From Ostreococcus lucimarinus (Eukaryota): a stretch of DNA of 64,000 bases. Position 1 is the first letter of the stretch. Each line of letters begins with the position of its first letter. The DNA is taken from the NCBI GenBank assembly GCA_000092065.1, contig CP000586.1; one strand, given 5' to 3'. The notes beneath the pieces were generated by a model. It had not been told where the DNA came from. It ran no database searches and was given only the letters and a program-made list of their open reading frames with translations. Both the position numbers and the translations under genes were made by a program. Below, piece after piece: positions 1 to 64,000 of the stretch.

Positions 1-76
1 TTCGGCGCGAATTCCAATCGAAATTGAACCAATCGCATCGAGACTGACGCGCGCGCTCGACGCGCTCGACGCGCAG

Positions 77-685
77 GTCGTGCTCCTGGGCGAGGGACGC
101 GTTGGAAAGACGTCATTGCTGCTGCGGTACGTCGAGAACACGTTCTCGGAGACGCAGACGCCGACGGTGCAGGCGACGTATCTGAGCAAGAGAGTCGCGC
201 TGGAAAACGACGGCGCGGCGACGCTCAACGTGTGGGATACGGCGGGACAAGAGCGGTTTCACGCGCTCGGACCGATATATTATCGCGATGCGGACGCGGC
301 CGTGTTGGTGTACGACATCACGGATAGCGATTCGTTCGATAGGGTGAAGAGTTGGGTGAAGGAGTTGAGACAAATCGCCGGGAGCGAGATTTCGCTGGCG
401 GTGTGCGCGAATAAGAGCGATTTGGAACGGGCGAGAAAGGTGTCGCAGAGCGATGGGGAGACGTACGCGAAGAGTATTGGGGCGGCGTTCTTTAGTACGA
501 GCGCGAAGGCGGATAAGGGCGTGGCGCAGGCGTTCATGAGCGTGGCCACGGCGTTGGACGCGAAGCGAGGCAAGTCGGCGGCGGGCGGCGGCGGCGCGGG
601 CACAAAGACGAGCGGTGTCGGTCGAAGTCGGTCGTTGAAGATTGCGGAGGAAGAGATGAAACCGCGCGGTGGCGATTGCTGCTAA
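77..685 (+). CDS. RAB21: Rab21-like small GTPase, 5' partial. Its first exon or start codon lies upstream of the window. A probable intron acceptor sits at ...cgcag|GTC, position 76/77.
   Basis: Contains LLGEGRVGKTS (P-loop), WDTAGQERF (switch II), NKSDL and SAK motifs, and a C-terminal CC prenylation site. The overall match to Rab21 is strong. The frame is open back to position 2 with no Met. Upstream sequence at 1-76 is AT-richer and carries a ctgac branch-like motif. Confidence 0.75.
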   Translation, partial: VVLLGEGRVGKTSLLLRYVENTFSETQTPTVQATYLSKRVALENDGAATLNVWDTAGQERFHALGPIYYRDADAAVLVYDITDSDSFDRVKSWVKELRQIAGSEISLAVCANKSDLERARKVSQSDGETYAKSIGAAFFSTSAKADKGVAQAFMSVATALDAKRGKSAAGGGGAGTKTSGVGRSRSLKIAEEEMKPRGGDCC

Positions 686-736
686 GATTACTGCGGACTC
701 TATTTAATCCAACACTAGCCTACGTAGACACCAGAA

Positions 737-1792
737 CTAAAAGATGTTCCACATCGCGACGGTGCCGTCTCGAGACGTGCTCACTAAAAACGAATCATCG
801 GGAGCGAACAGAACGTCCGTCACCGTGGCGTCGTGATACTTCAACACCGCTAACAGTCGACCTTTCGACCTCGCTTTGTACTCGAACACGCGGATCTTGC
901 CGTCCCAACAACCACACGCGACGATTTTGCCATCGCGGCGAATTGAACACGCGCTCACGCCCGGTTGCTTGCTCGATGCGCTCACGACATCCGTGTACGG
1001 GCCGTGCGTACGGAGGACGCGCACGTTCACTTCAGATTTCGTCACGAACTCGATGGCGTAGCGCACCAGCACGCCGTCGGCACCGCCCGTGACGGCGCCC
1101 TCTCCGCCCGCGTCGACGTCGACGCACAGCGCCGTCTCCCCGTGCGCGCGTCTCCTAAACACAATCTCCCCGACCCCACTCTCGAAATTCAACGCCCAAA
1201 GAATGACCGTTCCATCCTCGTACCCCGCCAGCAAGTGCGTCGAGCGCACGAACCGCACACACATGACGACGCCGATTTTGGGATCGTCGTCGTCGTCCTC
1301 CGAGCCAACCGCCGGCGTCCCGCACGCGACGTTCCCATTCGACGCCCGCATCACCACGATCGTCCCTCGCGCGTCCCCGGCGAACGCGATGAGATCATCA
1401 CAATCGCTCGCGACTCGACAGAATCCGTGCACGCGCGTGTACACCGCGCGTTCGACCATCTCCGTCGCGTCGCCGTCGTCGCCGTCGCCGCGACGCCAAA
1501 ACTTCAACGACCCATCCTTCCCTTGCGTCACCCGCATCGCTCGCGACGACGTCGACGCGTCACCGGTCGTCCTGATCGCGACGTCGCGCATGGCGAGCAC
1601 GCCCGACGCGGGCGCGTGCGCCTGTCGTCGTCCGACTGCGCGGCGCGTCGTCGTGTCCCACGTCACGATGACGCCGTCGGCGTCGCCGGTCTCGAGCGCG
1701 CGCGCGCCGCGACGGGCGTCGAACGACGCGCACTGCGCGTCCGTCGCGTGCGCGCGCAAAACGACGGGATCGGGCGGGGGATTAGGCGGCAT
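737..1792 (-). CDS. WD40-repeat protein (GNB1L/WDR-like beta-propeller).
   Basis: ATG verified at 1792-1790. The protein has multiple WD-like blades (GxxDGxIxxWD, STSRDGTVAMWNIF). It ends convergently 52 bp from the Rab21 stop. Confidence 0.6.
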   Translation of the reverse strand: MPPNPPPDPVVLRAHATDAQCASFDARRGARALETGDADGVIVTWDTTTRRAVGRRQAHAPASGVLAMRDVAIRTTGDASTSSRAMRVTQGKDGSLKFWRRGDGDDGDATEMVERAVYTRVHGFCRVASDCDDLIAFAGDARGTIVVMRASNGNVACGTPAVGSEDDDDDPKIGVVMCVRFVRSTHLLAGYEDGTVILWALNFESGVGEIVFRRRAHGETALCVDVDAGGEGAVTGGADGVLVRYAIEFVTKSEVNVRVLRTHGPYTDVVSASSKQPGVSACSIRRDGKIVACGCWDGKIRVFEYKARSKGRLLAVLKYHDATVTDVLFAPDDSFLVSTSRDGTVAMWNIF

Positions 1793-1869
1793 GGAGTGAC
1801 GCGCGCGACGCGGCGGTTGGAGAAGGGAGCGACGGCGAAACTAAGAAAGCAAAGCTGGAACTAAACGCG

Positions 1870-2712
1870 CTACAGCGCGCGAACGACGGCTCGAGCGATT
1901 TGTGAAGGCTTGGAAAAGTGCGAGACGGCGCTGGGGAAATCGAACGGCGCGACCGGGGAACCGCTCGGGGAAATGGAGACGCGCGCGACGGCTTCGGATT
2001 TGACGGTCCACTTACTCGTCAATGCGCTCGGACGCCGCCAAGGCGGAATGTCCAAACCACTCTCGCGGAAAGAGTTGATCATGTGCGTCGACATGAAGAA
2101 GACAATTTCGCTCAGCTGCGCGTACGTGCCGACGAAGGCTGTGGGCATGGACTCCACGAGGCGCGCGTACTGCGCGGTGGCCCGGCCGACGACAAAGTGC
2201 GAGCGCAAGTTGGGCTCGATGATGATGCGCTCGTCCGCAGACGCGTACGCTAGAGCGTGTGCATCGCTATCGCCAATAAGCACGCTCGGCGGTAACCAAA
2301 GGAACGAGTGATTGAGCTTTTTCAAGGCGTCGCTGACGTCACCTTCGCGCGGCGTCTCGCTCGTCGCCCGCTCGAGTCGACCAAACTTCACCGGATCGTT
2401 TTCGCGCAGCTTCATCATCAACTCCTCTAAACCACTTTCGCGCACGTGTGAAACGCGCGAATCATCCTTGAACGCGTCTAAACCAATCTCTCGGACCGCC
2501 CACTTCAACGCCTTGAGCGTGCGATACGCCTCCTCGCCCCTGGGCGTGCACAAAAGTCGAGCGGTGCGAACGACGACCGCCGACACGTCGAACCCGACCG
2601 TCGTCGCGCCATCATCGCGACGCGGCGTGCGATCGCGCTCGAAATCCATCGCGTCTTCCTCGAAGAGCATATCGAATTCCATGTCCCCCATCGACGGCGC
2701 CGGTTGATTCAT
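1870..2712 (-). CDS. DUF506 / PDDEXK-nuclease-fold family protein (plant-specific). The start is taken at the internal Met (MNQPAP...). The listed ORF extends to 2961 through CG-rich low complexity.
   Basis: ERIIIEPNLRSHFVVGRATAQYARLVESMPTAFVGT resembles the DUF506 core (IVDIDFRSEFEIARPT...). The N-terminus is acidic. Confidence 0.45.
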   Translation of the reverse strand: MNQPAPSMGDMEFDMLFEEDAMDFERDRTPRRDDGATTVGFDVSAVVVRTARLLCTPRGEEAYRTLKALKWAVREIGLDAFKDDSRVSHVRESGLEELMMKLRENDPVKFGRLERATSETPREGDVSDALKKLNHSFLWLPPSVLIGDSDAHALAYASADERIIIEPNLRSHFVVGRATAQYARLVESMPTAFVGTYAQLSEIVFFMSTHMINSFRESGLDIPPWRRPSALTSKWTVKSEAVARVSISPSGSPVAPFDFPSAVSHFSKPSQIARAVVRAL

Positions 2713-3200
2713 CGTCCCGCGCTCGCGCGCGACGGCCGCCGTCTCGACGACGTCGCGTCGTTTCGAGAATATTCTAAGATTATTCCACCCGTCCGCGCGC
2801 GTCGCGTCGCCGATCGCGCGCGCGCGCGCGTCTCCGCGCGCGCGCGAGCTCGACGAACGCGCGTTCGCGCTCGCGCCGCGTCCCGCGTCCCGCGCCGCGC
2901 GCGTCGCGTCGCGTCGTGACGCCGTCGCCGCGCGCGTCGCGTCGAGAATACTAAACGTCACTTTAAATCCGTGTTTTCAGCAAGTCTTGAAAGACGTTCG
3001 CCGCCGGCGCGGCGCGCGCGCGCGAGTCCGCGACGCGCGCGCGCGTCGCGTCCGACGTCGCCGACGTCGCCGATCGAAGGCCGGGACTAGGATCGACGCG
3101 CGCGCGACGCGCGCGGGCCAAGGCGCGGCGGCAGACGCGCGAGGCGACGCGAGAGGAGGCCGAGCGCAGCATTCGATTCGAGCGGCGCGGCGCGCGGTCG

Positions 3201-3779
3201 ATGGCTGGTGGTGAAACGCCCGCGACGAGGGCGAAGCGCACGCGCGAGGAAAACACGCCGTCGCCGAAACCGAAGCCGGCGTACGACCCGGCGTTCGAGG
3301 TTGAGGTGGATCGGGGAGACGCGGGAGGGGCGACAACGTCGACGGGCGCGGCGACGGAGGAGGAGTATTCGGACGAGGGGCGATCGACGCGCGAGGGATC
3401 GGTGGACGAACGCGCGGGACCGTCGAAACCGGATTATTATCAGATTTTGGGCGTCGCGTTCGACTCGACGGAGGGCGAGATTCGAAGAGCGTATTTGAAG
3501 AGCGCGCTTCGATTTCATCCGGACAAGCACGGCGATACGTTGGAGGCGAAGCGACGGTTTCAAGAGATTGGTGAGGCGTATCACGTGTTGAGCGACCCCG
3601 GGCGTAGGACGGAGTACGACGACGCGGCGGAGTATTACGTCGACGACTTTGGCGTCGAGGAGTATTTGTTGAGGTTCCGCACCTTTGTGCTCACGTCGCA
3701 AGGTTTGAGCATCGGCTCTTATTTGGGCGACGAAGAAGACGAGGTGCACGAAGAAATATTAGAATTTCTTCGCGGTTAA
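3201..3779 (+). CDS. J-domain (DnaJ-like) protein.
   Basis: DYYQILGV...IRRAYLKSALRFHPDKH carries the HPD motif. ATG at 3201, TAA at 3777-3779. Confidence 0.7.
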   Translation: MAGGETPATRAKRTREENTPSPKPKPAYDPAFEVEVDRGDAGGATTSTGAATEEEYSDEGRSTREGSVDERAGPSKPDYYQILGVAFDSTEGEIRRAYLKSALRFHPDKHGDTLEAKRRFQEIGEAYHVLSDPGRRTEYDDAAEYYVDDFGVEEYLLRFRTFVLTSQGLSIGSYLGDEEDEVHEEILEFLRG

Positions 3780-3806
3780 GGAAGACGGCAGCGCGCGCCG
3801 AAGAAG

Positions 3807-4388
3807 ATGCAGGTCGAAGTTCAGAAGCGCGCCCGCTCGGCGTGCACGACGTTCAAGGCGTTGAAGAGCGAATGGGACGAAGTGCGCGGCGAGGCGCAGG
3901 ACGCGATGACGGTTTTCGCGAACGCAAACTTAGAGTTGCGCACCGTGGATGATTTGTCGTTCCCCGAGACGTTGTCGGAAGTCGACGTGCGAGAGGCGTT
4001 GCGGGCGAAGCGAAACGCGGCGTTCGAAGCGGCGGACAAGCGTCTGGACGAGCGCCGAGCGGACGTCGAGGAGATACGTCGAGACTTTGAAAAGCTCGCC
4101 AACGTGGAAAAGTATTTCGCATCGTCGATCGTGGATTACCCGGATGACGGCGCGTTGTTTCGCACGATGACGTTCAAGAGCTTTCGGCGCGCGTTTTCCG
4201 CCGTCGCGCAAACGTTTGTGGACGATTTAAAAGCCAAGGAGAAGATTATGGACAAGCTTTCGGCGACGAAGGACGATCGGAGCGCCGCGTTGGTGTTGAT
4301 TTCTGCGTTTGCGCTCGATCCACTGATTGAGCAAGACTTACTAGACGAGTTCGAGTCCCTCGTATTGAAGAACGAGCTCGGAGGGTGA
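3807..4388 (+). CDS. Hypothetical alpha-helical protein. It is in the same frame as the J-domain ORF and separated from it only by one TAA.
   Basis: ATG at 3807. The interval 3780-3806 has no further stop in frame. No family recognised. Confidence 0.35.
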   Translation: MQVEVQKRARSACTTFKALKSEWDEVRGEAQDAMTVFANANLELRTVDDLSFPETLSEVDVREALRAKRNAAFEAADKRLDERRADVEEIRRDFEKLANVEKYFASSIVDYPDDGALFRTMTFKSFRRAFSAVAQTFVDDLKAKEKIMDKLSATKDDRSAALVLISAFALDPLIEQDLLDEFESLVLKNELGG

Positions 4389-5036
4389 GCGCACTAGGCG
4401 ACGCTCGAGCGTCCGTCGCGTCGACCGACTGAACGCGAAAGCACCCTCGATAACATCGCAGCGCTCGACGTGGCGTGATTTAGACATTTCTTTGTAAAAA
4501 CGACGATGAAAACAAAAAGTGAGTGACCGAATACGGCAAGACCTCGAAAACAATGGACGCTCTCGAGCGTTTGAAGAGCGAAATGGCGAGGGGACATCGA
4601 GCCCAAAGAGAGGGACGAAAAAGCGACGCTCGACGCTCAGGCCAAGGCGCTCCTCGAGAACGCGAAGCGACTTATCGACGCACTAGGCCTGATTGCTCAC
4701 AATCATATAAGGTATAGCTCGCATCGAGCCGAAAAAGGCGGCGGCGCGGGTGCGTTCCAGGTGGACAGAACAACCGCGCTGCGCGCGAAAGACGTGCGGT
4801 ACGTGTGGGAAGTCGTGCTTCCTTACGTTCGTAGTGGCCGAACGTTGGTGGCATGGCGGACGGTGTTGAGCAAAAAGACAGAGAACGCGGACATTTCGTA
4901 CGCGGATACGAGCTCACGGGGGCGGCATTGGTTTGTTCCGACCGTCGGGTGTGACGGCGAAAGTTACGGGTTCCCACGGACAATCGGGTATGGGATGCAG
5001 TAAAATAAAATAAAAAATAGTCGGTAAATGATGGGG

Positions 5037-5043
5037 AAAAAAA
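5037..5043 (-). terminator. RNA polymerase III terminator (T7 on the tRNA strand).
   Basis: An A7 run on the plus strand lies immediately 3' of the tRNA on the minus strand. Confidence 0.6.
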
Positions 5044-5056
5044 GTCTACGGTGTGA

Positions 5057-5128
5057 TGCTGAATAGGAGGTTCGAACTCCTGATCGCCTCCTTACTAAAG
5101 AGGCGCCTTACCACTTGGCCAATTCAGC
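5057..5128 (-). tRNA. tRNA-Thr(AGU): tRNA-Thr (anticodon AGU), 72 nt.
   Basis: The minus strand reads GCTGAAT-TG-GCCAAGTGGTAAGGCG-CCTCT-TTAGTAA-GGAGG-CGATC-AGGAG-TTCGAAC-CTCCT-ATTCAGC-A. It has a 7-bp acceptor stem, a 5-bp T stem, a TTCGAAC T-loop and a U33-AGT-A37 anticodon loop. A T7 run follows 13 nt downstream. Confidence 0.8.
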
Positions 5129-5214
5129 TCGCGGACTGATCGACCGAAATCGGCCACAGTACGAATCACTACGACCCAAATGACGCTAAACGTCCTGGAG
5201 TCGAGCCGAGCCGT

Positions 5215-5817
5215 GTGTTCGCGCGAATGTTACAGTCCGACGTTACGGTTCGCCGCGCGGCCGCGCGACCTCGTCCCGTCCCTCGTCGTCTCGTCGCACA
5301 CGCGCGCGCGATGGCGTCCGCGTCCGCGCGCGCGTCGCACATGCGTCGAAACTCCTCCCTCCAGGACGTTCGCGCCTTCGTCAAGCACTTTCCCGAGCAT
5401 CTGAGCTGGCGCGCGCAGCGCGAGTCGTTCGCGCACGAGGCGATGCAGTACGCGCTGTGGATCCCGTTCGCGATCGGGGCGTACGCGATGCACCTGCGCA
5501 CGCTTTCGTACTTGTTCGCGACGTGGTTCGTACTGGGTGAGATGATGCTGGTGTACACGCACGAGGCGCACCGGAAAGTCCTTCGCGGACTGCGCTGGTG
5601 GCACATCGCGATCGGCATCGGCGCGGGCGTGCTGTACCGAGGCGCGCCGCTGGTGGGGACGTTCGGACGGTTCGTCGTGGATTACGTGTTTTGGGGAGTG
5701 ATAGCCATGGCGTGCGTGTTTCCGTTGGTGCCGAAGACGTTTCGCGCGGACGTGCCGGATTTGGTGTACATGTTGGGATTCTTGCGGAAACCGACGGAGG
5801 GGCGCAAGAGCGCGTAG
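5215..5817 (+). CDS. Hypothetical multi-pass membrane protein with an Arg-rich N-terminal presequence.
   Basis: The ORF encodes 3-4 predicted TM helices (WIPFAIGAYAMHL, WWHIAIGIGAGVLY, VFWGVIAMACVFPLV). The start could be the internal Met MASASARAS. TAG at 5815-5817. Confidence 0.35.
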   Translation: MFARMLQSDVTVRRAAARPRPVPRRLVAHARAMASASARASHMRRNSSLQDVRAFVKHFPEHLSWRAQRESFAHEAMQYALWIPFAIGAYAMHLRTLSYLFATWFVLGEMMLVYTHEAHRKVLRGLRWWHIAIGIGAGVLYRGAPLVGTFGRFVVDYVFWGVIAMACVFPLVPKTFRADVPDLVYMLGFLRKPTEGRKSA

Positions 5818-5875
5818 ACGACGCGCCGTCGAACAATTAATTGTCTAGCCTATGAAATGTAGTACCACAATGTCG

Positions 5876-8617
5876 CTATGCGCCGGCGAGAAGCTCTTCG
5901 ACGCGCTTTCTTTTCAACTTTTCCGTGATTTCATCCAACAGAAACCCATCCATGAGTGCGTTGACGTCGGAAATCGTCCCCTCGACGCGATGGTCCTTGA
6001 CTCGACCTTGCGCGAAGTTGTACGTTCGAATCCGTTCGCTTCGATCACCCGTACCGATCAACGAGCTTCGCAGCTCGCTTCGCTCTTTCGCCATCTTCTC
6101 GCGCTCTAAGTCGTACAATCGCGCCTTGAGCACGCTGAACGCCTTGGCTTTGTTCTTGTGCTGGCTTCGCTCGTCTTGGATCACGACTTGGATCCCCGTC
6201 GGCGCGTGCGTGAGGCGAACCGCGGAGTTGGTGGTATTGACGTGCTGACCACCAGCGCCGCTGGCGCGCATGGTGTCGATGCGAACATCCTCCTCTTTGA
6301 TGTCCATCTCCACCTCTTCCGCATGCGGAAGCACCGCGATGGACGCTGTGCTCGTGTGCACTCTGCCTTGCGTCTCCGTCTCGGGCACGCGCTGCACGCG
6401 ATGGACGCCGGATTCAAACTTCAACCTCCCAAATACGCCTTTGCCTAGAATTTCAGCGCTCGCTTCTCGAACGCCCTTACCATCGGTCTCACTCACGTTC
6501 AACGTATCGAACCTCCAACCGCTCTTTCTCGCGTGTAAGGCATACATGCGGAACAGCTCGGCGGCGAAGAGCGCGGCTTCGTCGCCGCCCGCGCCGGCGC
6601 GAACCTCTAAAATCGCGCCCCGATCGTCTGCGTCGTCGTGAGGCAAGAAAAGCAGCTGCAGCGCTAGCTCTTGATCGGGTAAATCGATGTCAACGGCGCG
6701 CAGCTCCTCGCGCGCGAGCTCGGCAAGCTCTTTAGAATCACCCCCGCTCGACGCGTCTCGCACCAATTCCTCGAGAGACGCCTTTTCGGCGCGAAGCTTT
6801 TTGACGACTTCATACTGCTCCGCGATGGGTTCAATTCGGCTGAGTTCCTTGTTTGCTTCGACAACGCGATCGATATCGACGCCTTGGCGCGAGATGAGCG
6901 CGATCAATTCCTCTCGTCGCCGCAGCGCGGCTTCGCCTCTTTCCTCCAAGGCGTCCGTCGAAGACGTCGAAGACGAGTACGACCTCGTTCCGGCCATCGC
7001 GCGCTCGAGCGTCGATCCGACGCGCACGAGCCGAGCTTCTCGGAATTTTGGCGCGATCATTTGCATACCAATGGGTAAGCCGCTCGCCCTCGAGCGCCCA
7101 GCGGGCATGGACATCGCGGGTAAACCCGCGAGCGATGCGGGCACCGTCATGACGTCGGCGGCGTACGTTTGCGCCGGACTCAGTGCCTCGACGTCGGAAA
7201 GTTTTGGTGCCGTCGACACGCTGGATGGTGTGAGCAACACATCTACGCCACCGCCTTCGCCGCCGAACACGTTTGTAAAGTCGTCCGACACCAATCTTCG
7301 AACCTTTTGCGCCTTTTCAAAGTATTCCGCCGCGCGCGCGCTGCTCAGGGCAAACGCGCCGACTGTGACGCGGCGACGAACCTCGTCGCCGAAACCCAAG
7401 CTTCGCGCCTTCGCGATGGCGCTTTGAAACTCTTCAGCAAGATATTCTTCTCGCGAAAGGTCACGCGTGAGGTCACCGTAGCGCATACCGTCGTAACGTG
7501 CGAGATTACTCGACGCCTCGGCCGGGGCGAGGACGTAGTAACACGGCAACGCCGCCTCGGTGTGCGGCATGTTGACGCGCACAATTTCCGCCCCGAGCGC
7601 CTCCATCGCGCGCACCATTTCGTTCCACGCGTCATACACTTCTTGAGTCAATTCGCTCACCGCGTATTCCTCTGGAACGCCCACGCGCAAGCCCTTCAAA
7701 GATGCTGCTTTTGGCGTCGTCTCGTCGACGAATTCGAGCGCCGCCGCGTCTAAATCCTCGCACCGCGCCACCGTCGTCGCGTCCAGGGCGTCCTCGCCCT
7801 GAATCGCCGCGAGCACGACCCCAGCATCACTCACCGTCCGCGCTAAAACCCCCACCGTGTCCAACGAGCTACAATACGACACGAGACCGAACCTACTCAC
7901 CCTGCCGTACGTCGGCTTCAATCCGACCGCGCCGCAATACGCCGCGGGCAATCGCACGCTCCCCCCCGTATCGCTTCCGAGCGCGTAAAACGCCGAACCG
8001 TTCACAACCGCCGCCGCGGACCCCCCGCTCGACCCCCCGCTCGACCTTTCGCCGTCCGACGACGTCGGATTCAGCGTCGTCTGCCCCGACGTCCGCGTGT
8101 GACTCCCCATGCCGAACTCGTCCATGTTCGTCTTCCCAATCAACACCCCCCCCAGCGCGCGCAACCGCGCGATCGCCGTCGCCTCGATCGGCGATTCGTA
8201 CCCCTCCAAAATCCTCGATCCCGCGCTCGTCGTCCCGACGTTCGCGCACAGATTATCCTTCGCCGCGAACGGGACGCCGTCGAGCGCGCTCGCTCGCCGC
8301 CTCGCCTCCCCATCCGCCTCGCCTTCCGTCTCGCCCCGCTCTCGCCGCGCGTCCGACGCGCGCGCGTCCGCCAGCGCGCGTCTCGCGTGCGCGTCTCGCG
8401 ACGCGGCGCTCCCGACGAACGCGCGCGACGTGAGCGCGTCCGCGTCGACGCGACGCGCGCAGTGCGAGAGCAGGTCGACCGCGGTCAGCGCGCGCGCGTC
8501 GAGCGCGCGCGCGGCTTCGGCGACGGTGCGCGGCCACGACGCCGCGGACGTGGACGCGGTCGCGTTCGAGCGCGCGCGCGCGACGCCGCGCGCGGCGCGT
8601 CGCGCGTGGACGCGCAT
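5876..8617 (-). CDS. gatA-prfA fusion: Glutamyl-tRNA(Gln) amidotransferase subunit A (GatA, amidase signature) fused in frame to a class-I peptide chain release factor of RF1 type. A Ser/Thr-rich linker of about 15 aa joins the two. The protein is probably organelle-targeted.
   Basis: GatA is supported by FAAKDN, GGSSGGSAAAV, GSDTGGSVRLPAAYCG and a complete C-terminus (GLPIGMQMIAPKF...LVRVGSTLERA). RF1 is supported by a PET tripeptide (RF1-type PxT, not SPF), GGQ (SGAGGQHVNTT) and RTYNF motifs. No stop codon occurs between the two. The start is taken at Met 217 of the listed ORF (ATG 8617-8615), giving a ~45-aa Arg/Ala/Ser presequence. An internal Met at 6997-6995 would give a stand-alone RF1 with no targeting peptide. 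Confidence 0.6.
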   Translation of the reverse strand: MRVHARRAARGVARARSNATASTSAASWPRTVAEAARALDARALTAVDLLSHCARRVDADALTSRAFVGSAASRDAHARRALADARASDARRERGETEGEADGEARRRASALDGVPFAAKDNLCANVGTTSAGSRILEGYESPIEATAIARLRALGGVLIGKTNMDEFGMGSHTRTSGQTTLNPTSSDGERSSGGSSGGSAAAVVNGSAFYALGSDTGGSVRLPAAYCGAVGLKPTYGRVSRFGLVSYCSSLDTVGVLARTVSDAGVVLAAIQGEDALDATTVARCEDLDAAALEFVDETTPKAASLKGLRVGVPEEYAVSELTQEVYDAWNEMVRAMEALGAEIVRVNMPHTEAALPCYYVLAPAEASSNLARYDGMRYGDLTRDLSREEYLAEEFQSAIAKARSLGFGDEVRRRVTVGAFALSSARAAEYFEKAQKVRRLVSDDFTNVFGGEGGGVDVLLTPSSVSTAPKLSDVEALSPAQTYAADVMTVPASLAGLPAMSMPAGRSRASGLPIGMQMIAPKFREARLVRVGSTLERAMAGTRSYSSSTSSTDALEERGEAALRRREELIALISRQGVDIDRVVEANKELSRIEPIAEQYEVVKKLRAEKASLEELVRDASSGGDSKELAELAREELRAVDIDLPDQELALQLLFLPHDDADDRGAILEVRAGAGGDEAALFAAELFRMYALHARKSGWRFDTLNVSETDGKGVREASAEILGKGVFGRLKFESGVHRVQRVPETETQGRVHTSTASIAVLPHAEEVEMDIKEEDVRIDTMRASGAGGQHVNTTNSAVRLTHAPTGIQVVIQDERSQHKNKAKAFSVLKARLYDLEREKMAKERSELRSSLIGTGDRSERIRTYNFAQGRVKDHRVEGTISDVNALMDGFLLDEITEKLKRKRVEELLAGA

Positions 8618-8651
8618 CGATCGAGCGAAGACGAGACGGTTGCGGCACACA

Positions 8652-9365
8652 ATGACGCTCGGCGTCGCGCGCGCCGCGGCGCCGTCGCGCGCGCGCGCCG
8701 CGGTCGCGCGCGGTCGTCGCGCGGTCGTCGCCGCGCGTCGTCGCTCGGCCGTCGCGCGCGCGATCGTCGCGCGTCGCGCGCGCGAGGTCGTCGAAGTCGA
8801 CGCCGAAGTCGACGGCGGGCGAACGAACGCCGCGCGAACGACCGTGGCGCTCGCGCTGACGCTCGCGCTGACGCTCGCGACGCCGCACGCGGCGCGCGCG
8901 AGGGAGTTCTTCCCGCAGTCGCCGCCCGACGACCCGATCGAGCCGTTCAGCGTGTTCGGGACGGTGGAGAAGGCGTTCAGCGTCGCGGTGCTCGACGAGA
9001 GTGGGTCGAAAATCGTGGCGAGAAAACGCGGCATGAGCGTGAAGTCGTGCGTGAACGTGGTGCCGGCGTCGAGACAGGGGCCGAGAGGACCGCCCGAGGC
9101 GCTGAGACCGTCGGCGTGCGCGGAGGCGGAGGCGCTGGGGGAGATTCGGGAGCAGCGGGACATGTTGAAGGCGTGCGCGCCGGCGTGCAAGGCGTCGTGC
9201 TCGAGGGCGATCGCGGAGTACGACGAGGGACAGAGGAAGACGACGGGATTTGGGTTAGATGCCAAGGCAAAGGAGCGAGTGTTGAAAGCGTGCGTCGTGA
9301 CGTGCGGGAAGGATTGCGAAAAGGCGGGAAAGTCGTACGATTACATCATACCGTTTCGATTTTGA
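8652..9365 (+). CDS. Hypothetical Cys-rich protein. The N-terminus resembles a bipartite transit peptide, suggesting thylakoid-lumen targeting.
   Basis: ATG at 8652. The presequence is Arg/Ala-rich and is followed by a hydrophobic ALALTLALTLATPHAARA|REFF segment. The mature part is Lys/Glu-rich with CAPACKASC and CVVTCGKDC motifs. The overlapping antisense frame (the GatA ORF N-terminal extension) is Ser/Thr/Asn-rich and non-protein-like. Confidence 0.4.
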   Translation: MTLGVARAAAPSRARAAVARGRRAVVAARRRSAVARAIVARRAREVVEVDAEVDGGRTNAARTTVALALTLALTLATPHAARAREFFPQSPPDDPIEPFSVFGTVEKAFSVAVLDESGSKIVARKRGMSVKSCVNVVPASRQGPRGPPEALRPSACAEAEALGEIREQRDMLKACAPACKASCSRAIAEYDEGQRKTTGFGLDAKAKERVLKACVVTCGKDCEKAGKSYDYIIPFRF

Positions 9366-9396
9366 TTGGCGTCGCGCGCGCGGATTCTAGAAGCGT

Positions 9397-9401
9397 TGTA
9401 A
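9397..9401 (+). promoter_or_regulatory. Putative UGUAA poly(A) signal for the 8652..9365 gene.
   Basis: TGTAA lies 32 nt after the stop. This is a chlorophyte-type poly(A) signal. Confidence 0.35.
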
Positions 9402-9421
9402 ATCTATTAATATGCGTTGAT

Positions 9422-12345
9422 CTAAGGTTCGCGAGACGATTCGCTGGACGCTGAAAACTCCGCGAGCGCGGCAGCGTACGCCTCTTTCGCCGTCTTGGCA
9501 TCGCTCTCGTACTTGGCTTTGCGTTCTGGATCGAGCGAGGCCCACCGCTCGCCGAGCGCCTTGGCGACTTCGCCGACTTTAAAGGTTGGATTTTCCGCCT
9601 TGACTGACGCGCGTTCGTCCGCCGAGAACGCGAAAAAGGCCGTGAGCGGTTTTTTCATTCCTGGAACTTCCACCTTGGGCTTCGGCGCCTTCTTTGCCTT
9701 TGGATATTTGGCTTCCTTCTTTGCCTCTGGCTCCTTCTTCGGCTTTGGTTCCTTCGCCTTCTTCGGCTCCTTTTTCGCCTTGGTCTTTTTCGAAGCGTAT
9801 CGACCGCGCGTGCGCGGTGGGCGCTCGGCTTTTTTGCGCAACAATTCGACAGCTTCGTCGATATCGACGTTTTCGACCGCACCGACGCGCTTCAATACGG
9901 TTTTCCCGATGGATGCTCTGAGAACTTCGCCGGCGACTTCGGACGCGACGTACCAACCAAATGGGCCAATGTTGAGCGAAACGGGCGCCTGCGTCACCGG
10001 ATGCACACCAAGCACTTTGGGGTATTCAAACATCCCGATGGCTTCCGCGAGAGTGATCTTGTTGACGTCCTTGCCGATGTTTGCCACTCCGACGCGACGA
10101 GGTGCAGGCGGTTTCTTCGGTTTCTTTGCCTTCTTCCCATCCTCTGCCGGCGTCGCCGCCGCGAGCTCTTGAACGCCGAGTTGTAAATATGGGCCATAAG
10201 GACCAAGTCGGAGAGAAATTTCTTTTCCGGTCGCTGGATCAACGCCAAGCACCTTGGGATACATCACTGCGTCGGGATCTTCGACGGTGGCGACGAAATC
10301 TGGATCATCCGTGTCGCTCACGATGGCGCCTCGAATCGGATGCAACGGGTGCGTGAAGCCGCATTCAGGGTAGCGACTGCACCCAATGAATCCACCAGCT
10401 TTTGATGGCTTTAAACCAAGTCTGCCAATTTTACAGCTCGGGCATCTCCGTGCTTCGCTCACGACGTCGTCGGAATCGCTTAATTCGGCGACTTGATCCG
10501 GGTTGATGTGCACGTGGCCGTCATACGTCGCCTCGCCGAAGAGATGCTGCCCGAGCTTCTCATCGAGAGCGTCGATGACTTCGCTCACGCGCAGCTCCGA
10601 AAGCGACGATATTTTATCCCTAAACGGCGTCCACCACTCCTCGAGTAACGGTTTCCATTGTACTTGTTCGCTCGTGATGTCGTCAAGCTTGTGTTCCAAA
10701 TCCGCCGTGAAGCCGTAATCGACGTACGTCTCAAAGTAATTCGTGAGAAACGCAGAGACTAGACGACCGCGAGTCGTGGGAACGAGTGCGGCACCTTGCT
10801 TTGCGACGTACTCACGCTGCGCGAGCACCTTTAAAATCGGTGCGTACGTGCTCGGTCGCCCGATGCCTCGTTCTTCGAGCGCCTTGACGATGGAACCATC
10901 CGTGTAGCGAGGCGGCGGCGACGTTTTGTGCTCTGTCGCCTCGCACCCGAGACTCTCACCGTCAGTTTTCACAGACAAACCTTCGCCTTCACCAAGAATA
11001 GGTAACCACGCGTCGTCTGAAGGTGGCGCAGCTTCGGGTCTGGACGTTCGATACGCCGCAAGGAATCCCGGAAACTTGAGCCTGTGTCCGTTCGCCTTGA
11101 GCTTTAAGTCGTTCTCTGCGGAGGCAATTTCAGCCGCTATGCGATCGGTAAGCGCAGGTGACATTTGTGACGCCATAGTGCGCGCCCAAATCAACGCATA
11201 AAGTCTCGCTTCATCGCTGCCTGGTCCTATTTGCCGCGCAACTTGCGCGGGAAGCCGTCCAGCCTTGGTAGGTCGAATCGCTTCGTGCGCCTCTTGCGCA
11301 TTCTTTTGCTTCTTCTTAAAGTATCTGGGCGATTCAGGCACGTACTCATCACCAAAAAGCTCACCAGCGGTCGTACGCAAGCTTTCAATCGCATGTGGGG
11401 CGACGTACGTGCCATCTGTGCGCATGTACGTAATCAAACCTTCGCCCGTGCCCGCGCCCTCGTACAGTCGTTGCGCCGCCGACATCGTCCTCGACGCACC
11501 GAAACCGAGCTGCTTGTTCGCTTCCTGCTGCATCGTCGACGTCGTGAACGGTGGTCCACTCGTACGCTTGGCTTCGCTGTGCTTCACCTCCACCACCCGC
11601 AGCGTATCGCATTCTCGCACGCGCTTGGCGTACGCCTCGGCTTCGTCGTTCGAAGCGATGGTAAACTTTCCAAGCTTAGCGCCATCGACGTGCGTCAAAG
11701 CGGCGTCAAACGTAGAGCCGTCTTTTGAACTTAAACTCGCCTTCACCGTCCAATACGGCTCGCTCACGAACGCCTCCACCTCTTCCTCTCTTTCGCACAC
11801 TAATCGCAGCGCCACGCTCTGCACGCGACCCGCGGACAGGCTCACGCTCGACGGCAACTTACGCCACAGTAGCCCAGAGAGCGTGAATCCGAATAGATAA
11901 TCCAGCGCGCGTCGCGCCATGTACGCATCAACCATCGGAACGTTAATGTCCCGCGGAGAACCCACCGCGTCGAGCACCGCTGTTTTCGTAATCTCCCCAA
12001 ACGTCACGCGCTTGACGTCCAAGTCGTCGCGCAACAATTTCTTCTCCCGAAGCACCTCGAGCAAGTGCCACGAGATAGCCTCACCCTCTCGGTCTGGATC
12101 CGTCGCGAGCAGCAGCACATCCGTCTTCTTCAACGCCTCCGTGATGTCTCGCATCGCCGCCTTTTGCCTCGACGTCGACGTCCACGTCATCGCGAACGAT
12201 TCCTCCGGCCGCACGCTTCCCTGTTTATTCACCAGATCACGCACGTGCCCGTAGCTCGCCAGCACTTTCGCGTTCGCACCCAAATACTTCTCGATCGTCT
12301 TCGCCTTGGCCGGAGACTCGACGATCATGAGCGTCCGTTTCCCGT

Positions 12346-12385
<40 letters not shown>

Positions 12386-12604
12386 GCCGCTCGCGACCGC
12401 GCGCGCCGTCGCCGCCGTCTTCGTCGTCTCGCCCCATCCACCCTCGCGTCCTCCCCACGCGATCCCGCGCGTCGCGCGCGCGCCGACGCTCGCGACGAGC
12501 CGTCGCACGCCGCCCGCGCGCGCGCGCGCCGTCCACATCGCCGCCGACGACTGCGAATTCCCAACCGACTCCGCGCGCGACGCCGCGGCGCCACTCGCGC
12601 GCAT
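9422..12604 (-). CDS. TOP1 (topA-type): Bacterial-type DNA topoisomerase I (type IA, TopA-like). It has C-terminal Zn ribbons and Topo_C repeats, followed by a Lys-rich tail and an HMG box. It is probably organellar.
   Basis: The Toprim region TLMIVESPAKAKTIEKYLG...SYGHVRDL is present, with the active-site region downstream. A C4 ribbon reads CPSCKIGRLGLKPS...CSRYPECGF. The YPKVLGV...LGPYGPY repeat occurs twice. The tail KKTKAKKEPKKAKEPKPKKEPEAKKEAKYPKAKKAPKPK is followed by an HMG box (KKPLTAFFAFSADERASVKAENP...WASLDPERKAKYE). The start is uncertain: Met candidates lie at 12604 or 12538, and the ORF runs on to 12820. A T12 tract precedes the Toprim region. Confidence 0.7.
12348..12383. repeat. 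(GTC)12 microsatellite. It codes T12 in the topoisomerase N-terminal region and V13 in the antisense ORF.
   Basis: Perfect trinucleotide run read directly. Confidence 0.9.
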
Positions 12605-12764
12605 CAACCGCGCCCGCGGACGCGCGCCGCGCGCGGCGACCTCCCCGCGCGTCGCCGCCGCGCGCGGCGCCGCTCGTCCGCGCGGTGCGCGCGCGCGAAT
12701 GCGGCGAACGTCGCGACGCGCGTCGATTCGCGACTCGCCCGAACATCGCGACGCGCGCGCCGCC

Positions 12765-14114
12765 ATGTTCGACCGCGCGAGCGCGCGCGCGCGGCGCGCG
12801 AAGAAGTACGGCCAGCCCATCTACGCCGGCGCGTGGCTGGACGATCGCACCGCGCTCCTCGCCGGGGGCGGCGGGAAGAAGTCGAGCGGGATTCCGAATC
12901 GAATCTTGATCGCGTCGTGCGAGCGTGGCCCGCACGGAACGACGCTGGCGGACGCCGAGGCGTGGACGCACACGGACGAAGACGCGCCGCAGCGGCTGGC
13001 GGTGCACCCGGGGCGCGAACACGTGGTGTGCGCGTTCGGGGGGACGCTGGGGGTGTTTCGAGCGCGGCGAGGCGCGAACGACGGCGCGGACGAGGGCGCG
13101 TCGTCGTCGGGAACGAACGGGGAGGCGCGGTGGACGATCGAATCGTGCGCGAGCGCGTTGGGACTGCCGAATCGCGTGCACGTGACGCCGGATGAGCGGG
13201 AGATTAAGTGCGCGGCGTTCGACGCGGAGGGCGCGCGGTTGGCGCTGGGATTGGAGAGCGGGGAGGTAAAGATTCTAGCGTGGCCGTCGTTGGAGGTGGA
13301 GAAAGAGCTCGGGGCGCACGAGAAAGGGGCGGTGACCGATATCGCCTGGGCGCCCGACGGCGATGGGCTGTTGACGACGTCGGCGGAGAACGCGACGGCG
13401 AGTAACATCGGTCGCGGCGCCGCGGTGTGGAGCGTCGAGCGCGGCGAACGCGTGCTGACGTTGTTCGACGAGTCCATCGTGAAGAAGAGCGGGGTGCGGA
13501 ACGTGGTGTTTCGCGGCGCGGCGTACGGCCGAGGCACGAACGCGTCGACGAGCGTGGCGTGGACTGGGGTGAATCTAGACGGCGAAGGTTGGGTGGTGAA
13601 GTGGGACGTCGCCACGTGGAAAGTCATCAGCAAGGCGCGAGTGTTCAAAAGCGAGCCCATCTCCGGGTTCGCGGTGAACGCGCAGGGTACGCTCATCGCC
13701 GTCGGAAGCTCCGAAGGCGAAGTAAAAGTCGTGGACGCGCAAAAGTTTACGCTCATTAAACCGGTGAAGAAGGCGCACATGATTTTCGTCACCACCATGG
13801 CGTGGAATCCCAAAGGAAACGTCGTCCTCTCGGGCTCCGCCGACGCCAGCGCTTTGGCGACGAAGATCGAAAAGCAGTCATGGACCTTGCGTTTGGTGCT
13901 CTGGTTCACCGTGTTCGTGATGTTGATCGTCGGCTGGATAACGTTGCTGTCGACAATCTTCCCCGACCCGCTCGCGCGCGCGCTCGAAGACGGCGATTAC
14001 GCCCGCGCCGCGCAAGCCGTCGCCGACTATTTCAGCGAGACCAAGATCCCGGCCGCGACGTTAGAAACGATCGAGGACGCCGTCGCCGGCGTCTCCGCCC
14101 GCGACGAGCTTTAG
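12765..14114 (+). CDS. SEC12: Sec12/PREB-like guanine-nucleotide exchange factor for Sar1. It has a WD40 propeller and a C-terminal TM anchor.
   Basis: ATG at 12765 is in frame. The K-loop-like LLAGGGGKKSSGIPNRILIA is present. WD repeats are followed by a TM segment (WTLRLVLWFTVFVMLIVGWITLL) and a short lumenal tail. The listed ORF start at 12306 is antisense to the topoisomerase. Confidence 0.6.
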   Translation: MFDRASARARRAKKYGQPIYAGAWLDDRTALLAGGGGKKSSGIPNRILIASCERGPHGTTLADAEAWTHTDEDAPQRLAVHPGREHVVCAFGGTLGVFRARRGANDGADEGASSSGTNGEARWTIESCASALGLPNRVHVTPDEREIKCAAFDAEGARLALGLESGEVKILAWPSLEVEKELGAHEKGAVTDIAWAPDGDGLLTTSAENATASNIGRGAAVWSVERGERVLTLFDESIVKKSGVRNVVFRGAAYGRGTNASTSVAWTGVNLDGEGWVVKWDVATWKVISKARVFKSEPISGFAVNAQGTLIAVGSSEGEVKVVDAQKFTLIKPVKKAHMIFVTTMAWNPKGNVVLSGSADASALATKIEKQSWTLRLVLWFTVFVMLIVGWITLLSTIFPDPLARALEDGDYARAAQAVADYFSETKIPAATLETIEDAVAGVSARDEL

Positions 14115-14184
14115 GTTCGCGCTCCTTCGTCGTCGCGTCGCGCGCTGCGATACAAATACAATCTAATCCGGTCCCGCCGTTCGT

Positions 14185-14358
14185 CTACTTCCCCTCTCGC
14201 GTCTCGCTCGCGATCTCCTCCACGCTTCGCTCCAGCGCCTCGATCTTCTCCTGCATCTCGTCGATCTTCGTGATGATCGCGTCCGACATCGTCTGGAACC
14301 GTCCCTGCATCTGTTCGAGCAGCCCCTGCGTGAACGTCGCCAGCGCCTCGCTCGTCAT
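14185..14358 (-). CDS. HSBP1: Heat shock factor-binding protein 1 (HSBP1), 57 aa.
   Basis: [39 protein letters not shown] matches the HSBP1 coiled coil. ATG verified at 14358-14356. The listed ORF is extended upstream by GC-rich sequence. Confidence 0.65.
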
Positions 14359-14624
14359 CGCGTCGTCGCCGGCGTCGCGCGTCATCGCGTCGCCTCGCGT
14401 CGGCGCGCTTCGCGTCGACATGCCGTTCGCGCGCGCGTCGCGATCGCGTCGCGATCTCCGCCGCGCGCGCGTCGCGACGACGTCCGTCGCCGCGCGAGGG
14501 TGTTCGCCAAACGAGGGTCGCGACGGCCCCGCGGACACCCGATCGCGCCGCCGACGGATCGATCGAACGATGGCGCGATCGCGCGCGATCGGCGCCGCAC
14601 CGCGCGACGCGAAGCGCTTCGACG

Positions 14625-15632
14625 ATGTTCGCTCGAGCGCTGCGACGCGCGTCGAACGATGCGATCGCGCGAACGCGCGCGCGCGGATACAAAGTCGCCG
14701 TCCTCGGCGCGGCGGGCGGGATCGGCCAGCCGTGCGGGTTGCTCATGAAGATGAATCCGCTGGTGACGGAACTGGCGCTGTACGACATCGCGGGCACGCC
14801 GGGCGTCGCGGCGGACGTGTCGCACGTGAACACGGCGGCGCAGACGAAGGGATACGCCGGAGATGGTGAGCTCGGGGCGGCGCTGAAGGACGCGGACGTG
14901 GTGATCATTCCGGCGGGCGTGCCGCGAAAGCCGGGGATGACGCGGGACGACTTGTTCGCGATCAACGGAGGGATCGTGAAGGGACTCGTGGAGGCGATCG
15001 CGGATAACTGTCCGAACGCGATGATTAATATGATCTCGAATCCGGTGAACTCGACGGTGCCGATCGCGGCGGAGGTGTTGAAGGCGAAGGGCAAGTACGA
15101 CGCGAGAAAGCTCTTCGGGGTGACGACGCTGGACGTGGTGCGAGCGAAGACGTTCTACGCGGAGAAGGCGGGCTTGGAGACGGCGAAAGTGGACGTCCCC
15201 GTCGTCGGCGGTCACGCTGGAATCACGATTTTGCCGTTGTTCTCTCAAGCGACGCCCAAGGCGAGCAACTTGTCCGAGGCGGATATCGACGCGTTGACCA
15301 AGCGCACGCAAGACGGCGGTACCGAAGTCGTCGCCGCCAAGGCTGGTAAGGGCTCTGCCACGCTTTCTATGGCGTACGCGGGCGCTTTGTTCGCCGACGC
15401 GTGCTTGCGCGCCAAGAATGGCGAAGCCAACATCGTCGAGTGCACGTACGTCGAGTCTAAGATCACCGACGCCGCGTTCTTCGCCTCCAAGGTGACGCTC
15501 GGCCGCGATGGCGTCGACACCATCCACGGTCTCGGTTCTCTCACCGCGTACGAGCAAGCCAACCTCGACGCCATGATCCCGCAGCTTCAAGGCGAGATCA
15601 AGAAGGGTATCGACTTTGTCAAGGGCGCGTAA
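14625..15632 (+). CDS. MDH: Malate dehydrogenase (NAD, mitochondrial/glyoxysomal type) with an N-terminal presequence.
   Basis: [14 protein letters not shown] is the NAD-binding motif. [17 protein letters not shown], the catalytic region and VVGGHAG are all present. Full-length similarity to MDH is clear. ATG verified at 14625. Confidence 0.85.
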
Positions 15633-15742
15633 ACGAAGCGCTCTCCGCTTCTCAAACAATTTTGTTATTGACCGAATATTCTCATCAATGCAACGAATGC
15701 ATGCTATGCACTATTTTCTATCCGCACCGTCGCGCGCTGCGC

Positions 15743-16303
15743 TCAAACGACGTACAAGTACAGCTTGTTAAACGCCGAAGAATCGACGCCGCCCGCCGCT
15801 CGCTCGCGCGAGCTCGCGAAACTCTCCACGCGCGTCAACTTCTCCCCCCACGTCTCCTCGGGCATCTTGAACAAGTACGTCACCACCCTCGACCCTGGTT
15901 TCAGTTCTTTCAGCAATTTCGCCCCCAACTTCGCGTTTCCCTTGGGCAAGAGATACGAAAACACCACCGTCGCCTCGCTCGCGCTCGCGTCGAACGCGGA
16001 CGCCTCCTCGACGCGCACTAAATCCTTCTTCAACAGCGCGTTCGCGCGCGCCGCGCGTTCGCGCGCGACGGCGCACGCGCCGGGATCAATCTCGATCCCC
16101 ACGCTTCGTGCGCCGCGTTCGAGCGCCGCGGCGACGCACACGCGACCGTCGTTACACCCGAGGTCGTACACGATGTCATCGGGCGAGACGTCGGCGAACG
16201 CCAGCGCGCGCGTCACCATGAGGTCTGGAGTGGCGGATATCGGGCCGAGATCATCGGGTTCATCCATGCGCTCGCGACGACGCGCGGTGGTCGCGTCGGT
16301 CAT
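15743..16303 (-). CDS. Class I SAM-dependent methyltransferase (small).
   Basis: Motif I is VYDLGCNDGRVCVAAA. ATG at 16303-16301. Confidence 0.5.
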   Translation of the reverse strand: MTDATTARRRERMDEPDDLGPISATPDLMVTRALAFADVSPDDIVYDLGCNDGRVCVAAALERGARSVGIEIDPGACAVARERAARANALLKKDLVRVEEASAFDASASEATVVFSYLLPKGNAKLGAKLLKELKPGSRVVTYLFKMPEETWGEKLTRVESFASSRERAAGGVDSSAFNKLYLYVV

Positions 16304-16428
16304 GGCGCGACGACGACGACGACGACGCGAAGTGCGGGCGCGGCGCGGCGGTTGGAGCGGAATCGACTGCGGTATGAAAACAACAACACGAAATTTTGAC
16401 TAGTTTGTGCTCGCGCGTCGCGGGGAGA

Positions 16429-18969
16429 TCACCAGTTGAATTGTAACTCGTGCGTACCCTCGGTGGCGCCTAGATCGATCGAGAGCGCGCCGGTGCGCGG
16501 GTCGAAATCGGGCGAGACGGCTCGCCCGTCGACGTGGACGGATGTCGGCGCCCGCGAGGCGTAACACGCGAGCTCGCCGAGACCGTACGCGGTCACGTTT
16601 GCGGATCTTCCGTTCATGTCTATGCGTAATATGGATCCTCCACCGTTGTACATCGCGGTCAGACCTATGGCGGCGAATTTGATGTCGCCTTGCTCGAGGA
16701 GTTCGGCGATGGTGTAAATTTCCCAATCCTTGTGCATGAGCATGATGGACGTGCACTCCTTCAAGCGCAGGATTTCAATGCGCCGGTTGCGATGGGAACG
16801 GACCACAAACGATGCACCCTGCGTCGATCGATCGGCGATACCTTCAACGTCTCGTGGACACAGTTCCGCGAGCGTGGCGGAGATTGGTTTCGGCAGACTC
16901 GCGAACTGATTCGTGGCGCGCGACCACGAGGCGCCTTGAATGTTGAACACGCCGATCACTGAGTTCACAAAGTTGCGGTTCCACACCTTGAGCGCCGTTC
17001 GACCATCGCGAGTGACGTCTCTGAACAGGCAATCGCGGGTTGGACGACCCGCCTGGCGGCATCGAAGTACTCTACCGGATGGGAACACGAGCTGATGGAG
17101 AATCTCAAAGTCGTGCTTACCCGGATGATCGCTCACGTACACCGGACACCCACCGATCGCGCGCGTCGCGGCGTGTAATGCACCGGCTACGTGCTGACTC
17201 TGAAACATGTCCCAATCGGGCAACACAATCTCGCCCATGAAGATGGAGTTGTACACCACGTTGGCGATGTGCACCGTGTGGCTCGCTTCGTTCGCCGGGT
17301 AAAAGTCGTCGCTCGCTCTCGCCAACGCGCTCGACTTGAAGTTATAAATGTTCTCCGTGGAGTGACACATACAGTTGATGATGCCATTATCGGGGAAATG
17401 CGCCCGCACGGACTCTTCCAACGCCGCGTGCACGCGCCTGGCAAATGCGGGACCGCCGCCGTTTTTGTACCCCAACGCGCCGATGACGGCTTGCGCGTCC
17501 ACCTTGACGCCATCAACGTCCGACGCGGAGAGATAATCGTGCGTGACGACGTAAAAGTGCGCCAAAGTATCGGGACTAGGCACTCCGACCCCGCCCACGG
17601 TGAGCGGATCCCACGCCTGGGACGGTTCCACGGTCAACACTCCCGGCGTATGCTTGGGATACTTCATCACCGATCCGTACTTCGCTACGTTTTCCTCATC
17701 CGGATGAATACCACCCCAATACCCGAGCAACGCGTGCCAACAGTACACGTACTCCACCCCAAACTCGGTCTTGATCTTACGAACCACTTTAGCGAGCCCA
17801 TCCACGGACTCGGCTTCGGGAAGAAGGTCCAACTGCGACGGTCGCGCGCTCGCGCCTGCTAATTTTCTACGGAAAAATTTTGGCAGTACGCGCTGGGATA
17901 AAGTCCTCGACATCCCGCTACCGATGACGTGCAGCTTTTGAAACTTGTGATTCGCCTTGACGGCGTACACGCGATGATTAAAGTGACTCATGCTCGACAC
18001 CACCACCTTGACGGTGTGATAAAAGACGTAATTCATCAACAGCCTAAAAATGTGCCACGTGAGGGATCGAAAACGACTGGCGTGCAAGCGGCTCCAGTAA
18101 AACGACGCCGCCATCGCCGCCAACACGCCGGGCGGCGGCGAGGCCGACGTCGTCGGTGGAGGCACGACCACCGCGTTCGAGTCGGGAACCGTCTTATCCT
18201 TCTTGCTCACCTTGCGATAACTCTTATCCGGCAGCACGCTCTGCCAACCGTCGTCGATGATCACGAATCGCGCCGGCGCCCCACCGTCCCGCAGCGTCTG
18301 CACGCCTTGTTCGATCCCATCCGGCGTGACGTCGGTATAAAACGCATCCCACGTGCACCACCCGAACACGTCCACCGTCTCCGGCAACTTTTTATCCTCC
18401 AGCAACTCAAACGTTCCCAACATCGTCCGCGTCTCCGCCATCGCTCGTCGAATCGCCTCGTACGGCGATTTCGCGCACGCCATCACCATCACGTTATCCA
18501 CCTCGATCGCGTTCTCCTCCTCGCAGTTACTTTCAACGATCATCCACACCTCTCCCTTCGCGTTTCCCTCCAGCGTCGTTCGAAAGTGCGCCCCGCTCGT
18601 CGGCAGCGCGCACGCGTACCCCGCGCCGTCGCCCAGTTCCATGAGCGCGAACTGCGTCTCCGCTCGCACGTCCTCGCCTCCGTGTCCCCACGTCGGCGTC
18701 ATCCACCACAGTTTACACCGCGCGCTCGCCACGAACGCCGTCGCGCACATCTCTCCGCACAGCTTGACGCGGTGTCGCGACCGCGCGCGATCGGCGCGCA
18801 GGTGAAACGCGACGCAGTCGCCGAGTCCGTCGACTTCGTCGCGCGCGCGCGTCCCGCGACGCGCGCTCGCGCCCGCGCGCGCGCACGCGACGTGCGGGCC
18901 GAGCTCGCGGAACACGTCGACGTCGCCGTCGACGACCGCGACGGCGTCACCGCGGACGTCGACGCGCAT
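16429..18969 (-). CDS. Raffinose synthase / galactinol-sucrose galactosyltransferase family (GH36, seed-imbibition-protein-like).
   Basis: WWMTPTWG, FGWCTWDAFY, FVIIDDGWQ and IYNSIFMGEIVLPDWDMF are characteristic of raffinose synthases. The start is taken at ATG 18969-18967. The listed ORF continues to 19227 through Arg-rich sequence. Confidence 0.7.
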   Translation of the reverse strand: MRVDVRGDAVAVVDGDVDVFRELGPHVACARAGASARRGTRARDEVDGLGDCVAFHLRADRARSRHRVKLCGEMCATAFVASARCKLWWMTPTWGHGGEDVRAETQFALMELGDGAGYACALPTSGAHFRTTLEGNAKGEVWMIVESNCEEENAIEVDNVMVMACAKSPYEAIRRAMAETRTMLGTFELLEDKKLPETVDVFGWCTWDAFYTDVTPDGIEQGVQTLRDGGAPARFVIIDDGWQSVLPDKSYRKVSKKDKTVPDSNAVVVPPPTTSASPPPGVLAAMAASFYWSRLHASRFRSLTWHIFRLLMNYVFYHTVKVVVSSMSHFNHRVYAVKANHKFQKLHVIGSGMSRTLSQRVLPKFFRRKLAGASARPSQLDLLPEAESVDGLAKVVRKIKTEFGVEYVYCWHALLGYWGGIHPDEENVAKYGSVMKYPKHTPGVLTVEPSQAWDPLTVGGVGVPSPDTLAHFYVVTHDYLSASDVDGVKVDAQAVIGALGYKNGGGPAFARRVHAALEESVRAHFPDNGIINCMCHSTENIYNFKSSALARASDDFYPANEASHTVHIANVVYNSIFMGEIVLPDWDMFQSQHVAGALHAATRAIGGCPVYVSDHPGKHDFEILHQLVFPSGRVLRCRQAGRPTRDCLFRDVTRDGRTALKVWNRNFVNSVIGVFNIQGASWSRATNQFASLPKPISATLAELCPRDVEGIADRSTQGASFVVRSHRNRRIEILRLKECTSIMLMHKDWEIYTIAELLEQGDIKFAAIGLTAMYNGGGSILRIDMNGRSANVTAYGLGELACYASRAPTSVHVDGRAVSPDFDPRTGALSIDLGATEGTHELQFNW

Positions 18970-19225
18970 GGCGCGAGCGCGCGCGCGCGAGTGACGCGTC
19001 GTTCTCGGCGTCGGCGCGTCGCGCGAGTCCGCGATTCGGAACACCGCGACGACGGTCCGTCGGTCGCCGATCGACGCGCGCGCCCGCGTCGTCGCGCGCG
19101 CGTCGGCGGGCGCGCGACGACGCGCGGCGCGCGCGCGCGACGAAACGCGGCACGCGCGGACGCGACGACGCCGAGAACGACGCGCGACGACGCGCGACGA
19201 CGACGACGCGAAAAAACGCGACGAC

Positions 19226-19846
19226 ATGCTCGAGCGACTGCAGCGCGAGCTCGACGCGGCGGAGCGGCGGTTGGCGAGCGAACGGCGCGCGGAGGAGGCG
19301 AGCGCGGCGCGATTGGCCGAGACGACGCGAGACGTCGAGCGACGGCGGATCGAGCGCGACGACGCGAAGGCGGCGCGGGACGAGGCGATGGCGGCGCTGG
19401 CGGAAGCGCGCGAGGAGCTCGACGCGCTGGAACGGGCGAAACGCGCGGAGGACGAGGCGATGGTGGAGGTGATGAAGATGATGGACGAGCGACGCGCGCG
19501 CGACGACGACGCGCGACGCCGACGACTCGACGAGACGAGAGCGGCGATCGAGTTCGAGTTCGACGCGCGCGCGATGATGAGAGAGCATCGAACGTCGCTG
19601 GAACTTTCGGATGAGATCTACGAGCGCTCGAAGGGGCTCGAGGGCGTCGGGCCGTGGCGGGACTTTGATCTCGGCGACGTCCCGGACGATTTGGTCGAGA
19701 CGATCGCGCGCGTCGTCGACGCGCGACGAGAGAACGACGCCATTCGCGACGAGTTGCTCGCCAAGGGCGCCGACGCCAACTACGCCGCGTTTAGAGACGA
19801 GCTCGAGCGCATGCGCGCGAGCGATCGTCCGGGGTCTGACGTCTGA
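19226..19846 (+). CDS. Hypothetical Glu/Arg-rich coiled-coil protein.
   Basis: Heptad-like ERRLASERRAEE...ALERAKRAEDEAM periodicity is present. An antisense ORF of similar length exists, so this call is uncertain. Confidence 0.25.
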   Translation: MLERLQRELDAAERRLASERRAEEASAARLAETTRDVERRRIERDDAKAARDEAMAALAEAREELDALERAKRAEDEAMVEVMKMMDERRARDDDARRRRLDETRAAIEFEFDARAMMREHRTSLELSDEIYERSKGLEGVGPWRDFDLGDVPDDLVETIARVVDARRENDAIRDELLAKGADANYAAFRDELERMRASDRPGSDV

Positions 19847-19949
19847 GACGATTCTTTGTAAACTCGGCGCCGGTGCCCGCATCGCTCGCGCTCGGCGCCT
19901 CGATCGCCCCATTCCGTCGCGCCGTTCCGTCGCGCGCGCGCGCGCGGAC

Positions 19950-20546
19950 ATGGACGTCCACTTCGTCTACGTTTTAGAGTGCGAGCACGACGCGTACTAC
20001 GTCGGCGTCGCGAGATCCGTCGCCGAGCATCGCGCCGGCGTCGGATCGACGTGGACCCGAATCCATCCACCGCGTCGCGTCGCGCGCGAAATCGCGTTCG
20101 CGTCGCGCGCGAGCGCGCTGGAGGGCGAGGACGTCGAGCTGAAACGGATGATGCTGCGCCACGGCGTCGATGCGGTCCGCGGCGGGAGTTACGTGTGCCC
20201 GAATCTGACTCGGGAGCAACGCGCGGCGTTGGACGGCGAAATCGCGCATCGCGAGGGGCGGTGCCTGCGATGCGGGAGACGAACGCACGTCGCGAGGGAT
20301 TGTTTCGCGCGCGCGCACGTGAATGGGTACGCGCTGAGCGCGCCGGAGGGATCGAGATCGCCGAATAGAGATGGACGATCGGCGGTGCGCAGGTGCGCGC
20401 GGTGCGGACGGGCGAGTCACTCGGCGCCGTCGTGTTTCGCGAAGTTTGACATCGACGGAGAACGCCTTTTTTGGGGCGAGCGGCGATCGAACGCGGAGTC
20501 GTCGTCGTCGGAGTACGAGAGCGCGGAAGAGACGTTCATGATGTAG
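19950..20546 (+). CDS. GIY-YIG nuclease-domain protein with two C-terminal CCHC zinc knuckles.
   Basis: The protein starts MDVHFVYVLECEHDAYYVGVARSVAEHRAG...TWTRIHPP, which is GIY-YIG of SLX1/URI type. Two knuckles follow: CLRCGRRTHVARDC and CARCGRASHSAPSC. ATG verified at 19950. Confidence 0.6.
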   Translation: MDVHFVYVLECEHDAYYVGVARSVAEHRAGVGSTWTRIHPPRRVAREIAFASRASALEGEDVELKRMMLRHGVDAVRGGSYVCPNLTREQRAALDGEIAHREGRCLRCGRRTHVARDCFARAHVNGYALSAPEGSRSPNRDGRSAVRRCARCGRASHSAPSCFAKFDIDGERLFWGERRSNAESSSSEYESAEETFMM

Positions 20547-20734
20547 TGGCGGTAGTGGTAGCGCGTAGAAGTAGGTATCTCTAGGTTGTGTTATTATTAA
20601 ATCAAAAACAATCAAAGAATCTAAAAGAATATCTGTTCGCGCCGCGCAAACCGCGCGGCGGGAACGGTTTGTATCGTTGTACAAAGGGAAAATCTTGGAA
20701 AATGGTTAAGATAGACCGATGCGTGACGCGCAAG

Positions 20735-21999
20735 TCAATCGCGCGCGTCCAGCTTGTAATCATCGGATCCGTCGGATCCGTCCGATCCATCGGCTTCGTG
20801 CTTCACGCCGGCGTCCGATCTGGCGCCGCCGTGCGTCTGCGTCGACGTCGGGTGGGCGTTGTTGGTCATGAAACCGCTCATACCCACCATCGGTGGGGCA
20901 TTTTGAGCGCCCATGTATCCCATCGCCGCTGCCTGCATGATCGACGCAAAATACGGACCAAACTGTTCGGGCGTGCCGTACGGCATCGCGTACGGGCCTG
21001 GATTCGCGAGCTTGGCCGTCGGAATCTGTCTGCCTCCTAAAGACGAAAACGCGCTCTTCTTAGCGTCGTTCGCCTCAGCTAAATCTTTACTAGCTGCTAA
21101 ACTGTCTCCGCCAGCACCCTTAGAATCATCAACCGGGCTATCTTTACCCTTCGTCCTCTTGCTATTGACCGCGGGCGCGCTCGGCTCGGCGGCGCCATCC
21201 GTGGATGTCGCCGCGCTCATGGCGTTTGCGTTTTGTCGCCACATGTTGGTCAAAAAGTTGATGTAGTTAATGAACTGCTGGGGATTACTCATTTGAGGAG
21301 GATTCTGCGCTCCAGCTGCGGGGTTCGACATGCCCACGTACGGATTCATCATGTGCTGAACCGGAAACAATCCCGGCTGCGCAAACATGCCGGCGCCCGG
21401 AGGTACGCCAAAGTAACCCGCGCGCAAATCGTGCTGCAAGCTCGTTTGCATTTTATCTGAAGCCACGGATAACACAGCCGCGACCGCCGCAGAGGAGGAT
21501 GCGTTAGCGATGTGTTCGGCTTGAGTCGCCGACCCCATCATATTTTGCGCCGTCCCAGTGCTCTTCCCCTCTCCGCTTCCGCCGCTCGGTTGCTGGCTCG
21601 TCGCCTTCTTCGGGTACGGGTGGTCGGGCTTCTTCTTCGGACGCGCCGGCGGGATCTTCAGGTTCAAATCCGGCGAAACGCTCCTTCTACTCTTCTTACT
21701 TCCAGAAGTCGAACCACGGGCACCGCGCCGTTTGCTCGAGTCGCCTTGCGACCCCGCCGGGGCGTCGCTTCCGCTCGCCGAACCTCGCGCGGCTTGTTCT
21801 TTTTGCAACTTGGAAAAAAACTTTTGCGCGTGCGACCGAATCTGGACCGCCGTCTTCGTCCCGATGTGTTCCTCAATCTTCCTCCACGCCCTCCCGTACT
21901 TTTTCAACGATTCAACGAACAACGCGTGCTCCTCATCGCTCCACTTTTCCCGTTTCTTCGTAATCGTATACGGCTTGCGCACCTTCACCGGCGCGCCCT

Positions 22000-22038
<39 letters not shown>

Positions 22039-22150
22039 GGTAGCTCATCGCCGTCTGCGCCTCACCCCGCTTTCTTCCATCGTGCTGCGCGCTCTCATCG
22101 TTCCCCGCGTCACCACCATCACCCGTCGTCTTCGACCCCGACCCGCTCAT
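20735..22150 (-). CDS. CCA1-like: CCA1/LHY/RVE-like single-MYB (SHAQKYF class) transcription factor. It is a circadian-clock candidate.
   Basis: KVRKPYTITKKREKWSDEEHALFVESLKKYGRAWRKIEEHIGTKTAVQIRSHAQKFFSKL is the MYB domain. ATG taken at 22150-22148. A T12 tract precedes the MYB domain. Confidence 0.7.
22001..22037. repeat. (CGT)12 microsatellite. It codes T12 in the CCA1-like protein.
   Basis: Perfect trinucleotide run read directly. Confidence 0.9.
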
Positions 22151-22644
22151 CGCGCGCGCGTCGCGTCGGTCCCCCGTGCCCTGCCTCGGAATCGCCCCGC
22201 GGACAATCACCCCCCGCGCGTTCGCGCGCGACCGTCGCACCCTACCGATGACGCGACGATCGCGACGCGCGTAAACTCAACCGAACCCTCGCACGCGCTT
22301 CTTCGCGCGAATCGCGTCGCCGCGTCCCTCGCGCGCGCGCGTCGACGCCCCGACGAATCACCCCGTCGCGCGTCGCGCGAATCGAATCGCGCGTCGCGCG
22401 CGCTCGCCCGCGCGTCGCGTCGCCTCGCCCGCGCGCGCGTATCGACGCGCGTAAATCAACGCGCGCGCGTCCCGCGCGCGCTCGCCGAGCCTCGCGTCGC
22501 CGCGCGCGTCGCGTCGTCGCGTCTTTCGCCGCCGCGCGCGCGCTTTTTCGCGTCGAAAAAGCGACGCGCGTCGACGACCCTAAACCGTCGCCGCTTTTTC
22601 GTGCTTTTTCGCTTTTTCTCGTGTTCAACGCGTTTTAACCCCAT

Positions 22645-23826
22645 ATGCGCGTCCGCACGCGCGCGCGAGATCTCGAAGATCTCGAGATCTCGCGCCCGCG
22701 CGCTTTTGATGGCTTTCGAACGCGCCTTAAAGCGACCCGCCGACGCGAGATCGCGGAAATATCTTTAGGGATATTTTGGATGTGTGTCCGTTTGTCCGAA
22801 GATCTCCACACGCACACAGAGCGGATGCGTTTTCTTCGCCGCATCGCGCGCCGCGCCATGTGGACGTGCCTCGACGCGTCGTGGTCGACGCGCGCGGGCG
22901 ACGCGGGCGCGGGCGCGGGCGACGCGACGACGCGCGATGCGGTCGGCGACGGCGCGGGCGCGGCGCGCGCGGCGGTGCGAAGCGTCGGGGCGATGATTCC
23001 TCGGGACGTGCTCGAACGGTGCGCGACGTTCGGCGCGCGAGGCGCGGCGAGCGGCGACGCGAGCGACGCTCGCGCGCGGCGCGCGGTGCGTCGAGTCGTG
23101 CGCGCGCTGGGGCAGGGGAGCGACGCGAAGGCGCGCGCGGTGGTGGCGGCGATGGCGGACGCGGCGAACGAGTGCGCGGCGAAGACGGTGCTGCCGAGAC
23201 GGGCGGACGAGGTGATCGAGACGTTGCGCGCGGTGGCGAGGTGCGGGGACGATTTCTCGCGAGCGATGGTGCCAGGGTCGGGGTGCGCGCTGTTGGACGC
23301 GATGGATGGGGGGAAAGCGCTGATGACGGCGAGGCGAAACGCGGACGTCGCGACGGCGTATTTCGAGGCGTTGGCGAGCGCTTTAGGGGTCGAGAACGAA
23401 CGCGCGATGGGGTTGTTTCGCGCGCTGGCGACGGTGAACGTGTTTGAGCACGACGATCGGCCGACTGTGTTCGGCGTGATGGATGTTTTTCAAGGGTTGG
23501 CGTGCTCGGCGTCGGCGCAGTCCGCCGTCGCCGTGGCGGCGGCGTTGGAGAAGAGCGGCGCTTTAGGCGATTTCATCGCTCGGGCGTTCGTCACCATGGC
23601 CGCGCGCGAGGACGACGCGGACGCCATCGATGTGGCGATGTCGAGACGATTCTTCGCGTTCGTGATTTTCGTGTTACGCGCGAGGAGTGAACGATTTCAA
23701 GCGCTCGCGTTCGCCGGCGTGGAAAGCGCGGCGACGCCCGTCGTCGCGCGATTGTGTCTGTCTCGCGCGGGATCGGAGCCCAACGCCGCGGCGCTGTACC
23801 AAGAGATCAAGCGTCGCGAAAGGTAG
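22645..23826 (+). CDS. Hypothetical protein. The start is uncertain and the N-terminus lies in a CG-rich tract.
   Basis: The ORF is long with protein-like composition after about 22850. No family recognised. Confidence 0.25.
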   Translation: MRVRTRARDLEDLEISRPRAFDGFRTRLKATRRREIAEISLGIFWMCVRLSEDLHTHTERMRFLRRIARRAMWTCLDASWSTRAGDAGAGAGDATTRDAVGDGAGAARAAVRSVGAMIPRDVLERCATFGARGAASGDASDARARRAVRRVVRALGQGSDAKARAVVAAMADAANECAAKTVLPRRADEVIETLRAVARCGDDFSRAMVPGSGCALLDAMDGGKALMTARRNADVATAYFEALASALGVENERAMGLFRALATVNVFEHDDRPTVFGVMDVFQGLACSASAQSAVAVAAALEKSGALGDFIARAFVTMAAREDDADAIDVAMSRRFFAFVIFVLRARSERFQALAFAGVESAATPVVARLCLSRAGSEPNAAALYQEIKRRER

Positions 23827-23874
23827 AGTAACGATAGACTTAGGAACCATAGGTAGTTATTATTTATTGAGACA

Positions 23875-25143
23875 TCAGATACAGTTGAACTCGTCCGCGG
23901 CTAACGACACGTTCGTGTCTCTTCCAAAAATAGCGAGCGTTGCTTCCACCGATCCGTCGTCGTTTCTGGCGACTATGTGACCTTTAAACCCTTTAAACGG
24001 ACCAGTGTGCACTTCCACGCGATCGACCGAACCCGACGCTTCCTCGCGCGACGCCACCGGACGCATGTCCCCGGCGTCGGCTTCGTCGGCTTCGTCGCCG
24101 CGCTCGGCGCGCATGACCTCCTTCGCCTGCTCTCTGGCCTTTTCCGCCTCGATGTCCGCCTCGGTTTTCACCACCGGCAGACACCTTTCGATCATGCGTG
24201 GAATTTGATCGTCCATCGTCAACGGCGTGTTCAGCTTTTCGTACTTCTTCTTGCCGAACCTCGAGCTTCCCCCCGTGGCGAACCCTCGAACCGATCGCAA
24301 ATCGTCAAAGGCGTCCATGAGCTCTTGCGTCAGCGCACATCGCACCAAGACGTACCCCGGCTGAAGCATTTCAATCATGTCCTCTTCCTCGACCATTTGA
24401 CACAACTCCAGCTCGCTCTTCCCCACCGCATCCTCCTCGGCGACGTAGAAACCGTCCGCCGGCACGCGCGGCACCCACGCGACGACTTCGCCTTGCCCTC
24501 GCGTCAGTTTCGTCCCATTCAGCGCCAAAATCGCCGCCTTGGCCTGATTCTCCCGCGTTTCGGGCACCTCTAACATGTACCATCCCTCCCCCGTCGCCGC
24601 TTCCGACATCGCGCGCTGCACCAGGAATTCTCTCTGCACCACGCTCGCGCCCGCCTCCTTCATCGCCTCCACCTCGCGCGTCGTCGCCGCGATGCTCATC
24701 CCCAGGTGTCTCTTCGCCTCCGTCGCTCGCATCGCTCGCGGCACCCCGCCTCGTTTTTCTCTCCTCGCCGCGCGCCGTTCCTCGAGCGCGCGCGCGTTCG
24801 CTTCCTCCGCTTCTCGTTCCGCGCGCGCGTCTCGCTCGAACGCCTCGCGCGGCGACGCCCCCGCGTCCTCCTCCGCCCACGCCCTCTTCACCCGCGCCGC
24901 GAGCTCCGCCTTCTTCCCGCGCACCGGCAGTTCGAGCGCGCGCAGGATTTCCTTCAGTTCCGTCGCCTTGAGCGCGTCCAGGTCCGGGCGCGCGTCGTCG
25001 ACGGCGCGCGCGACGACGCGGACGCGACGCACCGGCGGCGGCGGCGTTCGCGCGACGTCCGCGCGCACCATCGCGCGCGGCGTCGCGGCGCGTCGCGACG
25101 CGACGCGAGGCGGCGCCATCGCGGTCGTCATCGCGGTCGTCAT
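23875..25143 (-). CDS. NusG-like transcription factor (NGN + KOW) with an N-terminal SAP domain. It resembles plastid pTAC13-type proteins.
   Basis: The SAP domain reads LKATELKEILRALELPVRGKKAELAARVKRA. The NGN-like region is GEGWYMLEV...AKAAILALNG...VVAWVP. The C-terminal KOW is GPFKGFKGHIVARNDDGSVEATLAIFGRDTNVSL. ATG at 25143-25141. The listed ORF starts at a GTG at 25209. Confidence 0.55.
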   Translation of the reverse strand: MTTAMTTAMAPPRVASRRAATPRAMVRADVARTPPPPVRRVRVVARAVDDARPDLDALKATELKEILRALELPVRGKKAELAARVKRAWAEEDAGASPREAFERDARAEREAEEANARALEERRAARREKRGGVPRAMRATEAKRHLGMSIAATTREVEAMKEAGASVVQREFLVQRAMSEAATGEGWYMLEVPETRENQAKAAILALNGTKLTRGQGEVVAWVPRVPADGFYVAEEDAVGKSELELCQMVEEEDMIEMLQPGYVLVRCALTQELMDAFDDLRSVRGFATGGSSRFGKKKYEKLNTPLTMDDQIPRMIERCLPVVKTEADIEAEKAREQAKEVMRAERGDEADEADAGDMRPVASREEASGSVDRVEVHTGPFKGFKGHIVARNDDGSVEATLAIFGRDTNVSLAADEFNCI

Positions 25144-25153
25144 CGCGCGCGCC

Positions 25154-25180
25154 GTCGTCGTCGTCGTCGTCGTCGTCGTC
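25154..25180. repeat. (GTC)9 microsatellite at the NusG-like 5' end.
   Basis: Read directly from sequence. Confidence 0.85.
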
Positions 25181-25220
25181 TCGATGTGACGCCGTGCGCC
25201 GCGTCGCACACGCCGCCGCC

Positions 25221-27029
25221 ATGGCGCGCGCGAACGCGCGCGCGCGGCGCGCGGACGACGACGACGATAAGTACGTCAAGGCATCGTCCGCGCGCGGCGT
25301 CGCCGCGGCGTCGACGCGCGCGCCCGCGTTCGCGAGTCCGCCGACGCACCGACCGTCGGCGAAGATGTTCGACGACGACGACGTCGCCCCGCGGAGCGTG
25401 AGCGCGCGCGCGACGCCCGCGCGCGACGACGGCGACGATGGCGATCGACGCGACGCGAGCGCGCGGCCGGCGCGGTTGAATTTCGACGACGAGGGCGTGC
25501 GAGGGGCGCTGGATAGACTGGCGTTTTCAAACTCGGTGGCGCAGGTGACGGACGCGTTCAGCGAGGTGCTGAACGACGCGAGCGATGAGGTGAACACGTA
25601 CGCGAGCAAAGCGGCGGAGACGCTGGCGAGATTTCAAGCGGCGCAGTTCGCGATGCAGTTCAATCCGATCGAAAGTGGGCTGAGCATGAAGCCGACGTAC
25701 GTGAAGGTGCCGGCGCAGACGGTGGAGGAATTGAAATTTTGGGAAAACGAAGATTTGCGGGCGTTGAAGATGAAACATTTAGAGGAGAAGCAACAGATCT
25801 TGGCGGAGAACGCGGGAATGCGAGCGTTGCTCGGGGATGAGGATTTTAGCGAGGCGATACAGGGGCTTCGTGAGACTGAGGACGGGGTGAATCGAGCGTT
25901 GTTGCTCGCGGCGGTGGAAGAGATTACGAATTTAAAGACGCGCGTGTCCGTCTTAGAGACGGAGGCGGCGAAGCAAAAGGTGAGCTCGAGTGGGTACGGT
26001 GGTATCACGTCCATGCTCGGCGGCGGCGGGTCCGGGGTGGACGCGGCACAGATGCAAAAATTGACGAGGGAGTTGGCGCGATTGGAAGAAAACAATTCGC
26101 GCATGACGTGGATGCTCGGCGAGAAGGAAAAGCAAATCAAAGAGGTTCGCGCGAAGTACACCGAAAGCGCCGCGTACGCGTTGCAGGAGAAACTGCAAGA
26201 GTGCATGGAAGTGCTCGAGGTGGCGTCGAATCTTCAAGGCGAACAATTGCAGTATCTGGAACAGCACGCGCTCTCCAAGCTCGAACTTTTGGACGACCAA
26301 ATCGCAGACATCCAAGTCCTGGCCGAGTCGAAGACCGAGCACCTGGCGCAGCTCCGAACGATCATGAAGCGATTCTTCATCGACGGAGACGAAGGGTCGG
26401 TGGACGTGCTCACATCCTTGACCGGCTTCCCCGCAGACGAAGGAAGGAAGCTCGTGCAGGCGCGACAATCCAGAAGCTTGACGGGCTTTCTCACGATGAT
26501 TGGCACCAAACTCACGCCCGCGGTGAACGCGGGCGTGAGCGCTGTGAACGCCGCGTCATCGATGATCGTCGCATGCGCGCCGCCGACTTCGAGCGCGACG
26601 AGTTCGGACGACGCCCTGAAAACGCTCGGCGTCGAAGACGACGACGAGAGCGCCGAGCAACCGACGACGCCGCCGGCGCCCGAGGAGACCTCCGCGCCGG
26701 AGAAAGACGCCCCGAAAGAGCGAGCGCCGGCACCGGCGCCGCCGACGAATGAAGTCACCGCCATCGCGCCGAAAGTCGAACCCGAACGACGCCGCCCGTC
26801 GCGCGCGGCGAAAAAGAAATCAACCGGTTTCGCCGGCTTTGACGATCCGGCGCTCGAAGCCAAGGCGCAAGCGGAGCGCGCGAAATCCCGCCAACCACTC
26901 CCCCAACCCAAACTCACCAAAGCCGCGGCGCGCGAGCGAGCGAAGCGCGCGCACCCCCCCCAAGACGCCCCCGGGGAGGGTTTCGCCGGTTTCGGCGACG
27001 ACCCGGACGCGTCGTCGGACGACGATTAG
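25221..27029 (+). CDS. GRIP-domain coiled-coil golgin-like protein.
   Basis: A long coiled coil is followed by a GRIP-like EHLAQLRTIMKRFFIDGDEGSVDVLTSLTGFPADEGRKLVQAR segment (compare golgin-97 FEYLRKVLFEYMMG...VLKFPDDQ). The C-terminal tail is acidic/Pro-rich. Confidence 0.5.
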   Translation: MARANARARRADDDDDKYVKASSARGVAAASTRAPAFASPPTHRPSAKMFDDDDVAPRSVSARATPARDDGDDGDRRDASARPARLNFDDEGVRGALDRLAFSNSVAQVTDAFSEVLNDASDEVNTYASKAAETLARFQAAQFAMQFNPIESGLSMKPTYVKVPAQTVEELKFWENEDLRALKMKHLEEKQQILAENAGMRALLGDEDFSEAIQGLRETEDGVNRALLLAAVEEITNLKTRVSVLETEAAKQKVSSSGYGGITSMLGGGGSGVDAAQMQKLTRELARLEENNSRMTWMLGEKEKQIKEVRAKYTESAAYALQEKLQECMEVLEVASNLQGEQLQYLEQHALSKLELLDDQIADIQVLAESKTEHLAQLRTIMKRFFIDGDEGSVDVLTSLTGFPADEGRKLVQARQSRSLTGFLTMIGTKLTPAVNAGVSAVNAASSMIVACAPPTSSATSSDDALKTLGVEDDDESAEQPTTPPAPEETSAPEKDAPKERAPAPAPPTNEVTAIAPKVEPERRRPSRAAKKKSTGFAGFDDPALEAKAQAERAKSRQPLPQPKLTKAAARERAKRAHPPQDAPGEGFAGFGDDPDASSDDD

Positions 27030-27087
27030 CTCAACGCGTAACGTTTGACATTAAATTAAAAATCGCGTCGACGTCCCGCCCGTCCCA

Positions 27088-27519
27088 TCACGCCGCGCGC
27101 GCCCTCGCCTCCGCCTCCACCGCGACCTCCCTCGCGTCCGCCGCCGCCGCGCGCGCCCTCGCCTCCGCCTCCGCCTCCGCCTCCGCCTCCGTCTCCGTCT
27201 CCGCCTCCGCCTCCGCCTCTGCCGCGCCCTCCGCGCGCTCGCCCTCCTCGCCCGTCATCGGTCCGTAATACTCCGGATCGCGCAGCATGCACTCCCGCAG
27301 CGCCGACGTCGTCTCGAAGCACGTCTCCACGAAATCCTCGTCCCGCGCCTTGGCCGCGTCCACGCACGCCTCCCACGCCGCGAACGCCGCGCGGCACGAC
27401 CCGCCCTTCATGTACTTGCAGAATCCGCACGTCTCCTCCTCCTCCTCGTCCTCGTCGCGCGCGTCGCTCGCGCGCGGCGCGTCGCTCGCGTCGCCCGCCG
27501 GTGCCGTCGCCGTCGCCAT
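27088..27519 (-). CDS. GCK-domain protein with a C-terminal (EA)n repeat.
   Basis: CGFCKYMKGGSCRAAFAAWEACVD...FVETCFE...LRECMLRDPEYYGPM is the GCK domain. ATG at 27519-27517. The tail AEAEAEAETETEAEAEAEAEA is encoded by a (GCCTCC)n repeat. Confidence 0.5.
   Translation of the reverse strand: MATATAPAGDASDAPRASDARDEDEEEEETCGFCKYMKGGSCRAAFAAWEACVDAAKARDEDFVETCFETTSALRECMLRDPEYYGPMTGEEGERAEGAAEAEAEAETETEAEAEAEAEARARAAAADAREVAVEAEARARAA
27103..27222. repeat. (GCCTCC)n hexanucleotide repeat. It codes the (EA)n tail of the GCK-domain protein.
   Basis: About 20 near-perfect units read directly. Confidence 0.85.
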
Positions 27520-27582
27520 CCCGCGGCCGCGCCCGCGCGCGCGTCGCCGTCTGCCGCACTCGTCGACGCGCGACGTCGAATC

Positions 27583-30500
27583 ATGACGACGCGCGCGGAC
27601 GCGTGCGCGCGGCTGCTCGACGACGCGGCGCGAGCGACGACGGACGACGACGCCGTCGACGCGCTCGCGCGCGTCGCGGCGATCGCGAGCGCGAGCGCGA
27701 GCGCGAACGACGCGGCGGAGGCGAGCGCGCTGACGGCAATCGTCGAGCGGGTGATCGAATTCGGACGCGCGGATAACGCGACGACGCGGAGAAGCGCGGC
27801 GAGCGCGTGCGAAACGCTGGGGAAGGCGCGCGAGGGATGGCTGGGGGCGTGCGCGCGCGCGCTGGGGGAGATGACGCGGGATGAAGACGCGGGGACGGCG
27901 AAGCGGGCGAGCGCGGGCGTCGGCGCGCTGTTTCGAGAGGCGTTGATCGTGAGCGCGGTGAAGGGAAACGCGACGCGAGTGGTGAAGACGGTGAAGGACG
28001 CGTGGAGCGCGGCGAGGGAGGCGATCGAAGGCGCGAGCGCGGTGGCGGTGGATGAGAGCGCGAACGAAGGGACGCGGATGGCGTGCGCGAAGACGACGGA
28101 GACGGCGATCCTGGCGCTCGCGGGCGAGGGTTGGGGATCGAACGTCGTGAAGCCGGGGCACAAGACGCTGAATTTGGAGGAGATGATGGCGGATGCGGTC
28201 GCGCTGTCGGAAAAATTGCAGGAGGCGCTGCGAAATTTGAGCGAAGGGGCGAAACCGACGGGACCGCTGGCGCTCGTGCTCGTGGCGGCGTTGGGGAAAT
28301 TGAGCGTGAAGAAGGCTGAGCTCGCCGCGGGGTGCACGCCGGTGCTCATCGCGTACGCGAAAGCGCACGCCGTGCGAGAAAAAGCTGAGATCGAGGCCAA
28401 CGAGCGGGCGTCGGCGGCGACGGCGAGCGTTAGTAAAGAGTTGAAGAACGTGTTGCTCGACGTGTTGCGCAACGGCCCGACGCAAGCCGTCGAGGGTGGG
28501 ATGATGAATGAAATTTCCACCATCTGTAGAGATCTAGGCGCGGGCGAAGCCGTCGACAGCGCGCTTCGTCACCGCGAGCGAACGAGTCGAGGGGAACCGC
28601 TCGGGGAAAAGCGCGCGAGCTTTTTGACCCCAATCGGCGGCGGTTTCAAGCGCGCGCGTCTGCGCGAACAAGTCCCGCCGCCGCCTCCACCGCAAATCGT
28701 GGCGGCGCCGATGACGGAACCGGGAATCCTGCATCAAATTTTAGTCACGCTCGCGGCTTTGGTGAATAGCGCCGATCGCTCCATGCTCGATGCCTTCATC
28801 ACGCAGCTGGCGCCGCCGGCTTTGGCGGATGCGATTCTCGCCAATCTCAACCACTTGCCGCCGGCGAGCCAGTACTACCTCGCTGGTCGCGGGGCGAACG
28901 CGCCGAGGCCGCCGCCACCGCCGCCCATCTCGACGATGGTTACCGTGCCGGAGCCACCCGAGGAACCGGCGGAACCGCTATCGGTCGTGATCAAGGTTGA
29001 CGACCTCGACGCCGAGGTCGCCGAGGCGTTTAGACTCGAAGCCATTCAGCGCATGCTCGCGGTTGGAAGTTCCGTGGCAGAGTACGGTGGGGCGGAGAAG
29101 GTCACTCTCGCTGGCCCGCTTCGCAGCTCATTGCTCGCCCGCTTAGCCGCGTCCGGGGCTGCAAAGTCAGCCGGCGCTTCGCTGGAAGAAGAGACGATGG
29201 CCATCGCGTCCGCGCTGCTCTTCACAGCCGAAGGCGGTGGTGTGTACGAGACAGAGGGTGTGAACATGCTCATGAAATGGCTCACGACACTGTATGCGCA
29301 AGAAGTTGCGTTTGAGTTTAGCTACGTGCCGTACGATCAGGCGATTTCTGCAGCCATAGAGTGTTTGACGCGCGGCGTCGCCGGGGCGACGTCCACGACG
29401 GCGATGGCGAGCGGGGCGAAGAAGCCGCTCTCACAGCTGTTGTGCGACGTGCCTTCGTTGCCGGGGGTCGTGTGGCGCGCTATCCGCGTGATGTGTAGAT
29501 TAGAGGAAGGTGATGAGACGGCGCAGTACCCGACGACGGAAGAAACCGTCGTCCTCGTGCTCGGCGTTTTGCAAGACATCATTTTGGAGCGGCCTCCAGC
29601 CCGGGACGAGGCGTTGGAGGTTTGCCTGGCGTGTGCGATGCAAGACGACGACGCCGTGCGCGGAAAAGCGATCCGTCTAATCGCTAATCGGTTACACCCG
29701 GTCAAGCATCTCACCGAACGCATCGAAGCGTACGCCAAGGATGGTCTCGAGCGCGGTCGGGAATTGGGCAAAAAGGCGCTCGTCGAAGCCAAGGCGCTCG
29801 TCGAAGCCGAGGCGAAAGTCAAAGAGGAGCAAGATGCGGCCAAGGCAGCGGCGGAGGAAGATGCGCCCGAAGACGATGCGATGGAGACAGGAACGGAAGC
29901 AAAGACGCTGGAGACGGAAGTAGAAGAAGAGCAGGTGGACCACATAGCGAAAGCCGCAGACTCCGCCGTCGGCCCGATGTTGCTGTATTGCGCTCTCTGC
30001 GCCAGAAATCTGAAGCTCTTAACCGGATTGTTCGAGGCGTACGCGACGCTCGAGCCAGAGATTCAGCTTGCGTTGCATCGACCGGTGAACGGCTTAGCGC
30101 GCGCGTGCGGACCAAACTGTTTGGAGCTTTGCGAAATCATCGCCTCGCCGCCGGAGGGTTCGCTTTCCCTCGCGGTGCAGTGCTTGAATACGCTCGCTTC
30201 CGTCGCCGTCGTTCCGGCACCCTCGACTTTGCTCAACGCGGCGGAGTCGCTGTGTGCCTCTCACGATGGCGATGTCAAATACCTCGCGCCACTCGTGTGC
30301 TCGTTCGACGAAGAACGAGTGCGCGATTTGCTCCCGCAGTTTATTCACGCCTCGAGCGAAATATTTGCGTCGGTTTTGGACACCATCTTGTCCGTGCCCG
30401 AAGAGGAGGCGGTGCTCAGCCCCGTCGCCATTCTCATCGCCGTGCACGAAGTTCAGGTTGGTCAAGCGGGCGTCACGCTCAAGCAGCTCGTGGATGCTTG

Positions 30501-30894
30501 TTCGGTGTGCTTCGATCGCCCGGACGTATTCACGCCGCAGGTGCTCGCCACGGCGCTTCAGCAAATGGTCGAGTTCACGCCGTTACCACTGCTCTTCATG
30601 CGCACCGTCATCCAAGCGGAAACCATCGCTCCGCAGCTCAAGGAATTTACCCTCGGCTTGCTACGCACGCTGATCAACCGTCAAGTGTGGAAGATGGACC
30701 AAAAGATTTGGGAAGGTTTCCTCCGATGCCTCAAGCGCGCGGCGCCGCAGTCGTTCCCGCTCATGGTCGAGCTCCCCGCTCCCGTCTTCGGCGACGTCTT
30801 GCAGAAATTCCCCGCGCTCAAGGACAATTTGCGTCAATTCGCCGCCAAGTCGTCCGTCCCGAAAGCGATCGCCGCCGTGTTAAACGAGCCCTAG
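27583..30894 (+). CDS. SYMPK: Symplekin (mRNA 3'-end processing scaffold; Pta1/ESP4 homologue).
   Basis: The C-terminal LPLLFMRTVIQ...RQVWKMDQKIWEGFLRCLKRAAPQSF matches the Symplekin_C signature (LPMLLMRTVIQ...[25 protein letters not shown]). The N-terminal half is HEAT-like. Confidence 0.7.
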   Translation: MTTRADACARLLDDAARATTDDDAVDALARVAAIASASASANDAAEASALTAIVERVIEFGRADNATTRRSAASACETLGKAREGWLGACARALGEMTRDEDAGTAKRASAGVGALFREALIVSAVKGNATRVVKTVKDAWSAAREAIEGASAVAVDESANEGTRMACAKTTETAILALAGEGWGSNVVKPGHKTLNLEEMMADAVALSEKLQEALRNLSEGAKPTGPLALVLVAALGKLSVKKAELAAGCTPVLIAYAKAHAVREKAEIEANERASAATASVSKELKNVLLDVLRNGPTQAVEGGMMNEISTICRDLGAGEAVDSALRHRERTSRGEPLGEKRASFLTPIGGGFKRARLREQVPPPPPPQIVAAPMTEPGILHQILVTLAALVNSADRSMLDAFITQLAPPALADAILANLNHLPPASQYYLAGRGANAPRPPPPPPISTMVTVPEPPEEPAEPLSVVIKVDDLDAEVAEAFRLEAIQRMLAVGSSVAEYGGAEKVTLAGPLRSSLLARLAASGAAKSAGASLEEETMAIASALLFTAEGGGVYETEGVNMLMKWLTTLYAQEVAFEFSYVPYDQAISAAIECLTRGVAGATSTTAMASGAKKPLSQLLCDVPSLPGVVWRAIRVMCRLEEGDETAQYPTTEETVVLVLGVLQDIILERPPARDEALEVCLACAMQDDDAVRGKAIRLIANRLHPVKHLTERIEAYAKDGLERGRELGKKALVEAKALVEAEAKVKEEQDAAKAAAEEDAPEDDAMETGTEAKTLETEVEEEQVDHIAKAADSAVGPMLLYCALCARNLKLLTGLFEAYATLEPEIQLALHRPVNGLARACGPNCLELCEIIASPPEGSLSLAVQCLNTLASVAVVPAPSTLLNAAESLCASHDGDVKYLAPLVCSFDEERVRDLLPQFIHASSEIFASVLDTILSVPEEEAVLSPVAILIAVHEVQVGQAGVTLKQLVDACSVCFDRPDVFTPQVLATALQQMVEFTPLPLLFMRTVIQAETIAPQLKEFTLGLLRTLINRQVWKMDQKIWEGFLRCLKRAAPQSFPLMVELPAPVFGDVLQKFPALKDNLRQFAAKSSVPKAIAAVLNEP

Positions 30895-30900
30895 TCGTCT

Positions 30901-30905
30901 TGTAA
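30901..30905 (+). promoter_or_regulatory. UGUAA poly(A) signal for symplekin.
   Basis: TGTAA lies 7 nt after the stop codon. Confidence 0.4.
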
Positions 30906-30984
30906 CGCAACGTCCCGAACGCTTGGAGTTACCCTAATCGCCGATCGACGCCTCACATTTCGCCGCGTCGAAATCGTCCTCGCC

Positions 30985-31251
30985 ATGGCGTCCGCCGCGG
31001 ATCGATTGAACATCACGTCTCAGCTCGAGCACTTGCAGTCTCGACACGTCGGCACGGGCCATCCCGACGCCACGCGACACGAATGGGCGGTGAACATTCA
31101 TCGCGATTCCTACGCGTCGTACGTCAGTCATCACCCGATGGCGATGTACTTCGCCGTCGCCAACGGCGAGAGCGTGGGACGGATGAAGTACGAGTTCACG
31201 CAGAAGATGTTGCTTCCGTGTGGGCTGCCGCCGGATCTCGAGGAGGAGTGA
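30985..31251 (+). CDS. SF3B5: Splicing factor 3B subunit 5 (SF3b10).
   Basis: NITSQLEHLQSRHVGTGHPDATRHEWAVNIHRDSYASYVSHHPMAMYFAVANGES aligns along its full length with SF3B5. Confidence 0.85.
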   Translation: MASAADRLNITSQLEHLQSRHVGTGHPDATRHEWAVNIHRDSYASYVSHHPMAMYFAVANGESVGRMKYEFTQKMLLPCGLPPDLEEE

Positions 31252-31529
31252 GTTGGGTGGAATGAAGCGCGGGATCGTCGTCGGAGGCGATCGCTCGCTC
31301 GGGCGGGGGAGTTAGTCGATTAGATTGTTAGAGAAGGCTTTGTGAATAAGTAATTTGTGTAATCATTATGAGTTAAGAGGGACGTGAACGCGTGAAGCTA
31401 TGAGCTCGCGCTCGCGCGCGGTGCGCGAAGTCGGTTCTTCTCCCCGGCGAAACCGAAACGGTCGTCGACGCGAATGGAAAATCAACGCGTGAAATCCTCG
31501 TGTGAAAAGTGTCCAGACTCGGTCGTCGA

Positions 31530-33020
31530 CTACATGCCGACGACGCGCATAACTTGCGAAGATCGACCACCACGGCACATGGCGATGGAGCCGACGATGA
31601 CGGCGATGACGGCGACGACGAACGAAACCGCGGCGAGCGCGAGGGTGCGCTCGTCGGCGGCGTCGTCGTTGCCCGTCTTCGCCGCGAGTTCAGTTTTGAG
31701 GGCGGCGACGGACGCTTCGAGAGCGGCGATGTTCTTCTTGAAGAGCCCGCGCTCGTAATCGGCGTACGTTTGACGCTTATAGCTGAAAGTGTGAACGCCC
31801 ATCCCGACGTTTGTGGCGGGCGCCGACGCGCCTGATGAGTCGACAAAAGTCCAAATCGGGGCGGCCACAGCGCTTGTGAAGTGGGAAGTGACGGCGTCTC
31901 GGACTGCAGCGGCGAGAGCTCCGGGAAGCGGGTAGAAGTAGAAATCCGTAATCTTGTCTTGAATAGCGGAGCTGAGCATGTACTCGACGAACGCAAGCAC
32001 GACGCCCGCGGTCGCAGTATCTGTGTAAGTAGTGCGGACGTGCAAGTACGTAAACGCGCAGATGGGCCAGAATTTGTCGCCCGACTTGTAGTAGAGGTTG
32101 ATGGCAGACCAGTCACCGGCCCAATCGGTAGTCGACGTACCGGTGACTTGTGGAAACGTCACTCCTTCGCCGACTTCCTTGATTTTGGCGGTCAGGCGTC
32201 CAGCCGGGTCGCCCTCCTTGGTCACGACCCATTGGTTGTTCGCGTTCTTCAAAGAAACTTCGGACAAGTTGTCGAGGTGGCCGTGGCCGGCATCGATGTA
32301 CCCGATAGAGTACTCGTTAGATCCGATCGCGAGACGCATAGAATCGGACCCAGTCACACCGGTGTGTACAAAGTTGCCCGTCAAAGCGGTAGCGTCAACC
32401 GCGCCCGTGAAAACAGTCGGACACGCGGCTTTCATGTAACCCCTGAGGCCGTAAGTCGACGAAGAACCGTTACTGCGCGCAATGACCTTGATGGTTTGAC
32501 TGGGCAAAGTCAAACCAGAATCAGCCGCGATATCCGCATGATTCCAGTTCGTGATCGCGCCGGTAAAAATCTTCGCCACCGTGCACGCGGAGAGCTTCAT
32601 TACGCCCGTGCCGACGCCCGGTACGTTGTGGAACAGAGACACGGCGCCGATTTGGAACGGGAGTTGCATGAAAGGAGCCGAAGAATCAGCGGCAAGACCG
32701 TAATCGGTGCTCGCGAAATCACCAGCGTTGGCGCTCGCCCAATCAGTCGCACCTTGTCCGGAACCGACCGAGCGGTACGTCATGCGAAGCGTCGAGCCCG
32801 CCATCTCTTCGAGCTTGTCCATGGCCAACCAAATCAGCTTGGACGGGTTCGTCGTCCCGGATCCGTGCAGATGAAAGTGTCGGACTTTACCAGAATTTTC
32901 CTGCAGGGACTGGTCGGCGAACGCCAGCGGCGCTTGCGCGCAAATCATGGCCAAAACCGCGACCGCGAACCATCGATGACGATGGCGGCGGTGCGATTCG
33001 ATCGTCGTCGTCTTGATCAT
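31530..33020 (-). CDS. PstS-like: PstS-family phosphate-binding protein (periplasmic-binding-protein fold, DING/PstS-like). It has a signal peptide and a C-terminal TM anchor.
   Basis: HGSGTTNP...RSVGSGQGATDWASANAGDFASTD and RSNGSSSTYGLRGYM are PstS-like. There is an N-terminal signal peptide (AVAVLAMICAQAPLAFA) and a C-terminal hydrophobic anchor. Confidence 0.6.
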   Translation of the reverse strand: MIKTTTIESHRRHRHRWFAVAVLAMICAQAPLAFADQSLQENSGKVRHFHLHGSGTTNPSKLIWLAMDKLEEMAGSTLRMTYRSVGSGQGATDWASANAGDFASTDYGLAADSSAPFMQLPFQIGAVSLFHNVPGVGTGVMKLSACTVAKIFTGAITNWNHADIAADSGLTLPSQTIKVIARSNGSSSTYGLRGYMKAACPTVFTGAVDATALTGNFVHTGVTGSDSMRLAIGSNEYSIGYIDAGHGHLDNLSEVSLKNANNQWVVTKEGDPAGRLTAKIKEVGEGVTFPQVTGTSTTDWAGDWSAINLYYKSGDKFWPICAFTYLHVRTTYTDTATAGVVLAFVEYMLSSAIQDKITDFYFYPLPGALAAAVRDAVTSHFTSAVAAPIWTFVDSSGASAPATNVGMGVHTFSYKRQTYADYERGLFKKNIAALEASVAALKTELAAKTGNDDAADERTLALAAVSFVVAVIAVIVGSIAMCRGGRSSQVMRVVGM

Positions 33021-33279
33021 TTTTCGAGGTGGAATGTCGCGAGATTCGCGTCGTCGTCGGGAGCGGGAAGTGTTCTTTCGCGCGTCTTCGTTTCAGTCTC
33101 GCCGTTGCACGCGGCGCTGAAATGTGACGCGCGCGGCGTCGCGATTCAGAGCGCCGCTCATTATAATCCCTTTTTCGCCCGTGACCTGTGCTCATGGGGG
33201 CGCCGGTGTAGGTTTCGGTTGTGGTTTCTAGCGGAGCTGTTGTGTCTATTGAGAGGGCTAATGAACTAACGGCGCGATT

Positions 33280-35607
33280 TCACGAGAGTCCGAAATCTTT
33301 GAATCGCCGATTGAAGGCGCTGTAGGACACGGAGCTGCCCGTGCGGCGATGGCCGCTCGCGTTCGAGCGCTTGACGGACGTCGCCGCGCTGACGCCCACG
33401 CTGGGGCGCTCGCCCGCTATGGCGGCGAGCTTGGTGATGCACACGTCGCGGCATCGCTCGAGCGTCGCGCGTGAAGTTGCTTTGTCGAAATCACCGCGCG
33501 CGGAGAGGACGGCGGCGACGCAGTCCAAGCCGGCGTCGGGCCAATTGCCGAGTAAGACGCCGTACTCGTGCACGAAGGCGTCGGGAGAGGCGGCGCAAAC
33601 GAGACCGCGGAGATTTTGCAAACGTGCGATCCTGCCGATGGCTTTGTTCGTCGACATACGAACGGACATGGATTGCGTGAGAGCTCGCTCGTCGGCTTCC
33701 AATCGCGCGGCCGTGTGCGGCGCGACTACGGAGGCTTGCTTTGTGAACAGGATGAATAACAGTTCGATCAAGTACTCGAACAGCGTCTCCGTCACTGAAC
33801 CCGCGACTTCGGCGGTTAGCCAATCTTCGGTATCGCCCAAATAATCCTCCACGGTCGCGAGAAGCGTGGTCATCGACTCACCAGTCGCCCACGGTCCGTC
33901 TACTTTGGAGCCGTAAAATGTGTTCATCACCTCCACCAGCCCTGGGTCGTCTAAGACTTGACGCGAAATCATCCGTCGCGCCTCGGCGTGCACGCGATTA
34001 AACACGTGCATCGCATGATCGAACTCGCGTACCATGACGTCATCCTTCATTCCGAGCGCATCTAAAATTGTCTTTTGTGTCTGCGCCGCCAAACTTCGAC
34101 ACCGGCGCGTGTCGTTGACGCCGGCAACGATGGTTTCAAACGACACCGGTTGCGCGTCGCGCGCTGCGCTGTCGTGCCCACCGCGTGAGGGTGTCCGACA
34201 AGGAACCCCAGAAAGCGTTTCACTGGGCATTCCCAGACGGTCTGCGACGGCGCTCGCATAGTTTGTAATCATCTCCGCGGCGACTCGACCGCATTGACGC
34301 ACGAAGACGTTCGATTGCGTCTCTATGGCGATCATCATCTGATCTGCGATGAGGCGAAAAAAATCCAGGTCACTCGGGTTCCATAGCTTGCCCGATCCAT
34401 CTTCTTTGGGTGGTCTCGACTTCGCCACGCGACAGAGATTATTCGTCCATCCCGAAATTGTGACGCGCAGTCTGTCGCAATACGTCTCGATGACGGTAGA
34501 TAACCCGACGGGATAAGGCAGCGGCGGGCTCTCGTTCGACTCATCGGCGTATTCAACCGAGCACGCGTGCGCGTCGTCGGTGATTTCGATATCTAAACCG
34601 AGAGACTGCATGGCGTTGAAATAGTGCTGCCCCCACTTCACCGTGGCGACCATGTCGCCGTTGGAGGTGTTAGGACTCGAACTTAAACGCGCGAGAAGAT
34701 CGCACACGCCCGCGTGATACGTCGGCGCGACGACAGTTTCAAACACACGCCATTCAGGCGGAAACGCAGGTATGGTGTAATCAAACGTTTCCGCGAGCGA
34801 CACCAAGCTCTCGTCGAGCGCGCCGACGACGTGCTCGATGCTTTCCTTGTCGTCTAAACCGCTGAACCCTTCGGCGATTAACGCCAGTCGAGCCTCGACG
34901 GCGATCGACATTTGCTCGAGAACCTTCGTCTTCCACCGCTTCGGCTCTGGCGGCGCGACATTGATGACTTTATTCGTCGCCGCGTCCAATTCCGGCTCAA
35001 ACGTCAGCGCGTCTCGCTCAAACTCCTCGTCCAGCACCTCTTGCTCCGCCACCACGCGCACGGCTCGCACGAGCCCGACCGACCCCGACTCCCCCGCTAA
35101 TATCCCTTGCCGAACGCTGTTCCACAGCACCCCCTCAAACGTCGTCCACGCCGCGTCCACGCGCTCGAACTCGTCGTCGTCGAACACCCCGCGTTTCCGT
35201 TCCCCTACCCTCGCCAGCGCCGCGCGCACCGCGCACAGATCCACCTCCAGCGTCGTCAACGTCTCCCACGTCTCGAACATTCTCGTCTCATCCCGCTCGA
35301 GCGCGTCGATCGCGCGCGTCGCCCGCGCGCCCGGCTCCGACGCCTCGCGCGCGTCCCGAAGCGCCCGCTCCACCTCCGTCAACCCTCCGTCGTCCTCGCG
35401 CGCGCCCTTCCCCTCGCCGTCGCCGCGTCGCCTCGCGAACATCTCCGCGAGCTCTCCCAGCGCATCGCGCGTCTCGCTCGCCGTGTCCCTAAGCTTTCGC
35501 GCGCGCGCCACGCCGTCCTCGATGATTTTCAACCGTTCGCGCAAGCGCGCGCGTCGCGCCTCCAGCGTCTTCGTCGCGCGCGCGCGCGCGCCGTCGTCGC
35601 CGCGCAT
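33280..35607 (-). CDS. SEC6: Exocyst complex component Sec6 (EXOC3).
   Basis: C-terminal ATVEDYLGDTEDWL...YLIELL...CVAAVLSARGDFDKATSRATLE parallels human EXOC3 VTVEDYFNDFAKI...IGALLAVRGDASRDMKQTIMETL. ATG verified at 35607-35605. Confidence 0.55.
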   Translation of the reverse strand: MRGDDGARARATKTLEARRARLRERLKIIEDGVARARKLRDTASETRDALGELAEMFARRRGDGEGKGAREDDGGLTEVERALRDAREASEPGARATRAIDALERDETRMFETWETLTTLEVDLCAVRAALARVGERKRGVFDDDEFERVDAAWTTFEGVLWNSVRQGILAGESGSVGLVRAVRVVAEQEVLDEEFERDALTFEPELDAATNKVINVAPPEPKRWKTKVLEQMSIAVEARLALIAEGFSGLDDKESIEHVVGALDESLVSLAETFDYTIPAFPPEWRVFETVVAPTYHAGVCDLLARLSSSPNTSNGDMVATVKWGQHYFNAMQSLGLDIEITDDAHACSVEYADESNESPPLPYPVGLSTVIETYCDRLRVTISGWTNNLCRVAKSRPPKEDGSGKLWNPSDLDFFRLIADQMMIAIETQSNVFVRQCGRVAAEMITNYASAVADRLGMPSETLSGVPCRTPSRGGHDSAARDAQPVSFETIVAGVNDTRRCRSLAAQTQKTILDALGMKDDVMVREFDHAMHVFNRVHAEARRMISRQVLDDPGLVEVMNTFYGSKVDGPWATGESMTTLLATVEDYLGDTEDWLTAEVAGSVTETLFEYLIELLFILFTKQASVVAPHTAARLEADERALTQSMSVRMSTNKAIGRIARLQNLRGLVCAASPDAFVHEYGVLLGNWPDAGLDCVAAVLSARGDFDKATSRATLERCRDVCITKLAAIAGERPSVGVSAATSVKRSNASGHRRTGSSVSYSAFNRRFKDFGLS

Positions 35608-35857
35608 GTCGACTCACGCGCGCGCTCGGCGCATCGCGCGCGCGTCGCGCGCGCGACGTCGTGTGCCGCGCGCGATGCGCCGCGCGCGCGCGTCGAGACG
35701 ATCGGCGTCGGCACTACGCGTCGCGCCGACGCGTCGCGCCGCGGCTCGCGTCGCGGCTCGACGACGACGCGCCGCGTCCCGCGCGCGCGCGCGCGGGCGA
35801 ACGCGCGCGCGCGCGACGCGCGCGAGGGCGCGCTCGAGCGCCAGCGCTGGCGCGGAC

Positions 35858-38800
35858 ATGGCGCGGTCGACGGCGTCGCCGCGCGGCGACGCGGTCGCGG
35901 CGCGCGCGGGCGGCGCGGGCGCGCGGGGAGGTCGCGACCGCGCGACGCGCGCGCGCGGCGGCGCGCGATGCGCGGCGCGACGGACGCGGCGACGCGCGAG
36001 CGCGGTGAAGGTTGGATCTTTGAAGCGCGACGACGACGCGCGCGACGACGAAGACGCGAGCGGACGCGCGCGAACGACGCGCGCGGCGGAGGAAACGAGC
36101 GAGGAGACGTCGACGTCGGAAGACGCGACGACGGGGGAAACGACGAGCGGCTCGGCGAAGATGATCGTCGATAGCGGGGAGGTGGTGGACGAGCGGGACG
36201 GCGCGGGCGGGACGGTGCGGTTGCGTCGACAGCCGAAGGCGGAGGAGTCGACGACGCCGGGAGGGACGGTTCGTAAGAAGGTTGATCCGTCGCGAGGGGT
36301 TCGACCGGGGTTTAAGCGGTCGTACGCGCGAGAGGCGTTGCAGAGAGTCCGTCGGGACGCGGCGGACGCGCTGGACAACATGCGAGCGAGCCGAGACGAC
36401 GCGGGGGCGTCGTCGTCGAAGGCTTCCGTCGGCGGTGATGACGAATTGTCTCGAGCGAAAGTGGCTGGCGAAGCCATGGCGCTCGCGAAAGTCACCGCCG
36501 ACGCGCTCAGAGGAACCGGACCGATCACGATGGAAGAGTGGAGCTCGGCGATGTCCACGGCGTTGTCCGCGGTGTGGCGCGAACTCTGGTATCGATGGAG
36601 TTCTGTTTTGCGACGTTCGGCGTCTTGGGCGCTCGCAATTTCAGCCGTGATCTCCGCGGCGTTTCATTACATCGTCGGCCCGGCGTTCGTCAGTCCGAGA
36701 CTTCCCATGATCGGCGACATCGCGAGTTCGGCGGTCGGGCGTCCCGTGCGCGTCGGGAGATGCAAGAGTCTGTCTTTCATGGGTGTTCTCGGTTTCGGCA
36801 AAGTCTTGGAGGTTGGTCCCGTAGTTCTCGGCCCGTCGGATACAGAGAAGAGCATAGTCGAAATAGACTCGCTGAAGATTTCTTACGACGTACTCCGTTC
36901 TATTTTGAGGAGAAAGTTGGTCACCGAGGTGCGCCTGGAGGGCGTCAACGCGACGCTTCGTCAAGGCGCAAACAACTCTTGGTTTGGGTATCCAGAAGAT
37001 ACAAAACCGCTGAGCTCGCGTCCTACGCTCAACCTCGCACCGAGCTCGAAGAATTCAAAGAAGAAGCAAGGCGCACCATCGGTCGAACTGAGAGTTGTTC
37101 GTCTCGACCGAGGCAACGCTAAATTGCACATCACCGGCGATCCAGAGCCGCGGAGATTGAACAATCTTCAAGGAAAAGCGGTGATTAACCACGTGGGTAG
37201 AGTCGAACTGGACCTGAACATGACGCCCGACACGAGACAAACGCCACCCACGAAGCGTCCGACGACTATGCTCGCCGATAGCCCCGTGATGAATTTGCGA
37301 ACGGAGCAAACTCCCGCCATGTCGCGATCTTTGGAGACGGAGATTCAAAGAGGTTCGAATGGTGGGCAGATTCGTGTGTTTGCGACGCTTTCACCGCCAC
37401 AGCAGCGAGGTTTTCGAACTCGGGATTGGCCAGATTTAAAAGTTCGAGCGCAACTTAACAACACGAGCGCCGCCGTTCTCGAGCGCGTCATTCCGAATTT
37501 ACCGATCGACGTGCGTGGCGGGCGTTTGGATGGCGAAGTTCGGCTCATGTGTAACAGTCAAGCGACGTGGACCTTCCCTGATTTTGTCGGCCAACTCAAG
37601 GGTAAACATCTGTGGTTTCACTTCTTTGATTCCACCGATGACTTTGCGGACACCGACGTTGATTTGGTCTTTGAAGGCCAGCGAATGTACATACACGGCG
37701 GCGAGGGACACTTCGGGCATGTTCCGCTTACCATCACGGGCGATCTCGACTTGAACTCGCTTGGTGGTGAATATCGCCTCAGCGCTCAGGTGAGCCCCGT
37801 GGAGATACATGATTTGCGAGAGACGCTGGGCGTGCGTCCTTTGCCTCGTCCGGTGGCAGGAAGTGTGAAGGGCTTTTTGTACTGCTCGGGACCGTTGGAT
37901 TCGCCAGTGTTCACCGGCAGAGCGGAGACCACAGATCCGACTTTAGCGGATTTGAGTAAGGCGAAACCTGGAACGGAGATGGCTTGGAGCGAAGAAGCTG
38001 TCAAGGGCGCCGTGGGCGAAGGTGCAGTCGCGGCGTACGACCGCGTTCCCTTCAAGTCTGCTAACGCAGTATTCACCGCGAATGTTAAAAAAGGCGAGTT
38101 CTCGCTTCACAGCGCTGAGGCGATTCCAGTGGATGGTGGAAAGTTGCGAGGTTCCGGCCGAATTTCGATCAAGCCTGATGCGTTGTTCGACCCTAACGCG
38201 TGCGATGTTGAAGGTACTGGTGTCGATCTCGACTTTCTTAAAATAGCCAAAAGATTGTCCCGAGACGAAGAACTGCCGTGGCTCGATCGCGTGTGCCCGT
38301 CCTCGCCGGCAAACGTGTCAGGAACGTTTGTTGGCGCGTTGTCAGAGCCAATCCTCAACGCCAATTTTACGGTCGAAGATGATGAGTACAAAGGACACTT
38401 GACAATGACACGAGATGGAGTGATGACAAACATTGAAACCCCGGTGCTCGAGATGAAAGCGTCGATCGCGACGAAATTTCAGCCCTTGGAGGAGCAACTC
38501 AAGGCGACGACGGTTGAACAAGCCATCGCACTCGGCAAACCAAAGGTGACTGACGCAGAAGCTGATCTCATGCTGAACGGCGCTGATGTTGCCGCGTGGA
38601 TGAATGAAATAGATGCGGCGGATGCGCCTGATCGTCTCCGTCTCCGCCTCGGGGGGCGCACGCGGGTTAAGGGCAAGTTTGCGCAACCGCGTAACGAGGA
38701 CGGCGAGGAGGTTGAAGACGCGTTGCCAACGTTTTCGGGGCACATGCAACTAGATAATTTACGAGTGAACAAATTAGAATTCGCTCCTAAAATGGCTGGA

Positions 38801-41800
38801 AAGCTCACGGTATCGGAGTCAGGCCTAAAGTTGCGCGCGAAGAACCGCGGTGACGAGCTCTTCGATATGTCTGTAGAAAGCGGAGGCAAGTCCATGGTGC
38901 AAATCCGTCGCAACAATTTGAAAATTTCTGCCGACGTCGATGATTTTGCGGGGAGCTTTGACGTCGCGGGTCTGTTGCTCGACGACTTAGAGTTTGCATC
39001 ATTACGTGGCAAAGTAGAAGCGGCGAGTGCAAAAATTGATTTGCGTGATCGCGTCGGTGTTGGCAGCCTGCAGTTGAAGCAGCCACGTCTGAGTGGTATT
39101 TCGGGGGATTCACTGGAGGCCGACGTCACGTGGGCGGATCGCGTCGTCAGTCTTCAACGCGCGACGTTGAAGCAGGCGAAGTCGCAATACGATGCCGACG
39201 GAGACTATGCCTTGCCGGATGATATCTGGAACTCTTTGCCGAGCGAACGCGTCGTAGTTGAGGTGGAAGAAGTTTCAGAAGTTGAAGAAGTCCTCCTGCC
39301 GGCGCCAGTCGATGACGGCGTCGCGCAGTCGTCGCTGCCGGAAGACGTGCAAGTGATCGAAATCGTTCCGAAAGACGCCAAAAATAATACTGAGACGATC
39401 GTTGGTAAGCGAGTGAGATTTCCTCGTCCAGCGATTTTGGACAAAGTTGGTAATTCCGTAAAGAGTCTCGCCAAAAAACTCGACGCTTTGCGGAAACCGG
39501 CTACCACGACCACCGGCGAAAACACTCGTTCGGGTGCCGATGTTGTGGCTACCGAGCCCGTCGAGCCCGTTTCGAAGAAAGATGGAGTGCCCGAACCGAT
39601 CATCGCACGAGCGACGAAGGATGTTGAGCAGCTCGAAACTGGCACAGACACGGACAGCGAAGGGACTGACGTGGACAAGCCTTCGAGCGCGTCGACTGAG
39701 ATCAAAAACGTTGAAAGCGTCGCCGACGCCGCCGCCGTTGCTGAGACTGTTGCTGAGCAGACGAGTGAAAGCGAGAAAGAAACCTCTCTGATGGAGCCCG
39801 TGTTAGTCGCCGGGGAAGCGGAAGTAGCCCAAAAAGCGAAACCGAACGCCGCGGCGAACGCAGTTCGCGGCGTGTTGCGGTCGGCTCGTAACGTCGTCAA
39901 ATCAAACAAAGTCAACGAGAAAGAGAAGGATGAAAAATCTCGTATCACGCTTTCATCTTACGAGAACGAGTTTAATTCGGACGTTTCTGGTGCGTGGCGC
40001 TTCCGACTCGCGGTGCCTGAGGCAGATATTGAAGAGATGCTTCCAGTTCTTCGTGTCCTTACGGATTTGCGAAAAGGGGCGACGCCCGAAGAGTATGGCC
40101 GAGCCAAGCAAGCGTTCCTCGAAGGTGTCGAAAAAACGGGATACGCGATCGTCGACTTGGCGAGGCAAGTTGATGAAGTTACGACGAAGCAAAAGAGCGA
40201 AGCTCCAGTCGCCGAGTCAGCTACGTCGACGGACGACACGAAGGAAGTTAGTGAGACGACGAAGACATTGCCCGGTTTACAAGATTTGAAGGGTGGTTGG
40301 CACGGTATGATTCAAGCCACCGGCGGCGGCGCTTTGGAGACGTTTGATTCGCCGCAACCGACGGAAACCGTCCTTTTCGACGTTGCCGGTAGCGATTGGC
40401 AATGGGGACCTTACAAAGTTGAACGCGTCGAAGCTCAAGGCGAAGCGAGTTCGAGCGAAGGCGTCAAGTTGACGAGCTTAGAAGTGTCTTCGGACGCCGC
40501 GAGTCTTTCCGTGTCGGGCGCTATCGGTGGTTCTCGTCAAGACGCGACGTTTGCCGTCAGAGACCTCCCAGCGCCCTTACTCGGCGCATTTGTTGGGCCG
40601 CTCATGCCCGAGCAAGACTTGAGCGACTTCCCACGAATAGGTGGCGATTTCCTCGTGCAAGGTCATTTGGGCGGTTCGGTGACGGCGCCCGAGGGCGAGT
40701 TCCTGATGAGACTTCGAGACGGCAAGATCGGTAATGTCAAGCTGAAGAGCGCCGAGTTGAGTGCGGAGTTGAACGAAGCTCGCCGTGCAGAGTTTGAGGG
40801 CGAGGCGGTGCCAGCTGTAGGTTCTGGTCTCGTGCGCATAGCGGGCGTCGTACCGCTTCCGGAAGCGAACGATCAGTCTCTCGCCGTCGACTGGCGTGTG
40901 CGAGAGCACGGCATGACGCTGCTCACGGCATTCGTCCCAGAAGTCGCCGAATGGCAGAGTGGATCGGCCGATATGTCGTTGCACGTCAGAGGTACGCCTG
41001 CGGCGCCTGTTTACGATGGCGTCATGGAAATAAGAAAGGCACGGATCTTGTCTCCTTTGCTCGCCCGCCCGATTTATCCGGCCAATGCGACTCTGCGCAT
41101 CCAGCGCAACACACTTTACGTCGACGACATCGAAGCAAAGAGCGCCAAGGGCGTAGTGCGAATCAAAGGAGCCATGCCGTTGTTGAAGCCAAGCCGCAGC
41201 TCCGGTGGCGAGACGTGGGAAGGTCTCGTAGCTCGCGCAGACACGCAAGGAGGCGTAAAGATGACGATCGACGGCCTCGATGTCCGCGCAAGAAATGTGT
41301 ACAACGGACAGCTGAACGCCGCTATGGTGGCGAAGGGAACTGTCACGGCCCCGGAACTTAGCGGAGATGTGCGATTCTCGAGAGGTACCGCGTTCGTGCA
41401 GCAGCAGCCACCGAACGCGGACGAAATGCTCAATCAAACGAAGTCTGGCGCGTTGTCGGGGGCGAAGAGAGATTCGCGCGGAGTGCTGGCTGGGATTTTA
41501 GAGCGAGCCGCGAGAGCAAATGATCCGAACCACGGCGAAGCGGGCAATCAGACTGAAAATGAACTCATGAACGAGAAGAATCTCGAAAAGTTGCAGAATT
41601 TGCGCTTACGAGGCCTTCATCTTTCTGTCGGACCTGAGATGTCTGTCGTTTACCCGTTTGTGTTGAACTTTGGCGTCAGCGGCGAACTCACGCTCGATGG
41701 CGTGATTGATGCAGGCCTTTTACGACCGAACGGCTCGCTTCTGTTCGATCGCGGTGACGTCAACTTGGTGGCGACACAAATCAGACTCGATCGAGACCAC

Positions 41801-42400
41801 CCGAACAGAATTGTGTTCACACCAGAGCAAGGACTCGACCCCTACGTCGACATTTCCTTCCTCGGCACGGATCTTCGAGCTCTCATACAAGGCCCGGCTT
41901 CAAGGTGGACGGACAGCCTCACGTTAACGTCTTCTGCGCAGACTACTCCCGGCGAAGGTGACGCGACGCTGTCTCCAAGTGAAGCCGCTCGCATTTTCGA
42001 AGGTCAGCTGGTGGAATCGCTCCTCGAACAAGACGGAAAAATCGCCTTTAGCAACTTGGCGTCGACGACGTTGGCGTCGCTCATGCCAAAGATTGAGGCC
42101 GGTGGCAACGTCGGCAAGGCGCGCTGGAGATTGACCGCGGCGCCATCGTTGCCGGGTTTGCTTTCACTCGACCCTGACTTGGATCCGTTCAGCAACACTG
42201 GATCGTTTACCCTCGGCTCCGAAGCGGAGATTTCATTCGGCGATTCGTTGCAAGCGACGTTGAGTCGCAACCTCGACGCCGACGAAATGCGTACGGAGCT
42301 GTCGCTCATGTACAAACTTACCAGTAAGCTCCGAATGCAGTTAAAGAGCCTGTCGGCGTCGGCGACGAGAGTGATGTTCGAATTCAGCACGAAAGATTAA
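35858..42400 (+). CDS. TIC236-like: TIC236/TamB-like protein, about 2180 aa (AsmA-like/DUF490 family). It is a candidate chloroplast-envelope translocon linker.
   Basis: An N-terminal TM segment (WALAISAVISAAFHYIVGPAF) is followed by a very long beta-rich domain. The protein ends in a DUF490-like ...LSLMYKLTSKLRMQLKSLSASATRVMFEFSTKD. ATG at 35858. The listed ORF begins at 34838 but runs antisense to Sec6. Confidence 0.6.
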   Translation: MARSTASPRGDAVAARAGGAGARGGRDRATRARGGARCAARRTRRRASAVKVGSLKRDDDARDDEDASGRARTTRAAEETSEETSTSEDATTGETTSGSAKMIVDSGEVVDERDGAGGTVRLRRQPKAEESTTPGGTVRKKVDPSRGVRPGFKRSYAREALQRVRRDAADALDNMRASRDDAGASSSKASVGGDDELSRAKVAGEAMALAKVTADALRGTGPITMEEWSSAMSTALSAVWRELWYRWSSVLRRSASWALAISAVISAAFHYIVGPAFVSPRLPMIGDIASSAVGRPVRVGRCKSLSFMGVLGFGKVLEVGPVVLGPSDTEKSIVEIDSLKISYDVLRSILRRKLVTEVRLEGVNATLRQGANNSWFGYPEDTKPLSSRPTLNLAPSSKNSKKKQGAPSVELRVVRLDRGNAKLHITGDPEPRRLNNLQGKAVINHVGRVELDLNMTPDTRQTPPTKRPTTMLADSPVMNLRTEQTPAMSRSLETEIQRGSNGGQIRVFATLSPPQQRGFRTRDWPDLKVRAQLNNTSAAVLERVIPNLPIDVRGGRLDGEVRLMCNSQATWTFPDFVGQLKGKHLWFHFFDSTDDFADTDVDLVFEGQRMYIHGGEGHFGHVPLTITGDLDLNSLGGEYRLSAQVSPVEIHDLRETLGVRPLPRPVAGSVKGFLYCSGPLDSPVFTGRAETTDPTLADLSKAKPGTEMAWSEEAVKGAVGEGAVAAYDRVPFKSANAVFTANVKKGEFSLHSAEAIPVDGGKLRGSGRISIKPDALFDPNACDVEGTGVDLDFLKIAKRLSRDEELPWLDRVCPSSPANVSGTFVGALSEPILNANFTVEDDEYKGHLTMTRDGVMTNIETPVLEMKASIATKFQPLEEQLKATTVEQAIALGKPKVTDAEADLMLNGADVAAWMNEIDAADAPDRLRLRLGGRTRVKGKFAQPRNEDGEEVEDALPTFSGHMQLDNLRVNKLEFAPKMAGKLTVSESGLKLRAKNRGDELFDMSVESGGKSMVQIRRNNLKISADVDDFAGSFDVAGLLLDDLEFASLRGKVEAASAKIDLRDRVGVGSLQLKQPRLSGISGDSLEADVTWADRVVSLQRATLKQAKSQYDADGDYALPDDIWNSLPSERVVVEVEEVSEVEEVLLPAPVDDGVAQSSLPEDVQVIEIVPKDAKNNTETIVGKRVRFPRPAILDKVGNSVKSLAKKLDALRKPATTTTGENTRSGADVVATEPVEPVSKKDGVPEPIIARATKDVEQLETGTDTDSEGTDVDKPSSASTEIKNVESVADAAAVAETVAEQTSESEKETSLMEPVLVAGEAEVAQKAKPNAAANAVRGVLRSARNVVKSNKVNEKEKDEKSRITLSSYENEFNSDVSGAWRFRLAVPEADIEEMLPVLRVLTDLRKGATPEEYGRAKQAFLEGVEKTGYAIVDLARQVDEVTTKQKSEAPVAESATSTDDTKEVSETTKTLPGLQDLKGGWHGMIQATGGGALETFDSPQPTETVLFDVAGSDWQWGPYKVERVEAQGEASSSEGVKLTSLEVSSDAASLSVSGAIGGSRQDATFAVRDLPAPLLGAFVGPLMPEQDLSDFPRIGGDFLVQGHLGGSVTAPEGEFLMRLRDGKIGNVKLKSAELSAELNEARRAEFEGEAVPAVGSGLVRIAGVVPLPEANDQSLAVDWRVREHGMTLLTAFVPEVAEWQSGSADMSLHVRGTPAAPVYDGVMEIRKARILSPLLARPIYPANATLRIQRNTLYVDDIEAKSAKGVVRIKGAMPLLKPSRSSGGETWEGLVARADTQGGVKMTIDGLDVRARNVYNGQLNAAMVAKGTVTAPELSGDVRFSRGTAFVQQQPPNADEMLNQTKSGALSGAKRDSRGVLAGILERAARANDPNHGEAGNQTENELMNEKNLEKLQNLRLRGLHLSVGPEMSVVYPFVLNFGVSGELTLDGVIDAGLLRPNGSLLFDRGDVNLVATQIRLDRDHPNRIVFTPEQGLDPYVDISFLGTDLRALIQGPASRWTDSLTLTSSAQTTPGEGDATLSPSEAARIFEGQLVESLLEQDGKIAFSNLASTTLASLMPKIEAGGNVGKARWRLTAAPSLPGLLSLDPDLDPFSNTGSFTLGSEAEISFGDSLQATLSRNLDADEMRTELSLMYKLTSKLRMQLKSLSASATRVMFEFSTKD

Positions 42401-42407
42401 TTCACAT

Positions 42408-42412
42408 TGTAA
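42408..42412 (+). promoter_or_regulatory. UGUAA poly(A) signal for the TIC236-like gene.
   Basis: TGTAA lies 8 nt after the stop. Confidence 0.4.
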
Positions 42413-42434
42413 TTTTACACGCGTTGCTGCCGCG

Positions 42435-43531
42435 CTAAGGAGCTAACGAGCGTACGCATCCGAGCGCCCGCTCGTCTCGCATCCAGAAAGATTCCCCTAA
42501 AAGTGCACCGTTCGCGGCGTAAATATGAGGACATCCCTCTGTTGCGGCCGAATCGAAACGTACGGCGCGTACGACGCCGCGCGCGACGTCGGACGGATCG
42601 CGCATCAGACGCAAAGCCTTCGCGCCGAGGCGATAAAACGCCTGAAGCGCCGTCGGCCAGTCTCTAATCAAGCGCGTGTCCACCAGACCTGGATCCACTA
42701 AAACGGCCGAGGCGCCACCATCGCCCGACTTCGTCCACTCACGATGCTTCGCCGCGGCGTACGCGCTAATCGCGACTTTGCTCCACATGTAGTCGATCGC
42801 CGGGTTGTAATATCGCCCACCCTCGCCGCCCGTTTTCACCCATCGTCGAAACGCGTCCACGCCCAGCAACCGAGCCGTCGCGCACTGATGCACGAAGGAT
42901 CCGACGAAAACCACCCGCATGCGCGCGCTGGTCTTTCCCGCGCGTCGTGCTTCGTCCACCAGTCTATCCGTCAACCGCACGACGTTTCGAAAATTCACCC
43001 GCGCCGTCGGACTCCCGTCGCCGCGAGACGCCGCGTTCCTATCCGTATTAAACACCGCCGCGCAGTGCACCACCGCGCGCACGTCCACGCCGCGCCGACG
43101 TATCTCACTCAACGACACCTTCATCACGTCTCGCTCGCTTCCCACGTCCAACGGCCCGACTAACTCGACCCTCGAATCCTTCGCCGCGCGTCGACACTCT
43201 CGCGCGAACGCGTTCGCCGCGTCCACCCCTCCCAACCTATACGGCACCACGATCGCGAACCCTTCCTTCGCCAGCGCGAGCGCGCTCGCGCGTCCGATCC
43301 CAGAGCTCCATCCCGTGACGAACACGCCGACGTCCAGCGTCCCGTCTTCTTCGTCTTCTTCGTCTTCGTCTTCGTCTTCGTCGCCTCGCGTCGTTCGCCT
43401 CGCGTCGACGCCGCGCGCGTCCTCGACCGCCCTCGCCACCGTCGCGCGCGCCATCACGCGCGCCAGCGCGAGCACCCAATCGAGCATCACGCACAGCACG
43501 TCCGGGCGCCACATCGCGCGCGGCGTCCACG

Positions 43532-43569
<38 letters not shown>

Positions 43570-43586
43570 TCGCGCGTCGTTCGCAT
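42435..43586 (-). CDS. Short-chain dehydrogenase/reductase (SDR) family oxidoreductase with a long N-terminal extension.
   Basis: VFVTGWSSGIGRASALALAKEGF is the TGxxxGxG motif. The catalytic region follows. The start is uncertain: ATG at 43586 (MRTTRETTTTTTTTTTTTT...) or at 43712. The ORF runs to 44063. Confidence 0.55.
43534..43569. repeat. (GTC)12 microsatellite. It codes T13 in the SDR N-terminal extension.
   Basis: Read directly from sequence. Confidence 0.9.
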
Positions 43587-43710
43587 CGTCCCGTCGTCGT
43601 CGCGCGCGCCCGCCGCGCGCGCGCACCGCACGCGCGCGTCCGCGCCGTCCGCGCGCGCGCGCTCGATCGCCTCGCGCGTCGCCCGCGTGAGCGCGAGCGT
43701 CGGCGACGAC

Positions 43711-45081
43711 ATGCCGCGGCGATTTGACGTCAGAGCGCGACGCCGCGCGACGACGACGACGCCGCGCGCGATGCTCGCCAGGCTCGCGCGAGGCGCGACG
43801 CGCGCGCGCGAGTGCGCGACTCGCGCGACTCGCGCGCGACGCGCCGTCGCGCACGCGCCCGGGAGCGCGACGCGCGCGCGACGCGTCGACGTCGCGGCGC
43901 CGCTGTCGCGACGGCGCTTCGCGGCGAGCGCGACGCGCGGCGCGCGATGCGGCGCGAGCGAGGGCGAAGAAACGGTCGCGAGCGACGCGGCGACGACGAC
44001 GGCGGCGAGCGGGGCGCCGAGCGCGGCGCGACGGAAGCGCGTGCTGAGCGGGGTGCAACCCACGGGGTCTATCCACCTGGGAAACTACTTTGGCGCGATT
44101 AAAAATTACGTCAAGTTGCAAGAGGATTACGACGCGTTCTACTGCGTGGTGGATTTACACGCGATAACCGCCGGAGGACACGATCCGACGGCGCTGGAGG
44201 CGTCGACGCGGACGAGCGCGGCGATTTATTTAGCGGCGGGGGTGTCGCCGGAGAAGGCGAACGTCTTCGTGCAGAGTCACGTGCCGGCGCACTCGGAGCT
44301 GTGTTGGCTGTTGAATTGCGCGGCGCCGATCGGGTGGTTGGAAAAGATGATACAGTTTAAGGAGAAGGCGCGCAAGGCTGGGGAGGAAGTGAGCGTGGGG
44401 TTGTTGGATTATCCCGTGCTCATGGCGGCGGATATTTTATTGTACAAGGCGGATTTGGTGCCCGTGGGCGAGGACCAGCGGCAGCACTTGGAGCTCACGC
44501 GCGATATCGCGGGGCGAGTGAACTCGTTGTACGGGGGGAAGAAGTGGAAGAAGCGCAAAGGTAAGGCGCCGAGTGGGCGCTCGCGAGGAGGGGACGTGCT
44601 GATGGTGCCGGAGGCGTTTACGCCCAAGGAGGGCGGACGCGTCATGTCGCTCACCGACGGAACGGCGAAGATGAGCAAATCTAACCCGGCGGAAGGGTCG
44701 AGGATCAACGTGTTAGACACTCCGGATGAGATCGCGAAGAAACTCAAGCGATGCAAGACGGATGCGTTCGAGGGTCTGGAGTTTGGGAACCCGGAACGCC
44801 CGGAGGCGAACAACCTGTTGACGATGTATCAGTTGTGCACCGGGCTGACGCAAGAGGAAGTGCTGGCTGAGTGCGGATCCATGCGATGGGGTGATTTCAA
44901 GCCGCACCTGACCGATGCCGTCATCGCTCACTTGTCCCCGATTCAAGGTCGCTACAAGGAAATCATGGACGAGCCGGGATACTTGGAGGACGTGTTGAAG
45001 CGCGGCGCCGAAAACGCCAACGAAGTCGCGAATTTGACGCTCAGAGACGTGCGCGACGCGATGGGCTTCGTGCAGTACTAA
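43711..45081 (+). CDS. trpS-like: Tryptophanyl-tRNA synthetase, bacterial/organellar type, with an N-terminal transit peptide.
   Basis: VLSGVQPTGSIHLGNYFG is the HIGH-class motif. ...DLHAIT, KMSKSNP (KMSKS) and full-length similarity confirm it. ATG at 43711. AATAAA lies 10 nt after the stop. Confidence 0.85.
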   Translation: MPRRFDVRARRRATTTTPRAMLARLARGATRARECATRATRARRAVAHAPGSATRARRVDVAAPLSRRRFAASATRGARCGASEGEETVASDAATTTAASGAPSAARRKRVLSGVQPTGSIHLGNYFGAIKNYVKLQEDYDAFYCVVDLHAITAGGHDPTALEASTRTSAAIYLAAGVSPEKANVFVQSHVPAHSELCWLLNCAAPIGWLEKMIQFKEKARKAGEEVSVGLLDYPVLMAADILLYKADLVPVGEDQRQHLELTRDIAGRVNSLYGGKKWKKRKGKAPSGRSRGGDVLMVPEAFTPKEGGRVMSLTDGTAKMSKSNPAEGSRINVLDTPDEIAKKLKRCKTDAFEGLEFGNPERPEANNLLTMYQLCTGLTQEEVLAECGSMRWGDFKPHLTDAVIAHLSPIQGRYKEIMDEPGYLEDVLKRGAENANEVANLTLRDVRDAMGFVQY

Positions 45082-45120
45082 ACACTGGAATAAATTTAAA
45101 GTTTTCAATCAATCATTGCA

Positions 45121-46200
45121 TTAAAGTTCGTCCCTCGTTCCTCGTTCCTCTTCGTCGTCTTCCACGTCGCCGACCTCCGCCAGAATCTCGTCCAGGCTCG
45201 GAATCACGGTCGCGTTCGTCGCGTTCGTCGCGTTCGCGTCATCCACCACGGTCGCGTTCACCTCGATCTCGACCGTGGCGTTCCCCTCGTTCGTGGCGTT
45301 CGCCGTCGCGTTCGCGCCGCCGCCCAAACTCTTCGGTCCGTCCTTGAGGTTGAACAAGTCCAAAATGGAATCGTGCGCCCTGTTCAAGTTGGCCACCGCG
45401 CCGCCGGTTTCTGGCGCGTAAGAGTACAGGCCGTACACCAACGCTCCGCCGACGGTCAAACTCACGAAGCGCTGCGCCAAACCGATCTTTTTCGCCTCCG
45501 CGTCAAACGCCCACATCGGCGAAAAGATTTCGTTAATCGGCACCGTATCGTCCGTCAGATTCGGCATGATCCAAAAGTGTTCCCCGGTAAAGATCCACAC
45601 CACCACGAACACCACCAACCGCACGGTGAAAATCACCGCAAACGTCACCAAAATCGCCACGCACACGTACAGGATCAACTTTTTAAACCAAATCGGCGCC
45701 AGCGGAAACAAGCACATCGCCACCACCAACACCGCGAACAATCCGCTCAGCACCACGCTCTTCCAGCTCATCGGCATCTCGTACGTCCACGCGTAGAACG
45801 CATCCTCCACGAACGTCTGATCGCGCGTTCGCATCAGGTAATGCGGAAACTTGACCAGCTTCACCCGTCCGCTTCGCGCGTGTTTTATCTCTCGCTCGCA
45901 CCGCACGATGTATCCCCGTTGCAGCAGGCACGCCCCGCAGTGCTTTATCCGCATCGCGTTCACCTCGTCTCGCTTCGCCGCGTCCGCCTCCATCTCTCGC
46001 CGCTGCCTCTCGTCCACGGCGCAGTACTCATCGAGCACGTCGACGCGCTCGCGCAGGACGCGATAGAAATCTTTCCCTCGAAAGAAATCGAATCGATTGT
46101 CCCCGAGTCGCGCGCTCCGCGTCTCGGGACCGTCGCGCCCGCGCAGGACGTACGCGAGGTGGTCGATCTCCTGCGCCGCGCGCTCCTTGCGCGCGCTCAT
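45121..46200 (-). CDS. SEC62: Translocation protein Sec62.
   Basis: RGKDFYRVL...RCEREIKHARSGRVKLVKFPHYL is followed by two TM helices, as in Sec62. ATG at 46200-46198. The C-terminal tail carries NAT-NAT repeats and ends in RDEL. Confidence 0.65.
   Translation of the reverse strand: MSARKERAAQEIDHLAYVLRGRDGPETRSARLGDNRFDFFRGKDFYRVLRERVDVLDEYCAVDERQRREMEADAAKRDEVNAMRIKHCGACLLQRGYIVRCEREIKHARSGRVKLVKFPHYLMRTRDQTFVEDAFYAWTYEMPMSWKSVVLSGLFAVLVVAMCLFPLAPIWFKKLILYVCVAILVTFAVIFTVRLVVFVVVWIFTGEHFWIMPNLTDDTVPINEIFSPMWAFDAEAKKIGLAQRFVSLTVGGALVYGLYSYAPETGGAVANLNRAHDSILDLFNLKDGPKSLGGGANATANATNEGNATVEIEVNATVVDDANATNATNATVIPSLDEILAEVGDVEDDEEERGTRDEL
45210..45320. repeat. Imperfect 9-bp (GCGTTCGTC / GTGGCGTTC) tandem repeat. 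It codes NAT-NAT-NAT in the Sec62 C-terminal tail.
   Basis: Read directly from sequence. Confidence 0.7.
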
Positions 46201-46276
46201 GTCGGGGCGTCGCGAATTGGCGCGCGATCGCCGCCGGTCGCGTCACATCGCGACGCCATCGCGCGGCGCCGTCGCG

Positions 46277-47335
46277 ATGGCGTCCGTCGACGTCGTCGCG
46301 GACGCGCTCGAGCGGCTCGAGGACGCGGGCGTCGACGCCGCGCGCGGCGCGGACGCGCGCGCGCTCGCGGCGTGGGCGCGCGGGGAGGCGCGACGGGACG
46401 ACGGCGACGACGACGCGCGCGTCGCGCTCGCGCGGGCGTGCGCCGCGGCGATGCGGCGCGCGGGAGGCGCGACGGGCGACGCGGACGCGCTGGTAGACGG
46501 CGCGCGCGCGAGCGGGGACGACGCGGACGCGCGCGAGGCGTTCGTGGACGCGCTGCGGCGGTGCGCGACGACGCTGCAGGTGACGGCGCTGGAGACGGCG
46601 GCGCGCGCGGCGAGGGAAGGCGGTGAAAAGCGCGCGAGCGCGAGCGAACGCGCGAGGGAAGACGCGATGGACGCGGACGAGACGGGGGAGCGCGCGGTGC
46701 GAGCGATCGAGCGGTTGGCGAGCGGACTGGAGGACGCGGCGTCGAAGTCGACGACGGAGGTTTTGGACGCGGCGACGGCTCGAGCGACGGCGACGCTGCG
46801 CGAGTTGCCGGAAAATCACGCGCGTAAGGTGTTGGACGCGTCGAGTTGGACGAACGCGCAGCGGGAGTTGATCGAACGCGTGGAGAGGGCGTTGCATGAT
46901 GAGTACAAGGCGCGGAGGGAGATGGTGGCGAAACGCGCGCAAGTGACGACGACGTCGTTTTGTTATAGCGCGAGATTGAACGCGCTGAAGGACGTGCGCG
47001 AAGAGTTCGCGCGCAGAGTCGTCAGTGAGCTTCACGTCGCGCCGCAGGTGACGATGGACGACGTGTGCGACGCTCGGTACGCGGACTTAGCCGTGGCCGG
47101 GATCAAGGTGACGGCGGGGAGCGACGGCTTACAAAGCGCGGTGAAAAAGGTGCTCATGGGAAGCGTTCCCGATCGAGGTGGTCGCACCGACGGCAGCGAT
47201 CGCGCGGCGATGCCCGCTTTCGCGGCTCGAACCGACGCGCCGAGTGGTGGTCGAGGCGGCGGCGGGCGCGGTGGCGGCGGCGACAAGCCGAAACCGACTC
47301 CGAAACCAAAGAAAAAGGGCGCCGTGCGTTGGTGA
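46277..47335 (+). CDS. Hypothetical protein with a C-terminal Gly/Arg-rich tail. FAM98/DUF2465-like is possible but unconfirmed.
   Basis: ATG at 46277. The tail reads ...GGRGGGGRGGGGDKPKPTPKPKKKG. Confidence 0.3.
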   Translation: MASVDVVADALERLEDAGVDAARGADARALAAWARGEARRDDGDDDARVALARACAAAMRRAGGATGDADALVDGARASGDDADAREAFVDALRRCATTLQVTALETAARAAREGGEKRASASERAREDAMDADETGERAVRAIERLASGLEDAASKSTTEVLDAATARATATLRELPENHARKVLDASSWTNAQRELIERVERALHDEYKARREMVAKRAQVTTTSFCYSARLNALKDVREEFARRVVSELHVAPQVTMDDVCDARYADLAVAGIKVTAGSDGLQSAVKKVLMGSVPDRGGRTDGSDRAAMPAFAARTDAPSGGRGGGGRGGGGDKPKPTPKPKKKGAVRW

Positions 47336-47460
47336 ATCCGCGCGCGCGCGCGTTCGTAGAAAGCAGCGATGCATCGTCATAGCCACCCATCGCGTGCTCC
47401 TCCTTAGTTTGTCGTATTTTGTGAAATCATTACAAAGCCTTCTACCGGTACACGCGTAGA

Positions 47461-48894
47461 TTACGCCTGGTTCTTCAGCGCCTCGCTCGTGGCTTCGAGC
47501 GCGTCGCCGATGCACAACAGATTCTTCGTCATCAGGCGGGTCACCGCGAGTTGTGCCACTTGCGGCGGCACCATCTCGACATTGATCAACGAAATGTTCG
47601 CGCCGCGCGTCGGCCATTCGAAAGGCACGTCCAAGACGGCGACGGCGCCGTTTGGCAGCGCCGCGCGCACCAATGACTCGCCGGAACTCCATCTGAGCGC
47701 CGTTCGCGCCGCCGCCGCCGCGAGGGCCTCGGCACGTTGCGCCGTGGCGGCGATGCGAAGGCGGATTTCCGCCAACGCGCGAGCGAGGACGGGCATGCCC
47801 GCCGACTCTTCGATGATGTCGAGGATGGGCGTGTCCGACGGTTCGAGCGTCGCCCCGGCGAGACGAGCGCTATCCTTCATCAAGTGCAGCGTGACCGTGT
47901 GCGTCGTCGAGCTCGGGCCACGCGGCTTGGCGCTTTCCATGGCGAACTCGGGCGTCGCGGGCAAGTGCGTGTGAATCTTGAGCACGAGGGCGTTTTCTTC
48001 GATGGCCATGATTTCCACCCCTTGTAAAGTGACTAGCAATTTCGTTTGCTCGAGCACCGCCTCTTGCGCTTCGGCGATTTGCGCCGACATTTCCGCTTCT
48101 CGCGCCGCAGCCTTGGAGATACCGATCAAGTACTTGGCCTGGGCGTTGATTTGATCAATCGCGCTCTCGTCCGGCGCCAACTCCGCCTTGAGTTCGCTCG
48201 CGCCGCTTTGATTCTCGCTCAACTTCACATTCACCTCGCGCAGTTCCGCATCGAGCGCTTCGAGCTCGCGCTGTAACTCCTCCTTGGACTTCGCCCGGTC
48301 CGCGGCGCTCACCGAGGCGTCTCCCGCCTGCGCTTCCCACGCCGCCGCCGCGGCTTCCGCCTCCAACTGCTCTAATTCTTCCACAACCTCCGTCAACGCC
48401 CTATGCTCGACGCGAAACGTCTCGTACTCGTCCCCGAGCGACGCAATCTCGCGTTCCATCTCCTCCGCCCGTCGTTCGTTCTCGTTCGTCAAATTCTTCA
48501 ACCGCTGTTGCAAAGCTTTGAACCCTTCGCTCTCCGTCGGCGTCTCCTTGGGCAACGGTCGCGATTCCAAAACCGCCTTCAAAAACGCCTGTTCCGTCGA
48601 CAACTCGATCGTCCCGAACTTCAACCGCTTAATGTGCGCCTTGATTCGCTCCAAATCCCCGTCCCCGTTCCCGAGCGCCTTCTCCCGCGCCTGCGACAAA
48701 ATCTTCGCGAACGAATCCTCCGTCTGATTCAACTCCTTGAGCGCCGCGCGAAATCCAACCCCGCTCGGCGCCTCCCGCAGCGTCTTCATCGCGTCCGACT
48801 TCGCGAACACCCCCGGCGAGTGCACGGATATGTCCTCGAACCGCAGCTGCAGCGGCGCGATCGTCGTCAGCGATTCCGACGCCGGTCGTTCCAT
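47461..48894 (-). CDS. Hypothetical coiled-coil protein (possibly kinetochore/spindle-type; unassigned).
   Basis: ATG at 48894-48892. A central coiled coil of about 200 aa is flanked by globular N- and C-terminal regions. Confidence 0.35.
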   Translation of the reverse strand: MERPASESLTTIAPLQLRFEDISVHSPGVFAKSDAMKTLREAPSGVGFRAALKELNQTEDSFAKILSQAREKALGNGDGDLERIKAHIKRLKFGTIELSTEQAFLKAVLESRPLPKETPTESEGFKALQQRLKNLTNENERRAEEMEREIASLGDEYETFRVEHRALTEVVEELEQLEAEAAAAAWEAQAGDASVSAADRAKSKEELQRELEALDAELREVNVKLSENQSGASELKAELAPDESAIDQINAQAKYLIGISKAAAREAEMSAQIAEAQEAVLEQTKLLVTLQGVEIMAIEENALVLKIHTHLPATPEFAMESAKPRGPSSTTHTVTLHLMKDSARLAGATLEPSDTPILDIIEESAGMPVLARALAEIRLRIAATAQRAEALAAAAARTALRWSSGESLVRAALPNGAVAVLDVPFEWPTRGANISLINVEMVPPQVAQLAVTRLMTKNLLCIGDALEATSEALKNQA

Positions 48895-49105
48895 CGTCCC
48901 CGTCGTTTAAATCGAAATCGTTTCAACGCGTCGTCCCTCGCGCGCCGCCGCGCGTCCGTCGTCGTCCCGCGCGTCCGTCGTCGACGCTCGCGTCCGTCGA
49001 TCGTCCCGTCGCCGCGTCCCGGCGCGCGTCCCGGCGTCGCGGTGTGCGTCGCCGTCGTCGCGCGCCGTCGCCGTCGCCGTCGTCGTCGGGCTGTCGTCCC
49101 CCTCG

Positions 49106-49134
49106 TTTGAAAAAAAAATTTTTTTTTGAAAAAA
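49106..49134. repeat. TTTG-A9-T9-G-A6 palindromic A/T tract inside an otherwise ~80% GC divergent promoter.
   Basis: Read directly from sequence. Confidence 0.9.
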
Positions 49135-49367
49135 GGCGCGCGATCGCGCTTTGTGTGATGGCAAAATGATGTGTCCCAACACACTTGGAGAAATAGGTAC
49201 GGGAGGGTAAGCTCCAGATCTCCAATCTCCCCGAAACCGAAACGGTGGCGTTGTTACGGGTCGGTCGCGCGGTCAACGTCGCGTCGCGTCGACGCCGCGA
49301 CGCGGTCAACGCGCGCGGACGCGAGACGACGACGCGGACGCGCGCGGACGACGACGACGACGACGAC

Positions 49368-50744
49368 GGGATGACGGTGTTCGACGCGTTTCAAGGCGGC
49401 GCGCACGTCGAGCTGTTCGACGCGAAGACGCATCGCGCGCGACGCGGGCGCGCACGTCGCGACGGTTCGAGTCGCGTCGATGGATGCGACGACGACGACG
49501 ACGGTGACGGGACGCGACGCGCGTGGCGAGGCGGCGGCGGGCGAGCGTACGACGCGAGCGCGCGAGGGTACGTCGTGCGCGTGCGCGGAGGCGGAGCGGG
49601 CGCGCTCGCGTGCGGGGAGGACGGCGCGATGGGCGCGACGCAGCCCATCTTGGCGATGCAGCTGCGCGCGTCGGGGGGGGCGAACTTTTCGTTCGAGGTG
49701 CGCGTGCGCGACGCGGCGGACGCGCGACGCAGGTTGGTGTTTAGTTCGTCGTTTTCCGAGGTTCGGCCGACGCCGTTGCACTGTCAGGTGCCGTTGAGAG
49801 ATTTGCCGCGCGACGAGTGGGTGACTTTGCTCCTGCCGCTCGTCGAGCTCGTGCCGGTGTGTTTTTCGAGCGGGAGCGCGGGGTACAGGTCGATCGATGC
49901 CATCGTCATTCGCGGGGAGTGTTCGATTCGTAAGATATTCACCCTGCGAGGCGACACGCAGGCGCAGGCGTGGACGGAGTCGCGCGCGGGCGAGACGCCG
50001 CGGCAAGCCATCGTGATTCCGCGCGAGTGCGATTTCCCACCGGGCGTGCGCGCGGCGGCGCACACGGTGATCCCGAGTCAAGATCCGGCGCTTTACGACG
50101 CGCACGAAGAAGAGTGTCGCGTGCGCGAACGTAACCGCGAGGTTAGGATGCCGATCAAAGTCGCGTTCGGTCGTCGAGCGCCGACGTCTCAGCGAGAGCG
50201 TCTCCGAGAGCGCGCGGACGCCGCGCCGGCGCGCGCTTCGGACGACCACACCGACGTGCGATGGTCTGATCTCGACCAAATCATGTCGAACTTACGTGTT
50301 CGCGACGCAGGTGGCGCCGGAGTGCGGCATTCTCTCGCGTCTTCGTCGTCTTCGTCGTCGTACGCGAGCTCGCGTCGCACCGCGGACGAAGCCGCCGAAG
50401 AGCTCGACATGCGAAACGTCAACGTGTCGCTCGGAAACTTATCGATCCACGGCGGGCGCGAGCACCACAGATACGCCGACGTGGACGACGAAGACGTCGA
50501 CGAGGGCGACGAAGACGTCGACGAGGGCGACGAAGACGTCGACGAGGACGAAGACAATGATTACGAAGACAATGATTACGACGAAGACGATTACGAAGAC
50601 GACGACTACGAAGACGACGACTACGAAAACGACGCTTCGCGTCTCGAAGACGACGACGAAATTCTCAGCCCTTTCGACGGCGACGTCGATGACGACCACG
50701 ACGATCGCGCGTTCGACCTGGACGACTCCGACGTAGACGCGTAG
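49368..50744 (+). CDS. CFAP20-domain: CFAP20-domain (DUF667) protein with an acidic D/E/Y-repeat C-terminus. This is a cilium/flagellum-associated family.
   Basis: FSFEVRVRDAADARRRLVFSSSFSEVRPTPLHCQVPLR...DEWVTLLLPLVELV...YRSIDAIVIRGECSIRKIF parallels CFAP20 [50 protein letters not shown]...RIRRVYF. ATG at 49368. Confidence 0.55.
   Translation, partial: GMTVFDAFQGGAHVELFDAKTHRARRGRARRDGSSRVDGCDDDDDGDGTRRAWRGGGGRAYDASARGYVVRVRGGGAGALACGEDGAMGATQPILAMQLRASGGANFSFEVRVRDAADARRRLVFSSSFSEVRPTPLHCQVPLRDLPRDEWVTLLLPLVELVPVCFSSGSAGYRSIDAIVIRGECSIRKIFTLRGDTQAQAWTESRAGETPRQAIVIPRECDFPPGVRAAAHTVIPSQDPALYDAHEEECRVRERNREVRMPIKVAFGRRAPTSQRERLRERADAAPARASDDHTDVRWSDLDQIMSNLRVRDAGGAGVRHSLASSSSSSSYASSRRTADEAAEELDMRNVNVSLGNLSIHGGREHHRYADVDDEDVDEGDEDVDEGDEDVDEDEDNDYEDNDYDEDDYEDDDYEDDDYENDASRLEDDDEILSPFDGDVDDDHDDRAFDLDDSDVDA
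50485..50630. repeat. Coding tandem repeats (GACGAAGACGTCGACGAGGGC x3, then GAAGACAATGATTAC / GAAGACGACGACTAC units). They give DEDVDEG and DNDYE/DDDYE repeats.
   Basis: Read directly from sequence. Confidence 0.8.
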
Positions 50745-50814
50745 CGACGACGCGTAATCGCGCGCGACGCGCGTCGCTTTACGCGTTCGCGTTCGCGTCC
50801 GCGCGTCGACGCTT

Positions 50815-51333
50815 TTAATACCCCACCGTGACGCACGCCACGCAAATCAAAAAATCATCGTTCGCGTCCCCCTGCGCCGGAATCGAAATCCAACTCCTCG
50901 CGCGCAACCCACCGGTGTCTATCTGCACGTCCACCACCTCTCCGTACGGAAACACCTCGCGCACGCGTCCCGCGTCCACCTTCGCGTTCTCCGGCACGCC
51001 CAGCTGCACGTGGATCTTCATCTTCGCGTACCCCCCCGGCACCACCGCTCGCACCGACGGCACGCTGTTGAATTCGATGGCGTTCCGACACGCGCGCACG
51101 GCCGCCTTCGTCGCGTCCTGCCCGTGCTGATCCGCGCCGAAGCCGCACTCGGCGAAGAGCGCGCGCTCGAAACCGCGCGGCGCGAAGATTTTGGTGCCGT
51201 CCTCGAACGACTCGACGAGCCCGTCGTCGCGGCGCGTCGCGGCGAACGGTCGAGATCGCGGTCGAGGTCGCCGCGGCGCGTCGCGGGCGAACGCGCGCGC
51301 GACGCGCGTCGCGGCGCGCGTCGCGGCGCGCAT
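50815..51333 (-). CDS. Small conserved hypothetical protein (~170 aa) with an Arg/Ala-rich presequence.
   Basis: ATG at 51333-51331. The mature part (GFGADQHGQDATKAAVRACRNAIEF...GGYAKMKIHVQLGVP) looks like a compact alpha/beta domain. The listed ORF extends to 52167 but runs antisense to DA1. Confidence 0.4.
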   Translation of the reverse strand: MRAATRAATRVARAFARDAPRRPRPRSRPFAATRRDDGLVESFEDGTKIFAPRGFERALFAECGFGADQHGQDATKAAVRACRNAIEFNSVPSVRAVVPGGYAKMKIHVQLGVPENAKVDAGRVREVFPYGEVVDVQIDTGGLRARSWISIPAQGDANDDFLICVACVTVGY

Positions 51334-51368
51334 GGATGTGACGCGACGTAACGGTTTCGGCGCCACTG

Positions 51369-52892
51369 ATGGGCGCCGCGGCGAGCGACGGGCGCGACGG
51401 CGCCGATCGCGCCGCGGCGACGTCGAGCGAGCACACGGTCGGGCGCGAGGCGATGCGGCGCGCGAGCGCGGCGTCGATGCGCGTGCGCGCGGTCGACGGC
51501 GCGGCGGCGATGCCGCTCGAAGACGCGGCGCTCGCGGAGGCGCTGCGACGCGCGACGCGCGACGACGGGCGCGGACGGCCGCTCGACGACGCGTTCTTGC
51601 GTCCGGTCGCGCGTGCGCCGGCGACGGAGGAGACGGCGGACGACGAGGCGCTGGCGCGCGCGCTGCAGGCGGAGGAGCTGGCGAACGCGCGCGAGACGGC
51701 GCGAGGGACGGATGTCGACGGCGGCGCGCGCGCGCGCGCGACGTCCGCGCCCGCGACGGGCGCGTCGACGAGTGACGCGTGCGTCGGGTGCGGGGGCGCG
51801 CTCGGCGCGCTCGAGCGCGTGACGAGCGTGAGAGCGTTGGGCGGATGTTGGCACGCGCGATGTTTTCGCTGCGACGATTGCGGAGAGCAGCTTCGGGGCG
51901 TGTTCGGCGGCGGGGGGGAGTACGTCGTGACCGGTAAACCGGGCGAGGATCGTAGGTTATTTCACGCGAGGTGCTATCGGGAAAGACACCGGCCGACGTG
52001 TTGCGTGTGCGCGGCGTGTATTCCGTCTCGCGACGGGTACATACATTTCGAGACGACGCCGTACTGGGGCGAGATTTCGTGCGTAGAGCACGCCACGGAC
52101 GGAACGAATCGGTGCGATGGATGTAGGCGGTATGAAAAGCGCGGCGGTGAGGAGTACATCGCCGCACCCGATGGCAGAACGCTGTGTTTAGAGTGCGTGC
52201 AAACCGTCGTCATCGACACCAAGGACGCCGAACCGTTGTATCGCGATATCCTCGACTTTTTCGGAACGTATGGCTTGAGCGCGCTCGGTACCGGCGGGGA
52301 ATTGCCGCCACTATATCTTTGCACGCAGGACGTCATCAATCACGTCGACGAGGAAGAAAAATGGCACCAAGGTCGCACCTCGCAGGTACGCGGTATGTGC
52401 GTGTCGCACGTCGAAACGATATCCACCGTCTACCGACAACCGACTTGGAAACCATCCAACGCGGGATCAGTGTTCGACGTCTTCGGTCAGCTTGACATGG
52501 TCGAACACCGCATCCCTCGATCGACGACGCAAAAAGTCACCGCCATCATCGTCCTGTCCTGTCTTCCTCGCGTGCTCTTCTCTTCGATTCTGGCGCACGA
52601 GTGCATGCACATGTACCTCCGTTTGAACGGATTTCCCACCCTCGAACCGATCGTTGAAGAGGGTTTGTGTCAGCTGTTCGCCTTGCTTTGGATCGAGCGT
52701 CAAATGGCGTCCCAAAACGCCACCGCATCCGACGCCGCGCTCGCCGCCTATTGCTGCGAAGCCATTCGAGAAGATCCGAGCGAGATTTACGGCGTCGGCG
52801 CTCGCCTCGCCATCGACGCCTACGACGCCCACGGCCTCGTCCGCGTCCTCGATTCCGTCAGACGCACGCGTAACTTCCCCATTTCTTCGTAA
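51369..52892 (+). CDS. DA1-like: DA1-like ubiquitin-activated peptidase (UIMs + LIM + DA1-type zinc metallopeptidase).
   Basis: There are two UIM-like motifs ([25 protein letters not shown]). The LIM domain is CVGCGG...[13 protein letters not shown]...HARCY. The C-terminal HECMHMY is the HExxH-type motif of DA1 peptidases. Confidence 0.7.
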
Positions 52893-53049
52893 TAGCCACA
52901 CCCGATCGCGTCGCAGCCGCTCCCGTCTCTTCGCCGTCGATTTCGCGCGTTCGCCGTCGTCGCTCGGCGTCCCAAGACCTGAGCTCGACCTCGATGGATC
53001 CGCGCCCGCACATTCGCGCGCGTCGTCGCGCGTCCGCGTTCGCGCCGCG

Positions 53050-55585
53050 ATGGACGCCTCCGCGAGCGCGATCAACGACCAGATGGCCGCCGTCTCCCTC
53101 GCGCCCGCGTTCGCGCGCGCCGAGCCGCTCAAGGGCGCCGCCGTGCTCTACGCCAAAGACCTCGACGGAAGCGACGGCGCGCGCCTCCTCGCCAAGCTCT
53201 GCGGCGTCGGCGTGACGACGCAGATGTTTAAAAAGTACACCGGCGCGTGTAAAACCTCGCCCGTGCTCGTCGCGGCGAGCGGGGAGACGGTGGAGGGGGC
53301 GACGGAGATTCTGGAGTGGACGCTCGGCAAGGCGAAGGCGGGCAACGCGAGCGTGACGCACCCGGAGGCGTGCGATGCGAACGAAATCGATCGATGGGTG
53401 ACGTTCGAACGCGATGTGATGCGAACGCCGATGCTGACGGCGGTCGGGATGCTGTCTGGGACGATCGCGATGGATGAGGGGGCGTTCGAGGCGGCGAGAG
53501 CGGCGCTCGCGGACGCGGCGAGCGAGACGAACGCTCGATTGGGACGATCGAGGTTTTTGGCGGGAGATGCGCCGTCGGCGGCGGATATCGTCGTCGCGGC
53601 GGCGTTGTTCCCGGCGTTCGCGAAGGCGCTGGATCCGGCGGCGCGGGATGCGTTGCCGAACGTGATGCGGTTTATGGAAGAAATGGCGGCGCACGAGGAT
53701 GTGAAAGCCGTCATGGGGAAGCTTCGGATGTGCGATATGATTCGCATGCCCAAGGCAAAAGCCGCGAAAGCACCGAAGGAGAAGAAGGCGGACGATCCGA
53801 ACAAGTCGGCGCCCGGGGCTGGGAAAGCTGAGAAGAAGAAGGAGACGGGTCTCGGTTTATCCACCAAGCGCGACGAGGATTTCGGCGCGTGGTATTCGCA
53901 AGTGGTCGTCGCGGGAGATCTCATCGATTATTACGATATTTCTGGTTGCTACATCTTGAAGCCGTGGGCGTACGCGCAATGGGAGTACTTGAAAGAATTC
54001 TTCGATCGCGAGATCAAAGAGCTCGAGGTGGAAAACTGCTACTTCCCCATGTTCGTCTCGGCGAGCCGATTAGAAGCGGAGAAGGACCACATCGAAGACT
54101 TCGCCCCGGAAGTTGCGTGGGTTACTCGAAGCGGAAACACCGATCTCGAGGTCCCGATCGCGGTTCGCCCGACATCAGAGACGGTGATGTACCCGCATTA
54201 CGCGCAATGGATTCGTTCGCACAGAGACTTGCCTTTGCGATTAAACCAGTGGTGCAACGTCGTGCGCTGGGAATTTAAGCATCCAACTCCGTTCATTCGT
54301 TCGCGCGAGTTCTTGTGGCAAGAGGGACACACCGCTTACAGTAGCAAAGCGGAATGCGACGTCGAGGTGCGTCAAATCTTGGAGCTCTACCGTCGAGTGT
54401 ATGAAGAATATCTGGCCGTGCCCGTCGTTCCGGGTAAGAAATCTGAAAAGGAAAAGTTTGCCGGTGGAGATTACACTACTACGGTCGAAGCGTACGTGCC
54501 GGGATCTGGTAGAGGCGTGCAGGGTGCGACGTCACACTGCTTGGGCCAAAACTTCGCGAAAATGTTCAACATCGAGTACGAAGACGCGAAGGGTGGGCGC
54601 TCTTTGGTGTGGCAAAACTCGTGGGGCTTCACCACGAGAACGCTTGGTGTCATGTACATGGTGCACGGCGATGACGACGGCCTCGTGCTGCCGCCAAAGG
54701 TCGCGCCGGTGCAGGCGATCGTCATTCCAATCCCTAATAGTAAGCTTTCGGACGAGGCCAAGCAGAAGATGGACGGTACGTTTTATTTCACTCGCGCAAT
54801 CGCGTTTCCGACAGTTTTTCTCGCAACGACTTTCTTACCTGCGAAGTGCTCGATTTCGATGAGCATAATCGCCATTTAAAGGGTCGGATAAAAAATGCCA
54901 AGACGCCTTTACCAATATCTGGTCGAAACCTTCGGGTCATGGCTTAGTTATAATGGCTTGGGGTCTAAATTCCTTTGCTTCACGCGGAGGCGCGATGAGT
55001 TCACTCTCGGCGTACTAACCTCGTACTTTTCGCTCTATAGAAATCGCGACTGGCATGTGCAAGTCGCTCAAGGCCGCTGGCGTGCGATCCAAGCTCGATA
55101 ACCGCGACAACTACACGCCAGGTTGGAAGTATAACCACTGGGAACTGAAGGGGGTGCCGATGCGCGTCGAATTCGGCGCGCGCGACTTAGAAACTGGCAC
55201 GTGCGTGATCGCCAGACGTGACACTCGCGAGAAGGAAACGGTCAAAATCGAAGATTTGACTAAGCGATGCTCCGAGTTGTGCGAACAAATCCAAAAGGAC
55301 ATGTTCGAGCGCGCTAGGAAGATTCGCGACGAAAACATCGTCTCTCTCACGTCTTGGGACGGCTTCATCGAAGCCTTGGACGCCAAGAAGCTCATCATGA
55401 CACCGTGGTGCAACACCAAGGACAGCGAAGAGCTCGTCAAGAAGAAGTCTACCGCCGAGTCCACGGGCGGTGCGGCGAAAACGCTGTGTATCCCGTTCGA
55501 GCAACCCGCGCTCGAAGCCGGCACCAAGTGCTTCATCACGGGCGAACCCGCCACATGCTGGGTTCTCTGGGGCCGATCCTACTAG
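53050..55585 (+). CDS. ProRS: Prolyl-tRNA synthetase (class II, eukaryote/archaeal type) with an N-terminal GST-C-like appended domain and a Lys-rich linker. It has two exons: join(53050..54775, 55041..55585).
   Basis: [32 protein letters not shown] and FPMFV are class II motifs. Exon 2 encodes ...[26 protein letters not shown]... and the ProRS-specific C-terminal WGRSY. The ORF track splits this gene into 52654..54879 and 55055..55585. Splicing GAC G|gtacgt...ctatag|AA restores the frame ([21 protein letters not shown]). Confidence 0.75.
54776..55040 (+). other. Spliceosomal intron (265 nt, GT-AG, phase 1) in the ProRS gene.
   Basis: The donor is G|GTACGT and the acceptor is CTATAG|. An in-frame stop follows the donor. 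The downstream exon continues ProRS homology. Confidence 0.65.
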
Positions 55586-55677
55586 ATAATCGCCGCGCGA
55601 GTGCGCGCGGGCGTGTGCGCGCGTAGGTGCGTGATGTGATACTACGCATGATATTCATACTTCATACTATCTAATCT

Positions 55678-56754
55678 CTAACGCCCGCGATGCGCGATCG
55701 GTGGTCCGTTATCGGTATAATCGCTCTTCGAAATGTACTGGTTCGAAGCGAAGATGGTTTTCGCCGCCATCGCGGCGCCCGTCCAAGGCGCGTGCGACCA
55801 CGTGGTTTCTGGCATGTACTCCGGAATGTTTACCATCGTTGGCGTCAACGAGGGCGGCAAACTCGACGTGAGCTCGTGAAACAAGCGAGCATCAAGCCCA
55901 GAGACTTTGCTGGCCACGCCGTGCACGAAGACGCTGTCCAACACGAACCGTCTCAATTCTGACGAGCACTTTTGCACGCACTCGCACACGTCGTCCACGA
56001 TCGGCATCACCGCCTCTCCACACTCGTACAATTCGTTCGTCAGCTTTAGCGCGCTTCCATCCGGCATGGCGAATGTCTCTTGCTCGCACTCCACGGTGGC
56101 GCACCCTCGCGCCAACGCCTCGTACTCCTCCCGCGTCGCCGCACATTTCCCCAACTTCCGACGAATATCACTCGCCGTCGTCAAATCTAACGCAATCCCT
56201 TGTTTCTTCCTCACCGCCTGCACCAGCGCGCGATCCATCGCTCGTCCTCCCGCGTCGTCGTTCCGCCTCGTCGTCGAGTGCGCCGTCGCCCCCTCCACCA
56301 CGCACGCGCACTCCACCCCTTGCTCTCCCACATCGATCGCCACTCCGCTCGCGCGTCCACACGCATACATCGCGCACACCGCCTTATCTAAAAACGCCAA
56401 CCCTCCGACGTTGAACTCTTCAAAGAACATCCTCGCCGTTCGCTCGCGCGTCCTGTTCGACGTCCCGCTCGCCTCGCACGCCACCACCATCCCCTCGCTC
56501 CCTCGCTCCCATCCCAGGTCGCCGTACGTCATCGCGCGCACGACGCACTCGTACGCGTCCACGTCTTCGACGCGCGACCGCGCGATCGCGTCGAACGCGC
56601 CGTCGTCGCTTCCGTTCCCGCGTCCAGCGCTTTTCGCGCGCACTCGACCGCGTCGCGTCGCGCTCGGCGCGCGCGCGACGCCGTCCAGCGCGTACCCGCC
56701 CCGCAGATCGCCGTCCACGACGTCCAGCACCGTCACCGGCGCGTCGCTCGCCAT
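55678..56754 (-). CDS. Actin-related protein (divergent ARP; actin fold).
   Basis: VVDGDLRGGYA, GMVVACEASG..., FNVGGLAFLDKAVCAMYACGRASGVAIDVGEQ and a C-terminal ...NIPEYMPETTWSHAPWTGAAMAAKTIF...YISKSDY are actin/ARP signatures. ATG at 56754-56752. Confidence 0.6.
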   Translation of the reverse strand: MASDAPVTVLDVVDGDLRGGYALDGVARAPSATRRGRVRAKSAGRGNGSDDGAFDAIARSRVEDVDAYECVVRAMTYGDLGWERGSEGMVVACEASGTSNRTRERTARMFFEEFNVGGLAFLDKAVCAMYACGRASGVAIDVGEQGVECACVVEGATAHSTTRRNDDAGGRAMDRALVQAVRKKQGIALDLTTASDIRRKLGKCAATREEYEALARGCATVECEQETFAMPDGSALKLTNELYECGEAVMPIVDDVCECVQKCSSELRRFVLDSVFVHGVASKVSGLDARLFHELTSSLPPSLTPTMVNIPEYMPETTWSHAPWTGAAMAAKTIFASNQYISKSDYTDNGPPIAHRGR

Positions 56755-56839
56755 CGCGCGTCGTCGTCTGTCGCGCGTCGCCGTCTGTCGCGCGTCCGCG
56801 ACGGGCGACGGGCGACGCGCGGCGCCACACGCCGTCGCC

Positions 56840-58042
56840 ATGCGCGGCGCGTGCGCCAAGTGCGTCGCGCGGTGCGCGGCGCCGATGTTCGCGCGACGGG
56901 CGCCGTGCGTCGCGCCGCTCGCGTCGGCGCGCGGCGCGCGAACGTCGGCGCCGCGCGTTCAAAGTTTGAATCATCAGCGACACCATCAACGACGCGCGAA
57001 AGCGACGACGACGACGACGAACCGACGCGCGATGACGGCGGTGGCGTCCTCGATCGACGGCCGCGCGGACGCGGCGTCGACGTCGGCGACGTCGATCGCG
57101 AAGGATGCGGATGAACCGCATCTCATCCTCGTCGACGGGTTGAGCTTTGTGTTTCGAGCGTACTACGGTTGGAACGCGCGCGGAAGCGGCGAAGGACTGA
57201 CGAACTCGGCTGGAGAGGATACGTCGGTGTTGTACTCGTACGCGCACACGATATGCTCGCTGTTGGAGCTGAAACCGACGCACTTGGCGGTGTGCATGGA
57301 TGCGAAAGGAAAGACGTTTCGACACGAAATGTTCGTCGAGTACAAGGCGAATCGACCGCCGACGCCGGAGCCGTTATTGGAGCTCATACCGAAGGTCGAG
57401 CAGCTCGTGCGGGACATGGGGGTGCCGTTATTGAGGTTGAGTGGGGTTGAGGCGGACGATATCATCGGTACGGTGAGCAGACGCGCCAGTGATGCGGGCT
57501 TTCGAGTGAGCATTTGCTCGCCGGACAAAGACTTTTATCAGTTGCTCGGGCCGAAGACGAAGATGTTGAAGCCGAGCAAGAGCAGCAAGGGCGATCCGTT
57601 TGATCCGTTCACGGTTGATGATTTCCGAGCGATGCACAACAACGTCATCGAACCCGAGCAATTCATTGATTTTTTGGCCCTCGTCGGGGACAGCGCCGAT
57701 AACATTCCGGGCGTCGAGGGCGTCGGCCCGAAGACGGCGTTGGCGTTGCTCGAACAGTACGGCGACATCGAAAGCGCGCTCGCCAACGCGGCGAACGTCA
57801 AGGGCAAACGCGCGCGCGAGAGTTTATTGAGCGAAAAGGGTGCGGCGAGCGCGGCGCTCTCCAGACGTCTCGTGGAGATTCGTCAAAATTTAACCGTGCC
57901 GTCGCTCAACGAGCCGCTGCTCCCGCTCGACAGCCTTCGCGTGCGCCCGCCCGCTGACGGCGGCGCCGCCGCGACACGCGCTTTCGAGCGCTACGAATTA
58001 GACACCGCCTTCGAACGATGGCGTCGGCTCGCGCTCAGCTAA
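56840..58042 (+). CDS. 5'-3' exonuclease (Pol I N-terminal/FEN-like, 53EXO family) with an N-terminal presequence. It is probably organellar.
   Basis: LILVDGLSFVFRAYY, ...AVCMDAKGKTFRHEMFVEYKANR, GVEADDIIGT and HhH2 (GVEGVGPKTALALLEQYG) are present. ATG at 56840. Confidence 0.7.
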   Translation: MRGACAKCVARCAAPMFARRAPCVAPLASARGARTSAPRVQSLNHQRHHQRRAKATTTTTNRRAMTAVASSIDGRADAASTSATSIAKDADEPHLILVDGLSFVFRAYYGWNARGSGEGLTNSAGEDTSVLYSYAHTICSLLELKPTHLAVCMDAKGKTFRHEMFVEYKANRPPTPEPLLELIPKVEQLVRDMGVPLLRLSGVEADDIIGTVSRRASDAGFRVSICSPDKDFYQLLGPKTKMLKPSKSSKGDPFDPFTVDDFRAMHNNVIEPEQFIDFLALVGDSADNIPGVEGVGPKTALALLEQYGDIESALANAANVKGKRARESLLSEKGAASAALSRRLVEIRQNLTVPSLNEPLLPLDSLRVRPPADGGAAATRAFERYELDTAFERWRRLALS

Positions 58043-58278
58043 TCGCGCGCGGCGGCCTCGTCATGTAATATTTCTACGCTCGTTGTTTAAGCACCCGTCG
58101 CGCGATTTGGGCTCCAACACCCTCTTCAATTTGGGCACCGCGAAACCGCACACACGCGCGCGCACGGCGATCGACGCGCGCGAGTCTCGACGAGACAAGA
58201 AAGAAACCAAGTCTCGAACGCACCGCTCGTCGCGCGTCGACGCGTCGACGCGTGGGTGTCGGCGGTCGCCGCGCGATC

Positions 58279-60111
58279 ATGTCGGACGGCGAGCGCGCCG
58301 GATTGTTGGCGGACGCCGAGACCCCGCAGACGACGAAACACAACTCGCGATGGATCGCGAAGCGATGGCGCGTCTTCGCCGCGCTCGGCGCGGGGGCGTG
58401 CTTGCTCGCGATGGGCGTGGCCACGCGCGCGGCGCGCTCGAACGAAGCCGCGCTCGGCGCGAACGAAGACCAAGTGAAGCGCGAGACGATCGACGCGCGG
58501 CTCAAGTCGGTGTTTGGGATATCGTTAGAAGATTTCGCCGCGCTCGTGAGGGATGAGAACGATGTGCAGATTGCGGGGAAGGAGTTGTACGAGAAGAAGA
58601 AGCAGTATAAGAGGCTGCAGCAGATGGAGCGGGCGTGGGAAAAGACGGAGGCGGCGGCGTTGACGAAGGCGCGGGAGGAAAGAGAGCTCGATGCGGCGTC
58701 TGCGCCGCTGTCGACGCCACAAAGCGATTTGATCAGCGATAGTGAGCCAGTGGAGGCACTCGTAGAGAGTGAAACGCCTGTGGAGTTGGAATCAAGCAAC
58801 AAAACCGCTGACGCCGTTGGCGAGAGGGAGGCGCCAGCAGAAGAGTCGAGCGACGGAGCCGCGGATTCTATCGCCGTACTGAAGCACACGCTCGAAGTGC
58901 CGGTAAAGGTGCTCGCGAGAGAGGATAAGCGACATGCTCGGCGGAAGTTGCGCAGGGGTGTCGAGGCGCAACTGGGCGCCATCGAAGAGTACGACGACAA
59001 CGAGGAAATCGCCGAAGAATCGTCGGCGATTTTGCCCGTGTATTTCCATACGGAGAAGAGCGGTGGAACATCACTCGTGTTGCACACGCTAGAGCTCGTG
59101 AATTCGGACAACGATGACGTGCTCGGTTTGATCAATCGTGTGCGCAGCGAAGACGTCATGCTTGACAAAGATCTGCGTGCGAAACATGCGTTGTGCCCGG
59201 GGAGCGCTATGTTTTTGACGACGGTGTGGAAGGCTGGGACGGTTTGGGAACCGGGACATCCGCGTCCGCTCGAGGATTCGACGCGGGAGAATTGGGAAAA
59301 ATGTCGATTGTTGTCGAGTCATACCGGTCGAGAACTCTTGCGCCGAACAACAGAACTTGAAGCGGAACTCGGACTATCACGTCCAAAGATTCTCATGGGC
59401 ATGTTCCGCGACCCCGCGGAGTATGAACAAGCAGCATGGCGAAGCGAGCTGTTCATGTATCACGATCTTCGCGCCAAACTTGGCTGGGGAAAGCTCGCGC
59501 AAACCCCACTCGGATCCGCGCTCACTCAGGAAGAGCTGAAGGACTTCGGAGCCGACAGCAAGTTCGCCAAAATCATGCTCGAGGATCACTGCAAAGCCGG
59601 CTTGGATAAGAACTTCCAAACGAAGAAGTTACTCGAGGATAAGTGGACGTCCATGAAGGACAACCACGACGCCATCATGGCGCTTGCGAAAGAGCGAGTG
59701 ATGGAGCTTGATTGGGTCGGTTTGACGCATCGCTTCGACGAAAGCGCGTGCGTGCTCGCGTATACTTTGCGAAGACAGCCGCTATCGACGAGTGATAGCA
59801 ACTACGACAGAGGAAGTTTGTTGCCGGCGACGCTCAGGGCCAACCACCCGCACAGCGGCGATCATAGTGAAGGAGCCATGGATCCAGGGCTGAAAGCGAA
59901 GCTGTACGAGTGCAACGACTTAGATGCCGCGGTTTTCAAGCTCGCAGAGACCCGCTTTGAGGCAAAGAAAACCGAGATGATGGAAACCTTACAACGGGCA
60001 ATATCGGCGAGCGAACAGCTGAGGCCGATTCGCGGCGGCGGCGAGCACCAGATGTTGGATCCGAAACCGTACATCGATTGCATGCATCAAGCTGGGATGG
60101 GAGCAGCGTGA
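58279..60111 (+). CDS. Type II membrane sulfotransferase-like protein (Golgi carbohydrate sulfotransferase fold).
   Basis: An N-terminal signal anchor (WRVFAALGAGACLLAMGVA) is present. The 5'-PSB-like motif is PVYFHTEKSGGTSL (compare HIPKTGGTS). ATG at 58279. Confidence 0.45.
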   Translation: MSDGERAGLLADAETPQTTKHNSRWIAKRWRVFAALGAGACLLAMGVATRAARSNEAALGANEDQVKRETIDARLKSVFGISLEDFAALVRDENDVQIAGKELYEKKKQYKRLQQMERAWEKTEAAALTKAREERELDAASAPLSTPQSDLISDSEPVEALVESETPVELESSNKTADAVGEREAPAEESSDGAADSIAVLKHTLEVPVKVLAREDKRHARRKLRRGVEAQLGAIEEYDDNEEIAEESSAILPVYFHTEKSGGTSLVLHTLELVNSDNDDVLGLINRVRSEDVMLDKDLRAKHALCPGSAMFLTTVWKAGTVWEPGHPRPLEDSTRENWEKCRLLSSHTGRELLRRTTELEAELGLSRPKILMGMFRDPAEYEQAAWRSELFMYHDLRAKLGWGKLAQTPLGSALTQEELKDFGADSKFAKIMLEDHCKAGLDKNFQTKKLLEDKWTSMKDNHDAIMALAKERVMELDWVGLTHRFDESACVLAYTLRRQPLSTSDSNYDRGSLLPATLRANHPHSGDHSEGAMDPGLKAKLYECNDLDAAVFKLAETRFEAKKTEMMETLQRAISASEQLRPIRGGGEHQMLDPKPYIDCMHQAGMGAA

Positions 60112-60126
60112 TAATAGACTAGCAAG

Positions 60127-60131
60127 TGTAA
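60127..60131 (+). promoter_or_regulatory. UGUAA poly(A) signal for the sulfotransferase gene.
   Basis: TGTAA lies 16 nt after the stop. Confidence 0.35.
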
Positions 60132-60157
60132 TCAACGGGCTAAAATCTAAATAGCTA

Positions 60158-63100
60158 CTAGCAAATTTCGAGTGACTTGAGCGGCGTTGCAGCCGTCGCT
60201 TGCGCTGGTTTGAAATTCAAGAGCGTTTGAAGTCGAGTCTTTGACTGCGCCGAAAGCTGTCCCACGACGCTGCGGAACGGGTCCGCGCACGCTGCAGCTA
60301 GCCTCACCAAGATCGAGGACGCTAATGTACCGCATGTTGTGTCGATAGCCCTATCTGGTATTCCTTCAGGCGAAGTGACATCGACCGCGATGGCGAGGAA
60401 GATAGCGAGCGACGTCAAGCACATCTTGTCGTCCTTCTCATCTTTCAGTAAAAGGAAAGCGGCAGCCCAAGTCTGTAAGCTTTCAGTCACAAAATCCATT
60501 GAATCCAAACTCTTTGCGACGCCGTCGATCTTTTTGGCGTAGAATTTCCGAATTACCGAGCGCGCACACCCGGCAAGAGTGTGTCCAGTCATCGTCAACG
60601 CCAGAAGCATCACATCAGAATCGGCCAGGCGTATCCCTCGAAGCGCACTGAGACGATACTTTGCTAGAGATGGGTCGGTGAATAAATGCTGCATCAAAGC
60701 ATCGACACGCGTCGCTGCTCGTTTACTTCTCTTAGCTAGACGCAAAGACGTAATCATCATTTTGCAGAAAGCGTCTTCGCCCGCCGCACCCTGGCACATG
60801 ATGTCGGCCAACAAGTTGGCGGTGTCCCAAAGCGCAATTGGCTGGATCTTGTCGCACGCAGTTAGAGCTTCGATGAAACATGCAACTTCGGTGAACACAT
60901 CTTCGCTGCTCGCATGTAGCGTCACCGCGTCACGTATGACGGCGATTTCGCTCGGAAGAAGGCCATATATTTGGCGAGAAATGAGGTTTTTCGCCGCACG
61001 AAGTGCGTGTATCACGTGAGACTTTGAAGGCAGACGAGGCGTCCCGAAGCCACAAATGATTGCCTTAAAGCAAAGTTGACGAACCAACTCGTGATTATCT
61101 GTTTGCTCTTGTACAATGGTGGAGATCGCAAAGATGATTGCCATCATCTCGTCGTCGGAGAACTGCTCGTTCGGATTTCGAACAGCGGCGATCCATTTCG
61201 CATTCATCGACATCAAAACGTCTTCAGGTATCACCGACGGAGCACTGGATGTGATTCTCGCAATACTCACAACGAGCGTATTTCTGGCTTGCGTTGCGAC
61301 AGTTTCGTTACACTCTTTGCCGCATAGAATCTTAGAGGTCCCCTCCTGCCAGTCGCGTGCAATCTTTGTCGCCACATTGGCCAGTCGTTGAGTCATAGCG
61401 GTGTCGTCGCCCGTGATACCACTCGTAAGCGCGCTCGAAACCAGGCGTAACAATGCTACAAACGCCTCCAGAGATGCATTACTCGCATCGGTCGCTCGCA
61501 TAGCTGATACAAGTTGGGCCTGGTATTGCTCCAAGACAAACGTCGCTCGACAATCCACATCTGCGACAGAGTCCGGATCCTCATCTTGTGCCCAAAGATC
61601 CATCAAGTTTGAGAACATCTCTAGACCTGGTGCGTGAAGCGCCATGACTGGGGACACCGAAAGCCGATATGCGACGTCAAACGCAGATTGGGAGTGCAAG
61701 GCAAGCCATTGGTCACCCGCGCCGGCGGTGGCGCTTCGTCGAGCCGCAGCGAGATTTCTGTGCTCAATTTCCTCGCCCACAAAGGACGGCACTTGCGATA
61801 GCAGCTGTGCTGCAAATAAACGCGTGCTCAATTTCGGCGCACCGCGCTCAATATCACGAGAAGCCCTGTCATCGAATGCACGAAGATCGACATCGCCACC
61901 GCCGTCATCGTCATCGTCATACGAGATGGACGCGACATTTTTCTCTGGACTCGCAGAGTATAAGGCCACGTTCGATAGATTCGTCATGCCTTCGCCTGGT
62001 CTAAGACGGCATACGTCTCTTACGAAGAGTTCTACGCAGCGCTCAATCGTTCGACGAGTTTTGGGGTCACTCTCGCGATCCAAAACAATTAGGAGTTCGG
62101 CGTCCAACCCAGACAGAGACGCCACGTTCGAGCTGTCTCGCTCGAGTAAATGTCTAAGCATCGACATTACCGCCTTTGTTGTCGATGAATCCGTCGCTGT
62201 TTTTAACATCACTCGAAGGTCCGCCAGAAGCGCGCGTCCTCGCTTCGTTCTCGGAGTGAAGGTCGCGATATGCTGCAAAAACACAGTAGACTCCAGGTTC
62301 GCTGCGGGTTCGTCGCTTTCGCCAAGAATTTCAATCAACGATTCTGCACGCTTGAATATGAGAGAATCGTGATCCAAGTCTGGGCCAATGGCCGATACAG
62401 CCGTATTCACTAAGCGCGCTGCGGTGACACGAGTCAGCACTCCGTTATCTTCGTCCATCAAGAACGGTGCGTCTGCCAACGCGAGGGCTAAATTGACGCT
62501 GTCTTCGGCGTCCCTCACAAAACTCTGACCAGTGTGTGAACCAATTACGCATATTCCATGCGCTGACCATATATGTGACGAACGAGTGTGATCAACCTGC
62601 ATGCTCATCTGCAGTAAATTTGTGATCGCGGGCGTGCACGCCTGTCTCAGCGCCATTGCGCCAGCGTTGCGGAACGTCGCAGCGATGGACAAAGCCGCGA
62701 TGTTTCGCGCCGACGTGTCTGCTGGCAGCGTGAGCAGGTCTTTCGATACTCGGATAGTTTCACCAACGAGACTATCAGAATCTGGATGAAGCGCATTTGC
62801 ATAAGCTGTGATTTCTGCAATAGCGCGCCAGTGTTGCGTTGATGAAAACTCGGCATAGCGAATGACATTCGCCACCTTTTTGAACTGAGACATTATCACG
62901 GAGTCTTGAGTCTTCGTGTTCTCGACGATGTGTTTCACAGCCGAGAGGACATCGGCGCTCAACAAAGTAAGCATCGTCACGCGCTCGTTGTACTCGTCGA
63001 TTCCATCCGATTTCGTCCTTCGAGACTTGAATGGCGAGCCCAGTGCACTCAGTGCTTTGCTCTGAATGACGTCGATGGCGTTTTGCTTTTTCGGTATAAA

Positions 63101-63883
63101 AACACCTTGCTCGCACAGTTCGCGCGCGTCAGACGGTGTATCGATCACTCGATGAGCGGTGTTGAGAAAGTGATGCAAGATGCCCATGCGCAGCTCTGGC
63201 GATGCCGTGAACACTCGAGCCATTTGTAAGCCCTGCGCCTGTCGCGTCGCTGCTCGCATAGATCGCGCTTTAGGATATGCATGCGTTTCAGACAAACCAA
63301 TCCAGACGCGTGGATGAGGCGAGTCAGCCGATCCTTCGAAGGTGTGTAACTCATCCAAGTTGACATCAGAATTTGTCGGCCAAGGTCCGAGATGCGAGTC
63401 TTCTGTGCTTAGTTGCGCCTTCAGAAAGTTCTCTGGTTGACGTTCATCGATTTGCGCCGAAGACCGCGAAGCTGTTTGACACAGTGCCACGATTCGACCG
63501 TGCAACTCGCTGTAAAATCCCGTATCCTCGACCGAGTTGAGAAGTTCAAACATTCTAAACCGAAACAATGACTTTGCACGCTCGTCGGCAACAGAAATTT
63601 GTCTAGCGCTTAGTATGCGTTCCGTAGCCGTGATGCCCGAAAGCAGCAGAGGTATGAGACTCGACGATTCACTTTGTTTCCCTATGAGCCATGCAGACAG
63701 GGCTTCGGCGGCGGCAGCGGCGGCGTATATCTCGCCTGGTTCGCCCTCAACTCCACTTTCCACGACTGCGTCGAACGTTGCAGTCAGCGCGAACTTGATC
63801 GAAACGCCGCACATCTCAGACGCCACAGTGGCACCGGAACCGACAAGACACGCGGAGATGACGATCCATCCACCTTCGCGCAC
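60158..63883 (-). CDS. Large HEAT/ARM-repeat (alpha-solenoid) protein, more than 1240 aa. It is probably 5' partial. The gene is markedly lower in GC than its neighbours.
   Basis: The ORF is uninterrupted at 3.7 kb and runs to within 117 nt of the window edge. Helical-repeat composition is present throughout. No specific family assigned. Confidence 0.4.
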   Translation of the reverse strand: MREGGWIVISACLVGSGATVASEMCGVSIKFALTATFDAVVESGVEGEPGEIYAAAAAAEALSAWLIGKQSESSSLIPLLLSGITATERILSARQISVADERAKSLFRFRMFELLNSVEDTGFYSELHGRIVALCQTASRSSAQIDERQPENFLKAQLSTEDSHLGPWPTNSDVNLDELHTFEGSADSPHPRVWIGLSETHAYPKARSMRAATRQAQGLQMARVFTASPELRMGILHHFLNTAHRVIDTPSDARELCEQGVFIPKKQNAIDVIQSKALSALGSPFKSRRTKSDGIDEYNERVTMLTLLSADVLSAVKHIVENTKTQDSVIMSQFKKVANVIRYAEFSSTQHWRAIAEITAYANALHPDSDSLVGETIRVSKDLLTLPADTSARNIAALSIAATFRNAGAMALRQACTPAITNLLQMSMQVDHTRSSHIWSAHGICVIGSHTGQSFVRDAEDSVNLALALADAPFLMDEDNGVLTRVTAARLVNTAVSAIGPDLDHDSLIFKRAESLIEILGESDEPAANLESTVFLQHIATFTPRTKRGRALLADLRVMLKTATDSSTTKAVMSMLRHLLERDSSNVASLSGLDAELLIVLDRESDPKTRRTIERCVELFVRDVCRLRPGEGMTNLSNVALYSASPEKNVASISYDDDDDGGGDVDLRAFDDRASRDIERGAPKLSTRLFAAQLLSQVPSFVGEEIEHRNLAAARRSATAGAGDQWLALHSQSAFDVAYRLSVSPVMALHAPGLEMFSNLMDLWAQDEDPDSVADVDCRATFVLEQYQAQLVSAMRATDASNASLEAFVALLRLVSSALTSGITGDDTAMTQRLANVATKIARDWQEGTSKILCGKECNETVATQARNTLVVSIARITSSAPSVIPEDVLMSMNAKWIAAVRNPNEQFSDDEMMAIIFAISTIVQEQTDNHELVRQLCFKAIICGFGTPRLPSKSHVIHALRAAKNLISRQIYGLLPSEIAVIRDAVTLHASSEDVFTEVACFIEALTACDKIQPIALWDTANLLADIMCQGAAGEDAFCKMMITSLRLAKRSKRAATRVDALMQHLFTDPSLAKYRLSALRGIRLADSDVMLLALTMTGHTLAGCARSVIRKFYAKKIDGVAKSLDSMDFVTESLQTWAAAFLLLKDEKDDKMCLTSLAIFLAIAVDVTSPEGIPDRAIDTTCGTLASSILVRLAAACADPFRSVVGQLSAQSKTRLQTLLNFKPAQATAATPLKSLEIC

Positions 63884-64000
63884 GCGTGCGCTTCCTGGTC
63901 CCGTCGCGCACTTGATACCAAGTGCAACCGCATCACGAAGTATATTCGACGGTAAGCCGCACGTGAACTCGGCACCAATCGAGACTAAGGTGGCGATGTG

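What the first reader, a model, noticed from the sequence alone, without database searches (positions are those of the whole stretch)
5876..8617. Stop-free ORF joining a complete GatA amidotransferase to a complete RF1-type release factor
GatA homology, covering the amidase signature through the conserved C-terminus ...LVRVGSTLERA, runs directly into a 14-residue Ser/Thr-rich segment (MAGTRSYSSSTSST). Full-length RF1 homology follows, from the N-terminal helical domain through the PET tripeptide, the GGQ motif and the C-terminus. No stop codon lies between the two in this frame. The only internal Met at the junction (6997-6995) would give an RF1 with essentially no presequence. Eukaryotic RF1 homologues are all organellar and need a presequence. 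Both parts act in organellar translation, so a genuine fusion sharing one transit peptide is biologically plausible. I know of no description of a GatA-RF1 fusion.
Basis: partly seen in the sequence, partly recalled or inferred. Interest (0 to 1): 0.65.

Follow-up and report, generated by a model that had tools for sequence, protein, structure and literature searches.

The report
Conserved GatA–mitochondrial RF1 fusion gene
In the tiny marine green algae Ostreococcus and Bathycoccus, two unrelated organelle translation proteins (the GatA amidotransferase subunit and a mitochondrial-type release factor RF1) are encoded as one continuous gene, and a conserved peptidase-type motif at the joint suggests the product is imported once and then cut in two.

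Summary
Window 5876-8617 (minus strand) is one stop-free 913-codon ORF. It holds a complete GatA, a 14-residue Ser/Thr-rich linker and a complete RF1. The window is Ostreococcus lucimarinus. It is not an assembly error. At least eight lineages, down to about 45-50% identity (O. tauri, uncultured Ostreococcus-like lineages, low-GC lineages I take to be Bathycoccus), keep the same open frame in the same gene neighbourhood. Most have no Met at the joint, so RF1 cannot be started separately there. A search of 1.84 billion representative proteins found the fusion only in this clade. Micromonas commoda has a free-standing RF1 elsewhere in its genome. The RF1 half is of alphaproteobacterial, mitochondrial type. 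The variable linker keeps one motif, R-x-Y-(S/A)-(S/T). This is the consensus for mitochondrial processing peptidase (MPP) plus ICP55, and yeast Arg5,6 is cut internally at RSY. In these proteins the motif occurs almost only in the N-terminal presequence and at the joint. My best reading is a composite organellar precursor that is cleaved after import; the cleavage is inferred, not shown. O. tauri's fused model is already in public databases. The O. lucimarinus reference splits the ORF into two models. I found no paper describing the fusion. It is a new member of a known kind, of moderate interest.

The parts
5876..8617 (-). Complete coding sequence: 913 codons plus the stop at 5876-5878. It encodes presequence, GatA, linker and RF1.
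   Evidence: It translates to the same sequence as metagenome protein P0001 (100% identity, 100% coverage), a translation confirmed on its contig L001. The same start is used by NCBI model XP_001418458.1.
8534..8617 (-). Probable N-terminal targeting presequence, about residues 1-28 (MRVHARRAARGVARARSNATASTSAASW). It is Arg/Ala/Ser/Thr-rich with no acidic residues. The boundary is approximate.
   Evidence: It precedes the start of GatA homology at residue ~32. AlphaFold pLDDT is below 50 for residues 1-26. It is the top-scoring presequence-like segment in a crude charge/hydroxyl profile. Orthologues have variable Arg/Ser-rich N-termini, some carrying R-x-[YL]-[AS]-[ST].
6998..8533 (-). GatA module, residues ~29-540. 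The Pfam Amidase domain covers nt 7028-8317.
   Evidence: Pfam PF01425 at 4e-115. NCBIfam gatA TIGR00132 at 462 bits. The best PDB matches are GatA chains of GatCAB (3al0, 2gi3, 3h0l, 2df4, 4wj3).
7958..8266 (-). Amidase-signature catalytic motifs: AAKDN (Lys, nt 8252-8266), GGSSGGS (nt 8018-8038) and GSDTGGS (nt 7958-7978).
   Evidence: These columns are invariant or nearly invariant in the 16-sequence alignment A1.
6956..6997 (-). Linker, residues 541-554 (MAGTRSYSSSTSST). It is predicted disordered, and its length and sequence vary among orthologues.
   Evidence: AlphaFold pLDDT is below 50 for residues 543-554, between helix 527-542 (GatA C-terminus) and helix 556-576 (RF1 N-terminus).
6977..6985 (-). 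R545-S546-Y547, followed by SSS: the candidate internal processing site. By the MPP R-2 rule the cut falls before Tyr, and ICP55 then removes the Tyr.
   Evidence: Tyr547 is the only nearly invariant linker residue. The pattern [RK]-x-(x)-Y-[SATH]-[ST] is present in all 26 distinct junction sequences. The motif R-x-[FYIL]-[SAT]-[ST] occurs almost only in the presequence and at the junction in 16 fused proteins. The consensus is taken from PMC8847149 and PMC8734313.
6995..6997 (-). Met541 codon at the junction. The O. lucimarinus reference RF1 model (XP_001418457.1/A4RYV2, 373 aa) starts here. It is not conserved in orthologues.
   Evidence: P0377 equals residues 541-913; no Met near the junction in O. 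tauri or in the P0004, P0005, P0007, P0008, P0009, P0011 and P0013 lineages.
5879..6955 (-). RF1 module, residues 555-913. The PCRF domain covers nt 6338-6895 and the RF-1 domain nt 5987-6319. It is of mitochondrial (alphaproteobacterial) type.
   Evidence: Pfam. NCBIfam RF1 NF001859 at 426 bits, above its cut-off. PDB RF1 matches. The best 80 prokaryotic relatives are nearly all Alphaproteobacteria and none is cyanobacterial.
6377..6385 (-). P-E-T tripeptide (the RF1-type PxT stop-codon recognition motif), within a canonical loop VQRVPETETQGRVHTSTAS.
6245..6253 (-). GGQ peptidyl-tRNA hydrolysis motif.
   Evidence: The columns are nearly invariant in A1.

Best explanation
This is a genuine, evolutionarily fixed gene fusion in Ostreococcus and its low-GC, probably Bathycoccus, relatives. 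One nuclear gene encodes an N-terminal organellar presequence, the GatA subunit of the tRNA-dependent amidotransferase GatCAB, a short disordered Ser/Thr-rich linker, and a mitochondrial-type class I release factor (mtRF1a). Shown: the continuous ORF, its completeness, its conservation and synteny across deep divergence, and the lack of an independent start for RF1 in most lineages. RF1 therefore has to be translated as part of the fused polypeptide and has to rely on the single N-terminal presequence for import. Inferred: after import into the mitochondrial matrix, the precursor is cut at the conserved R-x-Y|(S/A)-(S/T) site in the linker. The likely enzymes are the mitochondrial processing peptidase (cut after R-x) and then ICP55 (removal of the Tyr). 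This would release free GatA, which assembles with GatB and GatC, and free RF1, which works on the mitoribosome. The same mechanism has been demonstrated for yeast Arg5,6 and Atp25. The site is probably the surviving cleavage site of the presequence RF1 had when it was a separate gene. The fused gene appears to be the only close GatA in Ostreococcus, and plant GatCAB is dual-targeted, so the precursor may also enter the plastid; this is not tested. My separate confidences are: fused ORF real, about 0.97; translated as one polypeptide, about 0.9; cleaved internally, about 0.6; by MPP/ICP55, about 0.5. The overall confidence given here (0.6) is for the full statement including internal cleavage.
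For: (1) One ORF with two complete modules.

(2) Sixteen 90%-identity clusters carry Amidase+PCRF+RF-1, from 100% down to 45% identity. They form at least eight lineages below 85% identity. There are 26 distinct junction sequences, all in frame.

(3) The orthologous loci share the order topoisomerase IA-HMG, small antisense gene, fusion gene. This holds in contigs of 42%, 60% and 63% GC.

(4) An exhaustive HMMER search of 1.84 billion representatives finds only three fused representatives, all in this clade. The next best score is a single-domain hit.

(5) There is no conserved Met at the joint. The O. tauri reference models are fused.

(6) M. commoda has a free-standing RF1, 60% identical, in a different neighbourhood with its own N-terminal extension. 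M. pusilla-like RF1s carry a presequence.

(7) The RF1 half has alphaproteobacterial affinity, which makes it mtRF1a in the classification of PMC3472500.

(8) The linker is predicted disordered, between two helices.

(9) The Tyr preceded by Arg/Lys is conserved in an otherwise variable linker. The motif R-x-[FYIL]-[SAT]-[ST] is found almost exclusively in the presequence and at the junction.

(10) This motif is the published plant MPP/ICP55 consensus RX(F/Y/I/L)|(S/A)(S/T) (PMC8847149). The proven internal MPP site of yeast Arg5,6 is RSY (PMC8734313).
Against: - There is no transcript, proteomic or N-terminome evidence for either the fused precursor or the cleaved products. The short contigs I inspected could not be assigned to RNA or DNA.
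- In a few lineages the spacing is off-consensus. SRASY and RRASY put Arg at -3 from the Tyr, P0016 has RKMFY, and the P0004 and P0005 lineages match only through an upstream RLF|AS.
- I could not run TargetP or MitoFates. My presequence-likeness profile is crude.
- The AlphaFold model is only moderate, with mean pLDDT 63 and a 16-sequence alignment.
- If the precursor must also serve plastids, a mitochondrial peptidase site would not explain processing there.
- In the NJ tree the fused RF1s are not recovered as one clade (25% bootstrap). A single origin therefore rests on synteny and junction architecture, not on the tree.
Confidence: 0.6

Rival explanations
1. It is a stable bifunctional protein. 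The fused polypeptide is imported and stays in one piece, so GatA (within GatCAB) is permanently tethered to RF1. The conserved linker motif would then be a relic or serve another role.
For: The fusion has been kept for a long time. The linker is short and flexible and lies between terminal helices of both modules, so a tether is sterically conceivable. Nothing measured here shows cleavage.
Against: There is no obvious functional link between amidotransferase activity and termination. The only conserved feature of the linker is a textbook MPP/ICP55 site, and the same motif recurs in the N-terminal presequence. The best-studied mitochondrial composite precursors, yeast Arg5,6 and Atp25, are cut internally by MPP. 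The other described ones (Etp1, Rsm22-Cox11, SPAC22A12.08c, rice RPS14) carry predicted MPP motifs at their junctions (PMC8734313, PMC5063612). A ~55-kDa GatA plus GatB and GatC attached to RF1 domain 1 would be a large load on a factor that must enter the ribosomal A site; this last point is my inference.
Confidence: 0.25
2. They are two independently expressed genes, as in the O. lucimarinus reference annotation. GatA would end without its own stop only apparently. RF1 would be made from an internal transcript starting at Met541, with essentially no presequence.
For: O. lucimarinus has an ATG at 6995-6997, and NCBI/JGI modelled RF1 from it (XP_001418457.1). Three other lineages have a Met within a few residues of the Tyr.
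Against: GatA has no stop codon in any lineage, and the reference GatA model is flagged 'partial'. O. tauri and at least seven other lineages have no Met near the junction, and the next Met lies deep inside RF1 domain 1. A product starting at Met541 would have only six residues before the conserved Tyr (MAGTRS-Y) and no targeting signal. There is no intergenic space for a promoter.
Confidence: 0.07
3. The precursor is plastid-targeted and is processed there by the stromal processing peptidase or another plastid protease, not in mitochondria.
For: Plastids need GatCAB for Gln-tRNAGln, and plant GatCAB is dual-targeted (Pujol et al. 2008, cited in PMC4027206). No second close GatA from Ostreococcus appeared in the top lists. 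UniProt's automatic name for the O. tauri protein is 'chloroplastic/mitochondrial'. Short Arg/Ser/Ala-rich N-termini are ambiguous between the two organelles.
Against: The RF1 half is of alphaproteobacterial/mitochondrial type, not cyanobacterial/plastid type. PMC3472500 reports a separate pRF1 as ubiquitous in plastid-bearing species. The junction motif is the mitochondrial R-x-Y|S type. Dual targeting is compatible with the main explanation; exclusive plastid targeting is not.
Confidence: 0.05
4. It is an artefact: a lost stop codon, a frameshift or a mis-assembly in this one genome.
For: None was found.
Against: The same ORF occurs in dozens of independent metagenome and genome assemblies from different projects and in deeply diverged species. 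Every fetched locus translates to the fused protein.
Confidence: 0.01

Closest known systems
Yeast Arg5,6 composite mitochondrial precursor (Friedl et al. 2020, PMC8734313)
   Same: Two complete enzymes sit in one ORF behind a single N-terminal presequence. The internal site lies in a presequence-like segment at the domain junction. The proven internal MPP site is R-S-Y (the R-2 rule, with Icp55 predicted to trim the Tyr), which is the same tripeptide as in O. lucimarinus.
   Different: Arg5 and Arg6 act in consecutive steps of one pathway, form a complex and derive from an operon. GatA and RF1 are not known partners. Cleavage is demonstrated for Arg5,6 and only inferred here. Arg5,6 is fungal and this fusion is green-algal.
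Yeast Atp25 composite precursor, Rsf + M domain (Woellhaf et al. 2016, PMC5063612)
   Same: It is a composite precursor whose halves are functionally unrelated, and one half is a mitoribosome-binding translation factor. It is cut by MPP at internal sites.
   Different: The proteins differ (a ribosome silencing factor and an mRNA stabiliser). It is cut three times. It is experimentally shown.
Other described composite mitochondrial precursors: S. pombe Rsm22-Cox11, Etp1, SPAC22A12.08c; rice RPS14 (listed in PMC8734313)
   Same: They are lineage-restricted fusions of mitochondrial proteins with predicted MPP motifs at the junction. Rice RPS14 shows that the phenomenon occurs in the green lineage.
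   Different: The partners differ. None joins an aminoacyl-tRNA amidotransferase subunit to a release factor, and none is reported from green algae in the papers I read.
O. tauri proteins XP_003079853.2 / A0A090N3M0 and OUS48467.1 / A0A1Y5IIK4
   Same: They are direct orthologues, about 76% identical, already modelled as a single fused protein in public databases.
   Different: They carry only automatic names ('Peptide chain release factor'; 'Glutamyl-tRNA(Gln) amidotransferase subunit A, chloroplastic/mitochondrial'). I found no discussion of the fusion or of its processing. The 858-aa model lacks the presequence.
Free-standing mtRF1a and GatA of other eukaryotes (for example Micromonas commoda RF1 P0286; plant dual-targeted GatCAB)
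   Same: Catalytic and recognition motifs are the same (PxT, GGQ, amidase signature), and so are the inferred functions.
   Different: Elsewhere they are encoded by separate genes, each with its own presequence.

Membership tests
GatA (subunit A of tRNA-dependent amidotransferase GatCAB; amidase-signature family) | Amidase-signature domain over the full length | tested here: met
   Pfam PF01425 at 4e-115 covers profile positions 39-444 of 445. PDB GatA chains are matched almost end to end.
GatA (subunit A of tRNA-dependent amidotransferase GatCAB; amidase-signature family) | Specifically GatA rather than another amidase | tested here: inconclusive
   NCBIfam equivalog TIGR00132 gatA is by far the best hit (462 bits against 240 for the next amidase family). 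It falls just below the curated 481-bit cut-off, which was set for prokaryotes. All best PDB hits are GatA. The best database homologues are named GatA.
GatA (subunit A of tRNA-dependent amidotransferase GatCAB; amidase-signature family) | Lys / cis-Ser / Ser catalytic motifs (KDN, GGSSGGS, GSDTGGS) | tested here: met
   The motifs are present at residues 118-122, 194-200 and 214-220 and conserved in all orthologues.
GatA (subunit A of tRNA-dependent amidotransferase GatCAB; amidase-signature family) | Assembles with GatB and GatC and transamidates Glu-tRNAGln | not testable with these tools
   This needs biochemistry. GatB and GatC are not in this window.
Class I release factor RF1, mitochondrial type (mtRF1a) | PCRF and RF-1 domains over the full length | tested here: met
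   Pfam PF03462 at 5e-55 and PF00472 at 6e-42. E. coli RF1 residues 11-347 are matched.
Class I release factor RF1, mitochondrial type (mtRF1a) | RF1 rather than RF2: PxT motif and RF1 equivalog score | tested here: met
   PET lies in a canonical loop VQRVPETETQGRVHTS. NF001859 RF1 scores 426 bits, above its 400-bit cut-off; prfB scores 265, below its 370-bit cut-off.
Class I release factor RF1, mitochondrial type (mtRF1a) | GGQ catalytic motif | tested here: met
   GGQ is at residues 789-791 and nearly invariant.
Class I release factor RF1, mitochondrial type (mtRF1a) | Alphaproteobacterial rather than cyanobacterial ancestry (the criterion of Duarte et al. 2012, PMC3472500) | tested here: met
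   The best 80 prokaryotic loci are almost all Alphaproteobacteria (Rickettsiales, Rhodospirillaceae, Stellaceae, Magnetospirillum, Azospirillum) and include no cyanobacterium. In the NJ tree all the eukaryotic RF1s sampled (fused and free-standing) group together in 72% of bootstraps, within a group that also holds the sampled Alphaproteobacteria. No cyanobacterial or plastid-type RF1 was included in the tree.
Class I release factor RF1, mitochondrial type (mtRF1a) | Mitochondrial localisation | not testable with these tools
   No targeting predictor or experimental data were available.
Composite (tandem) mitochondrial precursor processed internally by MPP | Two complete, otherwise free-standing proteins in one ORF behind one N-terminal presequence | tested here: met
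   Free-standing homologues exist in Micromonas and other eukaryotes.
Composite (tandem) mitochondrial precursor processed internally by MPP | MPP recognition motif (Arg at -2 with an aromatic at +1, giving the R-x-[FYL]|[SA] pattern after ICP55) at the junction, in a presequence-like segment | tested here: met
   RSY|SS in O. lucimarinus, RTY|TT in O. tauri, and RSY, RGY, RMY or RLY elsewhere. A few lineages are off-register. The junction ranks among the four most presequence-like 15-residue windows in 12 of the 13 full-length orthologues. The consensus is from PMC8734313 and PMC8847149.
Composite (tandem) mitochondrial precursor processed internally by MPP | Actual cleavage into two polypeptides after import | not testable with these tools
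   This needs immunoblots, N-terminomics or in vitro MPP assays.

The most novel reading that the evidence does not exclude
The fusion is not just a shared import ticket. The polypeptide stays intact, or is only partly cleaved, and physically couples the GatCAB amidotransferase to terminating mitoribosomes. Alternatively, the fused RF1 has acquired a new role linked to an unexplained observation: Ostreococcus and Bathycoccus mitochondria use UGA stop codons without having an mtRF2a, whereas Micromonas does neither (Duarte et al. 2012, PMC3472500). That is the same clade split as fused versus unfused RF1.
Probability: 0.1. Interest if true: 0.75.

Novelty: new member of a known kind. Interest (0 to 1): 0.45.

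Why it matters
If the reading is right, this would be a clear composite organellar precursor from green algae. It would also be one of the few that join two translation factors. It would extend the Arg5,6/Atp25 principle, in which MPP acts as an internal maturase, to a globally abundant phytoplankton lineage known for extreme genome compaction.

It is directly testable, because O. tauri is genetically tractable.

It corrects the O. lucimarinus reference annotation, which splits one gene into a 'partial' GatA and an RF1 with no presequence.

It gives a clean shared derived character for the Ostreococcus/Bathycoccus clade.

It also flags that surveys of organellar release factors and aminoacyl-tRNA amidotransferases in these algae should treat the two as one gene. 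It does not change any general principle.

Tried and rejected
- **Naming the other fused lineages.** Three cluster look-ups named only O. lucimarinus and O. tauri. The 42%-GC lineages are called Bathycoccus-like on composition and low-complexity inserts only. The 60%-GC lineages (P0008-P0012) group with Ostreococcus in the RF1 tree but remain unnamed.
- **Transcript evidence from contig shapes**. L001 spans two convergent genes. L106 is almost exactly the CDS. L103-105 are multi-gene. None could be assigned to RNA or DNA, so I draw no conclusion from them.
- **RF1 phylogeny**. The first script timed out. The NJ tree with 200 bootstraps gives three solid groups but does not resolve their order (fused monophyly 25%). 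I therefore do not use it to argue for a single origin.
- **Micromonas GatA.** A profile search found free-standing 630-790-aa GatAs on 70%-GC Tara contigs. They are probably Mamiellaceae but unnamed. No NCBI-named Micromonas GatA appeared.
- **Altered stop-codon specificity of the fused RF1.** The decoding loop and GGQ region match those of the free-standing and bacterial RF1s. Only three fused-specific columns exist, and none is in the PxT recognition loop or the GGQ motif. I rejected this as unsupported.
- **Supplementary tables of Duarte et al. 2012** are not held.
- **Structure searches** were not run, because sequence matches to solved GatA and RF1 structures were already unambiguous.


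Full report
**What is there**

On the minus strand of the window, an ORF runs from a far-upstream TTG at 9265 to a stop at 5876-5878. The biologically sensible start is the ATG at 8617, which gives 913 residues. The stretch upstream of it is antisense to a small divergent gene. The NCBI model for the first half starts at the same Met.

- Pfam finds an Amidase domain, then a PCRF domain, then an RF-1 domain.
- Against solved structures, residues 32-542 align with almost the whole of bacterial GatA chains. Residues 563-904 align with E. coli RF1 residues 11-347.
- NCBIfam calls the halves gatA (TIGR00132, 462 bits, a little under the 481-bit prokaryotic cut-off but nearly twice the next amidase family) and RF1 (NF001859, 426 bits, above its cut-off; RF2 far lower).
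- The catalytic motifs of both halves are intact: KDN, GGSSGGS, GSDTGGS, PET and GGQ.
- Between the halves lie 14 residues, MAGTRSYSSSTSST (nt 6956-6997), with no stop. The other two frames do contain stops here.

**Where the window comes from, and how it is annotated**

A 100%-identical cluster contains XP_001418458.1 of Ostreococcus lucimarinus CCE9901. This is a 539-aa 'predicted protein, partial' that ends at ...VGSTLER. A second cluster contains XP_001418457.1/A4RYV2 of the same genome. It has 373 aa and is exactly Met541 to the end. The reference annotation therefore cut this single ORF into a GatA model without a stop and an RF1 model starting at the junction Met.

In O. tauri the orthologue is annotated as one protein: XP_003079853.2/CEF98353.1/A0A090N3M0 (858 aa) and OUS48467.1/A0A1Y5IIK4 (899 aa). 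The fused architecture is thus already present in public databases under automatic names.

Full-text searches found no paper that mentions it. I searched for the fusion, for the species with both protein names, and for the accession numbers. The survey of organellar release factors by Duarte et al. (PMC3472500) includes Ostreococcus, Micromonas and Bathycoccus. Its main text contains none of the words 'fusion', 'fused' or 'amidotransferase'.

**Is the fusion real?**

Yes.

- A search of 5.8 billion proteins returned 16 clusters with Amidase+PCRF+RF-1, from 100% down to 45% identity. Their alignment is colinear through the junction. They fall into at least eight lineages below 85% identity.
- From all cluster members I extracted 26 distinct junction sequences.
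- The contigs that carry them come from many independent projects (Tara, other ENA metagenomes, JGI, Logan, an NCBI MAG). In every fetched locus the called gene translates to the fused protein.
- Gene order is conserved: a bacterial-type topoisomerase IA with a C-terminal HMG box, a small gene on the opposite strand, then the fusion gene. This is the same as in the window (topoisomerase at 9422-12820). It holds in loci of 63%, 60% and 42% GC. The low-GC lineages have Asn/Thr-rich inserts. I take them to be Bathycoccus, but that name is an inference.
- An exhaustive HMMER scan of 1.84 billion 50%-identity representatives found only three fused representatives, all of this clade. The next best hit is single-domain (450 bits against 726 or more).

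A sequencing or assembly artefact is excluded.

**Can RF1 be made on its own?**

In O. lucimarinus there is a Met at the joint, but it is not conserved. O. tauri and at least seven other lineages have none within reach, and the next Met is deep inside RF1 domain 1. GatA never has its own stop. A product starting at Met541 would have six residues in front of the conserved Tyr and no targeting signal. The parsimonious reading is that RF1 is always translated as the C-terminal part of the fused polypeptide.

**Relatives outside the clade**

Micromonas commoda encodes a free-standing RF1 (P0286, 60% identical to the RF1 half). It sits in an unrelated neighbourhood, between a cNMP-binding protein and cation ATPases. 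An in-frame upstream extension begins MALRRAFGAAARS.... M. pusilla-like homologues carry an obvious presequence, MRRALATIAADAARRARGSFASTS....

A profile of the GatA halves retrieves free-standing GatAs of 630-790 aa on very GC-rich marine eukaryote contigs. They are probably Mamiellaceae but unnamed. It also retrieves free-standing GatAs from Chlorokybus, Pyramimonas and others.

The RF1 half is of mitochondrial type. Its best non-algal hits are Alphaproteobacteria at 50-60% identity. Among the best 80 loci from 185,579 prokaryotic species there is no cyanobacterium. This corresponds to mtRF1a in Duarte et al.'s scheme. That paper also reports a separate plastid pRF1 as ubiquitous in plastid-bearing species.

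A neighbour-joining tree recovers three solid groups: Ostreococcus-like fused (100%), low-GC fused (100%) and free-standing Mamiellaceae-like (84% alone; 100% with one further free-standing eukaryotic RF1). The three group together at 81%. The tree does not resolve their order, and fused monophyly gets only 25%. A single origin of the fusion therefore rests on shared synteny and junction architecture.

**The linker and the likely mechanism**

The linker varies in length (about 10-30 residues) and in sequence. One feature is kept throughout: a Tyr preceded by Arg or Lys one to three positions upstream and followed by Ser/Ala/Thr-rich sequence.

| Lineage | Junction motif |
|---|---|
| O. lucimarinus | TRSY-SSS |
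| O. tauri | RRTY-TTK |
| Other Ostreococcus-like | RRSY-STS, ARGY-STT, KRGY-ATV, ARSY-STS |
| Low-GC (Bathycoccus-like) | RRMY-STS, RRSY-HST, RKMFY-STS |
| Off-register | SRASY-STS, RRASY-STA |
| P0004 and P0005 lineages | RRLF-AS, upstream of the conserved Tyr (P0004 also has SRASY) |

Tyr547 is the only nearly invariant linker column.

This is the published signature of two-step mitochondrial presequence removal. MPP cuts two residues after an Arg, in front of an aromatic residue. ICP55 then removes that residue. The plant consensus is RX(F/Y/I/L)|(S/A)(S/T) (PMC8847149).

The experimentally proven internal MPP site that splits the yeast Arg5,6 precursor is RSY (PMC8734313).

Searching 16 fused proteins of about 900 residues for R-x-[FYIL]-[SAT]-[ST] gives 22 hits. 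Six lie in the N-terminal presequence, fifteen lie at or next to the junction, and one lies elsewhere.

A crude presequence-likeness profile ranks the junction among the top four 15-residue windows in nearly all orthologues. AlphaFold2 gives only a moderate model (mean pLDDT 63). Its low-confidence segments include residues 1-26 and 543-554: the presumed presequence, and the linker between the last GatA helix and the first RF1 helix.

After a cut at this site, both products would have termini equivalent to those of free-standing GatA and RF1.

My best explanation is therefore a composite organellar precursor. There is one presequence and one import event. Internal processing at the linker, most likely by MPP and ICP55, then releases separate GatA and mtRF1a. 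The site is plausibly the retained cleavage site of the presequence RF1 had before the fusion.

The steps from 'imported' onwards are inferred.

**Open points**

No transcript or protein evidence was obtainable here.

Plastids also need GatCAB, and in plants the enzyme is dual-targeted (Pujol et al. 2008, cited in PMC4027206). No second close GatA from Ostreococcus appeared in my lists. The precursor may therefore be dual-targeted, which raises the question of what happens to the RF1 half in the plastid.

A stable bifunctional protein cannot be excluded; I give it about 0.25.

Gene fusions have been noted as a general feature of the highly compacted Ostreococcus genomes (PMC2850359). A neutral origin by loss of a stop and spacer is therefore plausible.

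**A coincidence noted but not supported**

Duarte et al. point out that Ostreococcus and Bathycoccus mitochondria use UGA stops although mtRF2a is absent. Micromonas mitochondria do not use UGA. This is the same split as fused versus unfused RF1.

The decoding elements of the fused RF1 (PxT loop, GR[IV]HTS, GGQ) are canonical and identical in type to those of free-standing RF1s. I therefore see no evidence for a link.

**Verdict**

The feature is a real gene fusion restricted to this clade. It works most probably like the known composite mitochondrial precursors. It is a new member of that kind rather than a new kind.

The architecture is already visible in O. tauri database entries but, as far as I could find, is undescribed in the literature. 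Interest is moderate.

Noticed in passing
window 5876-8617 (-), split at 6995-6998: The O. lucimarinus reference annotation splits this single ORF into XP_001418458.1 (GatA, 539 aa, 'partial', no stop) and XP_001418457.1/A4RYV2 (RF1, 373 aa, starting at junction Met541). The O. tauri orthologue is annotated as one protein. The O. lucimarinus models look wrong.
   Followed up: yes
window 9422-12820 (-): A bacterial-type topoisomerase IA (Toprim, Topoisom_bac, Zn ribbon, C-terminal repeats) is fused to a C-terminal HMG box. The same architecture sits next to the GatA-RF1 gene in every orthologous locus, including the 42%-GC ones. It is possibly an organellar topoisomerase with a eukaryotic DNA-binding add-on.
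   Followed up: partly
window ~8652-9365 (+): A small gene runs divergently from the fusion gene. By analogy with locus L103 the two start codons are only about 35 nt apart. It has no Pfam hit. The N-terminus looks like a transit peptide followed by a hydrophobic stretch (ALTLALTLATPHAARA), and the C-terminus is Cys-rich. A gene of similar size holds the same position in all relatives.
   Followed up: partly
window 5215-5817 (+): A convergent 200-aa ORF with hydrophobic stretches and no Pfam hit. Its stop is 58 nt from the stop of the fusion gene. A similarly sized gene on the opposite strand sits at this position in the orthologous loci.
   Followed up: no
L007 ~5640-6000 (Micromonas commoda CP001576.1): The NCBI model of M. 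commoda RF1 (366 aa, starts MTPALERR...) has an open in-frame upstream extension containing MALRRAFGAAARSVASS..., which looks like a presequence. The model is probably truncated at the N-terminus.
   Followed up: partly
RF1 half, window 5879-6955 (-), and the literature: Duarte et al. 2012 report that Ostreococcus and Bathycoccus mitochondria use UGA stop codons without an mtRF2a, while Micromonas mitochondria do not use UGA. This is the same clade split as fused versus free-standing RF1. The decoding loop of the fused RF1 is canonical, so nothing here links the two facts.
   Followed up: partly
L103, L104, L105 (Logan contigs from three sequencing runs): Three independent contigs all begin at the same nucleotide inside the 3' end of the topoisomerase gene, 910 nt upstream of the fusion gene. 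This suggests a recurrent assembly break there, from a repeat or a polymorphism.
   Followed up: no

What the first reader, a model, noticed from the sequence alone, without database searches (positions are those of the whole stretch)
9425..9800. Bacterial-type topoisomerase IA carrying a C-terminal Lys-rich tail and an HMG box
The topoisomerase IA modules end in a Lys/Pro-rich linker (KKTKAKKEPKKAKEPKPKKEPEAKKEAKYPKAKKAPKPK). After it comes a canonical eukaryotic HMG box (KKPLTAFFAFSADERASVKAENPTFKVGEVAKALGERWASLDPERKAKYESDAKTAKEAYAAAL). Bacterial topoisomerase I usually ends in a basic DNA-binding tail. Here that tail appears replaced or augmented by an HMG-type architectural domain. This suggests a nucleoid-associated topoisomerase. 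I do not recall this combination from plant organellar TOP1.
Basis: partly seen in the sequence, partly recalled or inferred. Interest (0 to 1): 0.5.

Follow-up and report, generated by a model that had tools for sequence, protein, structure and literature searches.

The report
Organellar-type topoisomerase I with HMG box
A picoalga (Ostreococcus) gene encodes a bacterial-type DNA-relaxing enzyme with a eukaryotic chromatin-type DNA-bending domain (HMG box) fused to its end, and this fusion is real, conserved in several algal groups, under selection, and absent from the literature I could search.

Summary
One uninterrupted ORF (window 9422-12604/12820, minus strand) encodes a complete type IA topoisomerase. 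It has Toprim, a Topoisom_bac core with the catalytic Tyr, one C4 zinc ribbon and two Toprim_C_rpt. A ~47-residue disordered Lys/Pro-rich linker and an HMGB-type HMG box follow (Pfam E 7.9e-19, 68 bits against a cut-off of 25).

The window is Ostreococcus lucimarinus or a near relative. The fusion is conserved and syntenic in at least three Ostreococcus clades, and the O. tauri RefSeq model includes it. A related GC-rich marine clade, probably Micromonas, carries two boxes, as does Cymbomonas. A second, divergent TopA backbone carries three or four.

The HMG box is under purifying selection (dN/dS 0.07-0.15, similar to the other DNA-binding domains). The nearest bacterial relatives are alphaproteobacterial TopA with three C-terminal repeats and a Lys/Ala-rich tail. 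The alga therefore kept the tail, lost one repeat and gained the HMG box.

The most likely function is a plastid and/or mitochondrial nucleoid topoisomerase in which the tethered HMG box anchors or targets the enzyme. Localisation and biochemistry are untested.

The architecture sits unremarked in databases, and I found no paper describing it. I rate it a new variant of a known kind, of moderate interest.

The parts
9422..12604 (-). Probable CDS of the TopA-HMG gene (1060 aa plus stop), starting at the second in-frame ATG (M73 of the ORF). The mechanical ORF extends to 12820.
   Evidence: ORF list. Independent gene calls on near-identical and orthologous contigs start at the equivalent Met (P0001, P0002, P0003). 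The divergent WD40 gene lies about 160 bp upstream in L001.
12338..12604 (-). N-terminal extension of 89 aa that is absent from bacterial TopA; a putative organelle-targeting presequence. It contains a 12-Thr run.
   Evidence: Composition is 12 K+R, 3 D+E, 20 Ala and 26 Ser/Thr. Identity among Ostreococcus clades is 9-28% and dN/dS is 0.9-1.5. pLDDT is about 27. Bacterial homologues start at the Toprim domain. No targeting predictor was available.
11993..12334 (-). Toprim domain with the conserved acidic residues (IVESPAKA; ATDPDREGE).
   Evidence: Pfam PF01751, E 3e-19. These columns are invariant in the alignment with bacteria.
10643..11947 (-). Type IA topoisomerase core (Topoisom_bac), including the active-site tyrosine motif GLITYMRTDG.
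   Evidence: Pfam PF01131, E 2e-113. TIGR01051 above its cut-off. Invariant Y393 and RTD columns. Best solved relative is M. smegmatis TopA 6PCM, E 8e-124.
10337..10450 (-). Single C4 zinc ribbon (CPSC...CSRYPEC).
   Evidence: Pfam PF01396, E 8e-11. The four Cys are invariant.
10085..10261 (-). First Toprim_C_rpt (approximate limits).
   Evidence: Pfam reports two stretches of PF13368. The position comes from the alignment with bacterial repeats (LGxDPxTGxxxxxxxGPYGPY).
9812..10003 (-). Second and last Toprim_C_rpt.
   Evidence: Pfam best stretch at residues 940-1003. pLDDT is about 90 in the AF2 model, and Foldseek matches the M. smegmatis TopA C-terminal domain 6PCM.
9659..9799 (-). Lys/Pro-rich disordered linker (47 aa; 19 K+R, 8 Pro), positionally equivalent to the basic tail of alphaproteobacterial TopA.
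   Evidence: Sequence. Composition and 36-47% identity among Ostreococcus clades. pLDDT below 50 in both models. Aligns with the bacterial K/A/P tails.
9455..9655 (-). HMG box of the HMGB (non-sequence-specific) type.
   Evidence: Pfam PF00505, E 7.9e-19. Best PDB sequence matches are HMGB1 box B and yeast mitochondrial Abf2p. The model has three helices at pLDDT about 90, with rmsd 1.2-2.0 A to HMG-D, HMGB1-B and Abf2p. dN/dS is 0.07-0.15.
9416..9737 (-). Segment (second half of the linker, the HMG box, the stop codon and 6 nt beyond) that also exists as a diverged copy at a second locus elsewhere in this species or population.
   Evidence: blastn gives 87-92% identity to L004 5314-5648 and L005 5200-5534. 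Alignment and dS of 0.10-0.18.

Best explanation
This is the nuclear gene for the alphaproteobacterium-derived, bacterial-type topoisomerase I (TOP1/TopA) of Ostreococcus. It is the orthologue of the enzyme that in green plants serves plastids and mitochondria.

The catalytic part is a complete type IA enzyme, so it should relax negative supercoils by cleaving and passing a single strand. In the C-terminal DNA-binding region, the last of the three Toprim_C_rpt modules of the bacterial ancestor was lost. The basic tail was retained as a ~47-residue disordered Lys/Pro-rich tether. An HMGB-type HMG box was added at its end.

The proposed mechanism is as follows. After import into the organelle or organelles, the tethered HMG box, helped by the polycationic linker, binds duplex DNA in the minor groove without sequence specificity. 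It prefers bent, distorted or negatively supercoiled DNA. This keeps the enzyme on nucleoid DNA and raises its local concentration or processivity at under-wound regions. The remaining zinc ribbon and C-terminal repeats handle the single-stranded T-segment.

What is shown: the architecture, the integrity of the catalytic and HMG motifs, conservation, purifying selection and alphaproteobacterial affinity. What is inferred: organellar location, DNA anchoring and the effect on processivity.
For: **Architecture**
- A single ORF carries all domains.
- The catalytic motifs are invariant.

**HMG box**
- It is closest to the non-sequence-specific boxes HMGB1-B, Abf2p, NHP6A and HMG-D, by sequence and by fold.
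- The linker is disordered in both models.

**Conservation and expression**
- Region-wise identity among Ostreococcus clades is 80-90% for the core, 70-78% for Zn+C_rpt, 68-79% for the HMG box, 36-47% for the linker and 9-28% for the presequence.
- dN/dS is 0.07-0.15 for the HMG box and 0.05-0.11 for the enzyme domains.
- The locus is syntenic in three Ostreococcus clades.
- The O. tauri RefSeq model XP_003079855.2 includes the HMG box. An MMETSP transcript spans TopA plus two HMG boxes.
- The fusion recurs with 2-4 boxes in other algae, including Cymbomonas.

**Origin and location**
- The nearest bacteria are Rhodospirillales at 45-50% identity. This agrees with the published alphaproteobacterial origin of green-plant type IA TOP1, the plastid and mitochondrial predictions for O. 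lucimarinus 41359, and GFP data for AtTOP1 (PMC4166229).
- The N-terminal extension has a presequence-like composition.

**Precedents for function**
- Tandem HMG-box proteins organise mitochondrial and Chlamydomonas chloroplast nucleoids (PMC8157925).
Against: - No localisation evidence exists for this protein, and no targeting predictor could be run.
- HMG boxes are typically nuclear, and the Lys-rich linker resembles a nuclear localisation signal.
- No biochemical data exist for any TopA-HMG protein.
- In the nearest analogue, Chlamydia TopA-SWIB, deleting the appended domain still allowed complementation in E. coli (PMC12445093). The appended domain may therefore matter little for catalysis itself.
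- I could not retrieve the Chlamydomonas or land-plant TOP1 sequences. I cannot say whether the HMG box is ancestral to the green lineage or specific to prasinophyte-grade algae.
- dS is close to saturation, so the dN/dS values are approximate.
Confidence: 0.6

Rival explanations
1. Nuclear enzyme: the Lys-rich linker acts as a nuclear localisation signal, and the HMG box docks a bacterial-type TopA onto nuclear chromatin.
For: HMG boxes closest to HMGB1 and NHP6A are classic nuclear chromatin domains. The linker is strongly basic.
Against: - Every orthologue carries a fast-evolving, Arg/Ala/Ser/Thr-rich N-terminal extension with few acidic residues before the Toprim domain. Bacteria lack it.
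- The O. lucimarinus orthologue was predicted plastid and mitochondrial, and AtTOP1 was found in both organelles (PMC4166229).
- Bacterial TopA proteins also carry Lys-rich tails.
- HMG-box proteins do occur in organelles, for example Abf2p, TFAM and HBD1 (PMC8157925).
Confidence: 0.1
2. Architectural role first: the HMG box or boxes make the protein a TFAM/HBD1-like nucleoid-compacting factor. The topoisomerase is delivered stoichiometrically as part of the nucleoid scaffold, rather than the HMG box merely assisting catalysis.
For: - Relatives carry 2-4 tandem boxes, like TFAM, Abf2p and HBD1.
- The same HMG unit occurs in an Ostreococcus 3xHMG protein.
- HBD1 compacts chloroplast DNA with two boxes (PMC8157925).
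Against: - Ostreococcus has a single box, and one box cannot bridge or U-turn DNA the way the tandem proteins do.
- Abundance is unknown.
- A ~1000-aa enzyme is an expensive scaffold.
Confidence: 0.2
3. Passenger domain: the HMG unit is a promiscuously duplicating module in Ostreococcus that landed on the 3' end of topA and has little function there.
For: The same linker-plus-HMG unit is found at the C-terminus of a coiled-coil protein (a recent copy, dS 0.10-0.18) and as three repeats in P0226.
Against: - The TopA-HMG fusion is far older than these copies. It is shared by all Ostreococcus clades, the two-box clade and Cymbomonas.
- It is under purifying selection as strong as that on the other C-terminal domains.
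- The recent copy retains TopA's vestigial last codons and stop downstream of its own stop, so the direction of copying was TopA to the other gene.
Confidence: 0.07
4. Gene-model artefact: two adjacent genes (topA and a small HMG gene) only appear fused in the raw ORF.
For: None was found beyond the general possibility in an unannotated window.
Against: - There is no stop codon or frame change.
- The same continuous ORF occurs in three species.
- The O. tauri RefSeq model and an MMETSP transcript span both parts.
- Only 57 bp separate the stop from the convergent neighbouring ORF.
Confidence: 0.02

Closest known systems
Organellar bacterial-type topoisomerase I of green plants (Arabidopsis TOP1 At4g31210; O. 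lucimarinus 41359 in Moriyama & Sato 2014, PMC4166229)
   Same: It is a nuclear-encoded type IA TopA of alphaproteobacterial affinity with an N-terminal extension. This gene is very probably that O. lucimarinus entry or its orthologue, because the neighbouring gene product clusters with O. lucimarinus XP_001418458.1.
   Different: The literature treats it simply as TOP1 and mentions no HMG box. Whether the land-plant and Chlamydomonas enzymes carry one could not be tested here.
Chlamydia trachomatis TopA-SWIB fusion (NCBIfam NF004966; PMC12445093)
   Same: A bacterial-type TopA has a eukaryotic chromatin-associated domain appended to its C-terminus.
   Different: The appended domain is SWIB (usually viewed as a protein-interaction module), not the DNA-bending HMG box. 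The host is a bacterium, not a eukaryote. The window protein scores 505 bits against a cut-off of 868 for that family.
Actinobacterial TopA with C-terminal lysine repeats (Streptomyces, Mycobacterium; PMC5714199; PDB 6PCM, PMC7192597)
   Same: Both have Toprim_C_rpt modules followed by a polycationic tail that stabilises the enzyme-DNA complex. 6PCM is the closest solved structure.
   Different: The algal enzyme has a zinc ribbon, is of alphaproteobacterial type, and continues past the basic stretch into a folded HMG box.
Alphaproteobacterial TopA (Caenispirillum, Azospirillum, Rhodospirillum)
   Same: The core is 45-50% identical. The C-terminal layout is one zinc ribbon, then Toprim_C_rpt modules, then a Lys/Ala/Pro-rich tail.
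   Different: They have three repeats instead of two, no presequence and no HMG box.
Tandem HMG-box organelle nucleoid proteins (TFAM, Abf2p, Glom, Chlamydomonas HBD1; PMC8157925)
   Same: They use the same type of HMG box. Abf2p box 1 is one of the two best PDB matches. They have a presumed role on organelle DNA.
   Different: They are small proteins with two boxes and no enzyme. Here a single box (2-4 in relatives) is tethered to a topoisomerase.

Membership tests
Bacterial-type DNA topoisomerase I (type IA, TopA; TIGR01051) | Whole-protein score above the curated cut-off | tested here: met
   TIGR01051 scores 656.4 bits against a cut-off of 456.4.
Bacterial-type DNA topoisomerase I (type IA, TopA; TIGR01051) | Toprim domain with the catalytic Glu and the DxD acidic cluster | tested here: met
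   PF01751, E 3e-19. E96 and D169/D171 are invariant in the alignment with bacterial TopA.
Bacterial-type DNA topoisomerase I (type IA, TopA; TIGR01051) | Core domains with the active-site tyrosine (GxxTYxRTD) | tested here: met
   PF01131, E 2e-113. GLITYMRTDG is invariant.
Bacterial-type DNA topoisomerase I (type IA, TopA; TIGR01051) | C-terminal zinc ribbon and/or Toprim_C_rpt DNA-binding modules | tested here: met
   One PF01396 and two PF13368 stretches. The model matches the 6PCM C-terminal domain.
Bacterial-type DNA topoisomerase I (type IA, TopA; TIGR01051) | Relaxation of negatively supercoiled DNA | not testable with these tools
   This needs purified protein.
HMG-box domain (PF00505), HMGB-like non-sequence-specific class | HMM score above the gathering threshold | tested here: met
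   68.3 bits against 25.4, E 7.9e-19.
HMG-box domain (PF00505), HMGB-like non-sequence-specific class | L-shaped three-helix fold | tested here: met
   The AF2 models have three helices at pLDDT about 90. Foldseek gives rmsd 1.2-2.0 A and target TM-scores up to 0.85-0.90 to solved HMG boxes.
HMG-box domain (PF00505), HMGB-like non-sequence-specific class | Closer to HMGB/NHP6A/Abf2 boxes than to SOX/LEF/SRY boxes; Ser/Thr rather than Asn before the AFF motif | tested here: met
   Domain E-values are about 1e-10 for HMGB1-B and Abf2p, against whole-sequence E-values of 1e-5 to 1e-6 for SOX, SRY and LEF. The sequence reads KKPLTAFF. The significance of the Thr/Asn position rests on my own knowledge of the HMG literature.
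HMG-box domain (PF00505), HMGB-like non-sequence-specific class | Minor-groove binding and bending of DNA | not testable with these tools
   This needs EMSA or circularisation assays.
Green-lineage organellar TOP1 (At4g31210 orthologues) | Nuclear-encoded TopA of alphaproteobacterial affinity | tested here: met
   The best bacterial hits are Rhodospirillales at 45-50% identity. The gene lies among eukaryotic genes. This agrees with PMC4166229.
Green-lineage organellar TOP1 (At4g31210 orthologues) | N-terminal plastid and/or mitochondrial targeting peptide | tested here: inconclusive
   There is an 89-aa extension with presequence-like composition, disorder and fast evolution. No TargetP or PredAlgo was available. 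The published prediction for O. lucimarinus 41359 is plastid plus mitochondrion.
Green-lineage organellar TOP1 (At4g31210 orthologues) | Localisation in plastid and/or mitochondrial nucleoids | not testable with these tools
   This needs an experiment.
Chlamydial TopA/SWI-domain fusion (NF004966) | Score above the cut-off and a C-terminal SWIB domain | tested here: not met
   505.5 bits against a cut-off of 868, with the match confined to residues 161-737. There is no SWIB hit in Pfam. It is an analogue only.
TFAM/Abf2p/HBD1-type nucleoid proteins | Small basic protein made of two tandem HMG boxes | tested here: not met
   One box sits on a 1060-aa enzyme. Relatives have 2-4 boxes, but these are also fused to TopA.

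The most novel reading that the evidence does not exclude
HMG-box arrays may have been recruited more than once onto nuclear-encoded bacterial-type TopA. One backbone is the zinc-ribbon-bearing, alphaproteobacterial-type enzyme of green algae, with 1-3 boxes and in one case a box inserted between the C-terminal repeats. The other is a zinc-ribbon-less backbone only 26-35% identical to it. Its N-termini look like signal-peptide-led (bipartite) plastid-targeting sequences, and it carries 3-4 boxes.

If so, TopA-HMG would be a general, convergent way for algal organelles to couple supercoil relaxation to nucleoid architecture. In picoalgae the enzyme may double as a TFAM/HBD1-like packaging protein.
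Probability: 0.25. Interest if true: 0.7.

Novelty: new variant of a known kind. Interest (0 to 1): 0.5.

Why it matters
Little is known about how organelle genomes are kept at the right superhelical density and how that is coupled to nucleoid packaging. This is especially true in algae that lack the land-plant nucleoid proteins.

A topoisomerase that carries its own architectural DNA-bending domain gives a concrete, testable link between the two processes. It is a eukaryotic counterpart of the lysine-repeat TopA of Streptomyces and the SWIB-TopA of Chlamydia. O. tauri is genetically tractable, so the HMG box can be deleted in vivo.

The finding also shows eukaryotic chromatin domains being grafted onto endosymbiont-derived enzymes. 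The very recent copy of the linker-plus-HMG module onto another gene shows domain shuffling in progress.

Tried and rejected
1. Foldseek against AFDB50, intended to obtain named UniProt relatives and their architectures, could not be run because the library was not available.
2. A word-indexed search with the C-terminal profile A2 was swamped by low-complexity Lys/Ala words and returned only 36 hits. It did, however, reveal the coiled-coil-HMG paralogue.
3. A search with a masked zinc-ribbon-plus-repeat profile (A3) returned only short alphaproteobacterial fragments. No named plant or core-chlorophyte TOP1 appeared. The presence or absence of HMG boxes in Chlamydomonas Cre10.g442850 and Arabidopsis At4g31210 therefore remains untested.
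4. A scan of bacterial and archaeal genomes with P0410 gave a haphazard set of hits at 29-48% identity. It says nothing about the origin of the second backbone.
5. The supplement of the HBD1 paper, which lists multi-HMG proteins of green algae, is not held.
6. Five literature searches for the combination found no description of a TopA-HMG fusion. A 2022 survey of type IA C-terminal domains does not mention HMG.
7. I rejected three ideas:
   - a gene-fusion artefact;
   - a sequence-specific (SOX/LEF-type) box;
   - a chance match in a low-complexity region, because the box lies outside the Lys-rich stretch and scores 68 bits.
8. The full-length AF2 model is mediocre (mean pLDDT 63, shallow alignment). 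I used it only for the order and disorder pattern.
Full report
**What is in the sequence**

On the minus strand, ORF 9422..12820 is uninterrupted (1132 aa from the first ATG). Pfam finds the following domains:

| Domain | Residues | E-value |
|---|---|---|
| Toprim | 163-276 | 3e-19 |
| Topoisom_bac | 292-726 | 2e-113 |
| Zn_ribbon_Top1 | 791-828 | 8e-11 |
| Toprim_C_rpt, two stretches (best one given) | 940-1003 | 4e-15 |
| HMG_box | 1056-1122 | 7.9e-19 |

- The HMG_box scores 68.3 bits against a gathering score of 25.4.
- NCBIfam TIGR01051 (topA_bact) is passed at 656 bits against a cut-off of 456.
- The raw sequence shows the Lys/Pro-rich stretch and the HMG segment in the same frame, ending at TAG 9424-9422.
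- A six-frame scan finds no other TopA or HMG box of this type in the 64 kb.

**Gene model and organism**

The likely start is the second in-frame Met (nt 12604). Independent gene calls on a 99%-identical metagenomic contig and on orthologous contigs start there, and a divergent WD40 gene lies about 160 bp upstream.

- The 78%-identical homologue P0003 clusters with O. tauri XP_003079855.2 / A0A090M290.
- The product of the neighbouring gene in the window clusters at 90% identity or more with O. lucimarinus CCE9901 XP_001418458.1.
- The window is therefore O. lucimarinus or a very close relative.
- The O. tauri RefSeq model (1046 aa) includes the HMG box. An MMETSP transcript of a more distant relative spans TopA plus two HMG boxes.

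The fusion is therefore not an ORF-reading artefact.

**Anatomy compared with the bacterial ancestor**

The best bacterial matches are Rhodospirillales TopA at 45-50% identity. This agrees with the published conclusion that green-plant type IA topoisomerase derives from alphaproteobacteria (PMC4166229). The alignment shows four things:

- The catalytic Glu, the DxD cluster and the TYxRTD motif are invariant.
- The algal proteins have an N-terminal extension of about 90 aa that bacteria lack.
- The bacterial proteins end in a Lys/Ala/Pro-rich tail at the position of the algal linker.
- The HMG box lies beyond that tail.

Bacterial relatives have three Toprim_C_rpt (179-190 bits), while Ostreococcus has two (56-81 bits). 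In short, the basic tail was kept, one repeat was lost and an HMG box was gained.

**The HMG box**

- By sequence it is closest to HMGB1 box B and to box 1 of the yeast mitochondrial nucleoid protein Abf2p (domain E about 3e-10 each). NHP6A, HMG-D and TFAM follow. SOX, SRY and LEF boxes score much worse.
- The aromatic core (AFFAF, W, Y) is intact in those alignments.
- An AlphaFold model of the last repeat, linker and HMG box gives pLDDT of about 90 for the repeat and for three HMG helices. The 40-residue linker falls below 50.
- Foldseek matches the box to HMG-D, HMGB1-B, BAF57 and Abf2p at 0.9-2.0 A. It matches the repeat to the ssDNA-binding C-terminal domain of M. smegmatis TopA, 6PCM.
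- The full-length model is mediocre overall but shows the same pattern. The presequence has pLDDT of about 27, the linker is below 50, and the HMG box is at 88-91.

**Conservation and selection**

The locus is syntenic in three Ostreococcus clades. The order is WD40, TopA-HMG, a small convergent ORF, then an Amidase+PCRF+RF-1 gene.

| Region | Identity to other Ostreococcus clades | dN/dS against two clades |
|---|---|---|
| Core | 80-90% | 0.05-0.07 |
| Zn + C_rpt | 70-78% | 0.06-0.11 |
| HMG box | 68-79% | 0.07-0.15 |
| Linker | 36-47% | not computable (dS saturated) |
| Presequence | 9-28% | 0.9-1.5 |

dS is near saturation, so the ratios are approximate. Even so, the HMG box is constrained like the other folded DNA-binding modules.

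**Distribution beyond Ostreococcus**

- Homologues at 42-49% identity carry two C-terminal HMG boxes. They come from GC-rich (64-68%), gene-dense marine eukaryote contigs up to 2.3 Mb long. I infer that these are probably Micromonas.
- I ran an exhaustive profile search of 1.84 billion representatives and then a local hmmsearch. TopA core plus HMG boxes turned up in:
  - P0258, with two boxes;
  - P0272, with three boxes;
  - P0388, with two boxes, one of them inserted between the two C-terminal repeats;
  - P0271, which is Cymbomonas tetramitiformis KAK3242876.1 (Pyramimonadophyceae), with two boxes.
- P0286 and P0341/P0410 (the latter an MMETSP transcript) carry three to four boxes.
  - Their core is only 26-35% identical to the window protein, and they have no zinc ribbon.
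  - Their N-termini look like signal peptides ('...IFASAFSLLP', 'MWSNVFAWVLFACLSHG').
  - From my own knowledge, such N-termini are typical of proteins targeted to secondary plastids. This is an inference.
- Whether this second backbone is a separate fusion event could not be resolved.
- Whether core chlorophytes and land plants have the box could not be tested.

**Most likely function**

The catalytic part is intact, so the protein should relax negative supercoils as TopA does. Three lines of evidence point to plastid and/or mitochondrial nucleoids:

- the presequence-like extension;
- published plastid-plus-mitochondrion predictions for O. lucimarinus TOP1 (protein 41359), together with GFP data for AtTOP1 (PMC4166229);
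- the occurrence of the same class of HMG box in Abf2p, TFAM and Chlamydomonas HBD1 (PMC8157925).

By analogy with the lysine repeats of Streptomyces TopA, the basic linker plus HMG box most plausibly form a flexible duplex-DNA anchor. [quoted passage not shown] HMGB-type boxes also prefer bent or under-wound DNA (established knowledge of the family). Such an anchor would retain or target the enzyme on nucleoid DNA, while the zinc ribbon and repeats bind single strands as in 6PCM (PMC7192597). These functional steps are inferred, not shown.

The rivals are a nuclear role, a primarily architectural role, a passenger domain and an artefact. They are weighed in the rival-explanations section of this report.

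**Comparison with what is known, and novelty**

- The gene is a member of bacterial-type TopA and, very probably, of the green-lineage organellar TOP1 group.
- It is not a member of the chlamydial TopA-SWIB family (505 bits against a cut-off of 868, and no SWIB domain). That family is nevertheless the nearest conceptual analogue (PMC12445093).
- Five full-text searches found no paper describing a TopA-HMG fusion.
- A 2022 survey of type IA C-terminal domains does not mention HMG.
- The HBD1 paper notes two-HMG proteins in Micromonas and Ostreococcus but never mentions topoisomerase.
- The architecture is present but unremarked in public databases. The O. tauri entry is named only 'DNA topoisomerase, type IA, central region, subdomain 2'.

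I rate it a new variant of a known kind, of moderate interest.

**Side findings**

*Recent copy of the linker-HMG module.* The last 322 bp of the gene (nt 9416-9737) exist as a diverged copy at a second locus of the same species or population. This segment covers half of the linker, the HMG box and the stop.
- There it forms the C-terminus of a ~543-aa coiled-coil protein encoded between PRP1 and EMP70 genes.
- The copy is 87-92% identical in DNA, with dS of 0.10-0.18 and dN/dS of 0.4-0.6.
- A 13-bp insertion creates a new stop, and the vestigial TopA stop lies downstream of it.
- The direction of copying was therefore TopA to the other gene.

*Shared unit in a 3xHMG protein.* P0226, a 294-aa protein with three HMG boxes, shares the same 'KPKVEVPGMKKPL(S/T)AFF...AALAE' unit.

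*Neighbouring gene fusion.* The neighbouring gene fuses GatA-type amidase with release factor 1. The fusion is conserved in three Ostreococcus clades.

Noticed in passing
window 9416-9737 (-); copies at L004 5314-5648 and L005 5200-5534: The 3' 322 bp of the TopA gene are duplicated at a second locus, which is not in this window. The segment covers half of the linker, the HMG box, the stop and 6 nt beyond. There it forms the C-terminus of a ~505-630 aa coiled-coil protein (P0245, 212 cluster members) encoded between PRP1 and EMP70 genes. DNA identity is 87-92%, dS is 0.10-0.18 and dN/dS is 0.4-0.6. A 13-bp insertion gives the copy a new stop. One haplotype (L005) is 100% identical to TopA over about 240 bp, which suggests gene conversion or a chimeric assembly.
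   Followed up: yes
L006 207-1091 (protein P0226): A 294-aa Ostreococcus-like protein consists of three HMG boxes. Each box starts 'KPKVEVPGMKKPL(S/T)AFF' and ends 'KYAAALAE', the same unit as the TopA tail (62% identity). It is a possible organelle nucleoid protein and a relative of the TopA HMG module.
   Followed up: partly
window 5876-8617 (-): One 913-aa gene fuses a GatA-type amidase (Glu/Asp-tRNA amidotransferase subunit A) with peptide chain release factor 1 (PCRF plus RF-1 with the GGQ motif). The same fusion is called in two other Ostreococcus clades (858-890 aa). The NCBI model for O. lucimarinus (XP_001418458.1) is only a partial 539-aa protein.
   Followed up: partly
window 8652-9365 (+): A small convergent ORF of about 237 aa has a Cys-rich C-terminus and no Pfam hit. 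It ends 57 bp from the TopA stop. An ORF of 183-206 aa with no Pfam hit occupies the same position in two other Ostreococcus clades.
   Followed up: no
window 12347-12382 (-): The putative presequence contains a run of 12 Thr codons. The 99%-identical metagenomic homologue P0001 has 11, so the run is length-polymorphic.
   Followed up: no
proteins P0011, P0012, P0014, P0021 (loci L002, L003); P0388: In the two-HMG-box clade, the position of the bacterial third Toprim_C_rpt is occupied by a long acidic or coiled insertion. The two boxes of one protein can be about 80% identical to each other by my reading of the sequences, which suggests recent duplication or concerted evolution. In P0388 one HMG box sits between the two C-terminal repeats rather than at the end.
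   Followed up: partly
proteins P0286 and P0410: These are TopA proteins without a zinc ribbon. They are 26-35% identical to the window enzyme, carry 3-4 HMG boxes and have signal-peptide-like N-termini ('IFASAF' motif). They may be plastid-targeted enzymes of secondary-plastid algae. The bacterial origin of this backbone is unresolved.
   Followed up: partly
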